Assembly (NCBI GenBank): GCA_039586795.1
Contig: JBDHJS010000003.1
Coordinates: forward strand, 96,001 to 160,000
Length of the DNA: 64,000 nt
Source: Gemmatimonadota bacterium
GTDB lineage: Bacteria; Gemmatimonadota; Gemmatimonadetes; Palauibacterales; KS3-K002
Reading direction: 5' to 3'
Part shown: positions 1 through 64,000 of the stretch, in pieces
How the letters are laid out: every line of letters starts with the position of its first letter
Position numbering within the stretch: position 1 is the first letter of the stretch
Made by a program: the position numbers and the translations under genes
The notes under the pieces: generated by a model
What the model was told of the DNA's origin: nothing
Databases searched by the model: none
Seen by the model: only the letters and a program-made list of their open reading frames with translations

Positions 1-570
1 CGGTTCCACCAGTTATTCCCTGAGATTCGACTGCTGCAGACGTACGGGCTGTCGGAGGTCGGAATCCTCCGGTCCAAGTCGAAGTCCTCGGATTCGCTCT
101 GGGTGAAGATAGGCGGCGAAGGATTCGAGACGCGCGTCGTCGATGGCATGCTGGAGATCAAGGCGCAGTCGGCGATGCTGGGCTACCTGAACGCTGAAGA
201 CCCGTTCACAGAGGACGGCTGGTTCAAGACAGGTGACGCCGTTGAGGTGGACGGCGAGTATTTCAAGATCCTCGGGCGAAAGTCGGAGATCATCAACGTG
301 GGCGGTGAGAAGGTCTATCCGGCGGAGGTCGAGAGCGTCCTCCAACTGATGGAGGGGGTAGAGGACATTGCCGTTACCGGTGCGCCGAATCCGATCACCG
401 GTCAGATGGTCACGGCCAGGGTGAAGCTCAGCACGGACGAGTCTCTAGGCGACTTCCGCAAGCGGATGCGCGAGTTCTGTCGCGGCCAACTCGATCGCTA
501 CAAGATACCGCAGAAGATCACGCTCGTTGACGAGACGATGTACGGCGAGCGGTACAAGAAGATGCGGTGA
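1..570 (+). CDS. AMP-binding (ANL superfamily) acyl-CoA/adenylate-forming ligase, 5'-truncated by the window edge
   Basis: Frame is open from base 1 (RFHQLFPEIRLLQTYGLSE...). Motifs YGLSE, GWFKTGD, GRKSEIINVGGEKVYPAEVE and YKIP are typical of ANL enzymes. Confidence 0.85.
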   Translation, partial: RFHQLFPEIRLLQTYGLSEVGILRSKSKSSDSLWVKIGGEGFETRVVDGMLEIKAQSAMLGYLNAEDPFTEDGWFKTGDAVEVDGEYFKILGRKSEIINVGGEKVYPAEVESVLQLMEGVEDIAVTGAPNPITGQMVTARVKLSTDESLGDFRKRMREFCRGQLDRYKIPQKITLVDETMYGERYKKMR

Positions 571-1754
571 TCGATTCCACATCGACTAGCTACATAGCCA
601 GACAGAAAGCACTCGAAATGGTGGACACTCGGTCAGCTCGCAACGTCGTATTCTTGATGAGCGACTTGGGAGGTGGCACGGGCGACCACCTGCTCTCGAT
701 GTTCAATCGTTGGCGGGATCAGGGATGGGCGGCGCGTATCATCAGCGAGCGCCCGCTCACGTCGCGTTTGACGCCGGAAGTTCCGGTCGACGTCCTGGAA
801 CGCACCGATTGGTTCGACCGCTACCCGATCACCCAACTGCGACGTGTGCGGCGAATTGGACGACTTCTGGATCAGCACGGCCACGATGTCGTCCACTCCT
901 ACTTCTACTGGTCGATCATCTACGGCAGAGTCCTCAAGAAGCTCGGAAAGGTCAAATACCTGATCGAGAATCGTGAAGATCAGGGCTACTCATGGAACCG
1001 GCGCGACTATGCAATCCTGCGCGCGGGACGCGCGATACCGGATCGAGTGATTTGCGTGTCGGAGGCGGTGAGGCAGGTCGTCCTCGAGCGCGAGCGAATC
1101 GACCCCGATCGAGTCGTCGTCGTCCACAACGGTATCGAGCCGTTGTCAGATGATGATGTGGGCGACCGCCAGGTCGTGCGAAACGAACTCGGCTTGAGCG
1201 ACAGCGATCTTGTGGTTGGGATGGTGGCCAACCTCAACCGCAAGGTGAAAGGTGTACCCTACTTCATCGACGCGCTGCCGCTCATCCTCGATGCGGTGCC
1301 CACAGCCCGATTCGTGATATTTGGAAAAGGCAAAGAGGAAGCCGCCTTGAAGGAGAAGGCTAGATCTATCGGCGTCGATTCCTCACTTCTCTTCGCCGGG
1401 TTCAAGTCGGACATCGAGCGGTACTACGCAGCCATGGATGTCTCTGTTCTTACGTCACTTACGGAAGGCCTTTCCATCTCGCTCCTGCAATCGATGCAGC
1501 ACGGACTGCCGGTGGTCGTGACCCACGTCGGCGGCAATCCGGAGGTCGTTGTCGATGGTGAGACCGGCTTCCTCGTTCCCGCTCGGGATCCGACCGAGTT
1601 TGCAGAGAAGGTGATCGCGTTGCTGCGCGACGGCGACCTCAGGCACCGGATGGGAGAATCGGGAAGAAGGCGTGTATCAGAGGCCTTCCAGGTGGAGCGG
1701 GCGGCCGATCGTTATCTGGAGATCTACGGAGAAGTGCTGGCGTCTAGTGGCTGA
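567..1754 (+). CDS. GT4 family glycosyltransferase
   Basis: VVHNGI, VGMVANL..KG, S.TEGLSISLLQSM..GLPVVVT.VGGNPEVV.DGETG (GT-B fold). GTGA overlap with the upstream stop. Confidence 0.9.
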   Translation: MIDSTSTSYIARQKALEMVDTRSARNVVFLMSDLGGGTGDHLLSMFNRWRDQGWAARIISERPLTSRLTPEVPVDVLERTDWFDRYPITQLRRVRRIGRLLDQHGHDVVHSYFYWSIIYGRVLKKLGKVKYLIENREDQGYSWNRRDYAILRAGRAIPDRVICVSEAVRQVVLERERIDPDRVVVVHNGIEPLSDDDVGDRQVVRNELGLSDSDLVVGMVANLNRKVKGVPYFIDALPLILDAVPTARFVIFGKGKEEAALKEKARSIGVDSSLLFAGFKSDIERYYAAMDVSVLTSLTEGLSISLLQSMQHGLPVVVTHVGGNPEVVVDGETGFLVPARDPTEFAEKVIALLRDGDLRHRMGESGRRRVSEAFQVERAADRYLEIYGEVLASSG

Positions 1755-1765
1755 TCGCCTGGACT

Positions 1766-2989
1766 TCAAGCGAGCGTATAATCCTCTTCCACCGTCGTGA
1801 GACTGCCGTCGGATACTCGCTCGTGTCTGAGAAGCGCGTCCGCAAAGAACTTCGTCGCCCAATTCAGAATCTGATAGCTTCCGTAGTCTCCGCTGACCGG
1901 AGCGGAGCCCTTGATTCCCCCTCTCGTTCCCGGGCTACTACCCACGGTGTCCTGCGTAGACTTCAGGAAGCGGAGCACCCGGGGCACGGGCTCCAGCCAG
2001 GACCGTTCGCCGGTTATCAAGTAGAGGCGGATCCAAATATTCACGCTCTGCGCTTCACCCGTCAGACAGCTCCAGCTCGCCGCGGGCGACCAATTGGCAT
2101 CGAACCGCCCAGGCATCCATCCATCCTGTCGCACGGCATCGGCGAGCCGTTCGGCGCCGAGACGCGCCGCCGCGATCAGACGATCGTCCTCTAACACGCG
2201 CCCACCCTCGAGCAGGCCGCGGAGTGCATAGGCCAGAGTATGCAGTAGGGGACGCTCGGGGTCGCTCAGGCAACAATCAGGAATCCAGCCATTGGGTCGC
2301 TGCTTTTCGACGACGGTGAGCAGGGCTCGGGCGGCAGCATCGGAGAGCTCGGTTTCTCCGGCGCTCACCCCGCACTCAGCAAGACCCCAGGCCGTCCTGG
2401 CGTTGTACAGCGTGGTATCACCCCGCGCGAACTGTGATGTGCCGCGCCTCCAGTAACCGTCTTCGTCCAGTCGAGAGGCGAGGTAGCGTCCGGCGCGCAA
2501 AGCGGCATCGGCGAATGCTGAGTCGCCCGTCTCCTGATGGGCAGCGAGCCAGCCGAAGAGAACCTGCCCGGTGTTGAACACCGCAGGTGACACCGCCTGC
2601 CCGATCACACCACCCCGCACGGCGCCACTCTCGAGTTGTACGTCTATTTCCCAGCGCGCGGCTCGCTCCGCGCGTTCTTTCAGCGCGGGTCGGGACAGGT
2701 GCCGACCGACCGCGTAGAAGGTCGGAATGATGTAGCCCGTTGTCTCTGGATAGGATGGTTGCCAACCGCTGCGCTTGAACCGCTTGTGCCATTTGAGGGT
2801 GTAGCCGCGCGCGAACCCGCCATCCGGATTCGCGTCCTGCGCACGCTCCAGCCAGCCCAGCGCCTCTTCGAGGTGAGGTCTGTGATCTTCGTGTACCGTG
2901 TAACCGCCCAACCGATCGCGCCAAGCCGCAGCCATCGCCTCTCGACTCAGCAACGGCGATGATCGAAGAGCGTGGAGTTTACCTATCAC
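1766..2989 (-). CDS. (alpha/alpha)6-toroid protein of unknown function (prenyltransferase/squalene oxidase-repeat-like), glycan-locus associated
   Basis: Repeated WL..Q..DG(G/W)-like helical repeats (WLERAQDANPDGG, WEIDVQLESGA, KQRPNGW) plus YPETTGYIIPT and FNTGQ motifs. Start moved to GTG 2989 after AGAGAAAG; the ORF track gives 3028. Confidence 0.65.
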   Translation of the reverse strand: MIGKLHALRSSPLLSREAMAAAWRDRLGGYTVHEDHRPHLEEALGWLERAQDANPDGGFARGYTLKWHKRFKRSGWQPSYPETTGYIIPTFYAVGRHLSRPALKERAERAARWEIDVQLESGAVRGGVIGQAVSPAVFNTGQVLFGWLAAHQETGDSAFADAALRAGRYLASRLDEDGYWRRGTSQFARGDTTLYNARTAWGLAECGVSAGETELSDAAARALLTVVEKQRPNGWIPDCCLSDPERPLLHTLAYALRGLLEGGRVLEDDRLIAAARLGAERLADAVRQDGWMPGRFDANWSPAASWSCLTGEAQSVNIWIRLYLITGERSWLEPVPRVLRFLKSTQDTVGSSPGTRGGIKGSAPVSGDYGSYQILNWATKFFADALLRHERVSDGSLTTVEEDYTLA

Positions 2990-3053
2990 CTTTCTCTGGA
3001 TCTCCCAATGGCCGCCACGACAGCGCACGCGAGACTAAGTTCGTGCGAGCGGC

Positions 3054-4799
3054 TTAGGCGGTAAGAGACGCCGCGTGGTAACCATCCGGCTCCAACGCCG
3101 TCACATGCCCGCCCTCGACGCGATACACGACATCGGCGACTTCGATCATGGCGGGCTGGTGGGATATGGCCAGTATTGTCGCTATACCGCGCAGGTTAGC
3201 CAGCGTCTTGCTGATCGCTGACTCTGTTTTCGGGTCCAACGCCGTAGTCACTTCGTCCAGTACGAGAAGCGCCGGCTTTCTGACCAGCGCTCGAGCAATG
3301 GCGACACGCTGACGCTGCCCACCAGAGAGCTTCGAACCGGCCTCGCCGATGGGTGTGTCCATACCGTCCGTGAGCTGGGAGACGAAATCCCACGCGCCCG
3401 CGGCTTTCAACGCCGACTCGACCTGCTCGCGGGTGATCTCCTTGTCGCCGACCGTGACGTTTTCGAATACACTATCATGAAACAGGAACATCTCCTGCGG
3501 CACATACCCGATCATGTGGCGCCACTTCACCATATCGATATCGCTTAGCGACACCGAGTCGATGAGGACCGAGCCGTTGTCCGGACGCTGAAGCCCGACG
3601 ATTAGATCTGCGATCGTCGTCTTGCCTGCTCCCGAAGGCCCAACCAGAGTGACGAACTGACCTGACTGAATCTCGAGCGATACTTTGTTTAGGACTTCTT
3701 TTTCACCGTACGCGAAGTCCACGGAATCCAGACGCACTGCATCGACGACCGGCGTCGGCTCCCGCGTGCCCAGATTCCTTTCTCGCTCGGCCACTGCCGT
3801 GTCGGTCATTCCCTTGAGCGCGTAGAAGGCGCTTTCACCCACCGCCATCGTCTGGTATTGGGCCTGGCTCTTGTTCACACGGCCAATGAGTCGGTAGAAG
3901 AGGAAGGCCAACACCAGAAGGGATGAGAAGTTCACGCTGAAGGCTTTGATGGCCAGATACAGCCCTCCCGCGAGCATGACAGCGACGATCGGCTCCTGCA
4001 TCGCGATGAGGGACTGTGTGGCAAACACATGTCGGACATGCGCGTCCCTGATGCCCTGCGTCTCCCTTTCCAGCAACGGGCTGACGTGCTTCTCCTGGGC
4101 CATCGCCTTGATCGGCTTTATGCCGTGGAGAGCATCGGTCATCGTGCCGACCAGCGACCTCATCAAAAAAGTCGTGTGCCGCCCGGCCGCGCGACTGATG
4201 TCGACGAATCGACCCAGCAGCAAAGCGATGGCAGCACCCGCGATAACCGCCAGTACGGCAATCTTCCAGGATACCAGGAAGACGATCCCAACGTAGACGG
4301 CGACCTGTATCAAGCCCGCCATCAGGCTGCACGCTTGCCGGTAGGCCGTCGACGCCCTTCGGGCCTCGATGGACGTCGCCGTCGCGAAGTGCCCAGCCGG
4401 TTCACTCGTGAAATACGACCAACGAGCGCTAAGAAGGGCGTCGATCAAGCGAAGCCGCAGGTCCTTGGCAACGTGGGCCTCGGTATAGCCCGCCTGCATC
4501 ATGCCCGCCCACAGGAAGATGCTCTTCAGACTGATGCCGAGGATAACGACAATCATGAGGACCGCGAGGGTCGGCTCGATGCCGAAGAAGCCGAGTACGC
4601 CTCCGACCGCCTGAGCTGGGCCCGACTGGGGGCCCGTCGCGCCCGCATCCGTTGCCAGCTCGAGTATCGGGAAGAGCGTGACCAGGCTGAACCCCTCCGC
4701 CAGCCCGGCAAAGATGAGCAACGGCACCATGATGGCCGTGCGTACGGGATACGCACGTGCAAAGTGGATTATGAAGCGGACGCTATCTTTGTTTAGCAT
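3054..4799 (-). CDS. ABC transporter, fused permease/ATPase (PglK/Wzk-like glycan flippase or exporter)
   Basis: N-terminal TM helices, Walker A GPSGAGKT, signature LSGGQRQR, Walker B LLVLDE; lies in a glycan locus. Confidence 0.9.
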   Translation of the reverse strand: MLNKDSVRFIIHFARAYPVRTAIMVPLLIFAGLAEGFSLVTLFPILELATDAGATGPQSGPAQAVGGVLGFFGIEPTLAVLMIVVILGISLKSIFLWAGMMQAGYTEAHVAKDLRLRLIDALLSARWSYFTSEPAGHFATATSIEARRASTAYRQACSLMAGLIQVAVYVGIVFLVSWKIAVLAVIAGAAIALLLGRFVDISRAAGRHTTFLMRSLVGTMTDALHGIKPIKAMAQEKHVSPLLERETQGIRDAHVRHVFATQSLIAMQEPIVAVMLAGGLYLAIKAFSVNFSSLLVLAFLFYRLIGRVNKSQAQYQTMAVGESAFYALKGMTDTAVAERERNLGTREPTPVVDAVRLDSVDFAYGEKEVLNKVSLEIQSGQFVTLVGPSGAGKTTIADLIVGLQRPDNGSVLIDSVSLSDIDMVKWRHMIGYVPQEMFLFHDSVFENVTVGDKEITREQVESALKAAGAWDFVSQLTDGMDTPIGEAGSKLSGGQRQRVAIARALVRKPALLVLDEVTTALDPKTESAISKTLANLRGIATILAISHQPAMIEVADVVYRVEGGHVTALEPDGYHAASLTA

Positions 4800-4896
4800 G
4801 TCCTCGCGATCGAAGAAGTCAGGGCAGTTGGGGCACCAGATGGGATACCGGCAGCAGCCCGAAAGTCACGACAGAAACTACGCGCGCAACCCTATC

Positions 4897-4912
4897 TGCA
4901 AGAGCCAGGCCC
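4897..4912 (-). promoter_or_regulatory. Candidate sigma-54 -24/-12 promoter for the ABC exporter operon
   Basis: Minus strand GGGCCTGGCTCTTGCA (GG-N8-TTGC), about 100 nt upstream of the start at 4799. Confidence 0.5.
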
Positions 4913-5065
4913 CCGTTGGTACCGTATTCTCGTCTCCTTCCAGCCCCAGAGGCACCTGAGGACGCTGTTGTGACACGGCTTCGGCCCCGAGTGCTGCATT
5001 GACGCAACACTTCGGGCGATGCGCGGAGGCTCAAGCCAGGCACACTTCTTCCGGAACGTCAACAA

Positions 5066-5078
5066 TTTCAATAAGTTA
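5066..5078 (+). promoter_or_regulatory. Candidate IHF-binding site
   Basis: TTTCAATAAGTTA has one mismatch to WATCAANNNNTTR and is an AT-rich patch in a GC-rich intergenic region. Confidence 0.35.
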
Positions 5079-5215
5079 CGCGCCGAGTTCGTCGGCGCTC
5101 CCCACGCCCGCAAGGATCTGGCGTTCTCGTTGATGCGCAGGGCTTTCAGGGCGGCATCCAAGCCCGCGCGAACGCCTTTGATGGCGAAGGCCACAGCTGA
5201 AGGAGCAACTCAGAC

Positions 5216-6214
5216 TTGCAGGCAGAACCAGGCGACACGGCGCACGCACCCGTTTTTATCGTGGGCTGTCCACGATCGGGAACGACGTTGCTTTACCACA
5301 TCCTCCTTTCGACGGGAGACTTCGCGTACTACCGAGCGGAGTCTCACGTATTCGACATCATCGTACCGCGATTCGGCAGCCTGAGAACGACGGCGGCGAA
5401 GCGGAAGATGCTGGACACGTGGTTGAGCAGTCGGTTGTTCGAGGTTTCGGGGCTCGAAGCGCGTGGCATCAGCGACAGGGTCCTATCGGAGTGCCACAGC
5501 GGCGGGGATTTCCTTCGCGCGCTGATGGAGAGCATCGCAGACGATCAGGGTGTCAGTCGCTGGGCAGATTGCACTCCGGCGCATCTGTTGTTCATGCGGC
5601 AGATCAAGCGGCAGATACCGAGTGCCAGATTCATTCACATCGTTCGTGATGGGCGCGATGTCGCCCTATCGTTGGACAAGCTTGGCTGGGTCCCGGCGTT
5701 ACCCTGGGACCGACGCCCGACGCTGCTGATCGCCGGTCTGCGATGGGAGTGGGTGGTTCAGAGAGGACGCAAAGAAGGTAGCAAGCTCGGCAACGATTAC
5801 CTGGAAGTGGCCTTCGAGAAAGTCGCGGACTGGGATACCGAGACCATGGCTCGGATCGCCGAGTTCATCGACCACGAACTGAACTACGAAGAGATACAGG
5901 CGTCCGCGGTAGGGTCGGTTGGCGCGCCCAATACCGCGTTCGAATCCGGCGGCAGCGGTGCGGCGTTCAAACCAGTCGGGCGCTGGAAGTCGAAGTTTCC
6001 CAAGGAACAGCTGGAAGCGCTGGAAGGGATGATCGGCGACTCTCTTACGAGTCTTGGCTATTCTCTATCTACCGACAACGGCGAGCATCGCTCATCTATG
6101 AGTCTCCGGCTGATGCGAGCCGAGTATCAGCAGTTTTGGTCGCTGAAGCACTGGGTCAAAGCCAAGACGCCTCTGAGTCGGGTGCTGACCGACCTTGATG
6201 AGTTGGGCGAGTAG
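5216..6214 (+). CDS. PAPS-dependent sulfotransferase
   Basis: 5'-PSB loop FIVGCPRSGTTLL, 3'-PB motif IHIVRDGRDVALS, and C-terminal VGRWK. Confidence 0.9.
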   Translation: MQAEPGDTAHAPVFIVGCPRSGTTLLYHILLSTGDFAYYRAESHVFDIIVPRFGSLRTTAAKRKMLDTWLSSRLFEVSGLEARGISDRVLSECHSGGDFLRALMESIADDQGVSRWADCTPAHLLFMRQIKRQIPSARFIHIVRDGRDVALSLDKLGWVPALPWDRRPTLLIAGLRWEWVVQRGRKEGSKLGNDYLEVAFEKVADWDTETMARIAEFIDHELNYEEIQASAVGSVGAPNTAFESGGSGAAFKPVGRWKSKFPKEQLEALEGMIGDSLTSLGYSLSTDNGEHRSSMSLRLMRAEYQQFWSLKHWVKAKTPLSRVLTDLDELGE

Positions 6215-6243
6215 TCGCTGGTCAGTTACGCGATCCCAGAACG

Positions 6244-7251
6244 CTAGTCGGCGCGCACCGCCACAACGTTGAAGCTACGGGTCAGGATCGGAACGGAGAG
6301 CGGAGAGCGCGCTAACGCTCGGTTCGCGGCCAGGCCAAGTCTGTACACAGGCCCGAGGGCCGTCTTCGAGTAGGCGGCGGGTTCAAGTAGCTCCGTTCGG
6401 AACCCACACTTCGTCAACATCTGATCCACGGTCTTGGGCGTGAAGCCCCAGATGTGCGGTGCGGGCACGACCTGTCCGCCGATCGTCCTCTTTCCCGCCT
6501 CCCGCGCCCGCGGCCTCAAGCGCCGATTGCTGCGAAGCCTGAGGATCACGCAACCGCCGGGCTTCAGCAGTCGTCGAATCGCTGTTAGGTCCCCCGCCGG
6601 GTCAGCGACGTAGTAAAGAGTGTCGAGGGAGACGACACAATCGAAGGAATCGGCGGGGAAATCGAGCTCCTGAATACGTCCAACTCTGAGGGGGACGTCG
6701 AGATTCTCCAGGCCCCACTCGACAGCGCTTTCTGAGATATCACAGCCGGAGGCATCGAATCCCTGGTCCATCGCCCACTTGGGGAAGTGGCCGTAAGCGG
6801 CGCCGACATCTAGCACGCTCTGCACGCCGAACCGGCGGAGTAGACGTGTGACGTCTTTGAAGATGGGTATGCGCCGCCCGCCCCAGTAGTCGGGGTCGGT
6901 ACGACGGAAGTAGCGCTCGTTGAACACCCAGCCCATGGCGTCCTGGGTGAGCCGGGGCGAGACGAAGATGAGGCTACAGTCCTCACATTGACGCACGCCG
7001 AGAAGGTTCCAGAACACAAACCGCGACAGTAGCCGGGTCCGCTCGCTGCCACACGCGCAACGCGACGTGGTTTCTATCGGTGTGAAGCGAAAGCCTTTAT
7101 CGACCGCCGTCCGCAGCCAGAGCTCCGGGTCGTCCACCACCGAGCCGTGCTTTCCGAGCGCCTCGAGCTGCGCTCTGACAGAATCTTCACCGTATTCGGC
7201 GGACAACTCGGCTGCGAGACGATCGATCTTTTCGCTGGACACCGTTAGCAT
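6244..7251 (-). CDS. Class I SAM-dependent methyltransferase with N-terminal Zn-ribbon
   Basis: CACG...CEDC, VLDVGAAYG, FDCVVSLDTLYY, LLKPGG. Confidence 0.85.
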   Translation of the reverse strand: MLTVSSEKIDRLAAELSAEYGEDSVRAQLEALGKHGSVVDDPELWLRTAVDKGFRFTPIETTSRCACGSERTRLLSRFVFWNLLGVRQCEDCSLIFVSPRLTQDAMGWVFNERYFRRTDPDYWGGRRIPIFKDVTRLLRRFGVQSVLDVGAAYGHFPKWAMDQGFDASGCDISESAVEWGLENLDVPLRVGRIQELDFPADSFDCVVSLDTLYYVADPAGDLTAIRRLLKPGGCVILRLRSNRRLRPRAREAGKRTIGGQVVPAPHIWGFTPKTVDQMLTKCGFRTELLEPAAYSKTALGPVYRLGLAANRALARSPLSVPILTRSFNVVAVRAD

Positions 7252-7252
7252 C

Positions 7253-8284
7253 TCATTCGGCTTTCCACACCATGAGTCGCAAGCGCTCCGCGCCCGTGAT
7301 CACACGTGTGGCGTAGGTCAGGCTGTTCGCGTTTCCGAATCGTCCCAACTTGAATCGCTCATCCGGATCGGCCTTGGCGGCAGAACGACTGACGTAGCGG
7401 TTCTCGGTGACGACGGCGGCCAGGTACCCGGCGCGCTTGAGGTTCTCTATCTCCCTCTGGCCGAAGTCGGGCCAACGCCCGTTCGGATAAGCAAGAATCG
7501 GTACCGGCTTGGTCGCTTCAGCGCTTAGCCGCGCCAGCGACTCTTCGATCTCATACCGCGATTGCTCTTCCGTAGCTTGTGCCAGGATCGGGTGCGTGAC
7601 AGAGTGGGGGCCGAACGTCATTCCGCTAGCCTCACAGGCGCGCAACTGATCCCACGACATCGGCTCGTATTCGAACGGCGCGCTATCAGGAAGGTCGACT
7701 GCGGCAGCAACCGCCAGAGCGGCGATACCCGCGTGCTTCTCCTCGTCGGCCACTCGCTTGCAGCGCTCGGTGAAATCCTGGACGGCGGACGCACGCTGAG
7801 ATTTGTCTTCCCAGTTATAACTCAGATTGGAATCCCCGAGCTTCACGGAGAAGCTCTGTCGGGTCGCTTTGAGAAACACGTACTCGATCTTGTCCCACCA
7901 GAACCAGAGCTCTCGATCGAGGAAGCCCGTCGTCACGAACGTGGTCACCGGGCAATCGAACTCCGCGAACAGCGGCGCGCCGATCGTCGCCTGATCCACG
8001 AAGCCATCGTCCATCGTAAAGGCCACCGCACGATGCAGCGGCGGCCCTTCACCCATAGAGCGCGTCACCAGCTCATCCAGAGGGACGAACTCGCAGCCCT
8101 GTTCACGTAGATAGGCGAGCACGCCACGCAGCAGTTCCGGGTCTCGGCCCGGCGTGCCGCGCTCGGGATCGGCCAGGCGATGCAGCCGGAAGATGACTCC
8201 CTGGCCTCGCGCAAGCGGAGACAAGACCGCTCTTACGCCGGGGAACGACAGCGCCTTCCCGACGAGCTCGCCCAGCCTATTCAT
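7253..8284 (-). CDS. Polysaccharide deacetylase (CE4/NodB homology)
   Basis: AFTMDDGF, GPHSVTHPIL, LAYPNG. Confidence 0.9.
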   Translation of the reverse strand: MNRLGELVGKALSFPGVRAVLSPLARGQGVIFRLHRLADPERGTPGRDPELLRGVLAYLREQGCEFVPLDELVTRSMGEGPPLHRAVAFTMDDGFVDQATIGAPLFAEFDCPVTTFVTTGFLDRELWFWWDKIEYVFLKATRQSFSVKLGDSNLSYNWEDKSQRASAVQDFTERCKRVADEEKHAGIAALAVAAAVDLPDSAPFEYEPMSWDQLRACEASGMTFGPHSVTHPILAQATEEQSRYEIEESLARLSAEATKPVPILAYPNGRWPDFGQREIENLKRAGYLAAVVTENRYVSRSAAKADPDERFKLGRFGNANSLTYATRVITGAERLRLMVWKAE

Positions 8285-9252
8285 CGGCCTCTCCGGCTAG
8301 CGCGACGCCTTCGGCGCTGTTTCCACGTACGCACCACCAGATCGCGGGCCCACCGCCGTTGCATCCGCTTCCACTCACGCTTCGGAAGATCCTCCGTACC
8401 GTTGGTCTCGCGAAGCCAGTCGAGAAGCTCAACCACGGTTGGGAACCAGCCTGGCCGACGCGACAGTGCTTCCAAGCGCTGGCGCGTGACATCATCGACC
8501 ACACCGTCTTTCGCAAAACCCTTCCCCAAGTGCGTCGCAACTATGCAAAACCCTCCCTCCTTCTCGAGCCGGTCCAGGCGTCCGGGCTCGATCAGATCTC
8601 TGAACTCGATGCAGTCTTCCGCGTCAGCTGCCGAATACCACCAACGAACGAGCGGCCGTGACGGGTCCCGGTACGGCATCGACGGATTGATGTTCGCGAG
8701 GTTGATCTCGTCGAACGTGAGGTTGCGAACGTAGTCAACGTGGCTGGTGCAAAGGTCACCCCACCAATAGGGTGAGCCCTCCACGTGCCCCAGGTAGTAG
8801 TCCTTTGGAGTGCTGTTGAATCGGCCGTACAGCATCTTGATCACCGGATCGTCGAGCCGGTCCGCACCCCAGTACAGGTTTTCGCGGTTGAATGCGTGGT
8901 TAGCATGTACTCTGGGATAGGCCCCAAACAACTCGCGAAACCGCTCCAAACCGGCCAGCGTCCGCTCACGCTCGCTCGACTCCATCGTCGCGCAATGCCA
9001 GGCAATCTCAAAACCACGCTCTTGCAGATCGACAACGAAGTCGCCGTACTCTTGGTCCTCCAGCGTCTGCGAGCTCGAGAAGTTCTGACTGCCCTCCGGA
9101 CAGGGCATCGGCCAGACGGTCTTGGTGATCCGCATGCCAAGCTCTTCTAACAGCCGATACACGGGCAGCAGGTTCTCGACCGTTCCGACGTCGGTGTCGT
9201 CGATGATCGTGAACGCGAAGCGCTTGCCGCCAGGATACTCTGCCTTTGACAT
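8281..9252 (-). CDS. Polysaccharide deacetylase-like (CE4 barrel) protein
   Basis: FAFTIIDDTD, GFEIAWH, ANHA, IVATHLGKGF. ATGA-coupled to the downstream deacetylase. Confidence 0.65.
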   Translation of the reverse strand: MSKAEYPGGKRFAFTIIDDTDVGTVENLLPVYRLLEELGMRITKTVWPMPCPEGSQNFSSSQTLEDQEYGDFVVDLQERGFEIAWHCATMESSERERTLAGLERFRELFGAYPRVHANHAFNRENLYWGADRLDDPVIKMLYGRFNSTPKDYYLGHVEGSPYWWGDLCTSHVDYVRNLTFDEINLANINPSMPYRDPSRPLVRWWYSAADAEDCIEFRDLIEPGRLDRLEKEGGFCIVATHLGKGFAKDGVVDDVTRQRLEALSRRPGWFPTVVELLDWLRETNGTEDLPKREWKRMQRRWARDLVVRTWKQRRRRRASRRGR

Positions 9253-9320
9253 ATCAACTTTCAGAAGCGTGGTTCACTGGGACCGCGGTTCCCATCTCGA
9301 CACGCGGCAACGCCTCGTCT

Positions 9321-9336
9321 CGCAAGAGTCGGACCC
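9321..9336 (-). promoter_or_regulatory. Candidate sigma-54 -24/-12 promoter for the deacetylase-methyltransferase operon
   Basis: Minus strand GGGTCCGACTCTTGCG (GG-N8-TTGC), about 70 nt upstream of the start at 9252. Confidence 0.4.
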
Positions 9337-9573
9337 CCATCAGGACGCCAAACCGGCCCCAACGAAGCAGGGGCGCCCCGCGGTCGAACAGCGGCGCGAC
9401 CGGCGCTTTCCCGGGTGTTGCGCCTAAACCACATTACGCTCCATTGGCTGTCACGCCAGCCACTTACGGACGGTCCCATCGAGCAGGCGCTGACCGAGGC
9501 AGCGCGTCGCGTCTGGCCCCGTTCGTGCGGAGCAGCGGTTGGACTCGACCCTGCAACCGCGGGAGGAGGCGGA

Positions 9574-10977
9574 TTGAATCAGGCTTCGCGAACAAGTCGG
9601 CCAACCATTCTGATGGTCGCCTACCATTTCGCACCCGAGAACGTGAGCGGCACTCACAGATCGCTGCATTTCGCCCGCGATCTACACGAGGCGGGTTACG
9701 GCGTTCGTGTGATCACCGTGAGCGAGTCCCGGATAAAATCGATAGATCGCAGTCTTTCGGACGTCTTTCCCTATCCAGAGTCGATCACTCGAGTGGATCA
9801 CGGAAGCACGATCGGTAGCCTGTACCTGTCGGCAAAGCGGTCAGATTCTGCTCAGCAGGCCGCGACCGAACCATCAGGGCAAGTTGATCCGGCTCAGCGC
9901 GCCGAGAACAACCGCCGCGGATTTCTAACCCGACCTTTAGCGTTTCTGAAGCGACAGGTCGCCGCGTGGGATGTTCTGCCGGACGAGCGACGCGGGTGGT
10001 ACAAACCGGCGGTGAAGGCCGGTCTCGAGCTTGGCAACACGGAGCGAATAGATGCGGTCTTCGCGTCAGGGCCGCCGTGGACCGCCGTGATGGTCGCCCG
10101 CAAGCTGGCGCGAGAACTCAAATGTCATTTGATCGCAGACTTCCGGGACCCGTGGACGGGAAACACGGGCCGGCAGACCCCATACGATGCGGAGTGGTGT
10201 CACTGGATAGCAAAGCGCTGGGAGCAACGCACGCTTCGAGAAGCCCGGCTCGTGCTCTTCAACAGCCCCTCGATCATGGAGGCGGCGGGTCGGAGCTCCG
10301 GCGCAGTCAACGCGTCGAAGCTTCGCAGCATACCCAACGGCTCCGACATGCGTCGGCGTGAGTTCGAATCGCCGATTGCCGCCGAAGGACAGCTGCGCAT
10401 CCGCCACTTCGGCAATCTGTACCGCGGGAGATCGGTGCAACCGCTCGTCAGCGCACTGCAGGCCCTGATTCGCGACGGCTCGCTAGAACCTGGCGAAGTC
10501 TGCGTCGAACTGATCGGCCGCATCGCCGCGGAAGTGCAGGAACTGGTCGCCTCTCCGCCCGACGGAGTAGAATTCAGAGCCGTCCCCACGCTACCCTACA
10601 CCGAGGCGGCAGAGCTGATGATGGAGCCCGCGGTTCTGCTCGTCGTGCAGCCGTCCAATCTCAACGTTCAAATACCGACCAAGCTCTACGACTATCTATG
10701 CACCGGAAACCCGGCACTCGTCATGGCCGCGGAGGACAGCGCTACGTGGGCGGCCGCCCGCAGCTTCGGGCGCTGCGCTCGCCTGCATCCGGCCGAATCA
10801 ACTTCAAACGAAGACGTACTCAGGAAGCTCGTCGACAGTTGGCGTTCCGGTAACCTGAAACAGGAGCGAACGGTGGAAGACACCGAGGCGCTGTCGAAGA
10901 AGGCGGTGGGCGAGATGTTCCTGGGCGCCGTGGCGCCGATCCTCCGGAACCAGACAGGGGATAGTCGGGACCGTTAG
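9574..10977 (+). CDS. GT4-like glycosyltransferase
   Basis: ILMVAYHFAP...GTHRS, ASGPPW, IADFRDPW, IPNG, IPTKLYDYL. Start set at TTG 9574 behind a GGAGGAGG RBS; the ORF track gives 9415. Confidence 0.85.
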   Translation: MNQASRTSRPTILMVAYHFAPENVSGTHRSLHFARDLHEAGYGVRVITVSESRIKSIDRSLSDVFPYPESITRVDHGSTIGSLYLSAKRSDSAQQAATEPSGQVDPAQRAENNRRGFLTRPLAFLKRQVAAWDVLPDERRGWYKPAVKAGLELGNTERIDAVFASGPPWTAVMVARKLARELKCHLIADFRDPWTGNTGRQTPYDAEWCHWIAKRWEQRTLREARLVLFNSPSIMEAAGRSSGAVNASKLRSIPNGSDMRRREFESPIAAEGQLRIRHFGNLYRGRSVQPLVSALQALIRDGSLEPGEVCVELIGRIAAEVQELVASPPDGVEFRAVPTLPYTEAAELMMEPAVLLVVQPSNLNVQIPTKLYDYLCTGNPALVMAAEDSATWAAARSFGRCARLHPAESTSNEDVLRKLVDSWRSGNLKQERTVEDTEALSKKAVGEMFLGAVAPILRNQTGDSRDR

Positions 10978-12422
10978 CGCGGTTGCAGTCTGCGCGAACG
11001 ACGGACGCCTGACCGGCGACGGGAGCGGGGAGCACGAGCCGTCGCCCCGGAGGCCTGAGCTGGCGTGACAACACGTCGCAATGTCGGCAGATTCCCGTGT
11101 GCCAGGAAGTGCGTCTTCGATAGCCCAACGGCCAGACCAATCAGCACGTACGGGATGTCTGAGTACGCTTGCGACAGAAACATGCCGGCGACCAGGTAGG
11201 CAATCAACGACCCGATGAGACTCTGGGCCATCGCCACCTCGCGCCCATCGACGTTCGCCGCGTTGGGCGGTGGTCGCGCCATCAGCCACAACATGCGAAG
11301 GGCGAGACCGAAGAGGGCGAGGAAGACCAGCAGCCCTGTGACCCCCAGCTCAGCCCCTACCTCGAGGTATGAGTTGTGCGCGCTCGACCACTTTAATCCC
11401 ATGCCCCTACGCTCGCGCTCTCGCGCCAACTCGGACAGTCGACCCTCGGCTGTTCCGAAGCGGCCAATGCCTACGCCCAGTAGCGGCCGCTGGCCCATGT
11501 AGCCAACCGCCCGCTTCCACACCTCGAGTCGGCCCGTATCCGAGCGGCCGGACCAGTTGTAGTCCTGCGTGGGGTTGAGAAGCGTGGCCATGCGCTCCCA
11601 ATACTCGTCGCTCGCGACCGATCCGCCGGCGACGAGTACAAATACAGCGACGGCAACCCGAGCCCTCTTCGGCAACTCAGTATAGAACACGAGCCAGTAG
11701 CCGAAGACGGCAATCAACGCGAGAAAGGCACCCCGTGACCCACTGATCACTATCGCCGCCATCATGACGAGCACCGCGCCAACCGCCGCCCACTGGTAGA
11801 GCCGCCGCTGCGCCCGGGTCACGAAGTACGCCGCCATCGGCAACGCCACGACCATGTGCATCGCGTAGTCGTTGGAATCGTAACCGCCGAACCCGACCGG
11901 CCGGCCGGCTGTATCCTCAGGGCCACCGGTCATCACGATCATCGCGCCGTAAATCGCCCCACCGAAGACGAACGCACCTATGAAACGCTCAACGTCAGTG
12001 ACGTCACGAACGCAGGCCGCAACAAGAAGCGCGAACAGAATCGTCTTGATGAAGTGAGGAAACATGAAGCGGAAGCTCTGTGTCGGCCCCAGACTCAGTG
12101 GTATCGACAGGAACATCACCACGATCAGGGCTATGAACGCGTAGCTGATCGGGTTCAGGAGGTACTCGAGCCTCCGCCGCGGATCGGCGTCCAGAAAGTA
12201 GAGCCCGTAGGCCGCCAGCGTCGCCAGCGACGTGACCTGCAGCATCCCGACAATCGGAAACACCGACTGGAATCGCCACAGGTAGGTCAAGAGCATCAGC
12301 GCCACGGCAATCAGGAGCAGATCCCACTTCGGCCTGGCAGCCTCCGTCGCCGCAGCGGCAGCCCGGGCTTGCGCGCGCGAGGGATACTTCACCTGATTGT
12401 TCGCGGCACTATTCTGATTCAC
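10974..12422 (-). CDS. O-antigen ligase / Wzy-like polymerase family membrane protein
   Basis: Many TM helices, SGSRGAFL, R..VW......RPLLGVG.G.F, SAHNSYLEVGAELG. Confidence 0.88.
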   Translation of the reverse strand: MNQNSAANNQVKYPSRAQARAAAAATEAARPKWDLLLIAVALMLLTYLWRFQSVFPIVGMLQVTSLATLAAYGLYFLDADPRRRLEYLLNPISYAFIALIVVMFLSIPLSLGPTQSFRFMFPHFIKTILFALLVAACVRDVTDVERFIGAFVFGGAIYGAMIVMTGGPEDTAGRPVGFGGYDSNDYAMHMVVALPMAAYFVTRAQRRLYQWAAVGAVLVMMAAIVISGSRGAFLALIAVFGYWLVFYTELPKRARVAVAVFVLVAGGSVASDEYWERMATLLNPTQDYNWSGRSDTGRLEVWKRAVGYMGQRPLLGVGIGRFGTAEGRLSELARERERRGMGLKWSSAHNSYLEVGAELGVTGLLVFLALFGLALRMLWLMARPPPNAANVDGREVAMAQSLIGSLIAYLVAGMFLSQAYSDIPYVLIGLAVGLSKTHFLAHGNLPTLRRVVTPAQASGATARAPRSRRRSGVRRSRRLQPR

Positions 12423-12464
12423 AGTAACCTCAGTTTAGGAACGCCGATGTCTTAACGCGGGCCG

Positions 12465-12480
12465 CACAATGAAAGTGCCC
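12465..12480 (-). promoter_or_regulatory. Candidate sigma-54 promoter variant (-12 TTGT)
   Basis: Minus strand GGGCACTTTCATTGTG, about 45 nt upstream of the start at 12422. The -12 element is non-canonical. Confidence 0.3.
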
Positions 12481-12521
12481 TACGCGGCACCCATCTGACA
12501 AGCGCCTGTACTTCATCCACG

Positions 12522-13970
12522 TCAATTGCCGGCCGCCTCGCGGGGAGGAGGATCGGCACCGCACCAATGCAATTCCACTCTATAGGTTCGGTAGTCCAGT
12601 CGCGGTCGCTCCGTTGTGAGCACCTTTCTGCAATTCGCGTCCAACCACCGGGCCCCACCGCCCACATCCCCTACCATCCCGTAACGACGGAACGACGCAA
12701 CCAGCCAGAAGCCGGAGTTCTGCTCCAACTTGTCGGCAAGAAACTGGGGATCGGCACGCACGGTCTCGAAATCGAGATCGGGCGCATAGTATCGCTGAAT
12801 CGTGCCGGGCCACCCAAGAACGGGACGATCGCCAGCGACCCGCTCGATATAGGAGTAGGCTGGGCGGTAATCGAACCTGGTGCCATCCGAAAGGTGTGAG
12901 ACCGTGCCCGGCAACACCGCAGCGGCCAGGACGAGGGTAACTACGCCCATAACGTAGGATTGTCCTGACGTCATCTTCTCGGCCACGCGCTGGGTGAAGC
13001 CGCCCACTGTGACGTACACGAGCGGTAGCATCGCCATGCCGTAGTCGGCGTACACCGACCGGCTAGCTGACATCACCATCATCAATCCTGAACCGGTGAT
13101 CCAGGCGAACCAGGCGAGCGCCCCCCATCGCCGGTCTGAGCCCACACCCTTGAACAACAGATAGGCGCCGCCGACAGCAGCCACCGCCACAACGGGAGGA
13201 CTCGTCCACTGCACCATAGCCGGCACGATTCTCAGCGCCGCAACAAGTCCCCTTGTCTCGTTCAGCGCCCCGACTATGCCGCTGAGAAACAGGTAGAGCA
13301 CTCCGATAAGGCCAACGACAGCGAGCGGCCCCCAAAAGTAGAAGAGACCCCGCCGTGATGGCAGCGAGAGACCCACGCGGCCTTCACTCGAAACGAAGAG
13401 AACCGAGGCAAACGCTCCAAACATCGGGAAGGCGAAACTCGGGTGCGTCAGAGCGCCCACCATCAGGAGCACCAGCATCAGGACGTAACCGCCCACCCGA
13501 TCCGTGTCGAGCGCGTGCAAGAGCACCAGGTAGACGACCACTGCCAACAGGTACACAAGGGTCCAATAGCGTGCGAACTGACTGGCATACAGATGCCAGG
13601 CCGATATCGAGACGAGGAACGCCGCGATGAGCCCGGCCGGCACGCCGAAAACCCGGCGACCGAGCTCGTATGTGACCCAAACACCGAGAACCCCATAGAG
13701 GAAGGGTTGAATTCGCAAATACAACGGTGTATCGGGTGTGACTTTGAGCAGCAGGAATTGCAGGAAATAGTAGAACGGTCTCAGGTTGAACTGTTCACCG
13801 AATTCCACCGAGTCATGCAGCGTGTAGAGCTCATCCTGGTAGACCGGCCACTCGGCCAGTTTGTAAAGGCGCAGCAATACAGCCAGCAGGAGAATGCCCG
13901 CAAACAGCCAGGTACCCGCCGATACACTGCTCGCTGACTTGGTTGAGGTCGGCAATTCCGTCGGTCCCAT
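12522..13970 (-). CDS. GT-C fold glycosyltransferase (GT39/PMT/ArnT-like)
   Basis: LRLY.L......DELYT, P.YY, HLYASQFARYW and multiple TM helices; this family uses lipid-phosphate-linked donors. Confidence 0.8.
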   Translation of the reverse strand: MGPTELPTSTKSASSVSAGTWLFAGILLLAVLLRLYKLAEWPVYQDELYTLHDSVEFGEQFNLRPFYYFLQFLLLKVTPDTPLYLRIQPFLYGVLGVWVTYELGRRVFGVPAGLIAAFLVSISAWHLYASQFARYWTLVYLLAVVVYLVLLHALDTDRVGGYVLMLVLLMVGALTHPSFAFPMFGAFASVLFVSSEGRVGLSLPSRRGLFYFWGPLAVVGLIGVLYLFLSGIVGALNETRGLVAALRIVPAMVQWTSPPVVAVAAVGGAYLLFKGVGSDRRWGALAWFAWITGSGLMMVMSASRSVYADYGMAMLPLVYVTVGGFTQRVAEKMTSGQSYVMGVVTLVLAAAVLPGTVSHLSDGTRFDYRPAYSYIERVAGDRPVLGWPGTIQRYYAPDLDFETVRADPQFLADKLEQNSGFWLVASFRRYGMVGDVGGGARWLDANCRKVLTTERPRLDYRTYRVELHWCGADPPPREAAGN

Positions 13971-13990
13971 GCTCTAGTTCAGCGGACTAC

Positions 13991-14986
13991 TCACTCCGAG
14001 TCCTCGATCGACCGACGCGCAACCCGGTAGGACGGCCGCCGCGTAGCGTGCAGGTGGACGATGATCTCTCCGATCAGACCCAGCGCGATGGCCTGAACTC
14101 CAAGAACGACCAGAAGGACGCCGAGCAACAGCAGTGGTCGATCGGCAAGGCTCTCTCCGGCGAAACGCTGGATTAGAACGACCATCAGTATCGCGCCGCC
14201 GATCACGGACAGTCCACTGCCCATGAGTCCGAAGAAGCGCAGCGGCTTCTCCGTGAATCGCAGCAGAAAGAAGAGGCCAAGTACGTCGAGCAGTCGGCGC
14301 AGGTAGACTCCGGGAGAGTAGAGTCTCATGCCGACATCCGCCGAGTGCTGAGGACTGTCGACTTCTACGACCGAGTACCCTTCACGCAAAGCCAGCAACG
14401 GAATGAAGCGGTAGAAATCACCATAGAGGGGAATCTCATCAAGCAACTCGCGGCGCATGGCTCGCACGCCGCACGCCACGTCGTGCAGACGACCACGGCC
14501 GAGCTTTCCGATCAGCGCGTGGAACACTCGGCTCTGAAGTCGATTGATCCACGAGTCGCGACGCGGCCAGCGACGCGCCATCGCCAGGTCGGCGCCCTCT
14601 TCCACTTTCTCGATGAGCGCCAGCAACGCCGAAGGTTGCACTCGGCGATACGAAGGCAGCGTGAGTAGGATCGAACCCTTGGAGTGAGCCGCCGCCACCT
14701 TCAGCAATGCCGCTTCGCCCACCGGCTGCGCCAGCTCGAGTATCGAGATCGGCTCTCCCGACTCTCTGAGCGGCTCGAGCTCGGATGTCAGTTTCTCATA
14801 CCAGGGTTCTGCCACGAATACAAACTCGTAAGACCGACCCGCCTCTCTCAGAGGCTCCGCGTACTCGCGATAGATCTCGACCAGGGACTCAGGGCGTTCC
14901 CTGACCGGGACTATCACCGACACGACGACCTCAGTCGCACTTTCCTGGCTGGTAATCGTGATCCGCTCCAATTCAGCTGTCTTCAT
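13991..14986 (-). CDS. GT2 ArnC/GtrB-like protein with degenerate catalytic motifs
   Basis: Paralogous to 14973..15938 (DVACG.RA.RRE, LYGDFYRFIP, PLRFFG, C-terminal TM pair), but DDGS is replaced by AEPW and DGD by PSY. Start ATG 14986 behind GGAGAGGAG. Confidence 0.8.
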   Translation of the reverse strand: MKTAELERITITSQESATEVVVSVIVPVRERPESLVEIYREYAEPLREAGRSYEFVFVAEPWYEKLTSELEPLRESGEPISILELAQPVGEAALLKVAAAHSKGSILLTLPSYRRVQPSALLALIEKVEEGADLAMARRWPRRDSWINRLQSRVFHALIGKLGRGRLHDVACGVRAMRRELLDEIPLYGDFYRFIPLLALREGYSVVEVDSPQHSADVGMRLYSPGVYLRRLLDVLGLFFLLRFTEKPLRFFGLMGSGLSVIGGAILMVVLIQRFAGESLADRPLLLLGVLLVVLGVQAIALGLIGEIIVHLHATRRPSYRVARRSIEDSE

Positions 14987-15938
14987 CACTGCTCCTCTCC
15001 CGAACCACCGGGAGCGCCCCGGACTCCTCGCCACGCGCCTCACGTAAGGCACCCTCGGCGATCAATCCGAGCATCAACAAGTAGAAGGCCAGACCGAGCC
15101 AAAGCAGCGCCGCGCCCGGAAGCACGAGCGCATTCGCTTTCACAGCTCGGAACGTTGTTAGGGCTATGATGGCTGCGACCGCGAATGCCAGGCCCATCGT
15201 CGCCGAGCCGAGCGCGCCGACGCCAAACAGGGCCAGCGGCCGTTCCCGGAACGAGCGGATCATCTTGATCGTCAAGAGATCCGCCAGGACCTTCCCGATC
15301 CGCGACAGGCCATACTTGCTCGTCCCGTAACGACGCGGGAAGTGGCGCACCGGGATCTCGGCAATACGTGCACCGCCGGTGGCGGCCGCGACCGCAGGGA
15401 TGAACCGGTGCATGTCCGAGTACAGATGGAGCCGATCCAGCAGCTCGCGTCGGTACGCTTTCAGCGAGCAACCGTTATCGCGAATCGGCACACCCGTGAT
15501 CCAGCCGATGATCCGGTTGGCCACCCAGGAAGGCACCTTGCGCGTGATGAACTTGTCCTTCCGGCGCTCCCGGTAGCCCGCCACGAGATCGTAGCCCTCT
15601 TCGATCTTCTCCAAGAACCGGGGAATGTCCTCCGGATCGTTCTGAAGGTCGCCGTCCATCGTGACGATGACCCGGCCCACCGCGTGGTCGAACCCGGCCT
15701 GCATCGCCGGGGTTTGACCGTAGTTGCGAGCCAGCCGCAGCAGCCGCAGCCGCTGATCCTGCTCGGCCAACCGAGTCACGATCTCCGGAGTCCGGTCACC
15801 GCTCCCATCATCCACGAGCAGGAGCTCCCAATCGTCCCCGTCGCCGAGCGCGGCTTTCACCGCGTCGACCAGGGGCCCAACGCTCTCCTCCTCGTTGAAG
15901 AGGGGCACGACAACCGAGAGGGGCAGTTCCCTAACCAT
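14973..15938 (-). CDS. GT2 polyprenyl-phosphate glycosyltransferase (ArnC/GtrB/DPM1-like)
   Basis: SVVVPLFNEE, LVDDGSGD, RNYGQ, MDGDLQNDP, DNGCSLKAYRR, and two C-terminal TM helices. Confidence 0.92.
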   Translation of the reverse strand: MVRELPLSVVVPLFNEEESVGPLVDAVKAALGDGDDWELLLVDDGSGDRTPEIVTRLAEQDQRLRLLRLARNYGQTPAMQAGFDHAVGRVIVTMDGDLQNDPEDIPRFLEKIEEGYDLVAGYRERRKDKFITRKVPSWVANRIIGWITGVPIRDNGCSLKAYRRELLDRLHLYSDMHRFIPAVAAATGGARIAEIPVRHFPRRYGTSKYGLSRIGKVLADLLTIKMIRSFRERPLALFGVGALGSATMGLAFAVAAIIALTTFRAVKANALVLPGAALLWLGLAFYLLMLGLIAEGALREARGEESGALPVVRERSSDEDS

Positions 15939-15953
15939 AGCGAACCGAGCTAG

Positions 15954-15969
15954 GGCAACGGATATGCCG
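15954..15969 (-). promoter_or_regulatory. Candidate sigma-54 -24/-12 promoter for the GT2-GT2-GT39 operon
   Basis: Minus strand CGGCATATCCGTTGCC, close to the TGGCAC-N5-TTGC consensus. Confidence 0.6.
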
Positions 15970-16205
15970 CTTTTTGGGGACTGGATGCCAGATAACTAGT
16001 GCCTCCCGGGCCTGGCGTCGTGGGATCGGTGCAACAGAGCTCCCGATCCCCGCACCCCGCCTCGCTGCGAAAACCAACTATTGTAAAGGGTTCCGAGCGC
16101 CACGAGCCGGTTTTGCCGACCCGGTGTCCGCCACCATGAGATGGCACGACATCGAGGCGCCAACCATCACCGCTCTGGAGGCGATGGACCCCCGTGTGCA
16201 GAGCC

Positions 16206-17402
16206 TCAGCTCGAATAGCTGTTGAGCAAGTGCAACACTTTCTCGACCTCCACTTCCGAGGCCAGAGAATGCGTGGGTACCGTGATGAGCGTTCGGGCCA
16301 GCTCCTCCGCCCCGGGCCAACCACCGGAGGCCCCCCGTAGACGGGCTCCCAGCTGCGGGAGCGCAGCCAGAGTCGTTGGATAGGCGGGAGCGATGCCCAG
16401 CCGCGCCGCATCTCCGGGAGCGTGGAAGCCGGCCATCCCTTCTTGCAGCCGAAGCGGAAGACGCAGATAGCCAGGTGAAGCGTCTTCGGCGACCTGAATC
16501 GGCCGAACGGCGGGCCCGGTCAGTTCGCTCAGCATAGCTTCCGCCTTCTCGCGGCGGCGAGCGGCCTCGTCCCACGCGTCCGGCCAGGTACGCGAAAGGA
16601 TGGCGGCTGACGATCGGGGCAATGCCGCTATGGGCGTCGGCTCATGGTAGACCGTTTCGCCGAGTCCAAGAAACGGGAGCGATGCCGGAAGGTTGTAGAG
16701 GCTTGGCCGAGCGAGGGTCCACTGAGCGACCCCACCGAGGATCACTCGGACCTCGCTGCTAAGACCCCCCGTCGACGTCGGCGCTTCCGGCGCCGCGGCA
16801 ACCTCTTCTCTTAGGAGCAACGCACCGCCTCGTACACCCGTCCAGCCTTTACCACGTCCGAAACTCAACACGCTGAGCTCGCCGAGCGAGCCCAGAGGTT
16901 TTGAACGCCACGCGGCCCCATGACCCTGGGCCGCATCCTCGATGGCGATGGCAGAGTAGGACGACGTGATCTTCTCAACAGCGTCCCAGTCTACCGGAAT
17001 TCCGTAAAGCGGGCTGATGACCACGATCCGCGCGCCATCATCGAGTACGCCGCGCAGCGAATCGAAGTCTGGCGCTAGCGTGTCAGGATCGATGTCGTAG
17101 AGCGCGACGCTCTCGCCGTATGCAACGGCCGCCGTCGCAACGTCGAAGCAAGTGAACGCGGGCAAAGCGACGGTCGCCGATCCACCCAACCTCTGACCGG
17201 CGGCTTGCAGCGACAGATGAAGTGCCTGGGTGCCACTTCCGCAAAGGATTAGCTGATCGGCGTCGTATTCCCGAGCGAGCTTGTCACGTAGCGTCGATCG
17301 CGAGTCCCGGCTAACACGCGCCGCCTGCAGCGCACCGGCCCAAGACGCGCGCAGCGAAAGGGGTGAGTGGACCGGCGGAATACGTCGCGGGAAGAAGCTC
17401 AT
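16206..17402 (-). CDS. DegT/DnrJ/EryC1/StrS PLP-dependent aminotransferase family
   Basis: SGTQAL, LPAFTC, IEDAAQGHG, LSFGRGK (PLP lysine), GGAL. Confidence 0.85.
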   Translation of the reverse strand: MSFFPRRIPPVHSPLSLRASWAGALQAARVSRDSRSTLRDKLAREYDADQLILCGSGTQALHLSLQAAGQRLGGSATVALPAFTCFDVATAAVAYGESVALYDIDPDTLAPDFDSLRGVLDDGARIVVISPLYGIPVDWDAVEKITSSYSAIAIEDAAQGHGAAWRSKPLGSLGELSVLSFGRGKGWTGVRGGALLLREEVAAAPEAPTSTGGLSSEVRVILGGVAQWTLARPSLYNLPASLPFLGLGETVYHEPTPIAALPRSSAAILSRTWPDAWDEAARRREKAEAMLSELTGPAVRPIQVAEDASPGYLRLPLRLQEGMAGFHAPGDAARLGIAPAYPTTLAALPQLGARLRGASGGWPGAEELARTLITVPTHSLASEVEVEKVLHLLNSYSS

Positions 17403-17403
17403 C

Positions 17404-18450
17404 TCATGGGATGTTGCGTGACAAGAAGGGGCCTATCCTGTTGGCCAGCCCCAGTGGCAAACGGCTCCACGCCGCGGTAGCGGCTCTGAAGATGGGCCGA
17501 TCGGGTGATGGCGTCGCCGAGACTCCACTGGGTGACCATTGCGCCCAAGAGAGTTGGGCGTCGTTCCCGCCCCACTGTCTCTTGAATCGGTGCGTGCCGC
17601 TGTCTGGCGAGCAGCGACCGAAATTGAAGACCTTCAGACCGCGGGCGATCATCTGCTGCATGAACGTCCAGTACAGGAGCATGTTCGGCGCCATCCGATT
17701 GTGTTCGCGGAGCGATGACGCCCAGGTCATCTCGAACTCGTCGCGCCAGATGAACCCCGCCGCCGCGGCCACCGGCTGTTCACGCCAGTACACTGCGCCA
17801 AACACAGCGCGTTCGGCCAGGACGCTCGCAATACGCTCAAAGAAAGATAGCGGCAGGACTGGCGTGCCAAGGTCCCGCATGTTCCGAGTGAACACCGAGT
17901 AGAAAGCCTCGACCTGATCCAGGCCAAAGCGGCCCTCCATATTCTCCTTGATCGGCCTGCGAATCTGGCTGCGAAGTTTGGCCGGAAAGACCTCTTTCCA
18001 GAGTACTTCCTCGTCGGGAGGTAAGTCGAGCAACACGGTAATCTTCCTCTCCGACAGCGAAAGATCCGTCTCTACCGGATGCCGAGTACGCAGCTCGACC
18101 AGATCCACGCCCACTCGTTTCGCCGCCTCGACGGCATGCTCGGCAAGGCGCGATTGAGCCGCTGGCGACCCGATGGGTCCGCCGTAATTGAGGAACGGCA
18201 TTGACACCAGATAGTCGCCGAAGATCCTGCTCTTGACCCGCACCAGCGGAAGCGCGCCGACGATCGTGCCGTCACGATCTTGTGCGGTGTACAGGAGGCT
18301 CTCGTGACCGAGAGCATCCGCCATGACTTCGCGCCAGCCGATGAGGTGGCAAAACGTTCCGTGATCCGAGGTCGCCACGAAATCATCCCACTCGGCCGCC
18401 TCGCCCTCGAACGACCTGATCTCCAGCTCCTCGGTAGCACGATCGGTCAT
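17404..18450 (-). CDS. FemAB-related GNAT-fold protein (PEP-CTERM/exosortase-locus type)
   Basis: LVSMPFLNYGG, KLRSQIRRP, RNMRDLGTPV, APNMLLYW, FNFGRCSPDSGTHRFKRQWG. Confidence 0.9.
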   Translation of the reverse strand: MTDRATEELEIRSFEGEAAEWDDFVATSDHGTFCHLIGWREVMADALGHESLLYTAQDRDGTIVGALPLVRVKSRIFGDYLVSMPFLNYGGPIGSPAAQSRLAEHAVEAAKRVGVDLVELRTRHPVETDLSLSERKITVLLDLPPDEEVLWKEVFPAKLRSQIRRPIKENMEGRFGLDQVEAFYSVFTRNMRDLGTPVLPLSFFERIASVLAERAVFGAVYWREQPVAAAAGFIWRDEFEMTWASSLREHNRMAPNMLLYWTFMQQMIARGLKVFNFGRCSPDSGTHRFKRQWGGNDAQLSWAQWSPSGVSATPSPDRPIFRAATAAWSRLPLGLANRIGPFLSRNIP

Positions 18451-19274
18451 AGTGATGCCACGGTGTCCGCTATGGGCCGAAAAGAGAACTCGCCAAGGAA
18501 GCGGCGCAAGCGCTTCGCGGTGCGCCCCAGCCCGCCATAATGCCTGAGCCGCGTGAGCAACGACACATCGAGCCGCGGCTGGTTCGGGTCGATCTCCCAG
18601 GGGTGTATGTAGAAGGTCGCCGGGTGTCCGCGCTGCGCGCTGCTACGGGCAGCGGCGCGGGCCAGCGAGTACGGCAGCAAGCGAAAGTAGGCACCTCCGC
18701 CCGCCGGGAGGTTGAGCTTCCCGACCCGCACTGTCGCCGGCGGCATCTCCGCGATCCTTCCAACGTCTCGTTCGATCCAGTGTGGATCCCGTCGGCCAGC
18801 CGGGTAACCGTAACCCGGACGTGACACCGGGAAGAGGCTCGAATCGTAAGCGTGGCCCTCCTCGATAAGCACATCCAGTGCCCACTCGCAGCCGGGCGTG
18901 ATGGAGAACGAGGGCGCTCGGAATCCTCGCACGGGTTCGCCGGTCAATTCCTCCAGCAACTCCTTTGTGCGTTTCACGGAGTCCCGAAAATCATCCCGGC
19001 TTTGTCGCCCGACGAGGCGATGGTCCCAGCCGTGTGATGCGACCTCGTGTCCGGCCGCTGCAATGCTGCGGACCATTTCCGGGTGCTTTTCGGCGACCCA
19101 GCCAAGGACAAAGAACGTGGCGCCGGCATCGTGCTCTGCAAACATCTCGAGGAGTTGGGAGACGCTGTTCACGACCCTGCTCTCGAAGTCATTCCAGCGC
19201 TTTCGACTGACGTGTGATTCGAAAGCCGAGACCTGGAAATACTCCTCAACGTCTACGCTGAAGTGATGAATCAT
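18447..19274 (-). CDS. Polysaccharide deacetylase, PEP-CTERM-locus subfamily (DUF3473-containing)
   Basis: FSVDVEEYFQV, ATFFVLGWVAE, GHEVASHG, GFRAPSFSI, YDSS.FP, GGGAYFRLLPY, FYIHPWEIDP. Confidence 0.92.
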   Translation of the reverse strand: MIHHFSVDVEEYFQVSAFESHVSRKRWNDFESRVVNSVSQLLEMFAEHDAGATFFVLGWVAEKHPEMVRSIAAAGHEVASHGWDHRLVGRQSRDDFRDSVKRTKELLEELTGEPVRGFRAPSFSITPGCEWALDVLIEEGHAYDSSLFPVSRPGYGYPAGRRDPHWIERDVGRIAEMPPATVRVGKLNLPAGGGAYFRLLPYSLARAAARSSAQRGHPATFYIHPWEIDPNQPRLDVSLLTRLRHYGGLGRTAKRLRRFLGEFSFRPIADTVASL

Positions 19275-19349
19275 CCGTTCTCAAGTTTCCGGTTTCGCCA
19301 CTGGGGACAGGCGATTGGGATCATGACCATTCAGCCACCGAAAGCGGTT

Positions 19350-19365
19350 CGCAATGTACGTGCCT
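19350..19365 (-). promoter_or_regulatory. Candidate sigma-54 -24/-12 promoter for the deacetylase-FemAB-DegT operon
   Basis: Minus strand AGGCACGTACATTGCG is near consensus and about 75 nt upstream of the start at 19274. An IHF-like TTGCAAGGGGTTG lies just upstream. Confidence 0.65.
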
Positions 19366-19492
19366 CTGTGAACAACCCCTTGCAATATCTTCCACTTGTG
19401 ATAGACTTTGCACTCTGCGACGCTAGGTCTGGCCGGGCCTTTCGTCGTCTAACCCCACAAATGTCGGATACTTGTAGCGCGTAGCCATCGAT

Positions 19493-19508
19493 GGGTGTGC
19501 CTCTTGCT
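19493..19508 (+). promoter_or_regulatory. Candidate sigma-54 -24/-12 promoter for the FN3 lipoprotein operon
   Basis: GGGTGTGCCTCTTGCT shares TGCCTCTTGCTA with the site at 25984. Confidence 0.45.
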
Positions 19509-19606
19509 ATGAGGCTCTCCTGATCGAGACACGCGGTGTTGTCTATTGTGCGTATATGTCGTCCCCCGCCAATACGACTGTTGCATAGTTCACGGAGTGT
19601 GGAATC

Positions 19607-19999
19607 GTGTTTCTAGCCCGCCAGTACTTACCCATCGCGCTCATCGGCCTGGTAGCGGTAGCACTAACCAGCTGCGAGGCGCTCGCGCCGATAACCCAGC
19701 CCGAGGAAGAAGATCCGGGAGAAACGCCGCCCAACAGCGTCAGTCTCTCCTGGCAAGCGCCGACGCTGAACGCCGACGGCACGCCCCTCGGCGACCTCGC
19801 GAGCTTCAACATCTACTATGGTTCGGTATCGCCGCTTAGCGACGCGACCGCCACCGTCGTAAATGTTGGCAATGTAACGACATACACTGTCCGCGACCTA
19901 CAGCCTGGCGTTTACTACTTCGCCGTCTCCGCAGTGGACCAGAACGGTAACGCAAGTTCGCTGTCCGACGAAGTCAGAACGGAGATATCGGCCCAATGA
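19607..19999 (+). CDS. Small lipoprotein with a fibronectin type III domain apparently lacking strand A
   Basis: Signal peptide with lipobox LTSC, then SVSLSW...FNIYYG...VGNVTTYTVRDLQPG.YYFAVSAVD..GN.S. Confidence 0.8.
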   Translation: MFLARQYLPIALIGLVAVALTSCEALAPITQPEEEDPGETPPNSVSLSWQAPTLNADGTPLGDLASFNIYYGSVSPLSDATATVVNVGNVTTYTVRDLQPGVYYFAVSAVDQNGNASSLSDEVRTEISAQ

Positions 20000-22125
20000 A
20001 CGCGCGAATATCGGCCATCGGCCTCGGATTGTTGATCGCCTTCGCCGTCACGGTACAGCCGATCCAGGCGCAGTCTGGAGGCCAGGCGATCACCGGAATA
20101 ACGTTTGACTGGGGTACGTACATAAACACCGCATCCGGGTCGGACAACTGGCCGCTCGCCTGGTGCGAGGACGGCCATCAGTACACCAGCTGGGGAGACG
20201 GCGGCGGCTTCGGCGGCACGAACTCCGATGGTCGCGTTTCTCTCGGCTTCGGCCGCATCGAGGGGGATTACCCCAACTTCACCGGCTATAACGTGTGGGG
20301 CGGCAAGAACCCGGAAAGCAACGACCCGTTGTTCTCCGGTAAGGTCGTCTCGATGATCTGCATGAACGGTAACCTCTACGCCTGGCGGAGCTCGGGCAGC
20401 AACTACTCGGCTTTCAGGTGGAAGCAGATCATCCGGTCGACGGACAAGGGCCGAACCTGGAATGAAGACGAGTTCCCCGAGAGTCGGCTGGAAGGTGGTG
20501 TAGGCTTGCCGGGTCTGCCTTACTTCCTCGACTACGGTCAGAACTACAGCGCCAACAGCGACGGATACGTCTATATCTACACGATCCGCATTGAGGACGA
20601 CAACAACTGGGAGGTACAGAAGCCCGGCGTGATCTGGCTGGCGCGTGCGCCGGCGGCCAACGAGGCGTTCATCGACCTGTCGAACTGGGAGTGGTATACG
20701 GGTGCCGGTCCGACGTGGGGTAGCGTCGATGATCGTGCGGCTGTGATTCAGGACAGCGATGGCTTCATGCGGAACAGCGCGATGTACGTTCCGGGCCTCA
20801 ATCGTTACGTCATGGTGGCTAACCACACGGCGCGCAACCAGGGGAACATCGTGATCTACGAGGCGCCCCAGCCGTGGGGCCCGTGGTCGGTCGTGATGAA
20901 GAAGGATGGCTGGCCGTCGGGTGAGACGAGTGTCGTGTCGCCGAGTTTCGCGTTCGGCAACTTCTCGCCCAAGTGGCTATCCACCGATGGACGCGACTGT
21001 GTGTTTGTCTGGTTCCGACCCGATGATTGGAACAGCGTCGAGTGCCGGTTCGAGATTGGTGGAACTACCGATGTAACACCGCCACCGACGCCGACCTCGC
21101 TCAGCGCCAGCGCCGGCGGAACGAGCACGGTGAACCTGTCGTGGAACGGGGTATCCGACCCAGAGAGCGGCATCAGTCGCTATATCGTCTACCGTGACGG
21201 TTCGCAGGTCGGCAGCCCCACCCAGACGAGCTACACGGACTCCGGCCTCAACGCTGGCACCAGCTACTCGTACCAGGTCTCCGCGGTCAACGGCGTCGGC
21301 CTCGAGGGTCCTAAGAGCCAGTCAGCGAGCGCGACAACCGATGACGCATCGGATACTTCGCCACCCACGGCGCCGAGTTCACTCAGCGCGAACGGCACCG
21401 GGAGAACGACGGCCAGCCTGACGTGGTCGGCTGCCAGCGATCCGGAGAGCGGGATCAGTCGATACGTCGTCTATCGCGATGGCTCAGAAGTCGGGAATCC
21501 CACGCAAACCAGTTTTAACGACACTGGTCTAACCGCCGGCACCACCTACACTTACGAAGTTTCTGCCATCAACGGTGTCGGCCTCGAAGGCCCGAAGAGC
21601 TCGTCAGCTGACGCCACGACGGCGCCGCCAAGCAGCGAAGGGCTGGTACAGAACATCTCCGTGGCGTCGGGGAAGGTGTATGTAGCCGTCGAAGACGCGT
21701 TCCAGGAGGCTTCGATACAGTACATCGACCGAACTCACACGTTCACTTCTGTTCCGACGGAGCTGGAGGGGGCGCTGTACATTCAGACCGCGAATGACGA
21801 CAAGAGCGAGAGCGCTGGATCGAGCAATTTCCTGTCCTTTGACATCACGTACGATGCTGTCGTCTACGTTGCGCACGACGATCGACTCGATCGTCCGACC
21901 TGGCTGAACTCAGGATTCGTTGACATCGGGCTCGACGTCGTTTCGTCGGACGACGGGACCATCTTCAGTCTATTTGCCAAGAGCTTCACCGCCGGCAGCG
22001 TGACGCTCGGCGCCAATGCTGACACGCCGCTTAGTCGGTCCAGCATGTATTCTGTCATTGTCGACAACTCCGGTCTCGACCTCATTCCACCGGCACCACC
22101 TCGGGGTCTTCGGGTCGGGAACTGA
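19996..22125 (+). CDS. Secreted protein: DUF4185-like putative glycoside hydrolase domain + 2 FN3 + C-terminal beta domain
   Basis: Sec signal (..IQA/Q), SDNWPLAW..DG.QYTSWGDG.GF motif, two FN3 repeats (PP.P.SL.A...LSW..DPESGISRY.VYRDG...Y.Y.VSA.NGVG.EG), and a C-terminal PPAPPRGLRV. Confidence 0.75.
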   Translation: MNARISAIGLGLLIAFAVTVQPIQAQSGGQAITGITFDWGTYINTASGSDNWPLAWCEDGHQYTSWGDGGGFGGTNSDGRVSLGFGRIEGDYPNFTGYNVWGGKNPESNDPLFSGKVVSMICMNGNLYAWRSSGSNYSAFRWKQIIRSTDKGRTWNEDEFPESRLEGGVGLPGLPYFLDYGQNYSANSDGYVYIYTIRIEDDNNWEVQKPGVIWLARAPAANEAFIDLSNWEWYTGAGPTWGSVDDRAAVIQDSDGFMRNSAMYVPGLNRYVMVANHTARNQGNIVIYEAPQPWGPWSVVMKKDGWPSGETSVVSPSFAFGNFSPKWLSTDGRDCVFVWFRPDDWNSVECRFEIGGTTDVTPPPTPTSLSASAGGTSTVNLSWNGVSDPESGISRYIVYRDGSQVGSPTQTSYTDSGLNAGTSYSYQVSAVNGVGLEGPKSQSASATTDDASDTSPPTAPSSLSANGTGRTTASLTWSAASDPESGISRYVVYRDGSEVGNPTQTSFNDTGLTAGTTYTYEVSAINGVGLEGPKSSSADATTAPPSSEGLVQNISVASGKVYVAVEDAFQEASIQYIDRTHTFTSVPTELEGALYIQTANDDKSESAGSSNFLSFDITYDAVVYVAHDDRLDRPTWLNSGFVDIGLDVVSSDDGTIFSLFAKSFTAGSVTLGANADTPLSRSSMYSVIVDNSGLDLIPPAPPRGLRVGN
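20137..21053 (+). repeat. Copy 1 of a ~917-bp direct repeat (DUF4185-like domain)
   Basis: Co-linear with 22515..23431 and the same length, with long identical stretches and scattered, largely third-position substitutions. Confidence 0.95.
21064..21620 (+). repeat. Tandem FN3-coding intragenic repeat (two ~285-bp units)
   Basis: Units share GAGAGCGG.ATCAGTCG.TA...GTCTA.CG.GA.GG.TC and AACGG.GTCGGCCTCGA.GG.CC.AAGAGC. Confidence 0.8.
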
Positions 22126-22162
22126 GGTCGTCGAACCGAATCAGGCAGATCACTCAGAAACG

Positions 22163-22204
22163 CGCGAGGCGGGGATCCAGCGATCTCCGCCTCGCGTTCT
22201 ATTC
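22163..22204 (+). terminator. Rho-independent terminator
   Basis: 15-bp stem CGCGAGGCGGGGATC / GATCTCCGCCTCGCG (one G-U pair), 4-nt loop, followed by TTCTATTC. Confidence 0.7.
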
Positions 22205-22346
22205 TGGGTCTTCTCGACGCCTGACGTGAGACAGAGACTTGCAGAGCTTCTCGAGCGCGCGACATACTGTTGCCAATGACTGCTAGCGTGAGTCTTGTTG
22301 CCCGCTTTCGATCCAACACGTTACTGAATAGCGAGTGTTCAATTCT

Positions 22347-23456
22347 ATGAGCAGTACGCGTTTGCTACGCCTCAACAGCGCTGCCGGCCTGACACTTCTA
22401 CTTGTCGCGGGCTGTGGTTCCATCGAACCGGGCAACGGGGACGACTCGACAGACCCTAACGCCTTCATCACTGGAGTCACATTCGACTGGACCACATACA
22501 AGGAAATGGCTGACGGGTCGGACAACTGGCCGCTCGCCTGGTGCGAGGACGGCCACCAGTACACCAGCTGGGGCGACGGCGGGGGCTTTGGCGGCACAAA
22601 CCAGGATGGCCGCGTCTCCCTTGGCTTCGGTCGCATCGAAGGGGACTACCCCAACTTCACCGGCTATAACGTGTGGGGCGGCAAGGACCCGGAGAGCAAC
22701 GACGCGCTTTTCTCCGGCAAGGTCGTCTCGATGATCTGCATGAACGGTAACCTCTACGCCTGGCGGAGCTCGGGTAGCAACAACTCAGCTCTGAAGTGGA
22801 AGCAGATCATCCGGTCGACGGACAAGGCCAGATCGTGGAGCGCGGACGAGTTCCCGGAGAGCCGGTTGGAAGGTGACGTGGGTCTCCCGGGTCTGCCCTA
22901 CTTCCTCGACTACGGTCAGAACTACAGCGCCAACAGCGACGGATACGTCTATATCTACACGATCCGCATCGAGACGACGGATACCTGGGAGGTGCAGAAG
23001 CCGGGCGTGATCTGGTTGGCACGCGCCCCGGCAGCCAACGAGGCGTTCATCGATCTGGCGAACTGGGAGTGGTACACGGGCGCCGGTCCCACGTGGGGCA
23101 GCATCGATGATCGGGCGGCCGTGATTCAGGACAGCGATGGGTTCATGCGGAACAGCGCAATGTACGTTCCCGGTCTCAATCGCTTCGTCATGGTGGCGAA
23201 CCACACGGCGCGCAACCAGGGCAACATCGTGATCTACGAGGCTCCGCAGCCGTGGGGTCCGTGGTCGGTGGTGATGAAGAAGAACGGTTGGCCGGCGGGT
23301 GAGACCAGCGTCGTGTCGGCGAGCTTCGCGTTCGGCAACTTCTCGCCCAAGTGGCTATCTGCGGATGGGCGTGACTGTGTTTTCGTCTGGTTCCGACCCG
23401 ACTCCTGGAACAGCGTCGAGTGCCGGTTCGAAACCGCGGCGACCACCGTACAATGA
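22347..23456 (+). CDS. Lipoprotein consisting of a single DUF4185-like domain (paralog of 19996..22125)
   Basis: Lipobox VAGC; the domain is nearly identical to residues ~30-355 of the upstream protein. Confidence 0.8.
   Translation: MSSTRLLRLNSAAGLTLLLVAGCGSIEPGNGDDSTDPNAFITGVTFDWTTYKEMADGSDNWPLAWCEDGHQYTSWGDGGGFGGTNQDGRVSLGFGRIEGDYPNFTGYNVWGGKDPESNDALFSGKVVSMICMNGNLYAWRSSGSNNSALKWKQIIRSTDKARSWSADEFPESRLEGDVGLPGLPYFLDYGQNYSANSDGYVYIYTIRIETTDTWEVQKPGVIWLARAPAANEAFIDLANWEWYTGAGPTWGSIDDRAAVIQDSDGFMRNSAMYVPGLNRFVMVANHTARNQGNIVIYEAPQPWGPWSVVMKKNGWPAGETSVVSASFAFGNFSPKWLSADGRDCVFVWFRPDSWNSVECRFETAATTVQ
22515..23431 (+). repeat. Copy 2 of a ~917-bp direct repeat
   Basis: Matches 20137..21053. Confidence 0.95.
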
Positions 23457-24638
23457 AGCGTCAGTGAAGGGTGAGCCAGCGGCGACCATCGTCATGGTGA
23501 GCGGCCGAAACATCTCGTTCTCCAGGGCATCCCACAAAGTCGGGCCCCAATGCGCGTCGCCAAGCGAGTCCCCGAACCTGACCATCACCAGATCCAGGCT
23601 AGGCACGACGAGCAACACCTGACCTCCCGCCCCCACGGCAGCAAAGGACTCGAGCGGCAGTGAAGGCCAGGCGCCATTCGAGTTGACCCACCAGCAAATC
23701 GCTGGAGCGGGGTGTGAGCGCCCCTCTGAAGGACTCGGCAAAATCGCGTTTGGGCTCAGGACGATCTCTACGAGAGTCGAGTCTATCAGTTGCCTGCCTT
23801 GCCACCTGCCCTTCTGCAACATGAGCTGACCGACGCGAGCGGCTGCCCGTGCTGAATAGAAGGCTCCGCTCCACGTTGCATGCAAGCGCATTCCGTCCGC
23901 TCTAAATGACCTACCGTAACTAATCGTCCAAGCAGACCGCGGGACACCCAACGGTTCCATGATTCGATGTTCGAGCGCGGCCTCGATATCTGAGTATGGA
24001 GAATCTTTCAAGCTGGCGGTCACGGAATAGCCGAGGGCGGCGAACGCAGGACCGCTATACATGAATCGCGTTCCGGGGGTGAAGGTGATGGGCGCTTCCT
24101 TCAGCACCGCCTCGAAGGCGCCGCGTTGGCGACCCCAGAAGACTCGCTTCCAGCCCACCTGGTCACCTTCGTCGCGATGTTCGATTCCCGAGGTGTGAGT
24201 CGCAAGATGCCGAATCGTGATTGCCGACCTTGCCGGGTCGCCGTCCCACGCTGGAATGTACGCAGCAGCCGGCGCATCGAGTTTGATCAGGCCGTCATCG
24301 ATCGCTATGGCCAGCGACATCCCACCCACCAGCGCCTTGGCCATCGAGGCCGTGCCTTCTTTTCGCCAGCGACTGTGGAACGGCGCGTACCACTCGTAGG
24401 CGATCTGGTTGTGCCTGACGATCAGCAGCGCCTTCGTTCCCTTGTCGGCAAGCCTCGCCCTCAATGTGTCCAGCTGGACGGCGCTGAAGCCCAGACTCTC
24501 AGGCGTGGCTTCGTCCCAAGCCACCACGCCCCCAATCGGCATAGGCAGCCGATCACACCCAGCCATCAAGACAATGGCAGATATGACGAGAGTGAGTCCA
24601 CCGGTCTTGTCGCCCATAGCGACAAGCGGACGGATCAT
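23355..24638 (-). CDS. Serine hydrolase (beta-lactamase/class C-like), probable lipoprotein
   Basis: SxxK = SMAK, ITIRHLATHTSG, F.YSG, GQLMLQKGRWQG.QLI, G.GGQ.L.VVPSLDLV.VRFG, lipobox MAGC. Start set at ATG 24638. Confidence 0.85.
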   Translation of the reverse strand: MIRPLVAMGDKTGGLTLVISAIVLMAGCDRLPMPIGGVVAWDEATPESLGFSAVQLDTLRARLADKGTKALLIVRHNQIAYEWYAPFHSRWRKEGTASMAKALVGGMSLAIAIDDGLIKLDAPAAAYIPAWDGDPARSAITIRHLATHTSGIEHRDEGDQVGWKRVFWGRQRGAFEAVLKEAPITFTPGTRFMYSGPAFAALGYSVTASLKDSPYSDIEAALEHRIMEPLGVPRSAWTISYGRSFRADGMRLHATWSGAFYSARAAARVGQLMLQKGRWQGRQLIDSTLVEIVLSPNAILPSPSEGRSHPAPAICWWVNSNGAWPSLPLESFAAVGAGGQVLLVVPSLDLVMVRFGDSLGDAHWGPTLWDALENEMFRPLTMTMVAAGSPFTDASLYGGRRGFEPALDAVPGVGSEPDENTVTPIRR

Positions 24639-24648
24639 GATTAGCCCC

Positions 24649-25830
24649 TCAGGACGTGACGCGTCTGAGAAACATTCCTGCGGCGATACCAACCGCCACC
24701 GCCAGGTACTCGAGCGTCGGTGTTCTGGCGAGCCCGGTCGCAAGCGGCACAACTGCTAGGGCGAGAACCAGAAGTGCCGAGTAGAGTCCAAGTTCTTTGT
24801 GGCCGCGCGCCCAGTACGCGCCGGGCATGGCTAGACCAACCAGCCAAACACCAGTCAGAATGGCCACGAACCATCCCGGTAGACTTCCTGTGTAGTAGAG
24901 CAGAGACCAACCGAGACCCAGGGTGAAACCGAGTCCGCAAGCACTCGAGCCGTTGACCGATATGCAATGACCATCCGGCTCACGCCACACATCCACGGCG
25001 AGGCTATCGCCCTCAACCACCCCGGCCATGACCTGCTCGTTCCGCAGGTCCGGCTGATCCAAGCGCAACTCCGCGGCGCGCGTCCTATAGCGATACACCA
25101 TTGCGGTGCGATCGGGTCCCAAAAGGATGATCTCACTCTGGCGATCGTCGTAGATACTGACCAGAGAGCTAAGTCCCGTTACGGGTGGACCGGCCAGAGC
25201 CCTCGCGCGCAGCCGACTTGAGGCTTGCAGCAGGGACCGCACACTATCGGAGTTCGCCAGCCGCCTGGGCGGAATCTCGAGCGACCCGATGGTGAATTCG
25301 CTCACCTCCCCACGATACCACTTCAAGTGGCCCAGTTCCGGTGTCCACTGCCCATAATACGTTGAACGAGGAAACAATGGTTGCAGCAAGAAGCCGACTC
25401 CGGTGTGCACAACCAGAACCGTGGCCGTAGCAGCTATCACCAGGATCCGCGCCTGGCGCGGATTGGGCAGGAACCAACTCAGCGCGTAGCGGCCAATCAC
25501 TGCGCCGAGCACCGCCCCTGTCGTGTTGTAGACGATGTCTCCCAGGTTGGCAAAGCGACCCGGGATGAAGAGTTGTGCAAGCTCCAGCCCGGCGGAGAAG
25601 AGCGCGGCGATGAGAAGAACCTCTGACACACGCCTTCCTCGCAGCCCGAGGCCGATGCCGACTGGCGTGAAGAAACCGATATTCAGAAGCGCGTCCGCCA
25701 CACCGCGGACACCGCACACCAGACAGGTGACAACCACCATGGAGTCAGCGTAGCGCTGCGGGAATAACGTCACGACCAGGATGGCAGGGACGTAGATCAG
25801 CAGGACGTATTTTCCGAGGCGCGCGCGCAT
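24649..25830 (-). CDS. VanZ-family membrane protein with a periplasmic beta-rich insertion
   Basis: TLFP, DALLNIGFF.P.G, S..LELAQLFIPGR.....DIVYNT.GA.LG. Start set at ATG 25830. Confidence 0.8.
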   Translation of the reverse strand: MRARLGKYVLLIYVPAILVVTLFPQRYADSMVVVTCLVCGVRGVADALLNIGFFTPVGIGLGLRGRRVSEVLLIAALFSAGLELAQLFIPGRFANLGDIVYNTTGAVLGAVIGRYALSWFLPNPRQARILVIAATATVLVVHTGVGFLLQPLFPRSTYYGQWTPELGHLKWYRGEVSEFTIGSLEIPPRRLANSDSVRSLLQASSRLRARALAGPPVTGLSSLVSIYDDRQSEIILLGPDRTAMVYRYRTRAAELRLDQPDLRNEQVMAGVVEGDSLAVDVWREPDGHCISVNGSSACGLGFTLGLGWSLLYYTGSLPGWFVAILTGVWLVGLAMPGAYWARGHKELGLYSALLVLALAVVPLATGLARTPTLEYLAVAVGIAAGMFLRRVTS

Positions 25831-25983
25831 GGTCGCTTTGGTTGCGTGACGGCGGCCGGCAGAGAACTGACGCGGCGGCCTGATGGTCAATAGTAGCGAA
25901 GCGGCGAAACACCGAAAGGCCACACTCCAATCATTAGTGTAGCATCCTCACTACATAGACCACGGGAAACCGAGCTATACTCG

Positions 25984-25999
25984 TGGCCTGCCTCTTGCT
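25984..25999 (+). promoter_or_regulatory. Candidate sigma-54 -24/-12 promoter for GT4 at 26014
   Basis: TGGCCTGCCTCTTGCT is near consensus. A palindrome TGTAG-N8-CTACA lies upstream at 25938-25955. Confidence 0.6.
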
Positions 26000-26013
26000 A
26001 CGTCATTTGTGCG

Positions 26014-27192
26014 ATGAACATTCTGACCTTTAACTACGAGTACCCGCCCCTGGGCGGCGGCGGTGGTGTGGTGCATGCCCTGATCGTCGAAGAGCTGGCA
26101 AAGCGCCATCGCGTCGTCGTCGTTACATCTGCCTTCGAGGACCTTCCCTCGCACGAAGTCCGGGGCGGGGTAGAGATCCATCGCGTGCCCATCGTGGGCC
26201 GCAAGGACGCTTCAGCGGCCTCGCTGATATCGCTTTTGAGCTTCCCGCTCACAGCATGGGCGAAGGCGTATCAGCTGATTCGCAAAGAGCGTTTCGACAT
26301 TATCAACAGCCATTTCGCGGTTCCTACGGGCCCGGCTTCTCTGCCGCCCGCAAAGCTCGCCAGGATTCCCCATGTATTGAGCCTTCACGGCGGTGACATC
26401 TATGACCCCTCCAAGAAGCTGTCGCCGCATCGCTTACGGGGTGTCCGCTCCGTGGTCAACTGGGTGCTCAAGAGCTCAGACGCCGTGGTGGCGCAATCGA
26501 CGAACACCCGTGAGAACACGCACAAATACTACTCATATGACGGCCCCATCGAGATCATCCCGCTGGGCATTCGACAGCCGGACTTTCCCGATGCAACGCG
26601 CGACGACCTCGGCGTGCCAAGAGATCGCTTCGTAGCGATCACCGTCGGGCGGCTGGTGAAGCGCAAAGGCATTGATCAACTCCTTCAGGCGCTGACACTC
26701 CCTGAGTGTCAGGATGCCATACTCTACGTGGTCGGCGACGGCCCCGAACGCGCACCGCTGACAACCCTGTCGAGAGAACTCGGCCTGGAGGATCGAGTCG
26801 TGTTCACAGGCCGCGTGGAGGAAGATGAGAAGTGGCAGCTACTCAAGTGTTCTGACGCCTACGTATCGGCCACTCTTCACGAAGGATTCGGCCTGGTCTA
26901 TCTGGAGGGGATGGCCGCTGGACTGCCCGTCGTCACGTTCGATCACGGTGGGCAGGTGGACTTCCTTCGACATGACGAGACCGGATACGTGGTCTCGGCA
27001 GGCGACGTACCAGGGTTGGCCGCAGCGATAGGTCGCCTCATAGCGAATCCGGAAGAAGTGGAGAGGTTCCGCGCCACGAACCTGCAGCGAGCACCGCAAC
27101 ACCGCATAGAGGAGTGCGCCGACGGCTATGAGGAGCTGTTCGATCGTGTAGCTGCTGAGGGAAAGAAAGCGGCAACCTTGGTCACGGCATAG
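26014..27192 (+). CDS. GT4 family glycosyltransferase
   Basis: NYEYPPLGGGGG, LHGGD, VGRLVKRKG, VGDGPE, EGFGLVYLEGMAAGLPVV. Confidence 0.92.
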   Translation: MNILTFNYEYPPLGGGGGVVHALIVEELAKRHRVVVVTSAFEDLPSHEVRGGVEIHRVPIVGRKDASAASLISLLSFPLTAWAKAYQLIRKERFDIINSHFAVPTGPASLPPAKLARIPHVLSLHGGDIYDPSKKLSPHRLRGVRSVVNWVLKSSDAVVAQSTNTRENTHKYYSYDGPIEIIPLGIRQPDFPDATRDDLGVPRDRFVAITVGRLVKRKGIDQLLQALTLPECQDAILYVVGDGPERAPLTTLSRELGLEDRVVFTGRVEEDEKWQLLKCSDAYVSATLHEGFGLVYLEGMAAGLPVVTFDHGGQVDFLRHDETGYVVSAGDVPGLAAAIGRLIANPEEVERFRATNLQRAPQHRIEECADGYEELFDRVAAEGKKAATLVTA

Positions 27193-27199
27193 CCGACAT

Positions 27200-28879
27200 C
27201 TACCGCCGGGCCGCTCTTAGCGCTTCCGTAACCCGCTCACGTAGAAGATCTGCCGTTTGTTGCTCCGCCGGCCCTTGCCGCGCGAAGCGCGCCGCCCATC
27301 GATAGAAGCCGTTCACCGTGCGTTGGATGGAAGGGTTCTTTGGGCTCGTGTGGCGAAGCGTTTCTACGAGGTGGTCTGCCAGATCTTCGAGCATCGCACC
27401 CTCATTTCCGCCGGTCGCCGGCCCGACGTAGAAGACGCCCTCACCCTCATGTCCACCCAGCGGTCTATTGGGCCGCGGCCGGAAAGTCCAGCCGTATCTC
27501 CAGAGACCGAACTCGTCGGGCCGAAACGCGGCGCGATACCGATGCCTGGAAACCGAATCGGCGTCGACTTTGAGCAGTCTCCCCGAGGGAGCGATCAAAA
27601 CCATCTCTGGAGCCTGTTCCTCCCGCGGGCCGGGCTGTACCCAGGTCTCCAACAGGTCCAGGACAAACTCCTCGCCCCACTCGACCCTGTTACGCGGTGA
27701 CGACACCATGACCTGAGACCAATCCCAGCGACGAACGATCGGGTTATCGAGATACTCCCATTCCGCATCCTCGACGGATAGTTCGCTGTCTCCGCCGCGG
27801 ATAAACGTCGCGGGCGGAATCCCTTCACCCGGTTCGATCGCGGCGGCCAGCAGAACGGTTCGACCGGGATGCTCGATCACGTTAGTGACATGAGCCATCC
27901 CCGCCTCCAGCACAAAGTCGTCCGTCGCCGCTACGACCGTGAACGGGAGCTCAACCTCGATGTCGAGGCGGGGTCGCTTCGAGACCCAGTCTCTTTCGGT
28001 ACCGAAGTTCGAGCTCAGGATGCCGTACTCTGTGCCCCAACGGTCTTCTTCTTCGTCGTCCAACTTCAACAATAGGTCGACGGATCCTCGCTCCAACGAT
28101 CGATCCACATAGCGCGCCAGACTCGGACCCCCAAACGTCAGCATCGTATCGTCCCGGACGATCGTTCCCATCGCCACAGGGCGGAGCGCATACCTGACAA
28201 GCGCGTCCTGGTCGTCTGGCTCGAGCGCTCCTGGGGCGGCCCACGTTTCTTCGTCTACTCGCGCTTCCGTCCAACTCGCTTCGCCAGGCGCTGCGCGCGA
28301 CAGATCGTTCTTTTCGATTCCGCCGGCACCGGCAACCCAGTCCGCGTCGGTCGGATAGGCGTACAAATGGAGCGGCTCGAGTGGTTCCTCCCCCGCAAGG
28401 GGCGAGTCAACCATGAACGCCTCGATCCAGAAGGACAGCCTGGCCGATACGACGCGAGCCTCCCGCGGCAACTCGGGCAGCGCCCAACGAACCAGACCTC
28501 GCTTCAATTCGAAACGGCCTTCCCGGTTGGGGCCACCGTAACGTCGGCCGACGCGCACGTGATACGAGGTGCCCTGGTTGTACGGGTACTTCACCCTGCC
28601 ATCCAGGTATCCCCTGATATCGGTGTCCTCGACTGTGGAGACCGGAGAGATCAACGAATAGCTGACGTTCGTTGTTCTGGATGCAGGCGCGGCGACGTCG
28701 ATGAACGCCGCCGTAACGCGCACACGCCCGACGCGCTGGATCTCGAGTTGAGAGATCTCCTTGATCCGCGCCGCCGTATGTCGGATCCGCGGTTGGCTAT
28801 CAATCCGAACCTCGAGCCACTCGCAAGCGGATATCGCGAGGAGCGTAATAACCGACAGCAGCATCCATCGTGCTCTCAT
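27200..28879 (-). CDS. Lipoprotein with a DNRLRE-like (CBM96-like) domain
   Basis: Lipobox ISAC; RGLVRWALPELPREARVVSARLSFW, W..PGA and RPRLDIE fit the DNRLRE-type pattern. Start ATG 28879 follows the upstream stop directly. Confidence 0.6.
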   Translation of the reverse strand: MRARWMLLSVITLLAISACEWLEVRIDSQPRIRHTAARIKEISQLEIQRVGRVRVTAAFIDVAAPASRTTNVSYSLISPVSTVEDTDIRGYLDGRVKYPYNQGTSYHVRVGRRYGGPNREGRFELKRGLVRWALPELPREARVVSARLSFWIEAFMVDSPLAGEEPLEPLHLYAYPTDADWVAGAGGIEKNDLSRAAPGEASWTEARVDEETWAAPGALEPDDQDALVRYALRPVAMGTIVRDDTMLTFGGPSLARYVDRSLERGSVDLLLKLDDEEEDRWGTEYGILSSNFGTERDWVSKRPRLDIEVELPFTVVAATDDFVLEAGMAHVTNVIEHPGRTVLLAAAIEPGEGIPPATFIRGGDSELSVEDAEWEYLDNPIVRRWDWSQVMVSSPRNRVEWGEEFVLDLLETWVQPGPREEQAPEMVLIAPSGRLLKVDADSVSRHRYRAAFRPDEFGLWRYGWTFRPRPNRPLGGHEGEGVFYVGPATGGNEGAMLEDLADHLVETLRHTSPKNPSIQRTVNGFYRWAARFARQGPAEQQTADLLRERVTEALRAARR

Positions 28880-28883
28880 GCCA

Positions 28884-30614
28884 CTACACCGGCTCGTGGG
28901 TAGACTGTGTTCGCGCACTACTCACGACGTCACCCCGTACCACGCGCTCAGGAAAACGCGACTTCACCTCGTCGACCTGGCTTTCGACAGCGTCGGAGGT
29001 CAATCCTAACTCTCCAGCCAGAATCGCAGCACATTCCCGCAAGGCTCCCTCACCGGGGTACTCACCGGTCGCCAAGTCCGTGCGTCGCAACACTATATCG
29101 CCTAGGGTTTGAGCCATCTCTTCGCGAACGGCGTGTACGACCTGCGCCTTGATTGTATCCGCGCCCGCGATAGGATCGGCGAGTGACGGATCGTCTCGCG
29201 TGTGCTCCAGGACGCTTCCGTATTCAGAACCGTAGTTGTGGACTAGCGACCGCACCGTCTCGTCACCCAACGCGCTCGCGTGCTTGCGCATGGCCTCGGC
29301 GAGGAAGCTCTCGACATCGTCTACCTCGCCGCCGACCACCGGTGTACTGGCGGTCCTGCATTTCGGCGCTCGGTAGCCGAGCTTTCGATATACGATGTTT
29401 ATCGCGCGCTCGGCCTCGTACCGTCCCGTCGTGAAACGCACTCCGATGAGCGAGATCAGGTTCTCGAGCCCGTCGGTCTTGGCGTGATCGATCAGTCGGG
29501 ATCGATGCCCGTAGCGCAGATGTTGCTCACCCTCAGGGTTGTCTCCGAAGGGCACGAGCCCCGCGTTCCACATGGAGACATCATCCAGCGTGAGCTGAAG
29601 GTCCGGATAGCCCGCGTTGACTTCGGCGATGAACTTCTCCAGCTCAGCATCGCTTACGGTAAAACCATCGGGGTCATCTTCATACACGACATGCCAGGTC
29701 CCGATCAGTGTGTAACCGCGCCATGGCGCGACGAAGAGATGCCGTTCGCCGCGGCTCAACACCGCTTCCGGATCGTGCGTCTTACCCTGCACCGCCAGCG
29801 CGACCTTGTCGTCCAACAGTTGCCGCGGCACGACAAAGCAAGCGTCGCGTGAGTATGTGCCCGGAGGAGACAATCGAACGTCCGCCGCCCTATCCAGCAG
29901 CCGCTCGGCATACGGGCCCGCCGCGTTAAGCACAACTTTGGCCTTGATGTCGAGAGATTCGCCGGAGAGCGTATCACGTACGACGACACCGGTTACTTTG
30001 TCTCCGCTGCGGAGAAAGCCCGTCGCTTCAACGTGGTTGGCGGCTACCGCTCCGGCGGCAACTGCGCTTTGTAGAAACGCGAGCACGAGTCGCGGCGGAT
30101 TGTACATCTGTCCATCGCAGAAGACCGCTCCGCCCGTCAGGCCCTCCCGGTCAAGTCCGGGGAACATCTCCAGGATCCGGCTGCGACTGAGTGGCTTGCC
30201 CCACGGGATCTGACGTGTCGGATCCGAAACGCCACGATTCTTGTCTATTGTAAGCAGGTCATACAGCGCCATCCCTGCTCGCAGTGCCGCTTTCCCCTTC
30301 ATCCCATGGCCGTACGTGGGTATGACGATCGGCAGGGGACTCACCAGGTGAGGCGCGACCCGCAGGAACGCGCGTCGCTCCTGGCTCGACTGGCGAACAC
30401 GATAGGCATCGCCGTGCTGGACGTATCGGATACCGCCGTGGACGATCTTGAACGAATTGGCGCTCGCGGCACTGCAAAAGTCATGACGCTCGATTATCGC
30501 CGCCGAGAGTCCCCGTTGCGCGGCGTCCCAAGCGGCGCAGGCGCCGAAAATGCCACCGCCGATCACGACTACATCGAACTCCTGGTCCGCTAAGCGACTG
30601 ACGTCCCGTTTCAT
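28884..30614 (-). CDS. FAD-dependent glycerol-3-phosphate dehydrogenase/oxidase-like protein
   Basis: DVVVIGGGIFG..AA.DAA.RGL, ER.DF..A.S..S.KIVHGGIRY, VLNAAGP, and C-terminal EEMA.TL.D.V.RRT. Confidence 0.85.
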   Translation of the reverse strand: MKRDVSRLADQEFDVVVIGGGIFGACAAWDAAQRGLSAAIIERHDFCSAASANSFKIVHGGIRYVQHGDAYRVRQSSQERRAFLRVAPHLVSPLPIVIPTYGHGMKGKAALRAGMALYDLLTIDKNRGVSDPTRQIPWGKPLSRSRILEMFPGLDREGLTGGAVFCDGQMYNPPRLVLAFLQSAVAAGAVAANHVEATGFLRSGDKVTGVVVRDTLSGESLDIKAKVVLNAAGPYAERLLDRAADVRLSPPGTYSRDACFVVPRQLLDDKVALAVQGKTHDPEAVLSRGERHLFVAPWRGYTLIGTWHVVYEDDPDGFTVSDAELEKFIAEVNAGYPDLQLTLDDVSMWNAGLVPFGDNPEGEQHLRYGHRSRLIDHAKTDGLENLISLIGVRFTTGRYEAERAINIVYRKLGYRAPKCRTASTPVVGGEVDDVESFLAEAMRKHASALGDETVRSLVHNYGSEYGSVLEHTRDDPSLADPIAGADTIKAQVVHAVREEMAQTLGDIVLRRTDLATGEYPGEGALRECAAILAGELGLTSDAVESQVDEVKSRFPERVVRGDVVSSARTQSTHEPV

Positions 30615-30635
30615 TGATTCAAAGACCTTCTTCTA

Positions 30636-32582
30636 TCAGGCCGCAGCATTGCGAGCCTTCGATCGCTGTGTGATCTGATCCGTTAGCTGCTCTTCTGCCC
30701 GGCCCTGAATAAACATTTGGTACCATACTTCGCTGTTAACGAGCAGCCAGAGACGATTGCCGTGATCTGCACGGCCCGCCCGATGTTCTTGCAGCATCGC
30801 GTCGATCGGGCCCTGATTGAGAATCCCCTCGCGAGCCAGTTGTGTATCGCTGAGGAAGATGCTGTAGAGCAGATTCAATTCGCCCTTCAGCATATAGGGC
30901 AATGCCGACGAGAAGCCCTGTTTCTTTCTGGCCAATAACTCTGGCGGCAAGAGGCGCTTGGCGAGCTGCACCTGGATGTATCGCAACTGCCGCCCGCGCA
31001 CTTTGTACTTGGCCGGAAGCCGCGCCGTGAACTCGGCCACCTCGTGGTCCATGAACGGACTCCGCGCCTCCAGGCCGTGCGCCATGGTCATGCGATCCTG
31101 AATCATGACCGGGTGATCCGGCATCCGAGACTGGCAGTCCGCGTAGAGCATGCGGTCGACGACGTCATTAGCCTCGGCCCGCTCGTATGCATCGCGCATA
31201 AGCACGCCGGGGTCGAATTCGGCAGCCGACTCCCGCATCACCGGCCCGTACAACGAGTCCTTGTACGCTCCGTTCATGTAGAAGTAGCTGAGGCTTTCGA
31301 TGTATCGCTCGCCGCCGCTGAAGTTCGAGAGACGATGCAGCCACTTGAGCTGGTGGCCCGGACTCTTGTACCACCGGCCATCCGGTATCAATCCGAGCAC
31401 TGCGCCGATCATTCGACGCAGAGCCACCGGGACCCTGGCATAGTGGTCGGCGTATCGGTTCCCGTAGTAGCGATCGTATCCGCCGAACAGCTCGTCGCCG
31501 CCGTCTCCGCCCAACACGACCTTCACATGTTCGCGAGCCATCTGCGCGATCAGGTCCATGCAGACCGATAGGGGGTCCGACGGTTCATCCAGCTGGCGCA
31601 CCAATCTTGGCAGCGCACCCAGCAAGGAAGGGTTGATCTCCTGCTCGTGATGGCGCGTGCCGTACCGATCGGCGACGAGCCGAGCCGCTGGCGCCTCGTC
31701 AAACTCGCCATAGGGCAGACCAACCGAAAACGTCTGAAAGTCCTCGGCCAGCTTGTGCTTCCTCAGCAGCGCTACGACCAACGTCGAGTCCAGTCCGCCG
31801 CTCATGAACGCGCCCACCGGCACGTCGCTGACCAGGTGCAAGCGGATGCATTCGACCAGGCGCTCTTCCAGTTCCTCGAGCAGATCGGACTCGCTGCCGC
31901 CGACCTTCGGCTCGTAGGGCAGGTCCCAATAGCGCTCGACCTTGAGCCCGCTTTCGCGATCAAATGTCAGGTAGTGGGCGGGCGGTAGCTTGCGGATCTC
32001 CGAGAACATGCTGCGCGGAGCGGATATCAAGCGCAGGGTCAGATACTCGTCCAGCGCGGCCCGATCCAGTTGCGCCAGGCTCGGGTCGGCCGTGAGCAGT
32101 GCCTTGATTTCGGATCCGAACAGCAGCTGGCCATCACGGGCTGCATAGTAGAAAGGCTTTTGGCCCAAACGGTCGCGGGCGGCGAACAACCTCTGTCGCC
32201 GGGCGTCCCAGATCGCGAAGCCGAACATGCCACGCAGATGCTGGAGACAGTCCGTTCCGTGCCGCTCGTAGAGGTGGAGGATCGTCTCCGTGTCGGAGTT
32301 CGTTCGGAACTGATGACCTTCGTTCAGGAGGCGCTGGCGCAACTCCTGATAGTTGTAGATCTCGCCGTTGAAGATGATCCAGACGCTACCGTCGCTATTG
32401 CTCATCGGCTGGTGTCCGCCTTCGAGATCGATGATGCTCAGTCGACGGAAACCCAAACCGACGTTGTCCTTCAGATATATCCCCTCATCATCCGGCCCGC
32501 GGTGCGCCAGCGATCGGGTCATCTGGATGAGCTTGTCCTTGGGAATCGGCTCAGCCGCTATCCAGCCACAAATGCCACACAT
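30636..32582 (-). CDS. asnB: Asparagine synthase (glutamine-hydrolysing) family amidotransferase
   Basis: N-terminal MCGICG, HRGPD, FNGEIYN, SGGLDS, GDGGDELFGGY, EARSPF.D. In a glycan locus it most likely amidates a glycan substrate. Confidence 0.92.
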   Translation of the reverse strand: MCGICGWIAAEPIPKDKLIQMTRSLAHRGPDDEGIYLKDNVGLGFRRLSIIDLEGGHQPMSNSDGSVWIIFNGEIYNYQELRQRLLNEGHQFRTNSDTETILHLYERHGTDCLQHLRGMFGFAIWDARRQRLFAARDRLGQKPFYYAARDGQLLFGSEIKALLTADPSLAQLDRAALDEYLTLRLISAPRSMFSEIRKLPPAHYLTFDRESGLKVERYWDLPYEPKVGGSESDLLEELEERLVECIRLHLVSDVPVGAFMSGGLDSTLVVALLRKHKLAEDFQTFSVGLPYGEFDEAPAARLVADRYGTRHHEQEINPSLLGALPRLVRQLDEPSDPLSVCMDLIAQMAREHVKVVLGGDGGDELFGGYDRYYGNRYADHYARVPVALRRMIGAVLGLIPDGRWYKSPGHQLKWLHRLSNFSGGERYIESLSYFYMNGAYKDSLYGPVMRESAAEFDPGVLMRDAYERAEANDVVDRMLYADCQSRMPDHPVMIQDRMTMAHGLEARSPFMDHEVAEFTARLPAKYKVRGRQLRYIQVQLAKRLLPPELLARKKQGFSSALPYMLKGELNLLYSIFLSDTQLAREGILNQGPIDAMLQEHRAGRADHGNRLWLLVNSEVWYQMFIQGRAEEQLTDQITQRSKARNAAA

Positions 32583-32618
32583 ACGCTGCGCTAAGCCTCC
32601 GAACTCCGGTGATGTCTC

Positions 32619-33377
32619 TCAGCTCGGCCTGCTGGCCACCGCGGCGATCTTCTTCGTGAAGATCTTGTTCTTCTTACCGTACAAGACGAACAGCGCCCTG
32701 AACGTGAAGCTGAAGAACGACGACACCGCCCAAGCTACGTAGTTGAAGGGGTTCGCATAGAACACATAGAGATGCAAGCCGAAGACGGTGATGTTCTTGA
32801 ACCCACTGTATTCGAGAACCTGCTCCAGCGAGTAAGACGTGAACGTGTTGAAATGGTCGAAGTTCTGTGCCAGCGTCTCCGCACCCACGATTGGGTTTGC
32901 TCCGTTCAAGCCGTGACAGATCAACCTGCCACCTGGCTTCAGCTTGCTCCACACCAGTCTCAAGAAATCGACCATCTCATCCTTTGTGAGATGGTTGAGC
33001 TCTTGTTCGCAGATGATGGCATCAAAGGGTTGCTCCGAAGCTTCCAGCTCCTCGAAGGCAGTGCCCTGGCGACAGTTCAGACCGCGTTTGATGGCGTGTT
33101 CCACCTTCCCGCCGTCCGAGTCGATTCCGAGGGCGTCCGAGTAACCTTCCTCCGCCAGCATGTTCACGAAGTAGCCCGGACCACAGCTTATCACCAAGAT
33201 GTGCGCTGCTTTGTCCGCGGGAACGTGCTTCAGATAATTGACCCGATAGAACTGGCCGAGCGATTTGTATCCGCTTTCGATATTGTCCGGACCCTCCCAG
33301 AACGAATCGAAGCGCTCCAACCTCGCGCTGAGCTGAACCCCGGAGGTGGCGGCTGTACCTGCTTCCATCTTCGTCAT
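32619..33377 (-). CDS. Class I SAM-dependent methyltransferase
   Basis: ILVISCGPG (motif I variant), GIDSD, FDAIICEQELNHL, LKPGGRL. Confidence 0.8.
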   Translation of the reverse strand: MTKMEAGTAATSGVQLSARLERFDSFWEGPDNIESGYKSLGQFYRVNYLKHVPADKAAHILVISCGPGYFVNMLAEEGYSDALGIDSDGGKVEHAIKRGLNCRQGTAFEELEASEQPFDAIICEQELNHLTKDEMVDFLRLVWSKLKPGGRLICHGLNGANPIVGAETLAQNFDHFNTFTSYSLEQVLEYSGFKNITVFGLHLYVFYANPFNYVAWAVSSFFSFTFRALFVLYGKKNKIFTKKIAAVASRPS

Positions 33378-33437
33378 CTCATCAGCTGAAGTGGCCGTCT
33401 ATCTTATTGTGTATAAAGCGTTTACGCTACCAGCCCG

Positions 33438-34430
33438 TTAAAGCATGCCGCGGCTCTGGTACCATTCCGCGGTGCGCGCCGCACCCTCTCTGAACCGCAC
33501 CTTCGGCTCGTAACCGATCGCCGACCGTGCGTCCTCGCCATTGAAGTCGAAGCTCTTCACGAAAAAGTTCATTCGCCGGCGATGGAGTGGTGGTTGCACA
33601 CCGATCGGTCTCAAGACTCCCTCCATGACGACGGCCGTTGTCATCAACGGCCACAACGGAACGCGGAGCTTGGGGGGGCCGACGTCCAGCGCCTCACAGA
33701 TCTGGCCGACCATCTCATCTGTAGTGATCGCCTCCGGCCCTGAAAGCACGTATGTCTTTCCCGGCGCACCATCCGATGTGGCGGTCAGCCGCAGACCATC
33801 CACCAGGTCGTCGATATAGACAAGATGATGCAGATTCTTACCCGGGCCGATCATGAAGAATCGTTTCTTGGCGATTCCTTTGAACAGTTTAAGCAGACGG
33901 CGGTCGGCCGGTCCGTAGGTCTCCGAAATCCTGGCGATGCCGATCGGTAACTTGTCGGAGTAACCGCGTACGACCTTCTCACCCTCCAGCTTAGTGATCC
34001 CGTAGATATTGTCGGGCTCGAGCGGCGAATCATCCGTCACGGGCCCATCACGACCGATACCGTACACGCCTATCGTGCTGCCATGGACGAAGCGCTGCAC
34101 GCCTTGCCCGATCGCCGCTTCGATCAGGTTCTTCGTACCCTCTACGTTGACATCGTAGAAATGGCTATCCGGTACGTTGGCTTCATGCTGAGCGGCGGCC
34201 AGATGATAGACCACATCAACTCCGGAGCAGGCACGGTCCACCGACCCCCGATCCGTGACCGATCCATCGACGACCTCTATGCCGTGCGCTTCTATCTCGC
34301 CGGCATTCTGTCGCTCCGCGGGCGTGTTCTTCTGAGCTAGGACACGGACGGCCTCGCCCTCACCTATGCAGCGCAGGGCGAGCTGCGAGCCGATGAAACC
34401 CGTTCCACCCGTAATCAGGACCTTGGTCAT
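33438..34430 (-). CDS. NAD-dependent epimerase/dehydratase (extended SDR)
   Basis: VLITGGTGFIG, YHLAA, NVEGT, YGITK (YxxxK). Confidence 0.92.
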   Translation of the reverse strand: MTKVLITGGTGFIGSQLALRCIGEGEAVRVLAQKNTPAERQNAGEIEAHGIEVVDGSVTDRGSVDRACSGVDVVYHLAAAQHEANVPDSHFYDVNVEGTKNLIEAAIGQGVQRFVHGSTIGVYGIGRDGPVTDDSPLEPDNIYGITKLEGEKVVRGYSDKLPIGIARISETYGPADRRLLKLFKGIAKKRFFMIGPGKNLHHLVYIDDLVDGLRLTATSDGAPGKTYVLSGPEAITTDEMVGQICEALDVGPPKLRVPLWPLMTTAVVMEGVLRPIGVQPPLHRRRMNFFVKSFDFNGEDARSAIGYEPKVRFREGAARTAEWYQSRGML

Positions 34431-34436
34431 ATCGTG

Positions 34437-36224
34437 CTACCGTGTCGCCGCTCCGGCGCTCTCCGTATCCGTCTGTCTACCTTCGTGATCCCGCGCCGGG
34501 TTCTTCGCCAGGAACGGACCGATGGCCAGCGCGTCGAGATGACCCTTCTGAAATGCCCGAACCGCGTCCTGCGGAGTGCATACGATCGGTTCTTCGTGAA
34601 TGTTGAAGCTCGTGTTCACGAAGCATGACAGACCCGTTAACTGCTTGAATTCCTTGAGAATACGATAGTAGCCGGGGTTGTCTGTCTCGCTCACGATCTG
34701 CGGTCGAGCCGTAGCATCGACGTGCACGACGCCAGGACACGTCTTCTGCATCAGCTCGGTGCAATCGAATGTGATCGTCATGAAGCGCGCCGTGTCGCGA
34801 GCGCCCTCCAGCCCGTTGAAGTACTTGTGCGCGTCTTCGGCGAGCGCGGTCGGCGCGAACGGCATGAACTCGCTTCGTCCCAAGCGAGTGTTCAGCCAAT
34901 CGTTCACCTCGGGCTCATCGGGCCGATAGAGGATGGTTCGGTTACCCAGAGCGCGCGGGCCGTATTCCATGCGACCCGACACACGTGCGACCACCCAATT
35001 GTCGGCCACCAGGCGAGCGACTTCGCCCTCCAGGTAGTCGGGGCGCGTGAACTCGCAACCGCCGGCTTCGAGGGCCGACTCGATCTCCTTGTCAGTGAAG
35101 CCCGGGCCCAGGTAGACGTGGTCGAGGCACTTCTCTGCCTTCTTCGCCTCTTCCGGTCGAAGCCTTGCCCACTGGGTCAACGCGGCGCCGGCAGCGATTC
35201 CTTCGTCGGACATCGCCGGGTAGACGAAGACCGAGTTCACGCCGGGTATTTCGTGCACCCGTTGATTGATCTTGACGTTGGCGAAAACGCCGCCGGCGAG
35301 CGCTACGTTGCTCTTGCCGGTCTTCTCTTTCCAATAGGACACGTAGTTCGTCGTGATATCTTCAGCCACATCCTGGACCGTGGATGACAGATCCTCGCGG
35401 TTCCAATCGTCCGGCAGCGCAGCCTGCAGCTTATTGACCGCCGCATGTCTAAAAGCGTTGGCGACGTTGGTCATCGATCCATCCGAGTAGCGAATGAAGC
35501 GATCGAAGATATCTCTATAGACCGGCTTTCCGTACGCTGCGAGGCCCGTGATCTTCCCCTCGTGCTTGCCTGCCTTGAAACCACAGACGTGCGTCACATA
35601 CGCGTACCAGTCGCCCAATGAGTCGAACGAAGGTACTGAGTGCAGATGACGCCAGCCCCCGTCTTCAAACTCGTAGACATGCGAGGAATGGCCATCGCCC
35701 GCCCCATCCAACGTCACGACCAACGAGTCCTCGAATCCGCTCGCGAAGTGAGCCGCCACAGCGTGAGTGAGATGGTGCGATACGAATTCAACCGGGCATG
35801 TGATATCGAACTCATCCCGCAGTACCTGGCGAATCGTGTCGCGCCGCTTGGCGAACGCGGGTTTACGCAAATCGTAGTAGAGCTTCTCGAGAATGGGCGC
35901 CTTGCTGCGCAGCCAACTCAAGCGCGAGCCCATCGAGAAGAACAGGTTCCGGACCACGCCCTCATCGACGCCGAACACGCCGTTGTCGAACGGTACGTAC
36001 TCATTCAGGAAATGGCCCCACTCCGATGCAATCGCCACCTGATCGAGCTCTTCAGGCTTCACTCCGGCTATCTCGAGAACGGCCGCGATGGACTTGCGGG
36101 GAAAGCCCATGACCATCTTCATCCGCGCAAGGCGTTCTTCGTTCACGGCCGCGAGGATCTTGCCATCTTCTATGATCGCAGCACCGCTGGTGAAGTGATC
36201 ACTGATACCGAGTATCCGCATCAA
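34437..36224 (-). CDS. O-carbamoyltransferase (NodU/CmcH family)
   Basis: ILGIS....AA...DG.ILAA.NEERL.R.K, HHLTHA, DGAGD, EGKITGLAAYG, LAGGVFANVK.N, GR.EYGPRALGNR, NTSFN.HEEPIVCTP. Confidence 0.93.
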   Translation of the reverse strand: MMRILGISDHFTSGAAIIEDGKILAAVNEERLARMKMVMGFPRKSIAAVLEIAGVKPEELDQVAIASEWGHFLNEYVPFDNGVFGVDEGVVRNLFFSMGSRLSWLRSKAPILEKLYYDLRKPAFAKRRDTIRQVLRDEFDITCPVEFVSHHLTHAVAAHFASGFEDSLVVTLDGAGDGHSSHVYEFEDGGWRHLHSVPSFDSLGDWYAYVTHVCGFKAGKHEGKITGLAAYGKPVYRDIFDRFIRYSDGSMTNVANAFRHAAVNKLQAALPDDWNREDLSSTVQDVAEDITTNYVSYWKEKTGKSNVALAGGVFANVKINQRVHEIPGVNSVFVYPAMSDEGIAAGAALTQWARLRPEEAKKAEKCLDHVYLGPGFTDKEIESALEAGGCEFTRPDYLEGEVARLVADNWVVARVSGRMEYGPRALGNRTILYRPDEPEVNDWLNTRLGRSEFMPFAPTALAEDAHKYFNGLEGARDTARFMTITFDCTELMQKTCPGVVHVDATARPQIVSETDNPGYYRILKEFKQLTGLSCFVNTSFNIHEEPIVCTPQDAVRAFQKGHLDALAIGPFLAKNPARDHEGRQTDTESAGAATR

Positions 36225-36254
36225 ATTGCTCCTCTCAAAACTCGAAAACCGGTT

Positions 36255-37325
36255 CTACTCACTGTGAACAGCCTGATTGGCGGCGAATCGCTCGCCCGCC
36301 GACGAAAGAGTTTCTTTAGGAGTGCGATCTCCTACGAAGTAGAAGTACGCACCTACAAGAGCGAACGGCACCATCAAGACCCGCATCAACAGAATCGTGG
36401 CCAGTGCCGTCTCACTCGCCACACCGTAGTGACCCATCACGTACATGAATGAACCTTCGACGAGGCCAAACCCGCCCAGACTGATCGGCAGTAGTCCGAT
36501 CAGTTCGACCGCCACCAGGGCGACCGTCAGCTCGAGGACGTTGACCGGGGTACCAAGAGCGAACAGCAGCAGCCAGACCACGCAGATCTTGTTCACGTGG
36601 AAGACGAACGAAATCAAGCCCGCAAGAGCACTGCGACCCGGCTGACGGCGAAAATCGCTCGCCAGGTCGAGCAGAGCATTCATCGGCTTCGGCCAAAAGC
36701 GGCTGCTGGATATTCGATCGACGAGGGAAAACCTGTAGGTCACCCACGTTCCAAGGATAGCCGCCGCAAGGCCAACGCTGACCAGCGTCACGACCAGACC
36801 GGCGACTGAGTCAGCGCTGCTTCTATATATGATGATTGACGCGACATAGCCGAGCCCAACCAGCGCCGCGAGTCCGGTAACCCGCTCGACGAAAACCGCC
36901 AGCACAGCACATGCCTTGCCGCGAGGATTGTCGAAGGTCTTAAAGACCCGGTACCCATCGCCACCGATGCTGGTAGGAAGGAAATGGTTGAAGAAAAGCG
37001 CCACAAAGTACCAGCGAACCAGCTTGCCCAGCTTGAATCTTACGTCGTGAATCGCGAGGAGCTGCTGCCATTTGAAAGCACTGACGACAACTCCGCCGAA
37101 GCGCATCACGACGACTACGCCGATAATCCAGAGCGTCGACCCACGAACCGTGTTCCAGAATTGCGTCCATTCAACCTGCGTAACGATCCAACCACACAGT
37201 GCCAGCGTGACCGCGAGCTTGACGGCGAACAGCAGTCGCCGCCGGAGCGGCGAGCGCTTCGCGTTGTCTCGACCCACGGATCCTTGCGTCGCGCCTCGCG
37301 CGGCGTAGTCGCTGACCTGGTTCAT
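36255..37325 (-). CDS. Lysylphosphatidylglycerol synthase TM-domain (flippase-like) membrane protein
   Basis: A.KW..LL, FFNHFLPTSIGGDG.R, V.VER..GL, LLPISLGG.GL.EG. Start ATG 37325 overlaps the upstream stop. Confidence 0.85.
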   Translation of the reverse strand: MNQVSDYAARGATQGSVGRDNAKRSPLRRRLLFAVKLAVTLALCGWIVTQVEWTQFWNTVRGSTLWIIGVVVVMRFGGVVVSAFKWQQLLAIHDVRFKLGKLVRWYFVALFFNHFLPTSIGGDGYRVFKTFDNPRGKACAVLAVFVERVTGLAALVGLGYVASIIIYRSSADSVAGLVVTLVSVGLAAAILGTWVTYRFSLVDRISSSRFWPKPMNALLDLASDFRRQPGRSALAGLISFVFHVNKICVVWLLLFALGTPVNVLELTVALVAVELIGLLPISLGGFGLVEGSFMYVMGHYGVASETALATILLMRVLMVPFALVGAYFYFVGDRTPKETLSSAGERFAANQAVHSE

Positions 37326-38857
37326 GCTTGCGCCAGTTCCCCCTGTGGGATTCCACTCTTCAACACAGCCGGAAGATAATCGCCAAGACGCAGCGCAAAC
37401 GCGGCTATTGTGAGCACCGGTTGTATCGCCGCTCCGGTCGTGAACACCTCGGAACCGCACACGTAGAGGTTGTCGCACCCGTGCACTCGAAGATTGCCGT
37501 CAACGACACTTGCCCTGGGATTCTCACCCATCCGGCATGAGCCGATGTGATGACGTGACCAGGTGAGCTCGATCTCTTCCAGGTCCGTGCCCCCTGCGTT
37601 GACGAGCGTCGTCTTGATCAGCTCACGGGAACGTTCGATCAACCGTCGGTCCTGCTCCGAAAAATTCATGACCAGGTGCGCAATCGGGTTACCGAACGGA
37701 TCCTTCTTGGCAGAAGACAGAACTACGCGGTTGTCATCCGCCGGGACCATCTCCAAGGTCGGGCTCATGTACAGCGTAGCCTTGGCCAGCCGTTTCATCA
37801 TCTTCACCGCATGCTTCGGGAGATCGACCACGCGATAGCGCAAAAGGTGATTGGGGAAGACCCACGACTGTATCACGACGGCGTGGATCGCGCCGAGTCC
37901 CTCGTCACGAAATCGGTCGTAGTACTGGTGCGTGCGTCCGATCTTGTGCTTCGGATACAGCGTGTGCCAGCTATGGCGGACCTTGCTGTAGAAGTTCAGC
38001 GAGGGGTGCTCGTTGAAGCCGCGCCCGACGCGGTCATACTGATTGCCGATTCCGTTCGGGTACCGCTCGGACCGGGATAGCAATAGCAATCGCGGAGACT
38101 GCAATCCACCACCACAAACAACGAACAACCGCGCGCGGGCGGTCTTGACCTCTCCGTCTAACGTGCGTGCCTCGGCTCCGGTGATGCTGCCATCTTCATC
38201 GTGAATGAGCCGGGTGACCGTAACACCGGAAACCAGAGTGCCCAGATTCGACTCCGTGAAGCGAGGCAAGATCTCCTTCTGGACGCGGAAAAAGCGTATC
38301 GCCTTCGCCGGAGTCGCCGTAGGCGAGTCGTCCAGCGTCAGATCGGCCCTGGCCATGTACTCCTTCAGCGAACTGATGTCCGGGCTGGGCGGAAGAGGTA
38401 GATCTTGTTTTCGCGGTGGCGCATACTTCGACAACTTGCCGCCACGCACCCTTAGCGTCTTCTCGGCGCGATAGTAATACGGCTCTACTTCATCGAAGCT
38501 CACCGGCCACGGATTGCCCGCCGGCGTGTAGGCGTGCTGCGCGAAGTCCGACGGGTGAAACCGTTCACAACGGCCAGTCCAGAAATTCGAGTTGCCGCCG
38601 ATCAGCCGGGACGTCGTGTGGGTTAGAGGGTATTTTGTATCACCGCTCACCTCGTACTCGGCAAGCTGCTTAAGGCGCGGATCGACCAGCCAGTCGACCA
38701 GACTGTTTCCAGATTCGAGCAGCAGCGTCCGCACGCCTTGCTCCACAAGCGACGTCGCCAGGATCGTCCCTGCCGGACCCGAGCCGATGACGCAGACGTC
38801 GTAAGGCTCTGACGCGTCGAGTGCATCGAGGTTAGCAACCAGTTTCCGCTTTGGCAT
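37322..38857 (-). CDS. GMC-family FAD oxidoreductase
   Basis: DVCVIGSGPAG, LLESG, IGGNSNFW, GG.QSPRLLL.S, HHIGSCRMG, VVDGNLRVHG.DNLYV.GS.VF. Start ATG 38857 behind GGCGGAGA. Confidence 0.92.
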   Translation of the reverse strand: MPKRKLVANLDALDASEPYDVCVIGSGPAGTILATSLVEQGVRTLLLESGNSLVDWLVDPRLKQLAEYEVSGDTKYPLTHTTSRLIGGNSNFWTGRCERFHPSDFAQHAYTPAGNPWPVSFDEVEPYYYRAEKTLRVRGGKLSKYAPPRKQDLPLPPSPDISSLKEYMARADLTLDDSPTATPAKAIRFFRVQKEILPRFTESNLGTLVSGVTVTRLIHDEDGSITGAEARTLDGEVKTARARLFVVCGGGLQSPRLLLLSRSERYPNGIGNQYDRVGRGFNEHPSLNFYSKVRHSWHTLYPKHKIGRTHQYYDRFRDEGLGAIHAVVIQSWVFPNHLLRYRVVDLPKHAVKMMKRLAKATLYMSPTLEMVPADDNRVVLSSAKKDPFGNPIAHLVMNFSEQDRRLIERSRELIKTTLVNAGGTDLEEIELTWSRHHIGSCRMGENPRASVVDGNLRVHGCDNLYVCGSEVFTTGAAIQPVLTIAAFALRLGDYLPAVLKSGIPQGELAQA

Positions 38858-38978
38858 ATCTCCGCCCTTGCCGCTTAACAGCGTGCCAGCGCTCGGCACC
38901 GAACGCCCGCGCTCGCAGCTATAAACCCGCGTCTAAGTGATTCCGCCGAGGTTTCTGCAACTCGGCGGCACCCAAGGT

Positions 38979-38994
38979 TGCAATTACGGGGCCC
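38979..38994 (-). promoter_or_regulatory. Candidate sigma-54 -24/-12 promoter for the 11.7-kb GMC-to-DNRLRE tailoring operon
   Basis: Minus strand GGGCCCCGTAATTGCA, about 120 nt upstream of the start at 38857 and downstream of a terminator. Confidence 0.5.
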
Positions 38995-39100
38995 GCTGGC
39001 GACGATCTGCCGGCCCGCTCACAACGTTGAAACGCCACGCGCTGATTGGGCTGCGGCGGTCACCCCAGCCAGAGCTGTGGCATCGCTGCAACACCACCAG

Positions 39101-39139
39101 GAAAACAAACCCGGCGTCGCACGATCGTCCGACGCCGGG
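39101..39139 (-). terminator. Rho-independent terminator after the epimerase gene
   Basis: Stem CCCGGCGTCG / CGACGCCGGG, followed on the minus strand by TTTGTTTTC. Confidence 0.7.
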
Positions 39140-39175
39140 GCACCCGTTTCTTCCCTCGAACCGCCCGGGGCTCGT

Positions 39176-40213
39176 CTACCTCTCCGCAGACGACTCCGGT
39201 TGGGCGGCGAGTGCCGCCTCTCGGTCCTGGTTTTCTATGAACCAATCCACGAACCGACGCAGCCCTTCTTCGATCCTCACCTGGGGTTCGTAGCCGAGAA
39301 TCTCACGGGCACGAGAAACGTCGGCCCAAGTGTGCGGCACGTCGCCGGGCTGAGGGGGAAGGACATCGAGTTTTGGCTCGACACCTGTGGCTTCGCCCAA
39401 CAGGCTGATGAGCTCCTTCAGCTTGACCGTCCGACTGGCTCCGATGTTGAGGATCGTGAAGTCCTCGGCGGCCCCATTCAGCACGGCCTGATCGAGCGAC
39501 GCGGCGATAGCAGCTACGACGTCGTCGACGAAAGTATAGTCTCTATCGGCATTCCCATCGCCATACATCGGAATGGCCTCGCCGGCCAACAGCGCCCGCG
39601 TGAACTTGTGAATCGCTAGATCGGGACGCTGGCGCGGACCGTAGACGGTGAACAGCCTCAGGCAGTAGCAGGCCAGACCATGGAGATGCCAATAGCTGTG
39701 GCAGAGCAGCTCGCAAGCTCGCTTTGTGGCCGCATACGGAGACAGAGGGTGATCCGAATCATCCTCTTCCGAGAAGGCGCCAGAGTGGCCGCTGGCTCCG
39801 TAGACGGACGACGATGAAGCGAACACCAGCGAGTTCACACCAAACCTGCGCATCGTCTCCAGCAAACGCAGCGTGCCCATCACGTTGGTGTCGTAGTAGG
39901 CATCGGGCGCCTGAATCGAAGGCCGCACACCGGCTCGCGCCGCCATGTGCACCACGGCGTCGAATTGCGTCTCGCTGAACAGGCGCGTCAGAAAGCTCTC
40001 ATCTCGTAGATCACCCTCAGCCAGCTGAAAGCGAGGATGGCCTCTGGCGGCCTCCAGGTTCCCCTCTTTGATGATCCGGGGATAGAAGTCATCGAAATTG
40101 TCGACACCCCAAACCGTCGTACCGTCGGCCAGCAAGCGATCGACAACGTGCGACCCGATGAACCCGGCTGCGCCGGTCACCAATACGCGTCTGAAAAGGT
40201 GCTCATCACTCAT
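39176..40213 (-). CDS. UDP-glucuronate 4-epimerase-like NAD-dependent epimerase
   Basis: VLVTGAAGFIGSH, DNFDDFY...K, H.AARAGVRPS, ASSSSVYG, SPYAATK, RLFTVYGPRQRPDLA, QPGDV. Start set at ATG 40213. Confidence 0.9.
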   Translation of the reverse strand: MSDEHLFRRVLVTGAAGFIGSHVVDRLLADGTTVWGVDNFDDFYPRIIKEGNLEAARGHPRFQLAEGDLRDESFLTRLFSETQFDAVVHMAARAGVRPSIQAPDAYYDTNVMGTLRLLETMRRFGVNSLVFASSSSVYGASGHSGAFSEEDDSDHPLSPYAATKRACELLCHSYWHLHGLACYCLRLFTVYGPRQRPDLAIHKFTRALLAGEAIPMYGDGNADRDYTFVDDVVAAIAASLDQAVLNGAAEDFTILNIGASRTVKLKELISLLGEATGVEPKLDVLPPQPGDVPHTWADVSRAREILGYEPQVRIEEGLRRFVDWFIENQDREAALAAQPESSAER

Positions 40214-40407
40214 AGGACCAGTACATGTTGTTAACCGTGTGTGGCGCTGACGAGACATCCATTAGCTATACCTCACTTTGATCTTGCCTTCGCACCAAGC
40301 TGCCGCGCCCCCAAAGACATCCAGACATCACATACGGCAAGCGTATCTCCGCTCTGCAGCCAGCCCGGCGGACAGATGGCAAGGCTACCGTTCACCACGC
40401 GCAGCTA

Positions 40408-40423
40408 AGCACGAATCGGGCCT
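40408..40423 (-). promoter_or_regulatory. Weak candidate sigma-54 promoter for the epimerase
   Basis: Minus strand AGGCCCGATTCGTGCT (GG-N10-GC, -12 element GTGC). Confidence 0.3.
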
Positions 40424-40456
40424 CAAGACCGGTTCGGATCCTATCTTCGATCGCGA

Positions 40457-40472
40457 CGGTATAACTTATGCT
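40457..40472 (+). promoter_or_regulatory. Weak candidate sigma-54 promoter for the pseudokinase
   Basis: CGGTATAACTTATGCT (GG-N10-GC). Confidence 0.3.
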
Positions 40473-40636
40473 CAGGTATGCTATTAACAGGGGGATTCAT
40501 TCCAGGAGCTTCCGAGGAGGGTTGACTCCACGACAGAAGTCCTTTTTGTCTAGGCAAGAAGCGGTGGTTTTGCCTTCTCACTGAAGACCCCCACTAGTCA
40601 AGAGCAGCGGCGTAATCCGCAAAAGAATCACGATCG

Positions 40637-42271
40637 ATGACCGCAAATCGCCATGCCGACGAACTGAGGCGTAGAGCCGAAAAGGATCTTCGCGACCAGT
40701 TCCGCATCGAGTCAGTCCTTGGGTGCGGCGAAGATTCTGTGGTTCTGCTTGCCAAAGACGTGGCACGCGGAAGCCGCCTCGCGCTCAAGATCGTGGCGAT
40801 GCCGAGCCTGCCGCCGGGCCTATCTTCCGGCGATTTAGTGACGCGGTTTGAGACGATGGCTAGCGGCGTCAGCTCTCTCAGGCACTCCCACCTGGTTCCG
40901 ATATTCGACTACGGAAGCTTCGACGACTTCTTCTGGTACTCGATGCAGCGGGAAGAAGGACCCTCACTCGAGGTGGTCCTGACCGGGTCCGGCCGACTGG
41001 ATCTCCACAGAAGCCTGGCGATCATCGAACAAACAGCGTCAGCTCTCGATTTCCTCAACCGGAGGGGATTCGCCCACGGCGCGCTGCGACCGAGCCAGAT
41101 CTTTCTTGCAGACGGAAAGTGGGCACGTGTCGCCGATCAAACGCTCAGTCGGATCCTTCGCCCGGTAGGAACCAGCGAGGCCGCCAGCAGCACAGGGTAC
41201 GAAGCTCCCGGCGACGACAATCCTACGATCGGCGCTGCCGCCGCCGACCAGTACGCCCTGGCGATGATCGCGTATCGATGTCTCTTCGGGTCACCGGAGT
41301 CCGATGCAGGAGATTCACCCAAGACCGGTGCGGAACTGGACGGCGAGTTTGATCCGCCTCGTGTCTCGCCCGTGGATGCTCGGGGCGGGGATTTCCCAGA
41401 CCACATCGTCGATGCCCTGGAGAGAGCCCTGAGTGAATCGCCTCAACATCGTTTTGCCAGCGTACTCGATTTTGCCACACTGCTGCGCGGCGGTTCCTGG
41501 GTGCTGAGCAATCCAAGAGACCGACGAAGCCGCGCGGGCGCCCCCGATAAGCCGAGAGCCTTTGTGCCCGGGGAAGACCGCGAACCCGCCGACGTCATAA
41601 AACGAGCGCTAGATGCCGCCGGCGCGGATAGATCCGCGCGTTCGATACTCCCCGCGGTGCGAGAAGGTGGGATGTTGGCCCGGATGATCCATGCCCGACC
41701 TATGGCTCACACGATCAGCATAGGTGGCGTAGCGGTGATTCTGGCTCTCGCCGGCGCGGCTTTCCTTTCCCGCGGTTCCGGCGCGAGCTCCGAACCCGTG
41801 TCTGCGGTGGAGCGACCTACGGCACCCACAAGCGCAGAACAGAGCGGTACCATTAACGAGAACGAAGAGCCGACGCCAGATCCTGCACCGGATTCCGAGT
41901 CGGGGGCGGCCAGCAACTCCGAAAGCCAGCCCACGTCTGAATCACCTCAGGCCCGGCCTGCAGAAACGACCGACGACACGCCCATCGACCGGAGCAGCAG
42001 TTCCGTCGCGACGAACGGCGAGCCTGCGGCGCAAGAGCCCGTTGCCCTCGAGCCCGGGCGACTGTTTGTCAACTCGACGCCCTGGGGACGACTGTATATC
42101 GACGGCACGTTGATTGGAAACACGCCCCGGGCGAATCTCTTCATCGAGCCCGGTCCGCACGTCATTCAGATTCTCCGAGACGGTTTCGAGCCCTACGAGT
42201 TGGAGATCGAGGTGCTGCCCGGCGAAACGATTCGGCTGACCGAGATCGAGCTGACTCCAGCCAGGTCGTAG
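40637..42271 (+). CDS. Hanks-type Ser/Thr protein kinase-like protein (probable pseudokinase) with TM helix and C-terminal PEGA domain
   Basis: LGCGEDSVVLLA, LALKI, L.H.HLVPIFDYG and DQYALAMIAY are present, but the catalytic loop is HGALRPSQ and DFG reads DQT. A TM helix, a Pro/Ser/Glu linker and PEGA (LFVNSTPWG.LYIDG..IGNTP) follow. Confidence 0.85.
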   Translation: MTANRHADELRRRAEKDLRDQFRIESVLGCGEDSVVLLAKDVARGSRLALKIVAMPSLPPGLSSGDLVTRFETMASGVSSLRHSHLVPIFDYGSFDDFFWYSMQREEGPSLEVVLTGSGRLDLHRSLAIIEQTASALDFLNRRGFAHGALRPSQIFLADGKWARVADQTLSRILRPVGTSEAASSTGYEAPGDDNPTIGAAAADQYALAMIAYRCLFGSPESDAGDSPKTGAELDGEFDPPRVSPVDARGGDFPDHIVDALERALSESPQHRFASVLDFATLLRGGSWVLSNPRDRRSRAGAPDKPRAFVPGEDREPADVIKRALDAAGADRSARSILPAVREGGMLARMIHARPMAHTISIGGVAVILALAGAAFLSRGSGASSEPVSAVERPTAPTSAEQSGTINENEEPTPDPAPDSESGAASNSESQPTSESPQARPAETTDDTPIDRSSSSVATNGEPAAQEPVALEPGRLFVNSTPWGRLYIDGTLIGNTPRANLFIEPGPHVIQILRDGFEPYELEIEVLPGETIRLTEIELTPARS

Positions 42272-42318
42272 CCGGTCACGGACATCCAACTGCCGCAACC
42301 TCATAAGACACGGCCGTT

Positions 42319-42334
42319 TGGCCCAAGACTTGCC
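42319..42334 (+). promoter_or_regulatory. Candidate sigma-54 -24/-12 promoter for the His-kinase operon
   Basis: TGGCCCAAGACTTGCC is near consensus and about 150 nt upstream of the start at 42487. Confidence 0.6.
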
Positions 42335-42486
42335 ATCCCTTACTTTGCCTGGCTGCTTTCTCCCGCTACATTGATCCTGCTATTCTGCAGAGCAGAGTAG
42401 TATGGATTACCGGAGTCGCGAAAACACCTCTCTGAACCTGTGATCCGTAGAGCTGCACTACCAGTGCAGCCAACGGAGAATCGTCG

Positions 42487-44133
42487 ATGTCTGTGTCGCC
42501 GCAAACACGTCCGAAGATCGACTATGAGGGTGCGGTTTACGCCCTCAAGGTCTCCGCCAAGCAAGTCGTAACAGACTGGCAGGGGGATGACGCTAAGGAA
42601 GCGTCGAAGGTTGTTGCCTGTTTGTGTCGAGCCGTCGCGCGGTACTTGAGCGGAAAGAAGCTTGCCATTGACCGCAGTATCGAGGCGGGATTTGGCATCC
42701 ACGTCCTCGGACTTCTGCGCGCAGAGTTGCTCCGGGTCTGGACGCGTAGTGAAGTCCTCCCAAGCGCGCGAACGATCGTCCAAACGCATCGCGCGCTTGA
42801 TGAGCTCGAAAACACTCTCAAACCCCGCCTGGCGGACGGTCTCGCTAATAGCTTTGCCGGACAGCAGAGTCTGAACCTTGTCGTCGAACTCGCCCACGAT
42901 CTTAGATCACCTCTGACATCCATCCTCTCTCTGGCTGAGATACTGCACTACGGTGACAGCGGGCCCGTTACGGAGCGCCAACGTCGCCAACTCAGCCTCA
43001 TTTACGAGAGCGCGCTTCAGCTGAGCGGCCTCGCCAGCAACGTGATCGAGATCGTTCGTGGTGGTAGCGACTTGTCAGATGACATGCTGTCGCCGTTCTC
43101 GGTGTCGGAAATCCTGCAGTCGGTGCAGGAGATAATCCGGCCGATCGCCGAGAAGAAGGAGCTGACGATCCGGCTCATCACTCCGCCCCGAGATCAAAGA
43201 TTTGGCTACCCACAGGCGTTGAGCCGCGTGCTCCTCAACCTGACGACCAATGCACTGAAGTTCACGGACAAAGGGTTCGTCGAGATCGCGGCGCGCGCTC
43301 GAGGTCTGACACAGATTGAGTTTTCTGTCCGCGACACTGGGGCTGGGATTCCGGAACAGTCGCTCGCAACGCTGTACGACCCGTTCCGCTCCGATCAATC
43401 GGAAGGAAACCTGCGTTTCTCCGGCTCCGGACTCGGTCTGGCGATTTGCCGGAAGCTGGTAGACGCGATGGGCTCCGAGCTCAAGGTCGTCAGTGGCGCC
43501 TGGGGTACGCAGTTCTCATTCTTGCTCGATCTTCCGTTATCGGAGATCACGCCGGAGGAGCGCCGCCAGTACAGAATGGAGCGCTTCAAACGTATCACGA
43601 AACCGAAGCGAGTCACGCGTGCCGCTCTGGCCGTCGCCGCCGCGGCAACGGTCATAATCGTCGCCGGCACGTTGATCAGTCGAGATCGACGAGCTGCAGA
43701 CGAGAACACGCCAGAGGTGGAACTCGCCAGCACACCCCAGGATCAGGGTGTCTTGGGACTGGAACCGTCGACCGTGGCACCTTCCACGGCGAGCCCGGCT
43801 CTCCCGGCGCCGGAGGAAGAAGCTCCGACGCCGGATCCGACCACAGCGGCGGTACCCGCGTCAAGCTCCGAGCAGCAGGCGCAACAGGACGCTCCCGTGA
43901 GAGACATCACGCCTCCTCCTCCGGGTCAACTCTCAATCAACTCGACTCCATGGGGCTTGCTGTTCGTCGATGGGGAATTGGTCGGCAACACGCCGAAGGC
44001 GAATGTCGTACTACCCGCAGGCACTCACATCATCCGCATCGTTCGCGAGGGGTTCGAGGATTACAGACGCGAGATCTACATCGAGTCAGGAGCAGCGCTC
44101 CGCATCACCGATATCACACTCGTGCGCCGCTAA
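42487..44133 (+). CDS. Histidine kinase (HisKA + HATPase_c) with C-terminal TM helix and PEGA domain
   Basis: H box ELAHDLRSPLTSI, N box NLTTNALKFT, G1 VRDTGAGI, F box YDPF and G2 GSGLGLAIC, followed by a basic stretch, a TM helix, a Pro-rich linker and PEGA. Confidence 0.9.
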   Translation: MSVSPQTRPKIDYEGAVYALKVSAKQVVTDWQGDDAKEASKVVACLCRAVARYLSGKKLAIDRSIEAGFGIHVLGLLRAELLRVWTRSEVLPSARTIVQTHRALDELENTLKPRLADGLANSFAGQQSLNLVVELAHDLRSPLTSILSLAEILHYGDSGPVTERQRRQLSLIYESALQLSGLASNVIEIVRGGSDLSDDMLSPFSVSEILQSVQEIIRPIAEKKELTIRLITPPRDQRFGYPQALSRVLLNLTTNALKFTDKGFVEIAARARGLTQIEFSVRDTGAGIPEQSLATLYDPFRSDQSEGNLRFSGSGLGLAICRKLVDAMGSELKVVSGAWGTQFSFLLDLPLSEITPEERRQYRMERFKRITKPKRVTRAALAVAAAATVIIVAGTLISRDRRAADENTPEVELASTPQDQGVLGLEPSTVAPSTASPALPAPEEEAPTPDPTTAAVPASSSEQQAQQDAPVRDITPPPPGQLSINSTPWGLLFVDGELVGNTPKANVVLPAGTHIIRIVREGFEDYRREIYIESGAALRITDITLVRR

Positions 44134-44134
44134 C

Positions 44135-45193
44135 ATGAGACTCATTCGTCACCTTGCTCTCGCCCTAGTTCTGATCAGCTCCATTCCGATTGCTGCTAGC
44201 GCTCAGTCGGCGAGGCAGTTGCTGCAGGACGGAGTCTTTCGCTATCGCAACCTCGAGTACGATTCAGCGACGGTCCTGCTTGAACGCGCCCTGGATCTGT
44301 CCTTGCGTCCTCCGCTGGCGCTGGAAGATCGAGCCGACGCGCTAACGTTCCTGGCAGCCAGCCTGGTCTTCATGGGCCAGGCCGATTCGGCTGAAGTGGT
44401 CTTCACCACGCTGGTAAGACTCGATCCGCGCTACGAGCCCGACCAACTCGTTTTTCCTCCGGAAGTGACGAGCGTGTTCGAGTCGGCCCGGCGCGCAACG
44501 ATGGCCATCGCGATTGAGGCGCCGGAACGAACGCAGTTCTTGCTCGACCAGGGACAGTTTTCGGCCCGGCTGTTTGCCAGCTCCGTTCATGACATCTTGG
44601 CCGAGATCCGCACCGCGGACGGAGCACGTCGCCAGACGATCTACACAGGGCCGGTGCGTGACAGCTTGCAGCTCAGCTGGAATGGTCGTGACCCTGCAGG
44701 CGACGTTGCGCCGAGCGGGCTTTATATGCTGGAGGTGACCTCGCGGGACGCTCGGGGAATGGCTCTTCGCACGGTGACCATGCCGCTCGAGGTTAGCGTC
44801 TCGAGGGCCGATACACTTCCGTTGCCGACCACACCGCCAGACTCTCTCTTCCTACCCGAAGAGACAACCTCCGGCAGGGCTAGCGCCGAGGCCCTCGTCG
44901 GCGGCGTGATCGCGGGTGCGGCCGTTCTGCTGGTGCCGTTGGCGATTGCACCGAGGATTGATCTGAGTTCGGCACGTTATGTCATTGCGGGTGCCCTCGG
45001 CGCGATCGGCGTCGTTGGGACCCTGAAGTATCGGCCAGGAAGACCACTACCGGACAACGTCGAGTACAACGAGAATCTCCGCAGAGCGCTGCGCGCGCAA
45101 ACGGATTCAATACTAAGAGAAAACGCTGCTCTACGAGGCGAAGTGCGGTTCGTGATCACCGCTGGTGAGCCGACAAGCCTGGATCGGCGATAG
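44135..45193 (+). CDS. Exported protein with TPR-like helices and a FlgD-Ig-like domain
   Basis: Signal peptide (..ASA/Q), TPR-like segment (GV.RY..LEYD.A..LL.RAL..., A..FL......G..D.A...F), LSWNGRD..G..APSGLY.LEV, and a C-terminal hydrophobic hairpin. Start ATG 44135. Confidence 0.65.
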   Translation: MRLIRHLALALVLISSIPIAASAQSARQLLQDGVFRYRNLEYDSATVLLERALDLSLRPPLALEDRADALTFLAASLVFMGQADSAEVVFTTLVRLDPRYEPDQLVFPPEVTSVFESARRATMAIAIEAPERTQFLLDQGQFSARLFASSVHDILAEIRTADGARRQTIYTGPVRDSLQLSWNGRDPAGDVAPSGLYMLEVTSRDARGMALRTVTMPLEVSVSRADTLPLPTTPPDSLFLPEETTSGRASAEALVGGVIAGAAVLLVPLAIAPRIDLSSARYVIAGALGAIGVVGTLKYRPGRPLPDNVEYNENLRRALRAQTDSILRENAALRGEVRFVITAGEPTSLDRR

Positions 45194-45199
45194 GCGAGC

Positions 45200-45865
45200 A
45201 TGGTCCTGCAAACGAGACGCTTTCTGATCTGTTTGACGACATTGGCCGCCCTCGTGGCGTCTGGCGAGCTGTTCGCGCAGGTGCCGATGACCTCGTCTTA
45301 CGCCAGCCTCGGACCGTCATTCACCATTCTCGACATCGAACGACCCAGCCCCGCCGGGACCCTTCGGGTCAGCGGCGTCAGCATCGTGGGTGAGGCGGGT
45401 GTGGTGCTCTCGGTCTTCTCCGCCGACGCGCGCCTGGCGACCGGCAGTCTCGATTACGAGGATGCCGAGGGCTCGGCGACTCTTGCGGAAGCTGAGTTGA
45501 TGGTCGGCTTCCGCCCGCTGCGGTGGGTGGCACTGCAGGTAGGCCCCCACCTCAGAAAGCTAGACACAACGCAAAGCGAGAACTGGGTCTTCTGGGAGGC
45601 TCGAATCTGGTTTGGGGCAACGCTGCTGGAAAGGGTCGCCTACAGCTACATGAAGGGGTGGCTAATACTCTCTGCCAGCGAGCCGGAGAACACGACGTTC
45701 GATAACGGCTTCGGATTCGAGGGTGGCCTCCTCCTCAAGACCACAACGCTACCTGTCTGGGTGAAGACCGGTTACAGAATAGACCGGGTGACTTTCAACG
45801 AACTCAGCAGCGCCGACACGCCGCAGCAGCTGTTCCTACTCTTCGGCATCAACTTCAATATCTAG
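45200..45865 (+). CDS. Putative outer-membrane beta-barrel protein
   Basis: Signal peptide, alternating amphipathic strands, and C-terminal LFLLFGINFNI. Confidence 0.65.
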   Translation: MVLQTRRFLICLTTLAALVASGELFAQVPMTSSYASLGPSFTILDIERPSPAGTLRVSGVSIVGEAGVVLSVFSADARLATGSLDYEDAEGSATLAEAELMVGFRPLRWVALQVGPHLRKLDTTQSENWVFWEARIWFGATLLERVAYSYMKGWLILSASEPENTTFDNGFGFEGGLLLKTTTLPVWVKTGYRIDRVTFNELSSADTPQQLFLLFGINFNI

Positions 45866-46125
45866 CTCGGCCGGCCCGCAATGTTGCGGCGGCGGCGCTC
45901 GGACTCTAACTCCAACAGCGGTTCGCTTCCGGCGCTTAGACCGAATCGCGCCAGTTGTGACGCCTTCCGCAGTAGCGCACCTGCTGCTTCCGGCAAACGC
46001 GTTCCGCACCTCGGACAGATCGGTGACTTCCGCCCGTCGCTGCTGTCCGCTGGGAGCCGCTCCACCGCTACCTTTTCGGACAGCGCACCCTTACCCTGGC
46101 CGCATACAACGCAGTCGTCGCTCAC
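45862..46125 (-). CDS. Small hypothetical Zn-finger-like protein
   Basis: CxxC (CVVC) and CxxC (CPRC) pairs. GTG start 46125 behind AAGGGGGG; the stop overlaps the convergent beta-barrel gene. Confidence 0.45.
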   Translation of the reverse strand: MSDDCVVCGQGKGALSEKVAVERLPADSSDGRKSPICPRCGTRLPEAAGALLRKASQLARFGLSAGSEPLLELESERRRRNIAGRPS

Positions 46126-46659
46126 CAAAGAACCCCCCTTAACCGGCCCGGCACAGTACATCTCGCGGAAAATGCGCTCTGTTGATGCCCTGTCACGAAC
46201 ATGAAGAGACCCTTCGACCGAAAACTGGGATCGATTCTGTCCAGTACTTCATATGTTCGAGTGCACGCTTATGTGGAGTCCCACAAAGGAGATGCGGAGG
46301 CAAGAAAGGGACCAACGGACGATGGGTCACTCACGGATCGCCACAGTTGACGAATGGCGCTAAGTGCCGACGTGCCATACATATGTTCACCCTGGCAGAG
46401 GATATTCGGGTGATGCTTTAGCGCTACGGAACAGATGGATCCGGCTATCACGATCGCAACACTGGCCGTCCGTCGACCCGCACGCGGTTCTCACCCATCA
46501 GATGGACCCGCACAAGACGAATCTGGGTGCGGGTGCACGTGTTGCTTCCAAGCTACAGCCAGGCCTCGGGGGTAGCGCGGCCCGCGAGACAGATCGGTGA
46601 ATCGGGGCTAACCCGGCCAAGATCGCTGCTACTGCTTGATCTGTGGCCGCTTCTTGTAC

Positions 46660-46675
46660 CGGCACGCTCCCTGCT
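46660..46675 (+). promoter_or_regulatory. Candidate sigma-54 -24/-12 promoter for the TonB-dependent receptor
   Basis: CGGCACGCTCCCTGCT has a strong -24 GGCACG element and lies about 50 nt upstream of the start at 46727. Confidence 0.5.
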
Positions 46676-46726
46676 GTATGCTCATTTCGAACTTTCCGGC
46701 ATTACGTGTAGCAGAACTCAACCGGA

Positions 46727-49700
46727 GTGAGAACGCTGAACAAGGGCTACAGGTCTCACACGATCTCACCTCGTCGATCCTACCGCTGGCTGTTGAGCAT
46801 CGCCTTTTCTCTGTCCGTCTTCGTGTCGACGGCTGCTGCCCAGAGCATTTCCACCGGCACTGTGGCAGGCAGGGTGACGGACGCCAGCGGCAACCCTGTG
46901 GCCGGTGCACGGGTGAGAATCACAGAGGTCCGAACGGGAGTAGTTCAGTGGCATGACACTCGGGCGAGCGGGGCTTTCTTCATTGCGATGCTTCCGCCCG
47001 GCGAGTACGACGTGTTCGTTGAGGAGATCGGGTTGCAGCCGGAGGAGCTCCGGCGTGTTCCGGTCACACCGGGACAGACCATTGAGCTCGAAGTGACATT
47101 GCAGCCGGCGGTTCTGCCGGTGAACGATGTTGTCGAGAGCAGTTTCGCAGACCCGATTGAAGATTCCTGGGCGGGCGAATCACAGTACTACTCCTCTTTC
47201 GAGTTGCGCGAGCTTCCGAAGCAGCGACGCGAGTTCTCGGAGTTGGGCCGCTTTTCGAGCGTCTCAAACGCCAGGCTTGCTACTCAAGGGTTACCGGGCT
47301 GGCTGACGGGCTTGGCGGCCGACGGTATGCTCTACAGTCCCACTCGGCACCCGCACTTGCCCACCAGTTCCACTCGTACTGAGGTGCTTCCGCTCAGCAA
47401 CTTCGCGTCGGCGGAACTGCTGATGAATCCGATCGATGTGGAGTGGAGCGAGTTTGCTGGCGCTTACTTGACCGGCAGCACGTTGCGTGGATCCCGTGAG
47501 CCGGAGGTCCGGTTCTTCGGTGACTGGACCGGCGGCGTCATCACCCAGTCCGACAATTTTGACGGTCAAGATGTGGGTACGCACAGTTTCCGCGCGGGCG
47601 CCTCGGTAGCTGGGCCGATCCTGAAGGACACGGCGCACTACGCGATCGGTTTCGAGGCACAGCGACTGCAGACACCGCTACCACCTGCCTGGGCTATCGA
47701 CACGTTCGACGATCGGTTGATCGCGGTGGCCGATTCGTACGGCGTAAACCTAAGGCCCTACACACGGGCGCGGGTCGTTGAAGAAGAGCTGGGCACGGCT
47801 TACGGACGATTCGACTGGCAAATCACGGAGAACCACGCGTTGTCAGTTCGCGGCAACGTTTCGTCAGTGAAGATCGGCGGCAACCCGGACCTCGATCCCG
47901 GTCTGGGACCTGAGGAGATCGCCAGTATCGGCTCGGAGGTCGAAGGGATAGACCTATCGACTTCCGGAACTCTCTCTTCGCGTTTCAACAACATGTTCCG
48001 ACAAGAACTCCGTTTGGGAATCGATCGTACGGAGCGCGAGTACACTGGTACCGAAGTTCTTGGAACACGAATCGTCGAAGGCGGCCTGGCGTTCGGCACC
48101 GACCCAACGGTGCCCGGCAAGTTCGATCAACTCACGGCCCGGCTGTTCTGGACTCTACATGCGAAGGTCAGCAGGCATCGACTGAAGTTCGGCGCGGGAG
48201 CCACGTACCTATCCGCCGAGCAAAGGTATACATACGCGACGGGCGGAGAATTCGCATTCTCGGGAGTGGACGAGTTCTCGGCTGCCAGTGGTTCGTTCGC
48301 TAAAGCCGGCGGCACAGCACCTTTCGGCAAGTACGCTAACTGGCAGTTCGCGACGTACCTGCAAGACCTCTGGCAAGCGGCGCCGGGCCTCGACGTGCTT
48401 CTCGGCCTGCGTTGGGAATACGAGCGCATCGACATCGAGGCGATCAGGCAGAATGCGGACTGGCTGGATCGCACCGGCATAGATAACTCCCAAACAAATG
48501 AGAAGTACATCAACAAATGGAGCCCGCGGTTCGCCATGCGTTGGGATATCGGCAACCGCGGAATCTGGATCGTACGCGGCGGTTGGGGGCTCTACCACAA
48601 CCTGGTCGATCCCGGCGCCTTCGCCGAAGTGATCACTCAGGACGGCCGCCAGTTCGGCCGGCGCGGTCTGGGAGACCTGGGGTTCTGGCCCGAGGACCCG
48701 GGCCTTGGAGCCGCCCCTATCATCGGGCAGCAGCTGAGCATGCTGGGCCCCGAGTTTCAGGGTCCGCGCACGAGCCGAGTCAACCTGGGTCTCTCCCGGT
48801 TGTTTGACGACCGTACGGCTGTAATCCTGCATGGCGTCTACCGCTACACGGACCACCTGGTCCGCCGCAACGATCTGAACCTGGTGCAGTCTCCGACGAC
48901 CGTAGATCAATACGGGCGGCCGGTATACGGACAGCTCGTCCAGCAGGGCTCTCTACTCCAGGTCGAGCCCGGGACGAACCGTCGCTTTCAGGATTTCGCC
49001 GTCGTGTCGGCACTAAACGCCGACGGCGTCTCCAACTATTGGGCGGGCACGCTCGCCTTCGAGCGGCACCTCGGCGAACAGCTCGAGGCGATAGCCAGCT
49101 ACACGTTCTCGTGGACGGAAGACAACTGGCTCTCGGGCATGGGCGGAGGCCCGCCGGTGGAACTCACGCCGTTCCCCGACAGTCTGAACCGGCGCGATTG
49201 GACGAAGGGTACTTCCGACTTCGATCGACCGCACACTTTGGTTCTCGCCGCCCAGTACAAGTTTCCGCTGGGAGTGGCCACGTCACGCGTAGCCGCGTTC
49301 TACCGATTCAGCTCAGGCGTACCATTCACGCCCGGTTTCAGAGATGCTGTGGACGTCAACGGCGACGGCTCCGGACGCAACGACCCGGCATACATCGATG
49401 GCGCTCTGGATGGCATGCCGGGGCTGATATCGGCTTGGGGATGCTTATCCGAGCAGATCGGGCGTTATGCGTCACGCAATTCATGTCGCGGACCTAGCCT
49501 TCATCGACTCGACCTGCGATTGGCCGTCGGACTCTACACGGTCCACGGCCATCCTCTAGAGTTGGTTGTGGATGTTCTGAACGTGCTCGACGCCGAAACC
49601 AATGTTCTTGACAAGGCGCTATTACTGATCGACGGTGGCGGAACCGTGCAGACGAACCCAGACGGAACAATCACAATACCGTTCCAGGTCAACCCGAATT

Positions 49701-49768
49701 TCGGCAAGCCACTGATCTACAATCAGCAGGGCCGAGCACTCCGCTTCGGATTACGGATGGGAATCTGA
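46727..49768 (+). CDS. TonB-dependent receptor with N-terminal carboxypeptidase-regulatory-like domain (Oar-like)
   Basis: Signal peptide, GTVAGRVTDASG.PV.GA.V, GPI.KD..HY, YLQD.W......L.LGLRWE, SPRF...WD, and a C-terminal DV.NVLD ... RALRFGLR strand. Confidence 0.9.
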   Translation: MRTLNKGYRSHTISPRRSYRWLLSIAFSLSVFVSTAAAQSISTGTVAGRVTDASGNPVAGARVRITEVRTGVVQWHDTRASGAFFIAMLPPGEYDVFVEEIGLQPEELRRVPVTPGQTIELEVTLQPAVLPVNDVVESSFADPIEDSWAGESQYYSSFELRELPKQRREFSELGRFSSVSNARLATQGLPGWLTGLAADGMLYSPTRHPHLPTSSTRTEVLPLSNFASAELLMNPIDVEWSEFAGAYLTGSTLRGSREPEVRFFGDWTGGVITQSDNFDGQDVGTHSFRAGASVAGPILKDTAHYAIGFEAQRLQTPLPPAWAIDTFDDRLIAVADSYGVNLRPYTRARVVEEELGTAYGRFDWQITENHALSVRGNVSSVKIGGNPDLDPGLGPEEIASIGSEVEGIDLSTSGTLSSRFNNMFRQELRLGIDRTEREYTGTEVLGTRIVEGGLAFGTDPTVPGKFDQLTARLFWTLHAKVSRHRLKFGAGATYLSAEQRYTYATGGEFAFSGVDEFSAASGSFAKAGGTAPFGKYANWQFATYLQDLWQAAPGLDVLLGLRWEYERIDIEAIRQNADWLDRTGIDNSQTNEKYINKWSPRFAMRWDIGNRGIWIVRGGWGLYHNLVDPGAFAEVITQDGRQFGRRGLGDLGFWPEDPGLGAAPIIGQQLSMLGPEFQGPRTSRVNLGLSRLFDDRTAVILHGVYRYTDHLVRRNDLNLVQSPTTVDQYGRPVYGQLVQQGSLLQVEPGTNRRFQDFAVVSALNADGVSNYWAGTLAFERHLGEQLEAIASYTFSWTEDNWLSGMGGGPPVELTPFPDSLNRRDWTKGTSDFDRPHTLVLAAQYKFPLGVATSRVAAFYRFSSGVPFTPGFRDAVDVNGDGSGRNDPAYIDGALDGMPGLISAWGCLSEQIGRYASRNSCRGPSLHRLDLRLAVGLYTVHGHPLELVVDVLNVLDAETNVLDKALLLIDGGGTVQTNPDGTITIPFQVNPNFGKPLIYNQQGRALRFGLRMGI

Positions 49769-49770
49769 TC

Positions 49771-50745
49771 ATGCGCGTACGCCCAACGCTGGCTCTAATA
49801 GCAACTCTAGCCGTGACATCGCTGGCCGGTTGTCTCGGTACCGGCGAGGACCGCGTCCTCAGCGTTACGTCGACGGGCACCGTTCAGGGTCTGGTGTACT
49901 TCGATACGAACGGGAGTGGCAGGTTCGATGAAGGCGACACCGGAATACCGGGCGTTCAAATCGGGCTCACCTCGCTCGGCTCGATCATCCCGATCTACAT
50001 CGCCACTTCTGACCTGGATGGACTCCTCGAGATCCGACGCGTTGACGTCGCTACCTACGAGGTAATCGTCGATACGACGATCGTCGGTGACAGCGCCCAG
50101 TTCGTAGGAGTCGACCCCGCAGCATTCACACTGACGCCCGACGATACGGCGGATATCACGATTGGTGTGAGTTACCCCAGCGTCACCGTCGAGGACAGCA
50201 AAGCGTTGCCCGTAGGCGAGACGGTCTTCGTTGAAGGCATCGCCCTCAACGACCGGCTCACATTCGGTGACAATACGGTCCACGTCAGCGGTAGAACCCT
50301 GGCAATCCGTACTACAAACGTGCGCACCGGTACCGTGCTGGTCGGGGACAGCATTCGCATCCTGGCGACGACGCGAACGGTACTGGGCCAACCGGTTCTC
50401 GACGCACAGTCCGTCTTCAACCTGGCCGTCACGAACCCGCCCGACGCGACTATTGCCACGGCTAGCGTCGCCTCAGCGGCCGACGGTGGACTATTGGACG
50501 CTGCCCTCGTCGAGGTCGACGCCGTGACGATCAACGACACCCTGACCACGGCAGAGGGTTTCCGCCTCACGGTCGGTGACCTGTCCGGCACGCTCCTCGT
50601 CCTTCTCGACAAGGATGCGCCGATCGCCAACCCGGAGCTGTTCGTGCCAGGAATGCTGATCGATGTGCTCGGTTTGCTCGTTCCTGACGGAACGGGGAGC
50701 TGGATCCTCAAGCCACGCACGAACCTCGACCTGACGATCCGGTAG
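49771..50745 (+). CDS. Lipoprotein with an SdrD-B-like domain and OB-fold-like domains
   Basis: Lipobox LAGC, VQGLVYFDTNGSG.FDEGD.GIPGV.I.L, OB-like segments (VGETVFVEG, VGDSIRI, V.DLSG.LLV.LD) and terminal LKPR...DL. Confidence 0.7.
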   Translation: MRVRPTLALIATLAVTSLAGCLGTGEDRVLSVTSTGTVQGLVYFDTNGSGRFDEGDTGIPGVQIGLTSLGSIIPIYIATSDLDGLLEIRRVDVATYEVIVDTTIVGDSAQFVGVDPAAFTLTPDDTADITIGVSYPSVTVEDSKALPVGETVFVEGIALNDRLTFGDNTVHVSGRTLAIRTTNVRTGTVLVGDSIRILATTRTVLGQPVLDAQSVFNLAVTNPPDATIATASVASAADGGLLDAALVEVDAVTINDTLTTAEGFRLTVGDLSGTLLVLLDKDAPIANPELFVPGMLIDVLGLLVPDGTGSWILKPRTNLDLTIR

Positions 50746-50762
50746 ATTTGCTCATTGGTGAA

Positions 50763-50795
50763 AGGGGCCTGGCCACGAACCGTGGTCAGGCCCCT
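50763..50795. terminator. Bidirectional terminator hairpin between convergent genes
   Basis: 15-bp stem AGGGGCCTGGCCACG / CGTGGTCAGGCCCCT with a 3-nt loop, flanked by A-rich and T-rich ends. Confidence 0.75.
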
Positions 50796-50824
50796 CTTCT
50801 GTGTCTCAAGTACTACGGTCGTTC

Positions 50825-51295
50825 CTACTTGTAGCTCTTGCGCGCTTCTGCTCGTGCCATCTCGAGAGCCGTTCTTATCTCAGGATACTTGATCGACAGG
50901 ATGTGAGCAGCCAGGAACGCCGCATTCTTGGTCCCATCGACGGCGACCGTTGCTACGGGGATTCCGGGTGGCATCTGCACTGTCGACAACAGGGCATCCA
51001 TTCCACCCAGCGACCCTGAGGTGAGCGGCACGCCGATCACCGGCAACAACGTGTGAGCGGCCACCGTGCCGGCCAGGTGATTCGCCATGCCGGCACAGGC
51101 AATGAAGACCTCGATGCCAGCTTCCTCGGCCGAGCGAATGTAGTCGACGGTCATCTCGGGCGTTCGGTGAGCCGACAATACTCTTATCTCGCAGGGCACG
51201 CCGAGACCCTTCAAAGTGTCCTGCGCCTTCTCGACGACAGGTAGATCGTTGGGACTACCCGTCAGTATTCCAACCAGCGGCACGTTCTTCGTCAT
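50825..51295 (-). CDS. purE: N5-carboxyaminoimidazole ribonucleotide mutase PurE
   Basis: [56 protein letters not shown]. Confidence 0.97.
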
Positions 51296-51714
51296 CTCTC
51301 TTCCATCGGTAGTTGGTGTTCAGCGAAAACGGATTTGCACGGCCGCAAGATAGGGAAGCCGGGCCTTCAAACCAACCCGGGCCCTCCGGCATCATAACAG
51401 TGCAGGATAGAGGCGCGACCTATATACAAAAGATATGGCGAGGAGACCCGTACACGGCCCGCAATGCCCGCCCAGGCTGCCGGCGCGCCGCGCGCATGCG
51501 CGGCCTGATAGAGCAGGCCCGCGCGGGGGACCGTTCTGCTATATCGAGAGCACGTGGGTCGCGTCCCCGGGCTGTACGTCCGACTCACGGGTGACGCAAC
51601 GCCAGCGGAAAAACGCCAGTGCTCAGATCGATGCCGCGCTGGAGGCCATGGCAGAGGGAGACTAGCGGAACTCCGCCACAGGGCGGGTGTTTAGAGGGTA
51701 CACTTAACGAACTG

Positions 51715-51747
51715 AACGGGCGGTAACTCCAATGATTACCGCCCGTT
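51715..51747. terminator. 12-bp perfect inverted repeat downstream of the tRNA (probable terminator)
   Basis: AACGGGCGGTAA-N9-TTACCGCCCGTT. Confidence 0.55.
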
Positions 51748-51817
51748 GTATGTCCGTGCGGCTGGCGATCGTTGACCGTTGGTAGGCCGCCTGCGAAGTT
51801 TCTTAGCTTGAACAGAG

Positions 51818-51891
51818 TGGCCCTGGAGGGACTCGAACCCCCGACCTTCGGTTTAGGAAACCGCCGCTCTATCCGACTGAGCTACAGGGCC
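51818..51891 (-). tRNA. tRNA-Arg (anticodon CCT), CCA not encoded
   Basis: Reverse complement GGCCCTG TA GCTC AGTCGGATA GAGC G GCGGT TTCCTAA ACCGA AGGTC GGGGG TTCGAGT CCCTC CAGGGCC A folds into a cloverleaf. Confidence 0.95.
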
Positions 51892-51955
51892 GCGCCCGAA
51901 AGGCTATTCAGGCCCGGTAACTCGTGTCAATGGCCCGTTGGAGGAACCGCAAGTA

Positions 51956-53748
51956 ATGAGAAGATATTTATTCGTTCTGGTAGCGTTGTCACTCGCCGCA
52001 CCGACGGCTGGAGCCGCTCAAACGACCTTTATTGTCAACACCACAAACGACGTCGATGACTCGACCTGCGATGCGACCCACTGCAGTTTGCGCGAGGCCA
52101 TCGATGCCGCAAATCAGACCGCCGGAACCGATACGATCGCGTTCAACATACCGGGAGGCGGCGGCGTTCAAATCATCAGTCCAGGTAGTGCGCTGCCTGT
52201 CATCACGGACCCCGTGGTAATCGACGGTACGTCCCAACCGGGTTTCTCCGACGAGCCCATCATCGGACTCGATGGAAGTGGAGCGGGTACGGTGGACGGC
52301 CTCCACATCACCGCTGGCTCCAGCGTGGTTCGCGCTCTGGCGATCTACGCCTTCGATAACGGCATACTACTCGATGTGAACGGAGGCAACACGGTGGTCG
52401 CGAGTGTCGTAGGCTCCACCGGTAAGGCCGTTCAATGCGAGGACCTCGGGAATACTGCTGCCGGCATCGTGGTTCAGAGCTCGGACAACGTCATCGGCGG
52501 CGCGTCACTCACCCTGTCTAACGAGATCGTCTGCAACACCACGGATGGAATCCGCATGACGACCTGGGCTTGGCAGACCTTGGGAACGGACGCGATGGGG
52601 TCCGGATCGAAAGCTCTACGGACAATACGATCGGTGGCACCGGCCTATTTCAAGGGAACTTCATCGTCCGCAACGTCGGGGACGGAGTCCGAATCGCTGG
52701 AGCCGCATCCGCTAACAACCGCATCGCTGGCAACACGATCGCGCAGAATGACGGGTACGGGATCCTTCTTCCCGACGCCGGAACTGGAAACGAGTTCGAG
52801 ACCAATCACATCTCGGACAGCGGCCAGATGGGGATAGACCTGGGCGAGGATGGCGTCACTGAGAACGACATCGGTGACACGGATACCGGCCCGAATGACT
52901 ATCAGAACTACCCCGATATCAGCTCCGTCCGGATCGGCGGCGCAGTCTATATCGACGGCGCACTTCGCAGCACGGCCAGCACGAATTTCAGCATCGAGAT
53001 ATTCGAAAGCGAGTTCTGTGACGCGACTAATCATGGTGAAGGCGAGTCTTTCGTTACCCGAGAGGGCGTGACAACGGCCGCTAACGGAGAAGTGGACTTC
53101 CTCATCGTGGGCGCTGATGTAGAGCCCGGTGCCTACGTAACCGCTACCGCCACGAGCAACACCGGCAACACATCCGAATTCTCACGCTGCGTCCAGGCCA
53201 GCGGATTCTCCGTGACCATCGTACCGGATACCACCATCGTCAATCGCGGAGGGATTGCGAGGTACGCGGTGGAAGTCATGCCGGTTGGCGGCTCCTACAA
53301 TGCAGAAGTGGCCCTGCGCTGCAACGAAAAGCCGGTTCTTACCGCTTGCACTTTCTCTCAGGACACCGTGATTCCTGGAGCGAATGGAGTGACCTCATTC
53401 CTCGAGATTCAGACGAGCGCCTCGGGAACCTCGAGCCTCAGCGTCGCCGAAGGTCAAGGCACCGGCGGCGGCCCGTTCTGGCCGGGCGCCCTCGTGATAG
53501 GGCTGCCCGCAATCGCTCTTTTGGGGCTGATCCTCTCGAGGGAAGACCGCCGGGCACGCCGGTTGGCGATTCCGGTCGTAGCGGTGCTCGTTTTGGCTGG
53601 CGCGGCGATGCAAGCTGGCTGCAGTGAGGACGGGGTCAATGGGCCTCCCGGAGGCGGCACACCGTTAGGCGCACACCGGATTGTCGTCCAGTCCAAGTCG
53701 GATCCAATCATCCAGCTTTCGACGACAACTCTCGTCGTCACGCCGTAG
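51956..53748 (+). pseudogene. CSLREA-domain, beta-helix surface protein split by a frameshift near 52555-52570 (pseudogene or assembly error)
   Basis: Frame from ATG 51956 (RBS GGAGGA) gives a signal peptide, TNDVDD..CD..HCSLREAI.AAN and beta-helix repeats up to CNTTDGIRM. Homologous repeats resume in another frame (DLGNGRDGVRIE..., GIDLG.DGVT.ND..D.D.GPN..QNYP, TATAT...GNTSEFS). Confidence 0.75.
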
Positions 53749-53770
53749 AGACGTCGGAGCCCGATCCAAG

Positions 53771-54145
53771 GTGCCTATCCATTTCGACCGGGATGATTTC
53801 GAGCGACTCGTCCAGTCGGCCCTGGACGAACTACCTGACGAGTTCGCCGAGCGTCTGGATAATATCGCGGTTGTCGTGAAGGAAGAGCCGGACCCAGCGG
53901 ACTTGCGTGAGCTCGGCCTCGACGAGGAATCGGACTCCGACGAGTTGTTCGGTCTCTACGTTGGCGTGCCTATTATCGATCGCGGCAGCTCGTACACCGG
54001 TCTCCCCGACTGCGTCTATATCTACATGGGACCGATCTCGCGGGCCTGCGCCACTTCGGAGGAAGTCGTTCGCGAGGTCCGTGACACTGTCATCCACGAG
54101 CTCGGCCATCACTTCGGCCTGAGCGACGCCGACATGCCGTACTAG
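53771..54145 (+). CDS. Minimal zincin-like metallopeptidase (Zincin_1 family)
   Basis: F..LV..ALD.LP.EF...L.NIAVVV, LFGLY.GVP, PD...IY..PI, VRDTVIHELGHHFGL. Start GTG 53771. Confidence 0.88.
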   Translation: MPIHFDRDDFERLVQSALDELPDEFAERLDNIAVVVKEEPDPADLRELGLDEESDSDELFGLYVGVPIIDRGSSYTGLPDCVYIYMGPISRACATSEEVVREVRDTVIHELGHHFGLSDADMPY

Positions 54146-54205
54146 AGGGACTCGGGGATTCGGGGATTACGAGACTAGGGGTTTATGAGATTGAGGGGGT
54201 CGGTA

Positions 54206-55249
54206 ATGCTGAAGATCCCGGTTCTACTCATCACCATCCTACTCCATTCGGCAGGGATCGCATCTGCTCAGTGGTTACTGCAGAACAGTGGAACCGATGC
54301 CGAGTTCCGAGGCATCAGCGCGGCGAGTGACTCCGTCGTTTGGGCTGCCGGCCGCAACGGGACGTTTGCACGAACCGTAGATGGTGGCGCCACCTGGCGT
54401 GCGGACACAGTCCCCGGCGCAACCTCTCTCTTCTTCATCGATGTGCACGCCGTCTCTGACAGCGTGGCTTATCTTCTGGGCACGAGCTTCGATGGTGGCC
54501 TTGCCAGGATCTACAAGACGAGAGACGGCGGCGCCCGCTGGACGGAGGTCTACAGCAACGGCGCCCCCGGCGTGTTCTTCGACGGTCTGGCCTTTTGGGA
54601 TTCGGAGCGCGGCATCGCGTTTAGCGATCCTGTCGATGGCGCCTTCCTGATCATCAGCACCGCCAACGGCGGAGCGACCTGGGAGACGGTTCCGCCGGAG
54701 AACGCTCCTCAGCCGCTCTCCGGCGAGGCCGGGTTCGCCGCCAGCGGCACGGCAATCACCGTCGCTCCGGGCGGTCGCGTCTGGATCGGTACCGGCGGCG
54801 CCGGATCGGCCAGGGTGCTGATGTCGAACGACTGGGGTCAGACGTGGACGGCCGCGACGACATCGCTACCCGCCAGTGAATCCGCCGGTATCTTCGGGAT
54901 CGCGTTCCGAGATCCGCAGGTCGGCGTGGCAGTCGGCGGCGATTACCAGGCGCCTAACGACTCCAGCCTTAACGTTCTTCAGACAATCGATGGCGGCCAG
55001 ACCTGGACGTTGGTCAGCCGATCTCTCCCGTATGGCGTCCGCTACGGTGTGGCCTACGTCCGCGTAGGAGAGACCTGGTTTCTGGTGGCCGTGGGTCCGT
55101 CCGGTTGGGGTTATTCGACCGACGATGGTGCGACCTGGAGATACATCGACTCCCTCGGCTACAACACGGCTGGCGCCGCTCCCGGCGGCCCCGTGTGGGC
55201 GGCCGGCGTTGACGGAAGAATAGCCAAGTTCCGGCCTCCAGCTCGCTGA
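54206..55249 (+). CDS. Secreted BNR/Asp-box beta-propeller protein (YCF48/WD40-YVTN-like)
   Basis: Signal peptide and repeated T.DGG.TW / S.D.G.TW boxes; GEAGFAASGT; VAVGGDY. Confidence 0.85.
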   Translation: MLKIPVLLITILLHSAGIASAQWLLQNSGTDAEFRGISAASDSVVWAAGRNGTFARTVDGGATWRADTVPGATSLFFIDVHAVSDSVAYLLGTSFDGGLARIYKTRDGGARWTEVYSNGAPGVFFDGLAFWDSERGIAFSDPVDGAFLIISTANGGATWETVPPENAPQPLSGEAGFAASGTAITVAPGGRVWIGTGGAGSARVLMSNDWGQTWTAATTSLPASESAGIFGIAFRDPQVGVAVGGDYQAPNDSSLNVLQTIDGGQTWTLVSRSLPYGVRYGVAYVRVGETWFLVAVGPSGWGYSTDDGATWRYIDSLGYNTAGAAPGGPVWAAGVDGRIAKFRPPAR

Positions 55250-55419
55250 GGGCACGGGCGAGAACCGGGCACGTATCTTGACCTTCTAGGCGGGGTCCCA
55301 CCGGTTCGGGACCCGGAATCCCTTACCCTACATGGGGTTCACCCACTCCCCCGTTTCATAAGAATCTTGTCGTTTTGCAATCCCGTCGTGCAAAAAACCC
55401 GACGGCGCGAGGTATACCA

Positions 55420-56169
55420 ATGTCCGAGGTCAGCCATCAGTCCGAGTCCATCCGAGAGGCCATACAGCGCCTGACCGAATTTGCCGTTGAGCAAATGGAG
55501 AAGGGCGCGAACCGGGAGACGGTCAAAGGGCGCCTCATGGAACGCGGGGTTCAGGAGGATATCGCGGTCGAGATCGTCGCCAGGGCCTTCGGGTCGGCGG
55601 AGCCGGCGGCCACCGCCGTCGAGACCGCGGATACACCTCAGTCTACCGACCCGGCCATTGCGGCCGACCTGGCTGAAGTCCCCGCAGAGGTCGCGGAGGA
55701 GGAGTTCAGTCTTCAGGCGCTGGCGCCGGCCATCGGCGGGGGTGCCGCCGGAGCGCTGATCGGCGGGATCGTCTGGGGCCTGATCGCGAGCGCGACCGGC
55801 TACGAGATCGGCTGGGTCGCCTGGGGCGTCGGCTGGCTGGCTGGTTTCGGCGTTGTTCTGGCGGCCCGCGGCCAACGCGGAAAGCCCCTGCAGCTGGTCG
55901 CTGCCGCTGCGGCCGTGTTTGGCATATTCGTCGGCAAGTACCTGACGTTTTTCGCCGCCTTCAAGCAGTACGTCGGCGAAGAGTATGGCGCGGAGGCCGT
56001 GACCCAATTGTCCGTCTTCTCCGTCGGTGTCATGCAGTTGTTCGGATCCAGCCTTGGGCTGATGCTCAGCGGCTTCGACGCACTATGGGTGATACTCGCC
56101 GTTGCCACCGCCTGGGGGATTCCGAAAGCCAAGAGCATCGAGCTGCAACCTGCAGCCGAGACGGCCTAG
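55420..56169 (+). CDS. Hypothetical membrane protein
   Basis: ATG 55420 behind GAGG; N-terminal helical domain, acidic linker and Gly/Ala-rich TM helices (GYEIGWVAWGVG). Confidence 0.7.
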   Translation: MSEVSHQSESIREAIQRLTEFAVEQMEKGANRETVKGRLMERGVQEDIAVEIVARAFGSAEPAATAVETADTPQSTDPAIAADLAEVPAEVAEEEFSLQALAPAIGGGAAGALIGGIVWGLIASATGYEIGWVAWGVGWLAGFGVVLAARGQRGKPLQLVAAAAAVFGIFVGKYLTFFAAFKQYVGEEYGAEAVTQLSVFSVGVMQLFGSSLGLMLSGFDALWVILAVATAWGIPKAKSIELQPAAETA

Positions 56170-56233
56170 CAAAGCACACACGAGCCCGCCGCCTGACCCG
56201 TAGACGGCGTGGCATGTCAGTTGGGAGGATGGT

Positions 56234-56647
56234 TTGGGACAGACGGCCAACAGGATCTGGAAGGTAGAGCGCCGCGACGCAGAGAGGGACTCGACAGCGA
56301 CAAGGGACGACCGTGCTACCGCACTTGTGACGATAGAAGAAGTACTCCGACCACCGGATACCACCACCACCGCAGCTGTAACCTGTCCTGAGCGCGATGC
56401 CAGTCGCTCGAATCACCATCTGCCTAGCAGCGTTCCGACACCCGTCACTGTTCGCCGCCCGAATACAAGGCGTGCCCGGCGTTTCCGCTTGAAGAAGCGA
56501 TTCGCGATCGTGGCGCTGGCTATTGGATTGGCAATATCGGTTGGCCTGCTGGCCGGCTCGCGGCTCAATAGCGCCAATGATCATCCGGCTGTGTCGGGCG
56601 CGTACGGCATACCGGAAGTGCCGGGCCATCCCGGCGGCGGGTACTAG
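56234..56647 (+). CDS. Hypothetical single-TM protein
   Basis: Basic stretch (RRARRFRLKKR) followed by a hydrophobic helix; fills the intergenic gap. Start is uncertain. Confidence 0.4.
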   Translation: MGQTANRIWKVERRDAERDSTATRDDRATALVTIEEVLRPPDTTTTAAVTCPERDASRSNHHLPSSVPTPVTVRRPNTRRARRFRLKKRFAIVALAIGLAISVGLLAGSRLNSANDHPAVSGAYGIPEVPGHPGGGY

Positions 56648-56668
56648 CCTCAGGAAACGCCCAGCACC

Positions 56669-57220
56669 TTACGGCTGCCTGAGATCGAAGCCCAAGTAGC
56701 CGTCGATCCACAAGTAGTCGCTGTTCTCTCCTCCCCTGAACACCATGTAGAAGCTTGTCCCGACCAGCACCGTCAGGTGCTCCGATACCTCCAGCCCCAG
56801 ACCCCCACCAAGCTGAAGTCCGCCGTCCCAGCGTCGACCGTTCGAGACCTGATCCTTGGTTACAAACGCGCCGAGTCCAATCAAGGCGAACGGATCGTAG
56901 GCTCCCCAGCTACCCACTGCCTTCGCTATCAGCGACAGATCGATAATCCCCTCATTGTCCACGGTGCCCGGCAGCGGCTCGTGGTCGAACGAGTGAAACG
57001 CGAGCTGAGCGCCCACCCTCGTCATTGGACTCAGCGTGTACTCGCCGCGCGCCCCGGCCACGAAGCCCGGATCGAAGTGCACGTTCATATCCCCTACCGG
57101 CCACCCAGCGCCCAGCATGAAGCTCGCGCGGAGGTAGTGATCGGCTGGTTCCTCCTGGCCCGCTGCGGGTAACGCTTGCAGCATCAGCATTGCGAAGGCT
57201 AGGGCATGCCGATTCAGCAC
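56669..57220 (-). CDS. Small (8-stranded-type) outer-membrane beta-barrel protein
   Basis: Signal peptide and amphipathic strands (PFALIGLGA, GLQLGGGLG, YLGFDL). Confidence 0.75.
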   Translation of the reverse strand: MLNRHALAFAMLMLQALPAAGQEEPADHYLRASFMLGAGWPVGDMNVHFDPGFVAGARGEYTLSPMTRVGAQLAFHSFDHEPLPGTVDNEGIIDLSLIAKAVGSWGAYDPFALIGLGAFVTKDQVSNGRRWDGGLQLGGGLGLEVSEHLTVLVGTSFYMVFRGGENSDYLWIDGYLGFDLRQP

Positions 57221-57420
57221 TGGCTCTCCCGAGGTCTATGGTCGAAGGCGGAGGGGCCGTGGGCGTAGGGGTGCGTGTCCTAGATACAATGAGGCAGGCG
57301 CCTCGTGCAAGATGCAGCCTCCGTCAGACCGATTGACAAGCCCGTTTCGCCTGCCGTCCCGCCGCACTACCTTGTGCCGTCAAGCTCCAATCCAGCGAGA
57401 TATCATTACCGGGAGGAGAG

Positions 57421-60400
57421 ATGATTAGACGACTCGCACTCCTGCTGGCCTTAGTACTTCTCGTACCCAAGGCGCCGGCAGTGGCGCAGGGCGACAACGG
57501 CACGCCGCAGCTGAATTCCGGTCTGCTGAACGCTCTGAGTATGCGCAACATCGGCCCAGCTCTGATGTCGGGCCGGGTGAGCGACATCGCGGTGGACCCG
57601 ACGAACCATAGCGTCTGGTATGTCGCGATGGCGTCCGGGAACCTGTGGAAGACAGAGAACGCCGGCACAACCTGGCGTCCGATCTTCGATAGGTACGCTT
57701 CCTATTCCGTGGGCGCCGTGACGGTAGACCCAAAAGACCCACTGACCATCTGGGTCGGCACCGGCGAGAACAACAGCCAGCGAAGCGTCGCGTACGGCGA
57801 CGGAGTGTACAAGTCCACGAACGGGGGTCGGAGCTTTACAAACGTAGGGCTGAAAGACTCCGAGCACATCGGGATGATTCGCGTCGACCCACGCAACTCG
57901 GACGTCGTCTACGTCGCGGCGCAGGGCCCGCTCTGGGCCCCGGGTGGCGACCGCGGGCTGTACAAGACAACTGACGGTGGCGCGACATGGGACCTGGTTC
58001 TAGAGATCGACGAAAACACTGGGGTGTCCGAAGTCTACTTCGAGACCGGCAACCCGGATGTCGTGTACGCCGTCTCTTACCAGCGTCGGCGCCACGTCTG
58101 GACGCTGATCGACGGCGGTCCGGGTAGCGGGATCTGGAAATCGACGGACGCCGGAGCGACCTGGAACAAGATCAACAGCGGCCTGCCTAGCGGGGACAAA
58201 GGCAAGATCGGGATGGCCGTTTCACCCATCCGGCCCAACGTTCTCTACGCGATCGTCGAGGCGACAGGCAACCGCGGCGGCTTCTACAAGTCAGAGAACG
58301 GCGGGCAGAACTGGTCGAGGCAGTCCAGCTACGTCAGCGGCAGCCCGCAGTACTACAATGAGATCTTTGCCGACCCGCACAAATTCGACCGCCTCTACTC
58401 CATGGACACTCGCCTCATGGGCTCGGACGACGGCGGAGAGAATTGGTACCGTGTCGGCGAACGTTGGAAGCACGTCGACAACCACGCGCTGTGGATCGAT
58501 CCGAAAGATGCGAACCACTTCGTGGTAGGCTGCGACGGCGGCCTCTACGAGACATTCGACCGCGGCGCCAACTACAAGTTCTTCCCCAACCTGCCCGCTA
58601 CCCAGTTCTACAAGGTCGCGGTCAGCAACGACGAGCCGTTCTACTACGTCTACGGCGGAACGCAGGACAACAACACGCAGGGCGGTCCGGTGCGTACCGA
58701 CAACGTACACGGCATTCGCAATAGCGACTGGTTCATCACAGTAGGCGGCGACGGATTCGATCCGGCGGTCGATCCGGTAGAGCCGAACATCGTCTACTCG
58801 CAGTGGCAGTACGGCGGCCTGATCCGGTTCGACCGGGCCACCGGGGAAACGGTGGACATCAAGCCGCGCGAATCGCGCGAAGGGCCGCCGCTACGCTGGA
58901 ATTGGGACTCAGCGCTGCTCATCAGCCCGCACTCCAACACGCGAGTCTACTTCGCGGCGCAGATCCTCTTCCAAAGCGACGATCGCGGGAATACCTGGCG
59001 TGCGATCAGCGGCGATCTGACGCGGAACATGGATCGCAACACGCTGCCGGTGATGGGCCGGATCTACGGCGTTGACGCCGTTGCCAAGAACCGCTCGACG
59101 TCGCTGTACGGAACCATCGTAGCGCTGACCGAGTCGCCGTTGGTCGAAGGATTGATCTACGTCGGCACCGACGATGGCCTGGTCCAGGTCACCGAAGACG
59201 GCGGAGAGAACTGGCGGGAGATCGACGGCATCGGCGACGTCCCCGAGATGACTTACGTGAGCGATCTCGAGGCCTCGCTCCACAACGAAAACACCGTGTT
59301 TGCCGTGTTCAACAACCACAAGAACGGCGACTTTCTGCCTTTCGTGTACAAGAGCACGAACCGCGGCGGCTCGTGGACAAACATCACCGGCGACCTGCCG
59401 GAGCGGGGCTCGGCTCATACGATCGTACAGGATCACGTCAATCCGAACCTGCTCTTCGTCGGTACAGAATTCGGCATCTTCGCGACACTCAACGGCGGAA
59501 CGAACTGGATCCAGCTTAAGGGCGGCATGCCGACGATTGCGGTCCGAGACCTGGAGATTCAGCGGCGCGAGAACGATCTGGTCGCCGCCTCGTTCGGCCG
59601 CAGCTTCTTCGTTCTGGACGACTACACGCCGCTGCGTGATCTAAACACGCAGTTGCTTCAGGCCGATGCTCACATCTTCCCGATCAAGACCGCTGATCTG
59701 TACATCCAGCGGCGATCGCTCGGTGGTGGGGAGAAGGCATCACAGGGCTCGATGTTCTACACGGCGCCCAACCCGCCTTTCGGCGCGACCTTCACGGTCT
59801 ACCTGAAGGACTCGCTGAAGACCAACCGAGCGCAACGGCAGGAGCGCGAGCGCGAGGCGGCACGTGAGGGAGAGGACACGCCGTATCCGAGCTGGGAAGC
59901 GCTGAAAGCGGAGGACCGCGAGGAAGGCCCCGTTGTGATCCTGACGATCCGCGACCAGAGCGGCGCTGTTGTTCGTCGCCTCGATGGACCGACATCGGCA
60001 GGAATGCACCGTCTGACATGGGATCTCCGGTACCCGGGCGTTGGACCGATCAGCATGAACAGCCAGGGCCGTGGCCCACTGGTCGTGCCCGGCACCTACA
60101 CCGTCGAGATTCATAAGCGGGTTGACGGAGTGATTACCGAGCTGGCGCCGGCCACGCCGTTCCAGGTAGAAGTGCTCGGGACTCCCACCTTGCCGCCCGC
60201 CGATCGCGAGGCACTGCTCGCCTTCCAGATGCAGGTAGGCGATTTGCAGCGCGCCGTGCAGGGAGCCAGCCGGGCAGCGGCCGACGCCGAAGAACAGATT
60301 GGCTTCATCAAGCGGGCAATCGAGATTTCACCTCAGGTCGATGTAGCTTTGAGGAACGAGGCGCGCTCTCTAGAGATTAGGCTGATGGACCTTCGGGAAG

Positions 60401-60684
60401 CGCTGGGCGGCGATCCGACCAAGCGACGTCGTAGCGAATCGGCGATGCCGGGCATCCAGAGCCGCATCAGTACGGTGGTGTTCGGCAGTATGTCCAGCAC
60501 ATCCGCTCCCACCGCGACGCAGCAGCAGGGCTACGAGATCGCTGCGTCCTTGTTCACGGAGATCTACAACGACCTCAGCCAGTTGATCGAAGTGGATCTG
60601 CCGGCCTTCCAGCAGCGGCTAGAGGCGGCTGGTGTTCCCTGGACACCGGGTCGCGGGATGCCGGACTGGAATGGAGGAAACTGA
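57421..60684 (+). CDS. Large secreted VPS10/sortilin-like BNR-repeat protein (often annotated glycosyl hydrolase)
   Basis: RNIGPA.MSGRV.DIAV, many S/T.DGG..W Asp-boxes, HVDNHALWIDP, GGTQDN, and a C-terminal FlgD-like domain with coiled coil. RBS GGAGGAG. Confidence 0.88.
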   Translation: MIRRLALLLALVLLVPKAPAVAQGDNGTPQLNSGLLNALSMRNIGPALMSGRVSDIAVDPTNHSVWYVAMASGNLWKTENAGTTWRPIFDRYASYSVGAVTVDPKDPLTIWVGTGENNSQRSVAYGDGVYKSTNGGRSFTNVGLKDSEHIGMIRVDPRNSDVVYVAAQGPLWAPGGDRGLYKTTDGGATWDLVLEIDENTGVSEVYFETGNPDVVYAVSYQRRRHVWTLIDGGPGSGIWKSTDAGATWNKINSGLPSGDKGKIGMAVSPIRPNVLYAIVEATGNRGGFYKSENGGQNWSRQSSYVSGSPQYYNEIFADPHKFDRLYSMDTRLMGSDDGGENWYRVGERWKHVDNHALWIDPKDANHFVVGCDGGLYETFDRGANYKFFPNLPATQFYKVAVSNDEPFYYVYGGTQDNNTQGGPVRTDNVHGIRNSDWFITVGGDGFDPAVDPVEPNIVYSQWQYGGLIRFDRATGETVDIKPRESREGPPLRWNWDSALLISPHSNTRVYFAAQILFQSDDRGNTWRAISGDLTRNMDRNTLPVMGRIYGVDAVAKNRSTSLYGTIVALTESPLVEGLIYVGTDDGLVQVTEDGGENWREIDGIGDVPEMTYVSDLEASLHNENTVFAVFNNHKNGDFLPFVYKSTNRGGSWTNITGDLPERGSAHTIVQDHVNPNLLFVGTEFGIFATLNGGTNWIQLKGGMPTIAVRDLEIQRRENDLVAASFGRSFFVLDDYTPLRDLNTQLLQADAHIFPIKTADLYIQRRSLGGGEKASQGSMFYTAPNPPFGATFTVYLKDSLKTNRAQRQEREREAAREGEDTPYPSWEALKAEDREEGPVVILTIRDQSGAVVRRLDGPTSAGMHRLTWDLRYPGVGPISMNSQGRGPLVVPGTYTVEIHKRVDGVITELAPATPFQVEVLGTPTLPPADREALLAFQMQVGDLQRAVQGASRAAADAEEQIGFIKRAIEISPQVDVALRNEARSLEIRLMDLREALGGDPTKRRRSESAMPGIQSRISTVVFGSMSSTSAPTATQQQGYEIAASLFTEIYNDLSQLIEVDLPAFQQRLEAAGVPWTPGRGMPDWNGGN

Positions 60685-60709
60685 AATAAGCGGTGAGCAG
60701 TAGGTGGTA

Positions 60710-60750
60710 GGGGGTAGGGAGTGATCGCAACCGATCTACTCCCTACCCCC
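60710..60750. terminator. Hairpin between convergent genes (probable terminator)
   Basis: GGGGGTAGGGAGT...ACTCCCTACCCCC stem with an inner GATCG/CGATC. Confidence 0.65.
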
Positions 60751-60773
60751 TTCCTCTATCGCGGCCCGATCGT

Positions 60774-61433
60774 TCAGATGCAGGCGCTCTCGTCCTTGTA
60801 CCGCACCTCTTCTTGCAGTTCTGTGATCACACCCGAAGTCGACACGTGAAGCACATATCGGTTTGTTTGGACCGGCGCGCAGAACTCGACCGTCTTCAAC
60901 ACCACCAATTCGAACCCGTCCTCGACATCGCGAATCCCACCCTCGGCCTTATCGACGGTGTTCCAGTGATACCGGAAACCGTCCACCAGGATGATCGCCT
61001 CTTCACGGCTGTCTATCGTTCCGAGAAAGTCGCCAAGCTCTTCCTGCGTGGCCCACATCAAGAATTGATTGTCGCTAACGCCCAAGATGTACTTGAAACA
61101 GTAGCCGGGCAGGCATTGAATTCCGAATCCGGTCTCCGCCTGCGTGGAATCGAATGAGGCGATAAGGCCTGAGCCCAGAGAATCTTTGGTTCTCCAACCT
61201 CCCGATCCAATCACCGAGTCCGGTGGCGCGGATCCGAAGAAGGCGAACCTGTACTCCCAGTAGTCCAGTGAATCCGACGGCACTACCCGGGAATAGTCGA
61301 GACCCTCCAGCGCGGGAAGCTGCTCGAAATCTGCCAGATCGACTTCAAACGATGAGTCGCACCCCAGGAGGGTTGCACTTAGCCACGCGATGCACAATCC
61401 GTTGAACCGAACGTGGGCATTCATTGGCAGCAC
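60774..61433 (-). CDS. Hypothetical lipoprotein with conserved cysteines
   Basis: Lipobox LLGC; GFGIQCLPGYCFKY, FLGTIDS.EEA, CAP, terminal CI. Confidence 0.7.
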   Translation of the reverse strand: MLPMNAHVRFNGLCIAWLSATLLGCDSSFEVDLADFEQLPALEGLDYSRVVPSDSLDYWEYRFAFFGSAPPDSVIGSGGWRTKDSLGSGLIASFDSTQAETGFGIQCLPGYCFKYILGVSDNQFLMWATQEELGDFLGTIDSREEAIILVDGFRYHWNTVDKAEGGIRDVEDGFELVVLKTVEFCAPVQTNRYVLHVSTSGVITELQEEVRYKDESACI

Positions 61434-61516
61434 CCCTCTCTCTTGGCATGAAGGTCTCCCTGTCTGTGTGACGCGGAGGGGGGTGCGGTCGTTAAGCTAT
61501 CGTTCCTGTCCCTGGT

Positions 61517-64000
61517 TCAACCCGAGCAGACGGCTCTGACGGCGAGTATCTGGTAGGGATCAAGTTCAACCGTCTCGGGCAAAGCATCGAGTTCCGATTC
61601 CCGGACATCACTTCTGAAGAAGGAGCAGGTCGCGCCTTCACCGGGCACAAACCTCACTGCGTCGGCGGATTCCCCCGGGTTGAACAGACGAATGAAGAGG
61701 CCGCTTCCGTCATCAGCGGTCTTCAAGAGAGTGACGACGGCGCGGTCCGCCTCGACACGCACAGGAAACTTCAACGGCTCCGAATCCGGTGGGGCGGCGA
61801 CAACGATCAGCGGCTGGCCGATCTCCATCGCGAATCGCTCGGCCACCGCCTCGTCGAACGAACCGTGCGGGCGAAGCGAGTAGCGGAATTCGTGAAACCC
61901 ATCCTGTGCGGCCTTGTAGTTGGTCTCCCAGTAGTTGTTCATAACGTACGAGTATACCGTCGCTGACTGAGGAATTTGGTGCAGCCAGCCAGTAACGATC
62001 GCATCCGTCCGAATGCTGCCAAACTGAATCATTGGGACGTCGATGCTAACGAGCGTCATGCCGGAGAAGTCGTTGTGAACGTCGACCCAACGTTGCAGGC
62101 TCATGTAGTTCTTCGATGCCCCCGGTAGTTGGTCCTCCTCGAGGCGGAACGAGCCCCACGGTACGTCGACTCGAACGCGAGGATCTCTAACGTTGAAAGC
62201 GAACTCGTAGAGAACAGCTTCCGGATCATGGACCGCGCGTTTGTACAGCCAATTGATCAAGTCAATTCGGGGAACACGCTCATAGATACGTATCTCGTTT
62301 CGTAGTAGCTGGTCGACACCAGCGGCCGGCGCCACGATCTCTACGGCCGACACGAGAGGTCCATACTCCTTCAACCGCACCGCCGCGCGTCCACTCGTGA
62401 CCGCAGCAGCTGGATCCCGGCCCGGCACGTAGAAGTACCGGTTGACGCTTCTCCCATCCTGGCCGTCATACACCAGATCTCTCTTCGCCCTTTGACTATA
62501 GAGAGAAACGATCGCGCCGGTCGTCGTGTCGACCTCGATCCTGAACTCGGAGTTGGCCAGCACATTGTGCCTGACCCTGGACGCGCTTCGCCGGGCTGCC
62601 TCGCCCTCGCTGACCGTGAAGTGCATCGATCCAAACGCCGGGACGTCGCTGGCCAGGAAGACCAGTTCGCCAGTGCTAAGCCTCTGGGAGAGGACTGGAC
62701 GTCCCGATTCGTCGAGGACTACATCACCGAAAGCACTCTCTTCGGCCGAAAGCGTTACCACGTCGGTTCGCGGCCAGCTGCTTGTGTTGACCACCTCGAA
62801 ACGGCCCGCCGACGGTCTGTTCCAAAGCCGTGCCGTCAACGTACGCAATCGTAGGCGCCGAGCCTGCAGACTCGCGACTTCTGCAAACTCCTTCTTGTGC
62901 TCCCATTGGCTGAGCGTGAACTCAGAACGCGGTTCGCTGATCGAGTTCCACGATCCCCAGGTGTGTTCGTAGTACAGGATGACGTTCCGCCAGGCCTCGC
63001 GCAGCTCGTCATCGGGCAGTTCAACTCCAAAGATCGCGGCGAGCGCTTCGGTTTGCGCGAGGCTCTCGGCGACGCGTCGCACGGAAGCGGTCTCTCGAGC
63101 CGAGGAGGCCGCGCCATCTTCCCAGTGCCCAGTAAGGTCGCCGCGCAATACGGGTAGCTGGTTGCCATATCGAGCCTCGAACTCCGCAAAGACATCGCTC
63201 ACCGTCGAGATGGCCAACCGTGGTGATACAAACCGCTCGTTCCAGGCGCGTACCGCGTCGGCCAAATTGGGATCCGGCGGCCCGTTGTCGGATCCGATGT
63301 TGTAGCGGAGGTAGACGATATCGAACGGATACTCCTCCCGACCAAGCTGCTCGACGTAGCCGAACACGTTCTCTTCGTCCAACGCCTTCGTGATCTGGGA
63401 ATAGCCCAGGCCGCTGTGAAACAGCGCATAACCTGCGCCCGACACCCAGGTGAGCACCCGGTCTTCGCCAGATGGCGACTCCCAGTAGAACGGCCGATCT
63501 CCCAACTCGTCGAGGAAGTAGCCGATGCGATGTCCGAAGTTCGGTCCGATTGATAGATACTTGATTCCGTTCTGGGCCAGCACCGGAACCAGCCCCCAGG
63601 TGAACCCCGGTATGTCACTCAGAATCGCCGACTCGATGGCGACGCCCGTCGCATCGCCAAGTCGGCGTGACGCTTCCAGGCTGCGCATCAGACCTTCAGA
63701 AGTCGCAATGCCCGTCAACAGGTTCGCATACATGCCGTCGAGCTTGATCCAACCACGACGAATCCCTTCGAGCAGCCGCTCGTTCTCCTGCTCTGTGTGA
63801 TTCTCGAAGTAGGACTCGACTGCCCAAAGACCTTCAGGATTCCAAACGAAGCGCGCCTCTTCCGGATACCCTTCACTCGCCGCACCCAGCCGAAGCGCCT
63901 CCTCGAGGTGATCCCACTGCATCTGCTCGACTTCGTCCTGATGATGGGTGTACCCGATGTCGAGGTGGGTGTGGTGGATCAGGTACATGTCGATCCGGCG
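61517..64000 (-). CDS. Glycoside hydrolase family 38-like (alpha-mannosidase fold), 5'-truncated by the window edge
   Basis: HHTHLDIGYT, DIPGFTWG, PFYWESP.G..VL.W, DNGPP, WEDGAASSA, YYEHTWG, YSYVMNNYW.TN. The frame is open to base 64000. Confidence 0.85.
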   Translation of the reverse strand, partial: RRIDMYLIHHTHLDIGYTHHQDEVEQMQWDHLEEALRLGAASEGYPEEARFVWNPEGLWAVESYFENHTEQENERLLEGIRRGWIKLDGMYANLLTGIATSEGLMRSLEASRRLGDATGVAIESAILSDIPGFTWGLVPVLAQNGIKYLSIGPNFGHRIGYFLDELGDRPFYWESPSGEDRVLTWVSGAGYALFHSGLGYSQITKALDEENVFGYVEQLGREEYPFDIVYLRYNIGSDNGPPDPNLADAVRAWNERFVSPRLAISTVSDVFAEFEARYGNQLPVLRGDLTGHWEDGAASSARETASVRRVAESLAQTEALAAIFGVELPDDELREAWRNVILYYEHTWGSWNSISEPRSEFTLSQWEHKKEFAEVASLQARRLRLRTLTARLWNRPSAGRFEVVNTSSWPRTDVVTLSAEESAFGDVVLDESGRPVLSQRLSTGELVFLASDVPAFGSMHFTVSEGEAARRSASRVRHNVLANSEFRIEVDTTTGAIVSLYSQRAKRDLVYDGQDGRSVNRYFYVPGRDPAAAVTSGRAAVRLKEYGPLVSAVEIVAPAAGVDQLLRNEIRIYERVPRIDLINWLYKRAVHDPEAVLYEFAFNVRDPRVRVDVPWGSFRLEEDQLPGASKNYMSLQRWVDVHNDFSGMTLVSIDVPMIQFGSIRTDAIVTGWLHQIPQSATVYSYVMNNYWETNYKAAQDGFHEFRYSLRPHGSFDEAVAERFAMEIGQPLIVVAAPPDSEPLKFPVRVEADRAVVTLLKTADDGSGLFIRLFNPGESADAVRFVPGEGATCSFFRSDVRESELDALPETVELDPYQILAVRAVCSG

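Follow-up and report, generated by a model that had tools for sequence, protein, structure and literature searches.

In cell-surface signalling of the FecA/FecR/FecI type, an outer-membrane protein talks across the periplasm to a single-pass protein of the inner membrane. Slam, or type XI secretion, handles surface lipoproteins by means of one protein in which a TPR domain is joined to a 14-stranded barrel, and the PASTA domains of Hanks kinases bind peptidoglycan or polymer of the wall. Closer to the locus described here, the threonine phosphorylation pathway TagQ/TagR-PpkA of the Pseudomonas aeruginosa H1-T6SS also combines a membrane lipoprotein and a periplasmic adaptor with a Hanks kinase of the inner membrane whose C-terminal part is periplasmic, and its activation is likely brought about by adaptor-driven dimerisation (PMC13713981, in excerpt). 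The TssW-PpkA-Fha system of Acidovorax citrulli is similar in that a kinase of the inner membrane is positioned across the envelope by an anchor in the outer membrane (PMC12607579, in excerpt), while PrsK/PrsR of PEP-CTERM/exosortase loci has in common with our locus a sigma-54 regulator and a histidine kinase (HK) belonging to an exopolysaccharide locus (PMC9850573, in excerpt). The PEGA domain was described in 2004 (PMC2447325, in excerpt), and our literature searches found no binding partner for it.

Positions 40637-50745 of the window, a stretch of 64,000 nucleotides from a Gemmatimonadota bacterium, contain six open reading frames on the + strand, separated in order by 215, 1, 6, 861 and 2 bp. 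Their positions, the 1-bp and 6-bp gaps and the PEGA stretches quoted in an earlier note on this DNA were all correct. That note had also described the block as divergent from the glycan locus, and the NAD-dependent epimerase at the end of that locus is indeed transcribed the other way; names for the glycan genes in the window rest on sequence and a few Pfam matches. The six genes are two units: a four-gene cassette (40637-45865), which varies a gene arrangement that is common among the Gemmatimonadota, and a pair coding for a TonB-dependent-receptor-like protein and a lipoprotein. The host is a sediment bacterium. Sediment metagenomes contain the stretch only as short pieces, and the RNA contigs, of 150-260 bases, are uninformative on transcription or operon structure.

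The cassette opens with a Hanks-type kinase homologue of 544 aa (40637..42271, + strand; Pfam Pkinase and PEGA), followed by an HK of 548 aa with inverted (type II) topology (42487..44133, +; Pfam HisKA, HATPase and PEGA). As had been claimed, both end in the same module. A transmembrane (TM) scan found one hydrophobic helix near the end of each (residues 359-377 and 379-397, respectively), and this is followed by a linker of 75-90 residues, with 14-17% Pro and also rich in Ser, Ala and Glu, and by a PEGA domain predicted to be periplasmic (residues 475-535 in the first protein and 480-541 in the HK; Pfam E 7e-10 and 1e-11). The reported likeness of the two PEGA domains amounts to 51-52% identity (tblastn, E about 1e-20). 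The first protein keeps the VAIK Lys and the alphaC Glu; its catalytic loop reads HGA, with loss of the catalytic Asp, DQT stands in place of DFG and the glycine-rich loop is eroded. Judged by these losses it would be a pseudokinase, in agreement with the non-catalytic kinase fold proposed before. It lacks the N-terminal zinc ribbon that many relatives have, and its motifs are more eroded than in most of them. The pseudokinase state is old, since 13 of 24 close relatives are without the catalytic Asp as well; in a distant clade, the kinases that were read have a complete set of catalytic motifs. The pseudokinase is the ancestral member of the cassette.

The order PEGA gene, TPR gene, barrel gene, expected in relatives if the earlier proposal was right, is conserved across the phylum. 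Synteny was counted at 59 adaptor copies in 57 loci, chosen among search matches and including kin that are not independent. A PEGA gene lay directly upstream of the adaptor in 48 of the 55 copies with room, the remaining 7 having none; a kinase domain was present in 41/46 of these upstream PEGA genes, and the barrel followed the adaptor in 53/57. The cytoplasmic part of the PEGA genes varies between active kinase, pseudokinase, none and HK. The cassette usually begins with a gene for a large Ig-repeat lipoprotein, often found ahead of the PEGA gene; an Ig-type Pfam domain was detected in 22 of 41 identifiable upstream genes (in 2 of them at full length), several of which have a lipobox. This lipoprotein is missing at our locus, where the upstream gene is the divergent epimerase, and a genome-wide motif scan and similarity searches gave no close counterpart in an assembly of 107 contigs, from which repeats can drop. 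Presence within the family is patchy (3/24): the adaptor was absent from the same-genus genomes G001 and G002, which are 86% and 83% complete. An adaptor pattern scan of genome contigs returned one weak locus only. Our literature searches, which covered few subscription papers, found no description of the cassette. These results point to a conserved, phylum-wide envelope module of the Gemmatimonadota for which we found no description.

The adaptor, an exported protein of 352 aa (44135..45193, +), consists of a signal peptide, a TPR domain, an FlgD-type Ig domain, a hydrophobic Gly-rich helical hairpin and a long helix. Its AF2 model has a pLDDT of 91.7, and fold searches match FlgD and TPR. 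The next gene (45200..45865, +) codes for a small outer-membrane beta-barrel of 221 aa with 10 predicted strands and an OpcA/OmpT-type fold (pLDDT 94.4; Z 22.2 and rmsd 1.8 to OpcA 2vdf, 183 aligned). Predicted structures and fold searches therefore agree on the TPR/FlgD-like exported protein and the beta-barrel recognised earlier. Among 37 barrel members no Pfam family was matched, except for one weak match, and adaptor, barrel, receptor and lipoprotein matched no NCBIfam family. The two hairpin helices have a mean hydropathy of 1.97 and 1.89 over 129 homologues, and the hairpin would seat the adaptor in a membrane. It matched no glycine-zipper family; the fold search barely covered it, and the flanking charges did not discriminate between inner and outer membrane.

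A complex model of adaptor, barrel and HK PEGA domain scored 0.61, whereas the best of 3 controls scored 0.00, as did the complex once the adaptor was replaced. The runs agreed in 100% of the contacts and the partner pLDDT was 89. Of 157 solved complexes, 116 attain the mark used for this score, as do 2 of 215 mismatched pairs; these counts are only roughly valid for a three-chain job with its own alignments. The model predicts docking of the HK PEGA domain on the adaptor's TPR domain, around the conserved VFPPE motif (residues 105-110). Among the modelled contacts are F84 and P86 (numbered on the mature protein), the two TPR-part residues that are invariant in the 129 homologues. As 11 of the 12 contact residues are common to the HK and pseudokinase PEGA domains, against 23 of 55 positions elsewhere, the pseudokinase may well dock on the same site. 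Two further PEGA domains of the genome could be aligned at the position of the contact Trp, and both lack it. Three contact residues (Pro and Thr-Pro) look like general PEGA features, so the conservation of the contacts is partly due to the fold, and the FPP motif is still kept in three kinase-less adaptor copies (L064-L066) and in the second L068 copy, which means that the motif may serve a different purpose. Sequence searches turned up no solved structure of a PEGA-TPR complex. Of the proposed docking on a common TPR/outer-membrane complex, the TPR half gained support from the model and from the contact face present in both PEGA domains; for the outer-membrane half, the model lists no contacts of the barrel with PEGA or otherwise, which is not evidence against a contact.

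These features set the cassette apart from its closest counterparts. Compared with TagQ/TagR-PpkA it has a small barrel, a dead Hanks kinase and an HK with the same putative docking tail, and adaptor, barrel and PEGA gave no sequence or fold match to TagQ/TagR in Pfam or fold searches, families other than those listed being possible. TssW-PpkA-Fha has different proteins and a different output, and the cassette contains no FHA protein; T6SS genes were not seen in the cassette loci listed. As in Slam, a TPR domain and a beta-barrel are encoded beside a lipoprotein, but in the cassette they are separate proteins and the barrel is predicted to have 10 strands and the OpcA fold.

In the HK, an N-terminal helical region is followed by HisKA (His137), HATPase, a basic stretch, the TM helix, the linker and PEGA. 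The H, N, G1, F and G2 boxes are intact in the alignment, and the Pfam matches to HisKA and HATPase_c exceed the cut-off. The sole hydrophobic helix sits behind the ATPase domain, which departs from the prototypical layout with an N-terminal membrane sensor and instead resembles a Hanks kinase, with the core inside, a single C-terminal TM helix and a periplasmic domain. It is a normally soluble exopolysaccharide-locus kinase to which a C-terminal membrane tail has been added with the catalytic core intact, a form that is new here; its soluble relatives have the N-terminal region in common with it and no tail. In contrast to PrsK, the parent kinase is soluble and the fused one anchored at the C-terminus, and TIGR02916 is absent from its best 25 matches. 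A tail of the TM-PEGA type was found in only four related sequences and is retained among sequences 47-78% identical. In G012 it ends before any PEGA, at a chimeric-looking contig end, so the PEGA of that kinase is assumed. The fused HKs form one clade in trees built with 40 of 117 soluble matches (first tree) and 22 matched proteins (second), in which many rows lack a taxonomy and were chosen because they resemble the fused HK. The fusion is shown to be rare and of single origin. The fused HK does not cluster with the soluble HKs of the family (AU p 0.004) and is therefore not simply the old neighbour of the regulator, relocated. The trees ruled out that the fused HK arose by recent duplication from the soluble HK next to it, and the presence of the tail in three other sequences ruled out an assembly artefact. 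The PEGA gene beside adaptor and barrel, as first described, is syntenic across the phylum; its HK form is rare and not the rule.

Scoring against the consensus gave a candidate sigma-54 (-24/-12) promoter before the HK, adaptor and barrel genes (42319..42333, +, one mismatch) and another before the receptor unit (46660..46674, +, two mismatches). Within the window alone such sites are not above chance (2 found versus 3.7 expected), but genome-wide they are enriched upstream of genes: 49 were counted there, whereas 5 shuffles gave 3-12 and the opposite strand gave 17. G012 has a 2-mismatch site in the gap equivalent to that between pseudokinase and HK and a matching site upstream of the orthologous receptor gene; when the two intergenic gaps were aligned as DNA, the two sites fell in different columns. 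No sigma-70 site was found.

From its His to His+14, the fused HK is identical in 13 of 15 positions to the soluble exopolysaccharide-locus HK, the next best of the 18 H-boxes found in the genome having 10. Within the family, an HK gene lies behind the corresponding regulator in 7 of 9 readable copies (2 more were unreadable). The two regulators without it belong to G000 and G012, which are also the genomes where the fused HK occurs; G012 has a single regulator of this kind, and the fused kinase is its sole HK from the family. The two orphans are probably orthologues, which indicates one event and not two. Because both genomes with the fused HK have a regulator without its usual neighbouring kinase, this orphan PrsR-like exopolysaccharide regulator (G000:C102:73076-74518) is likely the partner of the fused HK. 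For three regulators scanned, TIGR02915 was the best or second-best NCBIfam match, with scores of 344-375 that differ from PrsR in lying under the 502.6 cut-off; the orphan, outside the scan, is 71% identical to a scanned one. Site enrichment, H-box likeness and the orphan regulator lend indirect support to the suggested control of neighbouring sigma-54 glycan operons.

We propose, with a probability of about one half, that the PEGA tails of the two single-pass inner-membrane proteins dock on one TPR site of the adaptor, and that the state of adaptor and barrel tunes the HK, which acts through the orphan sigma-54 regulator on neighbouring exopolysaccharide genes. The adaptor would work with the barrel and, in relatives, with the Ig-repeat surface lipoprotein. 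Its binding or clustering may alter HK activity by tethering or dimerising the kinase, whose phosphoryl group would pass to the PrsR-like regulator, and the pseudokinase could be a scaffold or a competitor for the adaptor site. We infer both the signal and the partner of the system. A flexible linker of this length and a tail behind the ATPase domain offer no established route of signal transfer, which speaks against the mechanism, and sensing may in truth be done by the helical region at the N-terminus. Tentatively, PEGA-TPR docking might be a general Gram-negative envelope plug, by which any cytoplasmic output with a TM-linker-PEGA tail joins a membrane-inserted adaptor and its barrel; here the HK would, in the way of a receptor kinase, be steered from its C-terminal side, and it would compete with the pseudokinase for the adaptor to set exopolysaccharide production.

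The earlier note had counted the receptor (46727..49768, +; Pfam OMP_b-brl_4 and CarboxypepD_reg) and the lipoprotein (49771..50745, +; 324 aa, with a lipobox and an SdrD_B-like N-terminal domain) as parts of the system, so that one system of six genes would sense a surface cue through this pair. Strand and adjacency in this genome agree with it; synteny largely refutes it, and we regard it as scarcely tenable. The pair occurred in 0/57 cassette loci, and 16 loci of the pair, viewed more widely, contained no gene of the cassette, so six-gene synteny was ruled out. The lipoprotein is found in 51 of 301 genomes, with the receptor directly upstream in 16/16 other loci with room. In G012 the pair immediately adjoins the same epimerase, without an intervening cassette, and what comes after the barrel there is tRNA-Arg and a zincin. 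Barrel and receptor are separated by 861 bp and a conserved sigma-54-like site, the receptor unit's own, which indicates adjacency and not coupling; of the alleged arrangement, the position after the barrel and the coupling of the lipoprotein to the receptor, 2 bp away, stood, and coupling to the cassette did not. Receptor and lipoprotein are a separate unit, tied to the glycan locus, probably sigma-54-controlled and hence at most a regulated target of the cassette. The longest receptor frame codes for 1013 aa, the true start being probably later. Unlike FecA/FecR/FecI, the receptor is unlinked to the cassette and has a carboxypeptidase-regulatory-like N-terminal domain without a Pfam match to STN, and the locus holds no anti-sigma or ECF gene.

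Three other readings concern the cassette itself. It might be mainly structural, adaptor and barrel anchoring or displaying the surface lipoprotein and PEGA serving only as a tether, in which case the HK gained a location and reads its signal via the N-terminal helical region. The Ig-type upstream genes with their lipoboxes, the freely varying cytoplasmic part, the adaptor copies without a PEGA gene and the N-terminal region of the tail-less soluble relatives all suit this explanation. However, distant-clade kinases with full catalytic motifs fit signalling, the lipoprotein is gone here while the adaptor and both tails remain, and no protein could get through a barrel as narrow as one of 10 strands; we consider it rather unlikely. 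That the locus is a decaying remnant, whose HK tail is a functionless accident, seems improbable: the lost lipoprotein, the degenerating kinase and the patchy presence in the family would be explained, but all four genes have open frames and are tightly coupled, TM helix and PEGA persist in the fusion down to 47-56% identity, contact residues are retained in both tails and the loss of the catalytic Asp is old. More improbable still is binding of PEGA to peptidoglycan or another wall polymer instead of the adaptor, in the manner of PASTA domains. Type II topology and a long linker would suit wall sensing, and PMC7159879 counts PEGA among peptidoglycan-associating domains, yet the excerpt offers no PEGA experiment, and the complex model and conserved contact face indicate the TPR domain.

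Under the preferred docking mechanism, PEGA would gain a specific candidate partner, the TPR domain of the adaptor. If adaptor binding controls the HK, this would be two-component regulation unlike the usual route through an N-terminal sensor, and two phosphorylation chemistries would be joined on one periplasmic site. The cassette would then likely be wired to the control of slime-polysaccharide genes. In G001 an exosortase follows the HK, and in G316 a kinase-less TM-PEGA gene, adaptor and barrel stand directly behind the same kind of sigma-54 regulator, beside Wzc.

The pseudokinase-TM-PEGA protein (window 40637-42271), the histidine kinase (HK) with a TM-PEGA tail (42487-44133), the exported TPR/FlgD protein, here called the adaptor (44135-45193), and the beta-barrel (45200-45865) together make up a genuine but uncommon rewiring of an envelope module that is undescribed and occurs across the phylum. 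An earlier note had read these four genes, a TonB receptor (46727-49768) and a lipoprotein (49771-50745) as one candidate trans-envelope signalling system. The six ORFs with their gaps of 215, 1, 6, 861 and 2 bp and both PEGA stretches were confirmed in the sequence. Pfam assigned Pkinase and PEGA to the 40637 gene, HisKA, HATPase and PEGA to the HK, and a TonB-receptor-like barrel to the 46727 gene; the matches of the adaptor to FlgD_ig and of the lipoprotein to SdrD_B were weak, and the barrel gene gave no family match. Since one hydrophobic helix lies C-terminal to the catalytic part in each of the two kinases, with basic residues just before it in the case of the HK, both are probably type II membrane proteins with a periplasmic PEGA domain. 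By its named homologues, the source organism belongs to Gemmatimonadota, and the window corresponds to G000:C102:96001-160000 of its genome. Sediment metagenomes contain near-identical DNA.

A one-protein query detected the adaptor gene in 54 of 401 genomes at class level, and a profile query in 90 of 401 at phylum level; both tallies count the source genome (G000) and an unpublished one (G364) that contributed no sequence. The gene is frequent in one sister family (40/85 genomes) and rare in the window's own (3/24). Synteny was tallied for 59 adaptor copies at 57 loci, picked from the best matches plus 20 more distant ones. The order PEGA gene, adaptor, barrel, part of the earlier proposal, is kept: the gene directly upstream ends in PEGA in 48 of the 55 copies with room (four at contig ends were dropped), with a kinase domain at its head in 41 of 46, and the next gene after the adaptor codes for the barrel in 53 of 57 copies (two dropped). 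None of the relatives' copies tallied has an HK upstream, the locus of genome G012 being broken at this point. The second gene upstream, callable in 41 copies, carries an Ig-type Pfam domain in 22, in proteins reaching more than 3,300 residues; about 12 are unannotated, several of these with a lipobox, and at least five are unrelated. These neighbour counts indicate a parent cassette in the order lipoprotein, kinase-TM-PEGA, adaptor, barrel. Several Ig-repeat lipoproteins (loci L070, L071, L072, L060, L064, L066, L068 and L083) have a common short motif directly after the lipobox Cys (a basic residue, a hydrophobic one, an acidic one or Ser, any residue, then Leu), a possible surface-sorting signal. 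At L144:2182-4074, a protein of 631 residues ends in the barrel, its first 440 residues being unannotated, and at L128 and L129 (family f6) adaptor and barrel occur without a kinase gene, two lipoproteins being downstream instead of upstream.

The 40637 protein retains the VAIK Lys and the alphaC Glu, but both DFG and the catalytic Asp are gone. In a set of 24 close relatives, six have HRD with a canonical loop, five the Asp only and 13 no Asp. Nearly all distant-clade kinases matched have HRD and DFG, the search pattern finding such motifs only. The relatives of the HK are a large family of soluble kinases of 350-400 residues, in which, among the best 120 matches and best 150 representatives, only the window HK and three others carry the tail: P0002 (78% identity), P0231 (47-51%, PEGA present) and P0003 of G012 (54-56%), whose sequence breaks off ahead of PEGA where the contig end looks chimeric. 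Elsewhere on the same G012 scaffold, a piece begins with linker and PEGA, followed by adaptor and barrel, and the gene preceding the HK likewise codes for a TM-linker-PEGA protein. Right after the HK tail, at the scaffold joint (L050:11575-11929), the sequence shifts sharply to low GC, probably a chimeric contig end. Within the order (145 genomes), the HK family occurs in seven genomes and the fused form in two; in trees, the fused HKs form one clade, apart from the family's own soluble copies.

In the model of the adaptor (pLDDT 91.7), a TPR domain (mature residues 1-98) and a FlgD-type Ig domain are followed by a hairpin of two helices and a further, long helix. Because both hairpin helices are hydrophobic over 129 homologues, the adaptor is likely inserted in the inner or outer membrane. 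The barrel model (10 strands, pLDDT 94.4) matched OpcA (Z 22.2, rmsd 1.8, 183 aligned) and OmpT in a fold search; a 10-stranded barrel is too narrow to export protein. In a single job with adaptor, barrel and HK PEGA, the complex scored 0.61 versus 0.00 for the best control, with contacts agreeing in all three runs and a partner pLDDT of 89; the mark used was reached by 116 of 157 solved pairs and by 2 of 215 mismatched ones, counts only roughly applicable to this job. The model supports binding of the HK PEGA to the adaptor; the modelled contacts join the adaptor's VFPPE motif and the first loop of its TPR domain to the NxTPWG, NTP and RxT stretches of PEGA. Docking onto a TPR/outer-membrane complex, as had been suggested, is predicted for the TPR part; no PEGA-barrel contacts were listed in the three-chain model. 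The two PEGA domains of the cassette are identical at 11 of 12 contact residues versus 23 of 55 elsewhere, in part reflecting general PEGA conservation; the contact Trp is absent from other PEGA domains checked.

At exopolysaccharide loci, the soluble relatives of the HK come after the gene of a sigma-54 response regulator that is oriented divergently to Wzc. In the source genome, two regulators of this kind are located 23-32 kb ahead of the window; a soluble HK comes after one of them, and a sugar transferase after the other, which is PrsR-like (C102:73076-74518). Among 31 family genomes with 11 regulator copies, nine of them readable, an HK follows in seven; the two without are in G000 and G012, their orphan state probably being a single event, and no other HK of the fused-HK family was found in G012 (93% complete). 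In the regulator-selecting helix, 13 of 15 residues are identical between the fused and the soluble HK. By this context, the orphan regulator is the likely output of the HK. A sigma-54-like site precedes the HK in its gap; upstream of genes, G000 shows a roughly five-fold enrichment of such sites. At C102:59377-75598, before the window, a unit made up of a receiver/GGDEF-like gene, Wzc and a sigma-54 regulator occurs twice, each time with a sigma-54-like site upstream of Wzc. In G316, of another family, a kinase-less TM-linker-PEGA gene, adaptor and barrel (L088:5310-9512) stand directly behind the same kind of regulator and adjoin Wzc, without lipoprotein, which by gene order is a second tie of the cassette to an exopolysaccharide locus.

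In the most likely reading, with a probability of about one half, both PEGA tails would bind the TPR site of the adaptor, which together with the barrel would report envelope state; docking or clustering would tune the HK, which would phosphorylate the orphan regulator, the pseudokinase serving as scaffold or competitor. PEGA-TPR binding taken alone is fairly probable. The FPP motif of the adaptor is retained in kinase-less copies, which counts against the docking reading of this motif. A tail that tethers the HK without sensing is a doubtful but serious alternative, and binding of PEGA to the cell wall appears improbable beside the modelled adaptor contacts. The Ig-repeat lipoprotein is absent from the window locus, with no close counterpart found in G000; that the locus is a remnant is unlikely, if a little less so than cell wall binding. 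An unlinked 1,713-residue Thr/Ser/Val/Ala/Gly-rich predicted lipoprotein (G000:C6:30538-35676) is a possible partner in trans.

That all six genes form one system is very improbable: neither receptor nor lipoprotein occurs at any of the 57 adaptor loci (49 copies with more than 4 kb downstream), and no cassette gene occurs in 16 wider loci of the pair. The lipoprotein is present in 51 of 301 genomes, all 16 other loci with room (three were cut) have the receptor immediately before it, and a glycan-locus-type gene or regulator lies at most three genes away in the 16 wider loci, by reading of the gene list. In G012, receptor, lipoprotein and purE come immediately after the same glycan genes and epimerase, and the barrel gene is followed by tRNA-Arg(CCT) and a zincin, the latter arrangement recurring in G003. 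Judged by gene order, the pair is a unit apart from the cassette, and the two loci are interleaved in G000. A sigma-54-like site 5' of the receptor is common to G000 and G012. Receptor and SdrD_B lipoprotein recur as a conserved gene pair in exopolysaccharide loci of Gemmatimonadota (window 46727-50745; L147-L165, L190, L203-L218), for which no NCBIfam name was found, and are candidates for the outer-membrane component of a system that exports polysaccharide or takes it up again.

Slam and FecA-type signalling also served for comparison. The cassette falls under trans-envelope kinase signalling, already known in kind, and the literature searched gave no account of the module, nor of any HK-TM-PEGA protein. 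In its proposed working mode the cassette is like TagQ/TagR-PpkA (PMC13713981), but no common envelope component was found. PrsK/PrsR (PMC9850573) resembles the proposed output, but family cut-offs were not reached. The parts consulted of a review of HK sensing (PMC8534201) treat N-terminal sensors or soluble kinases, with no C-terminal periplasmic domain in them.

The tRNA-Arg(CCT) at window 51817-51891 is 5.95 kb from the barrel gene, versus about 750 bp in G012 and G003. A CSLREA-domain/beta-helix surface protein (51938-53748) is split near 52570 into two overlapping frames, by a frameshift or an assembly error.
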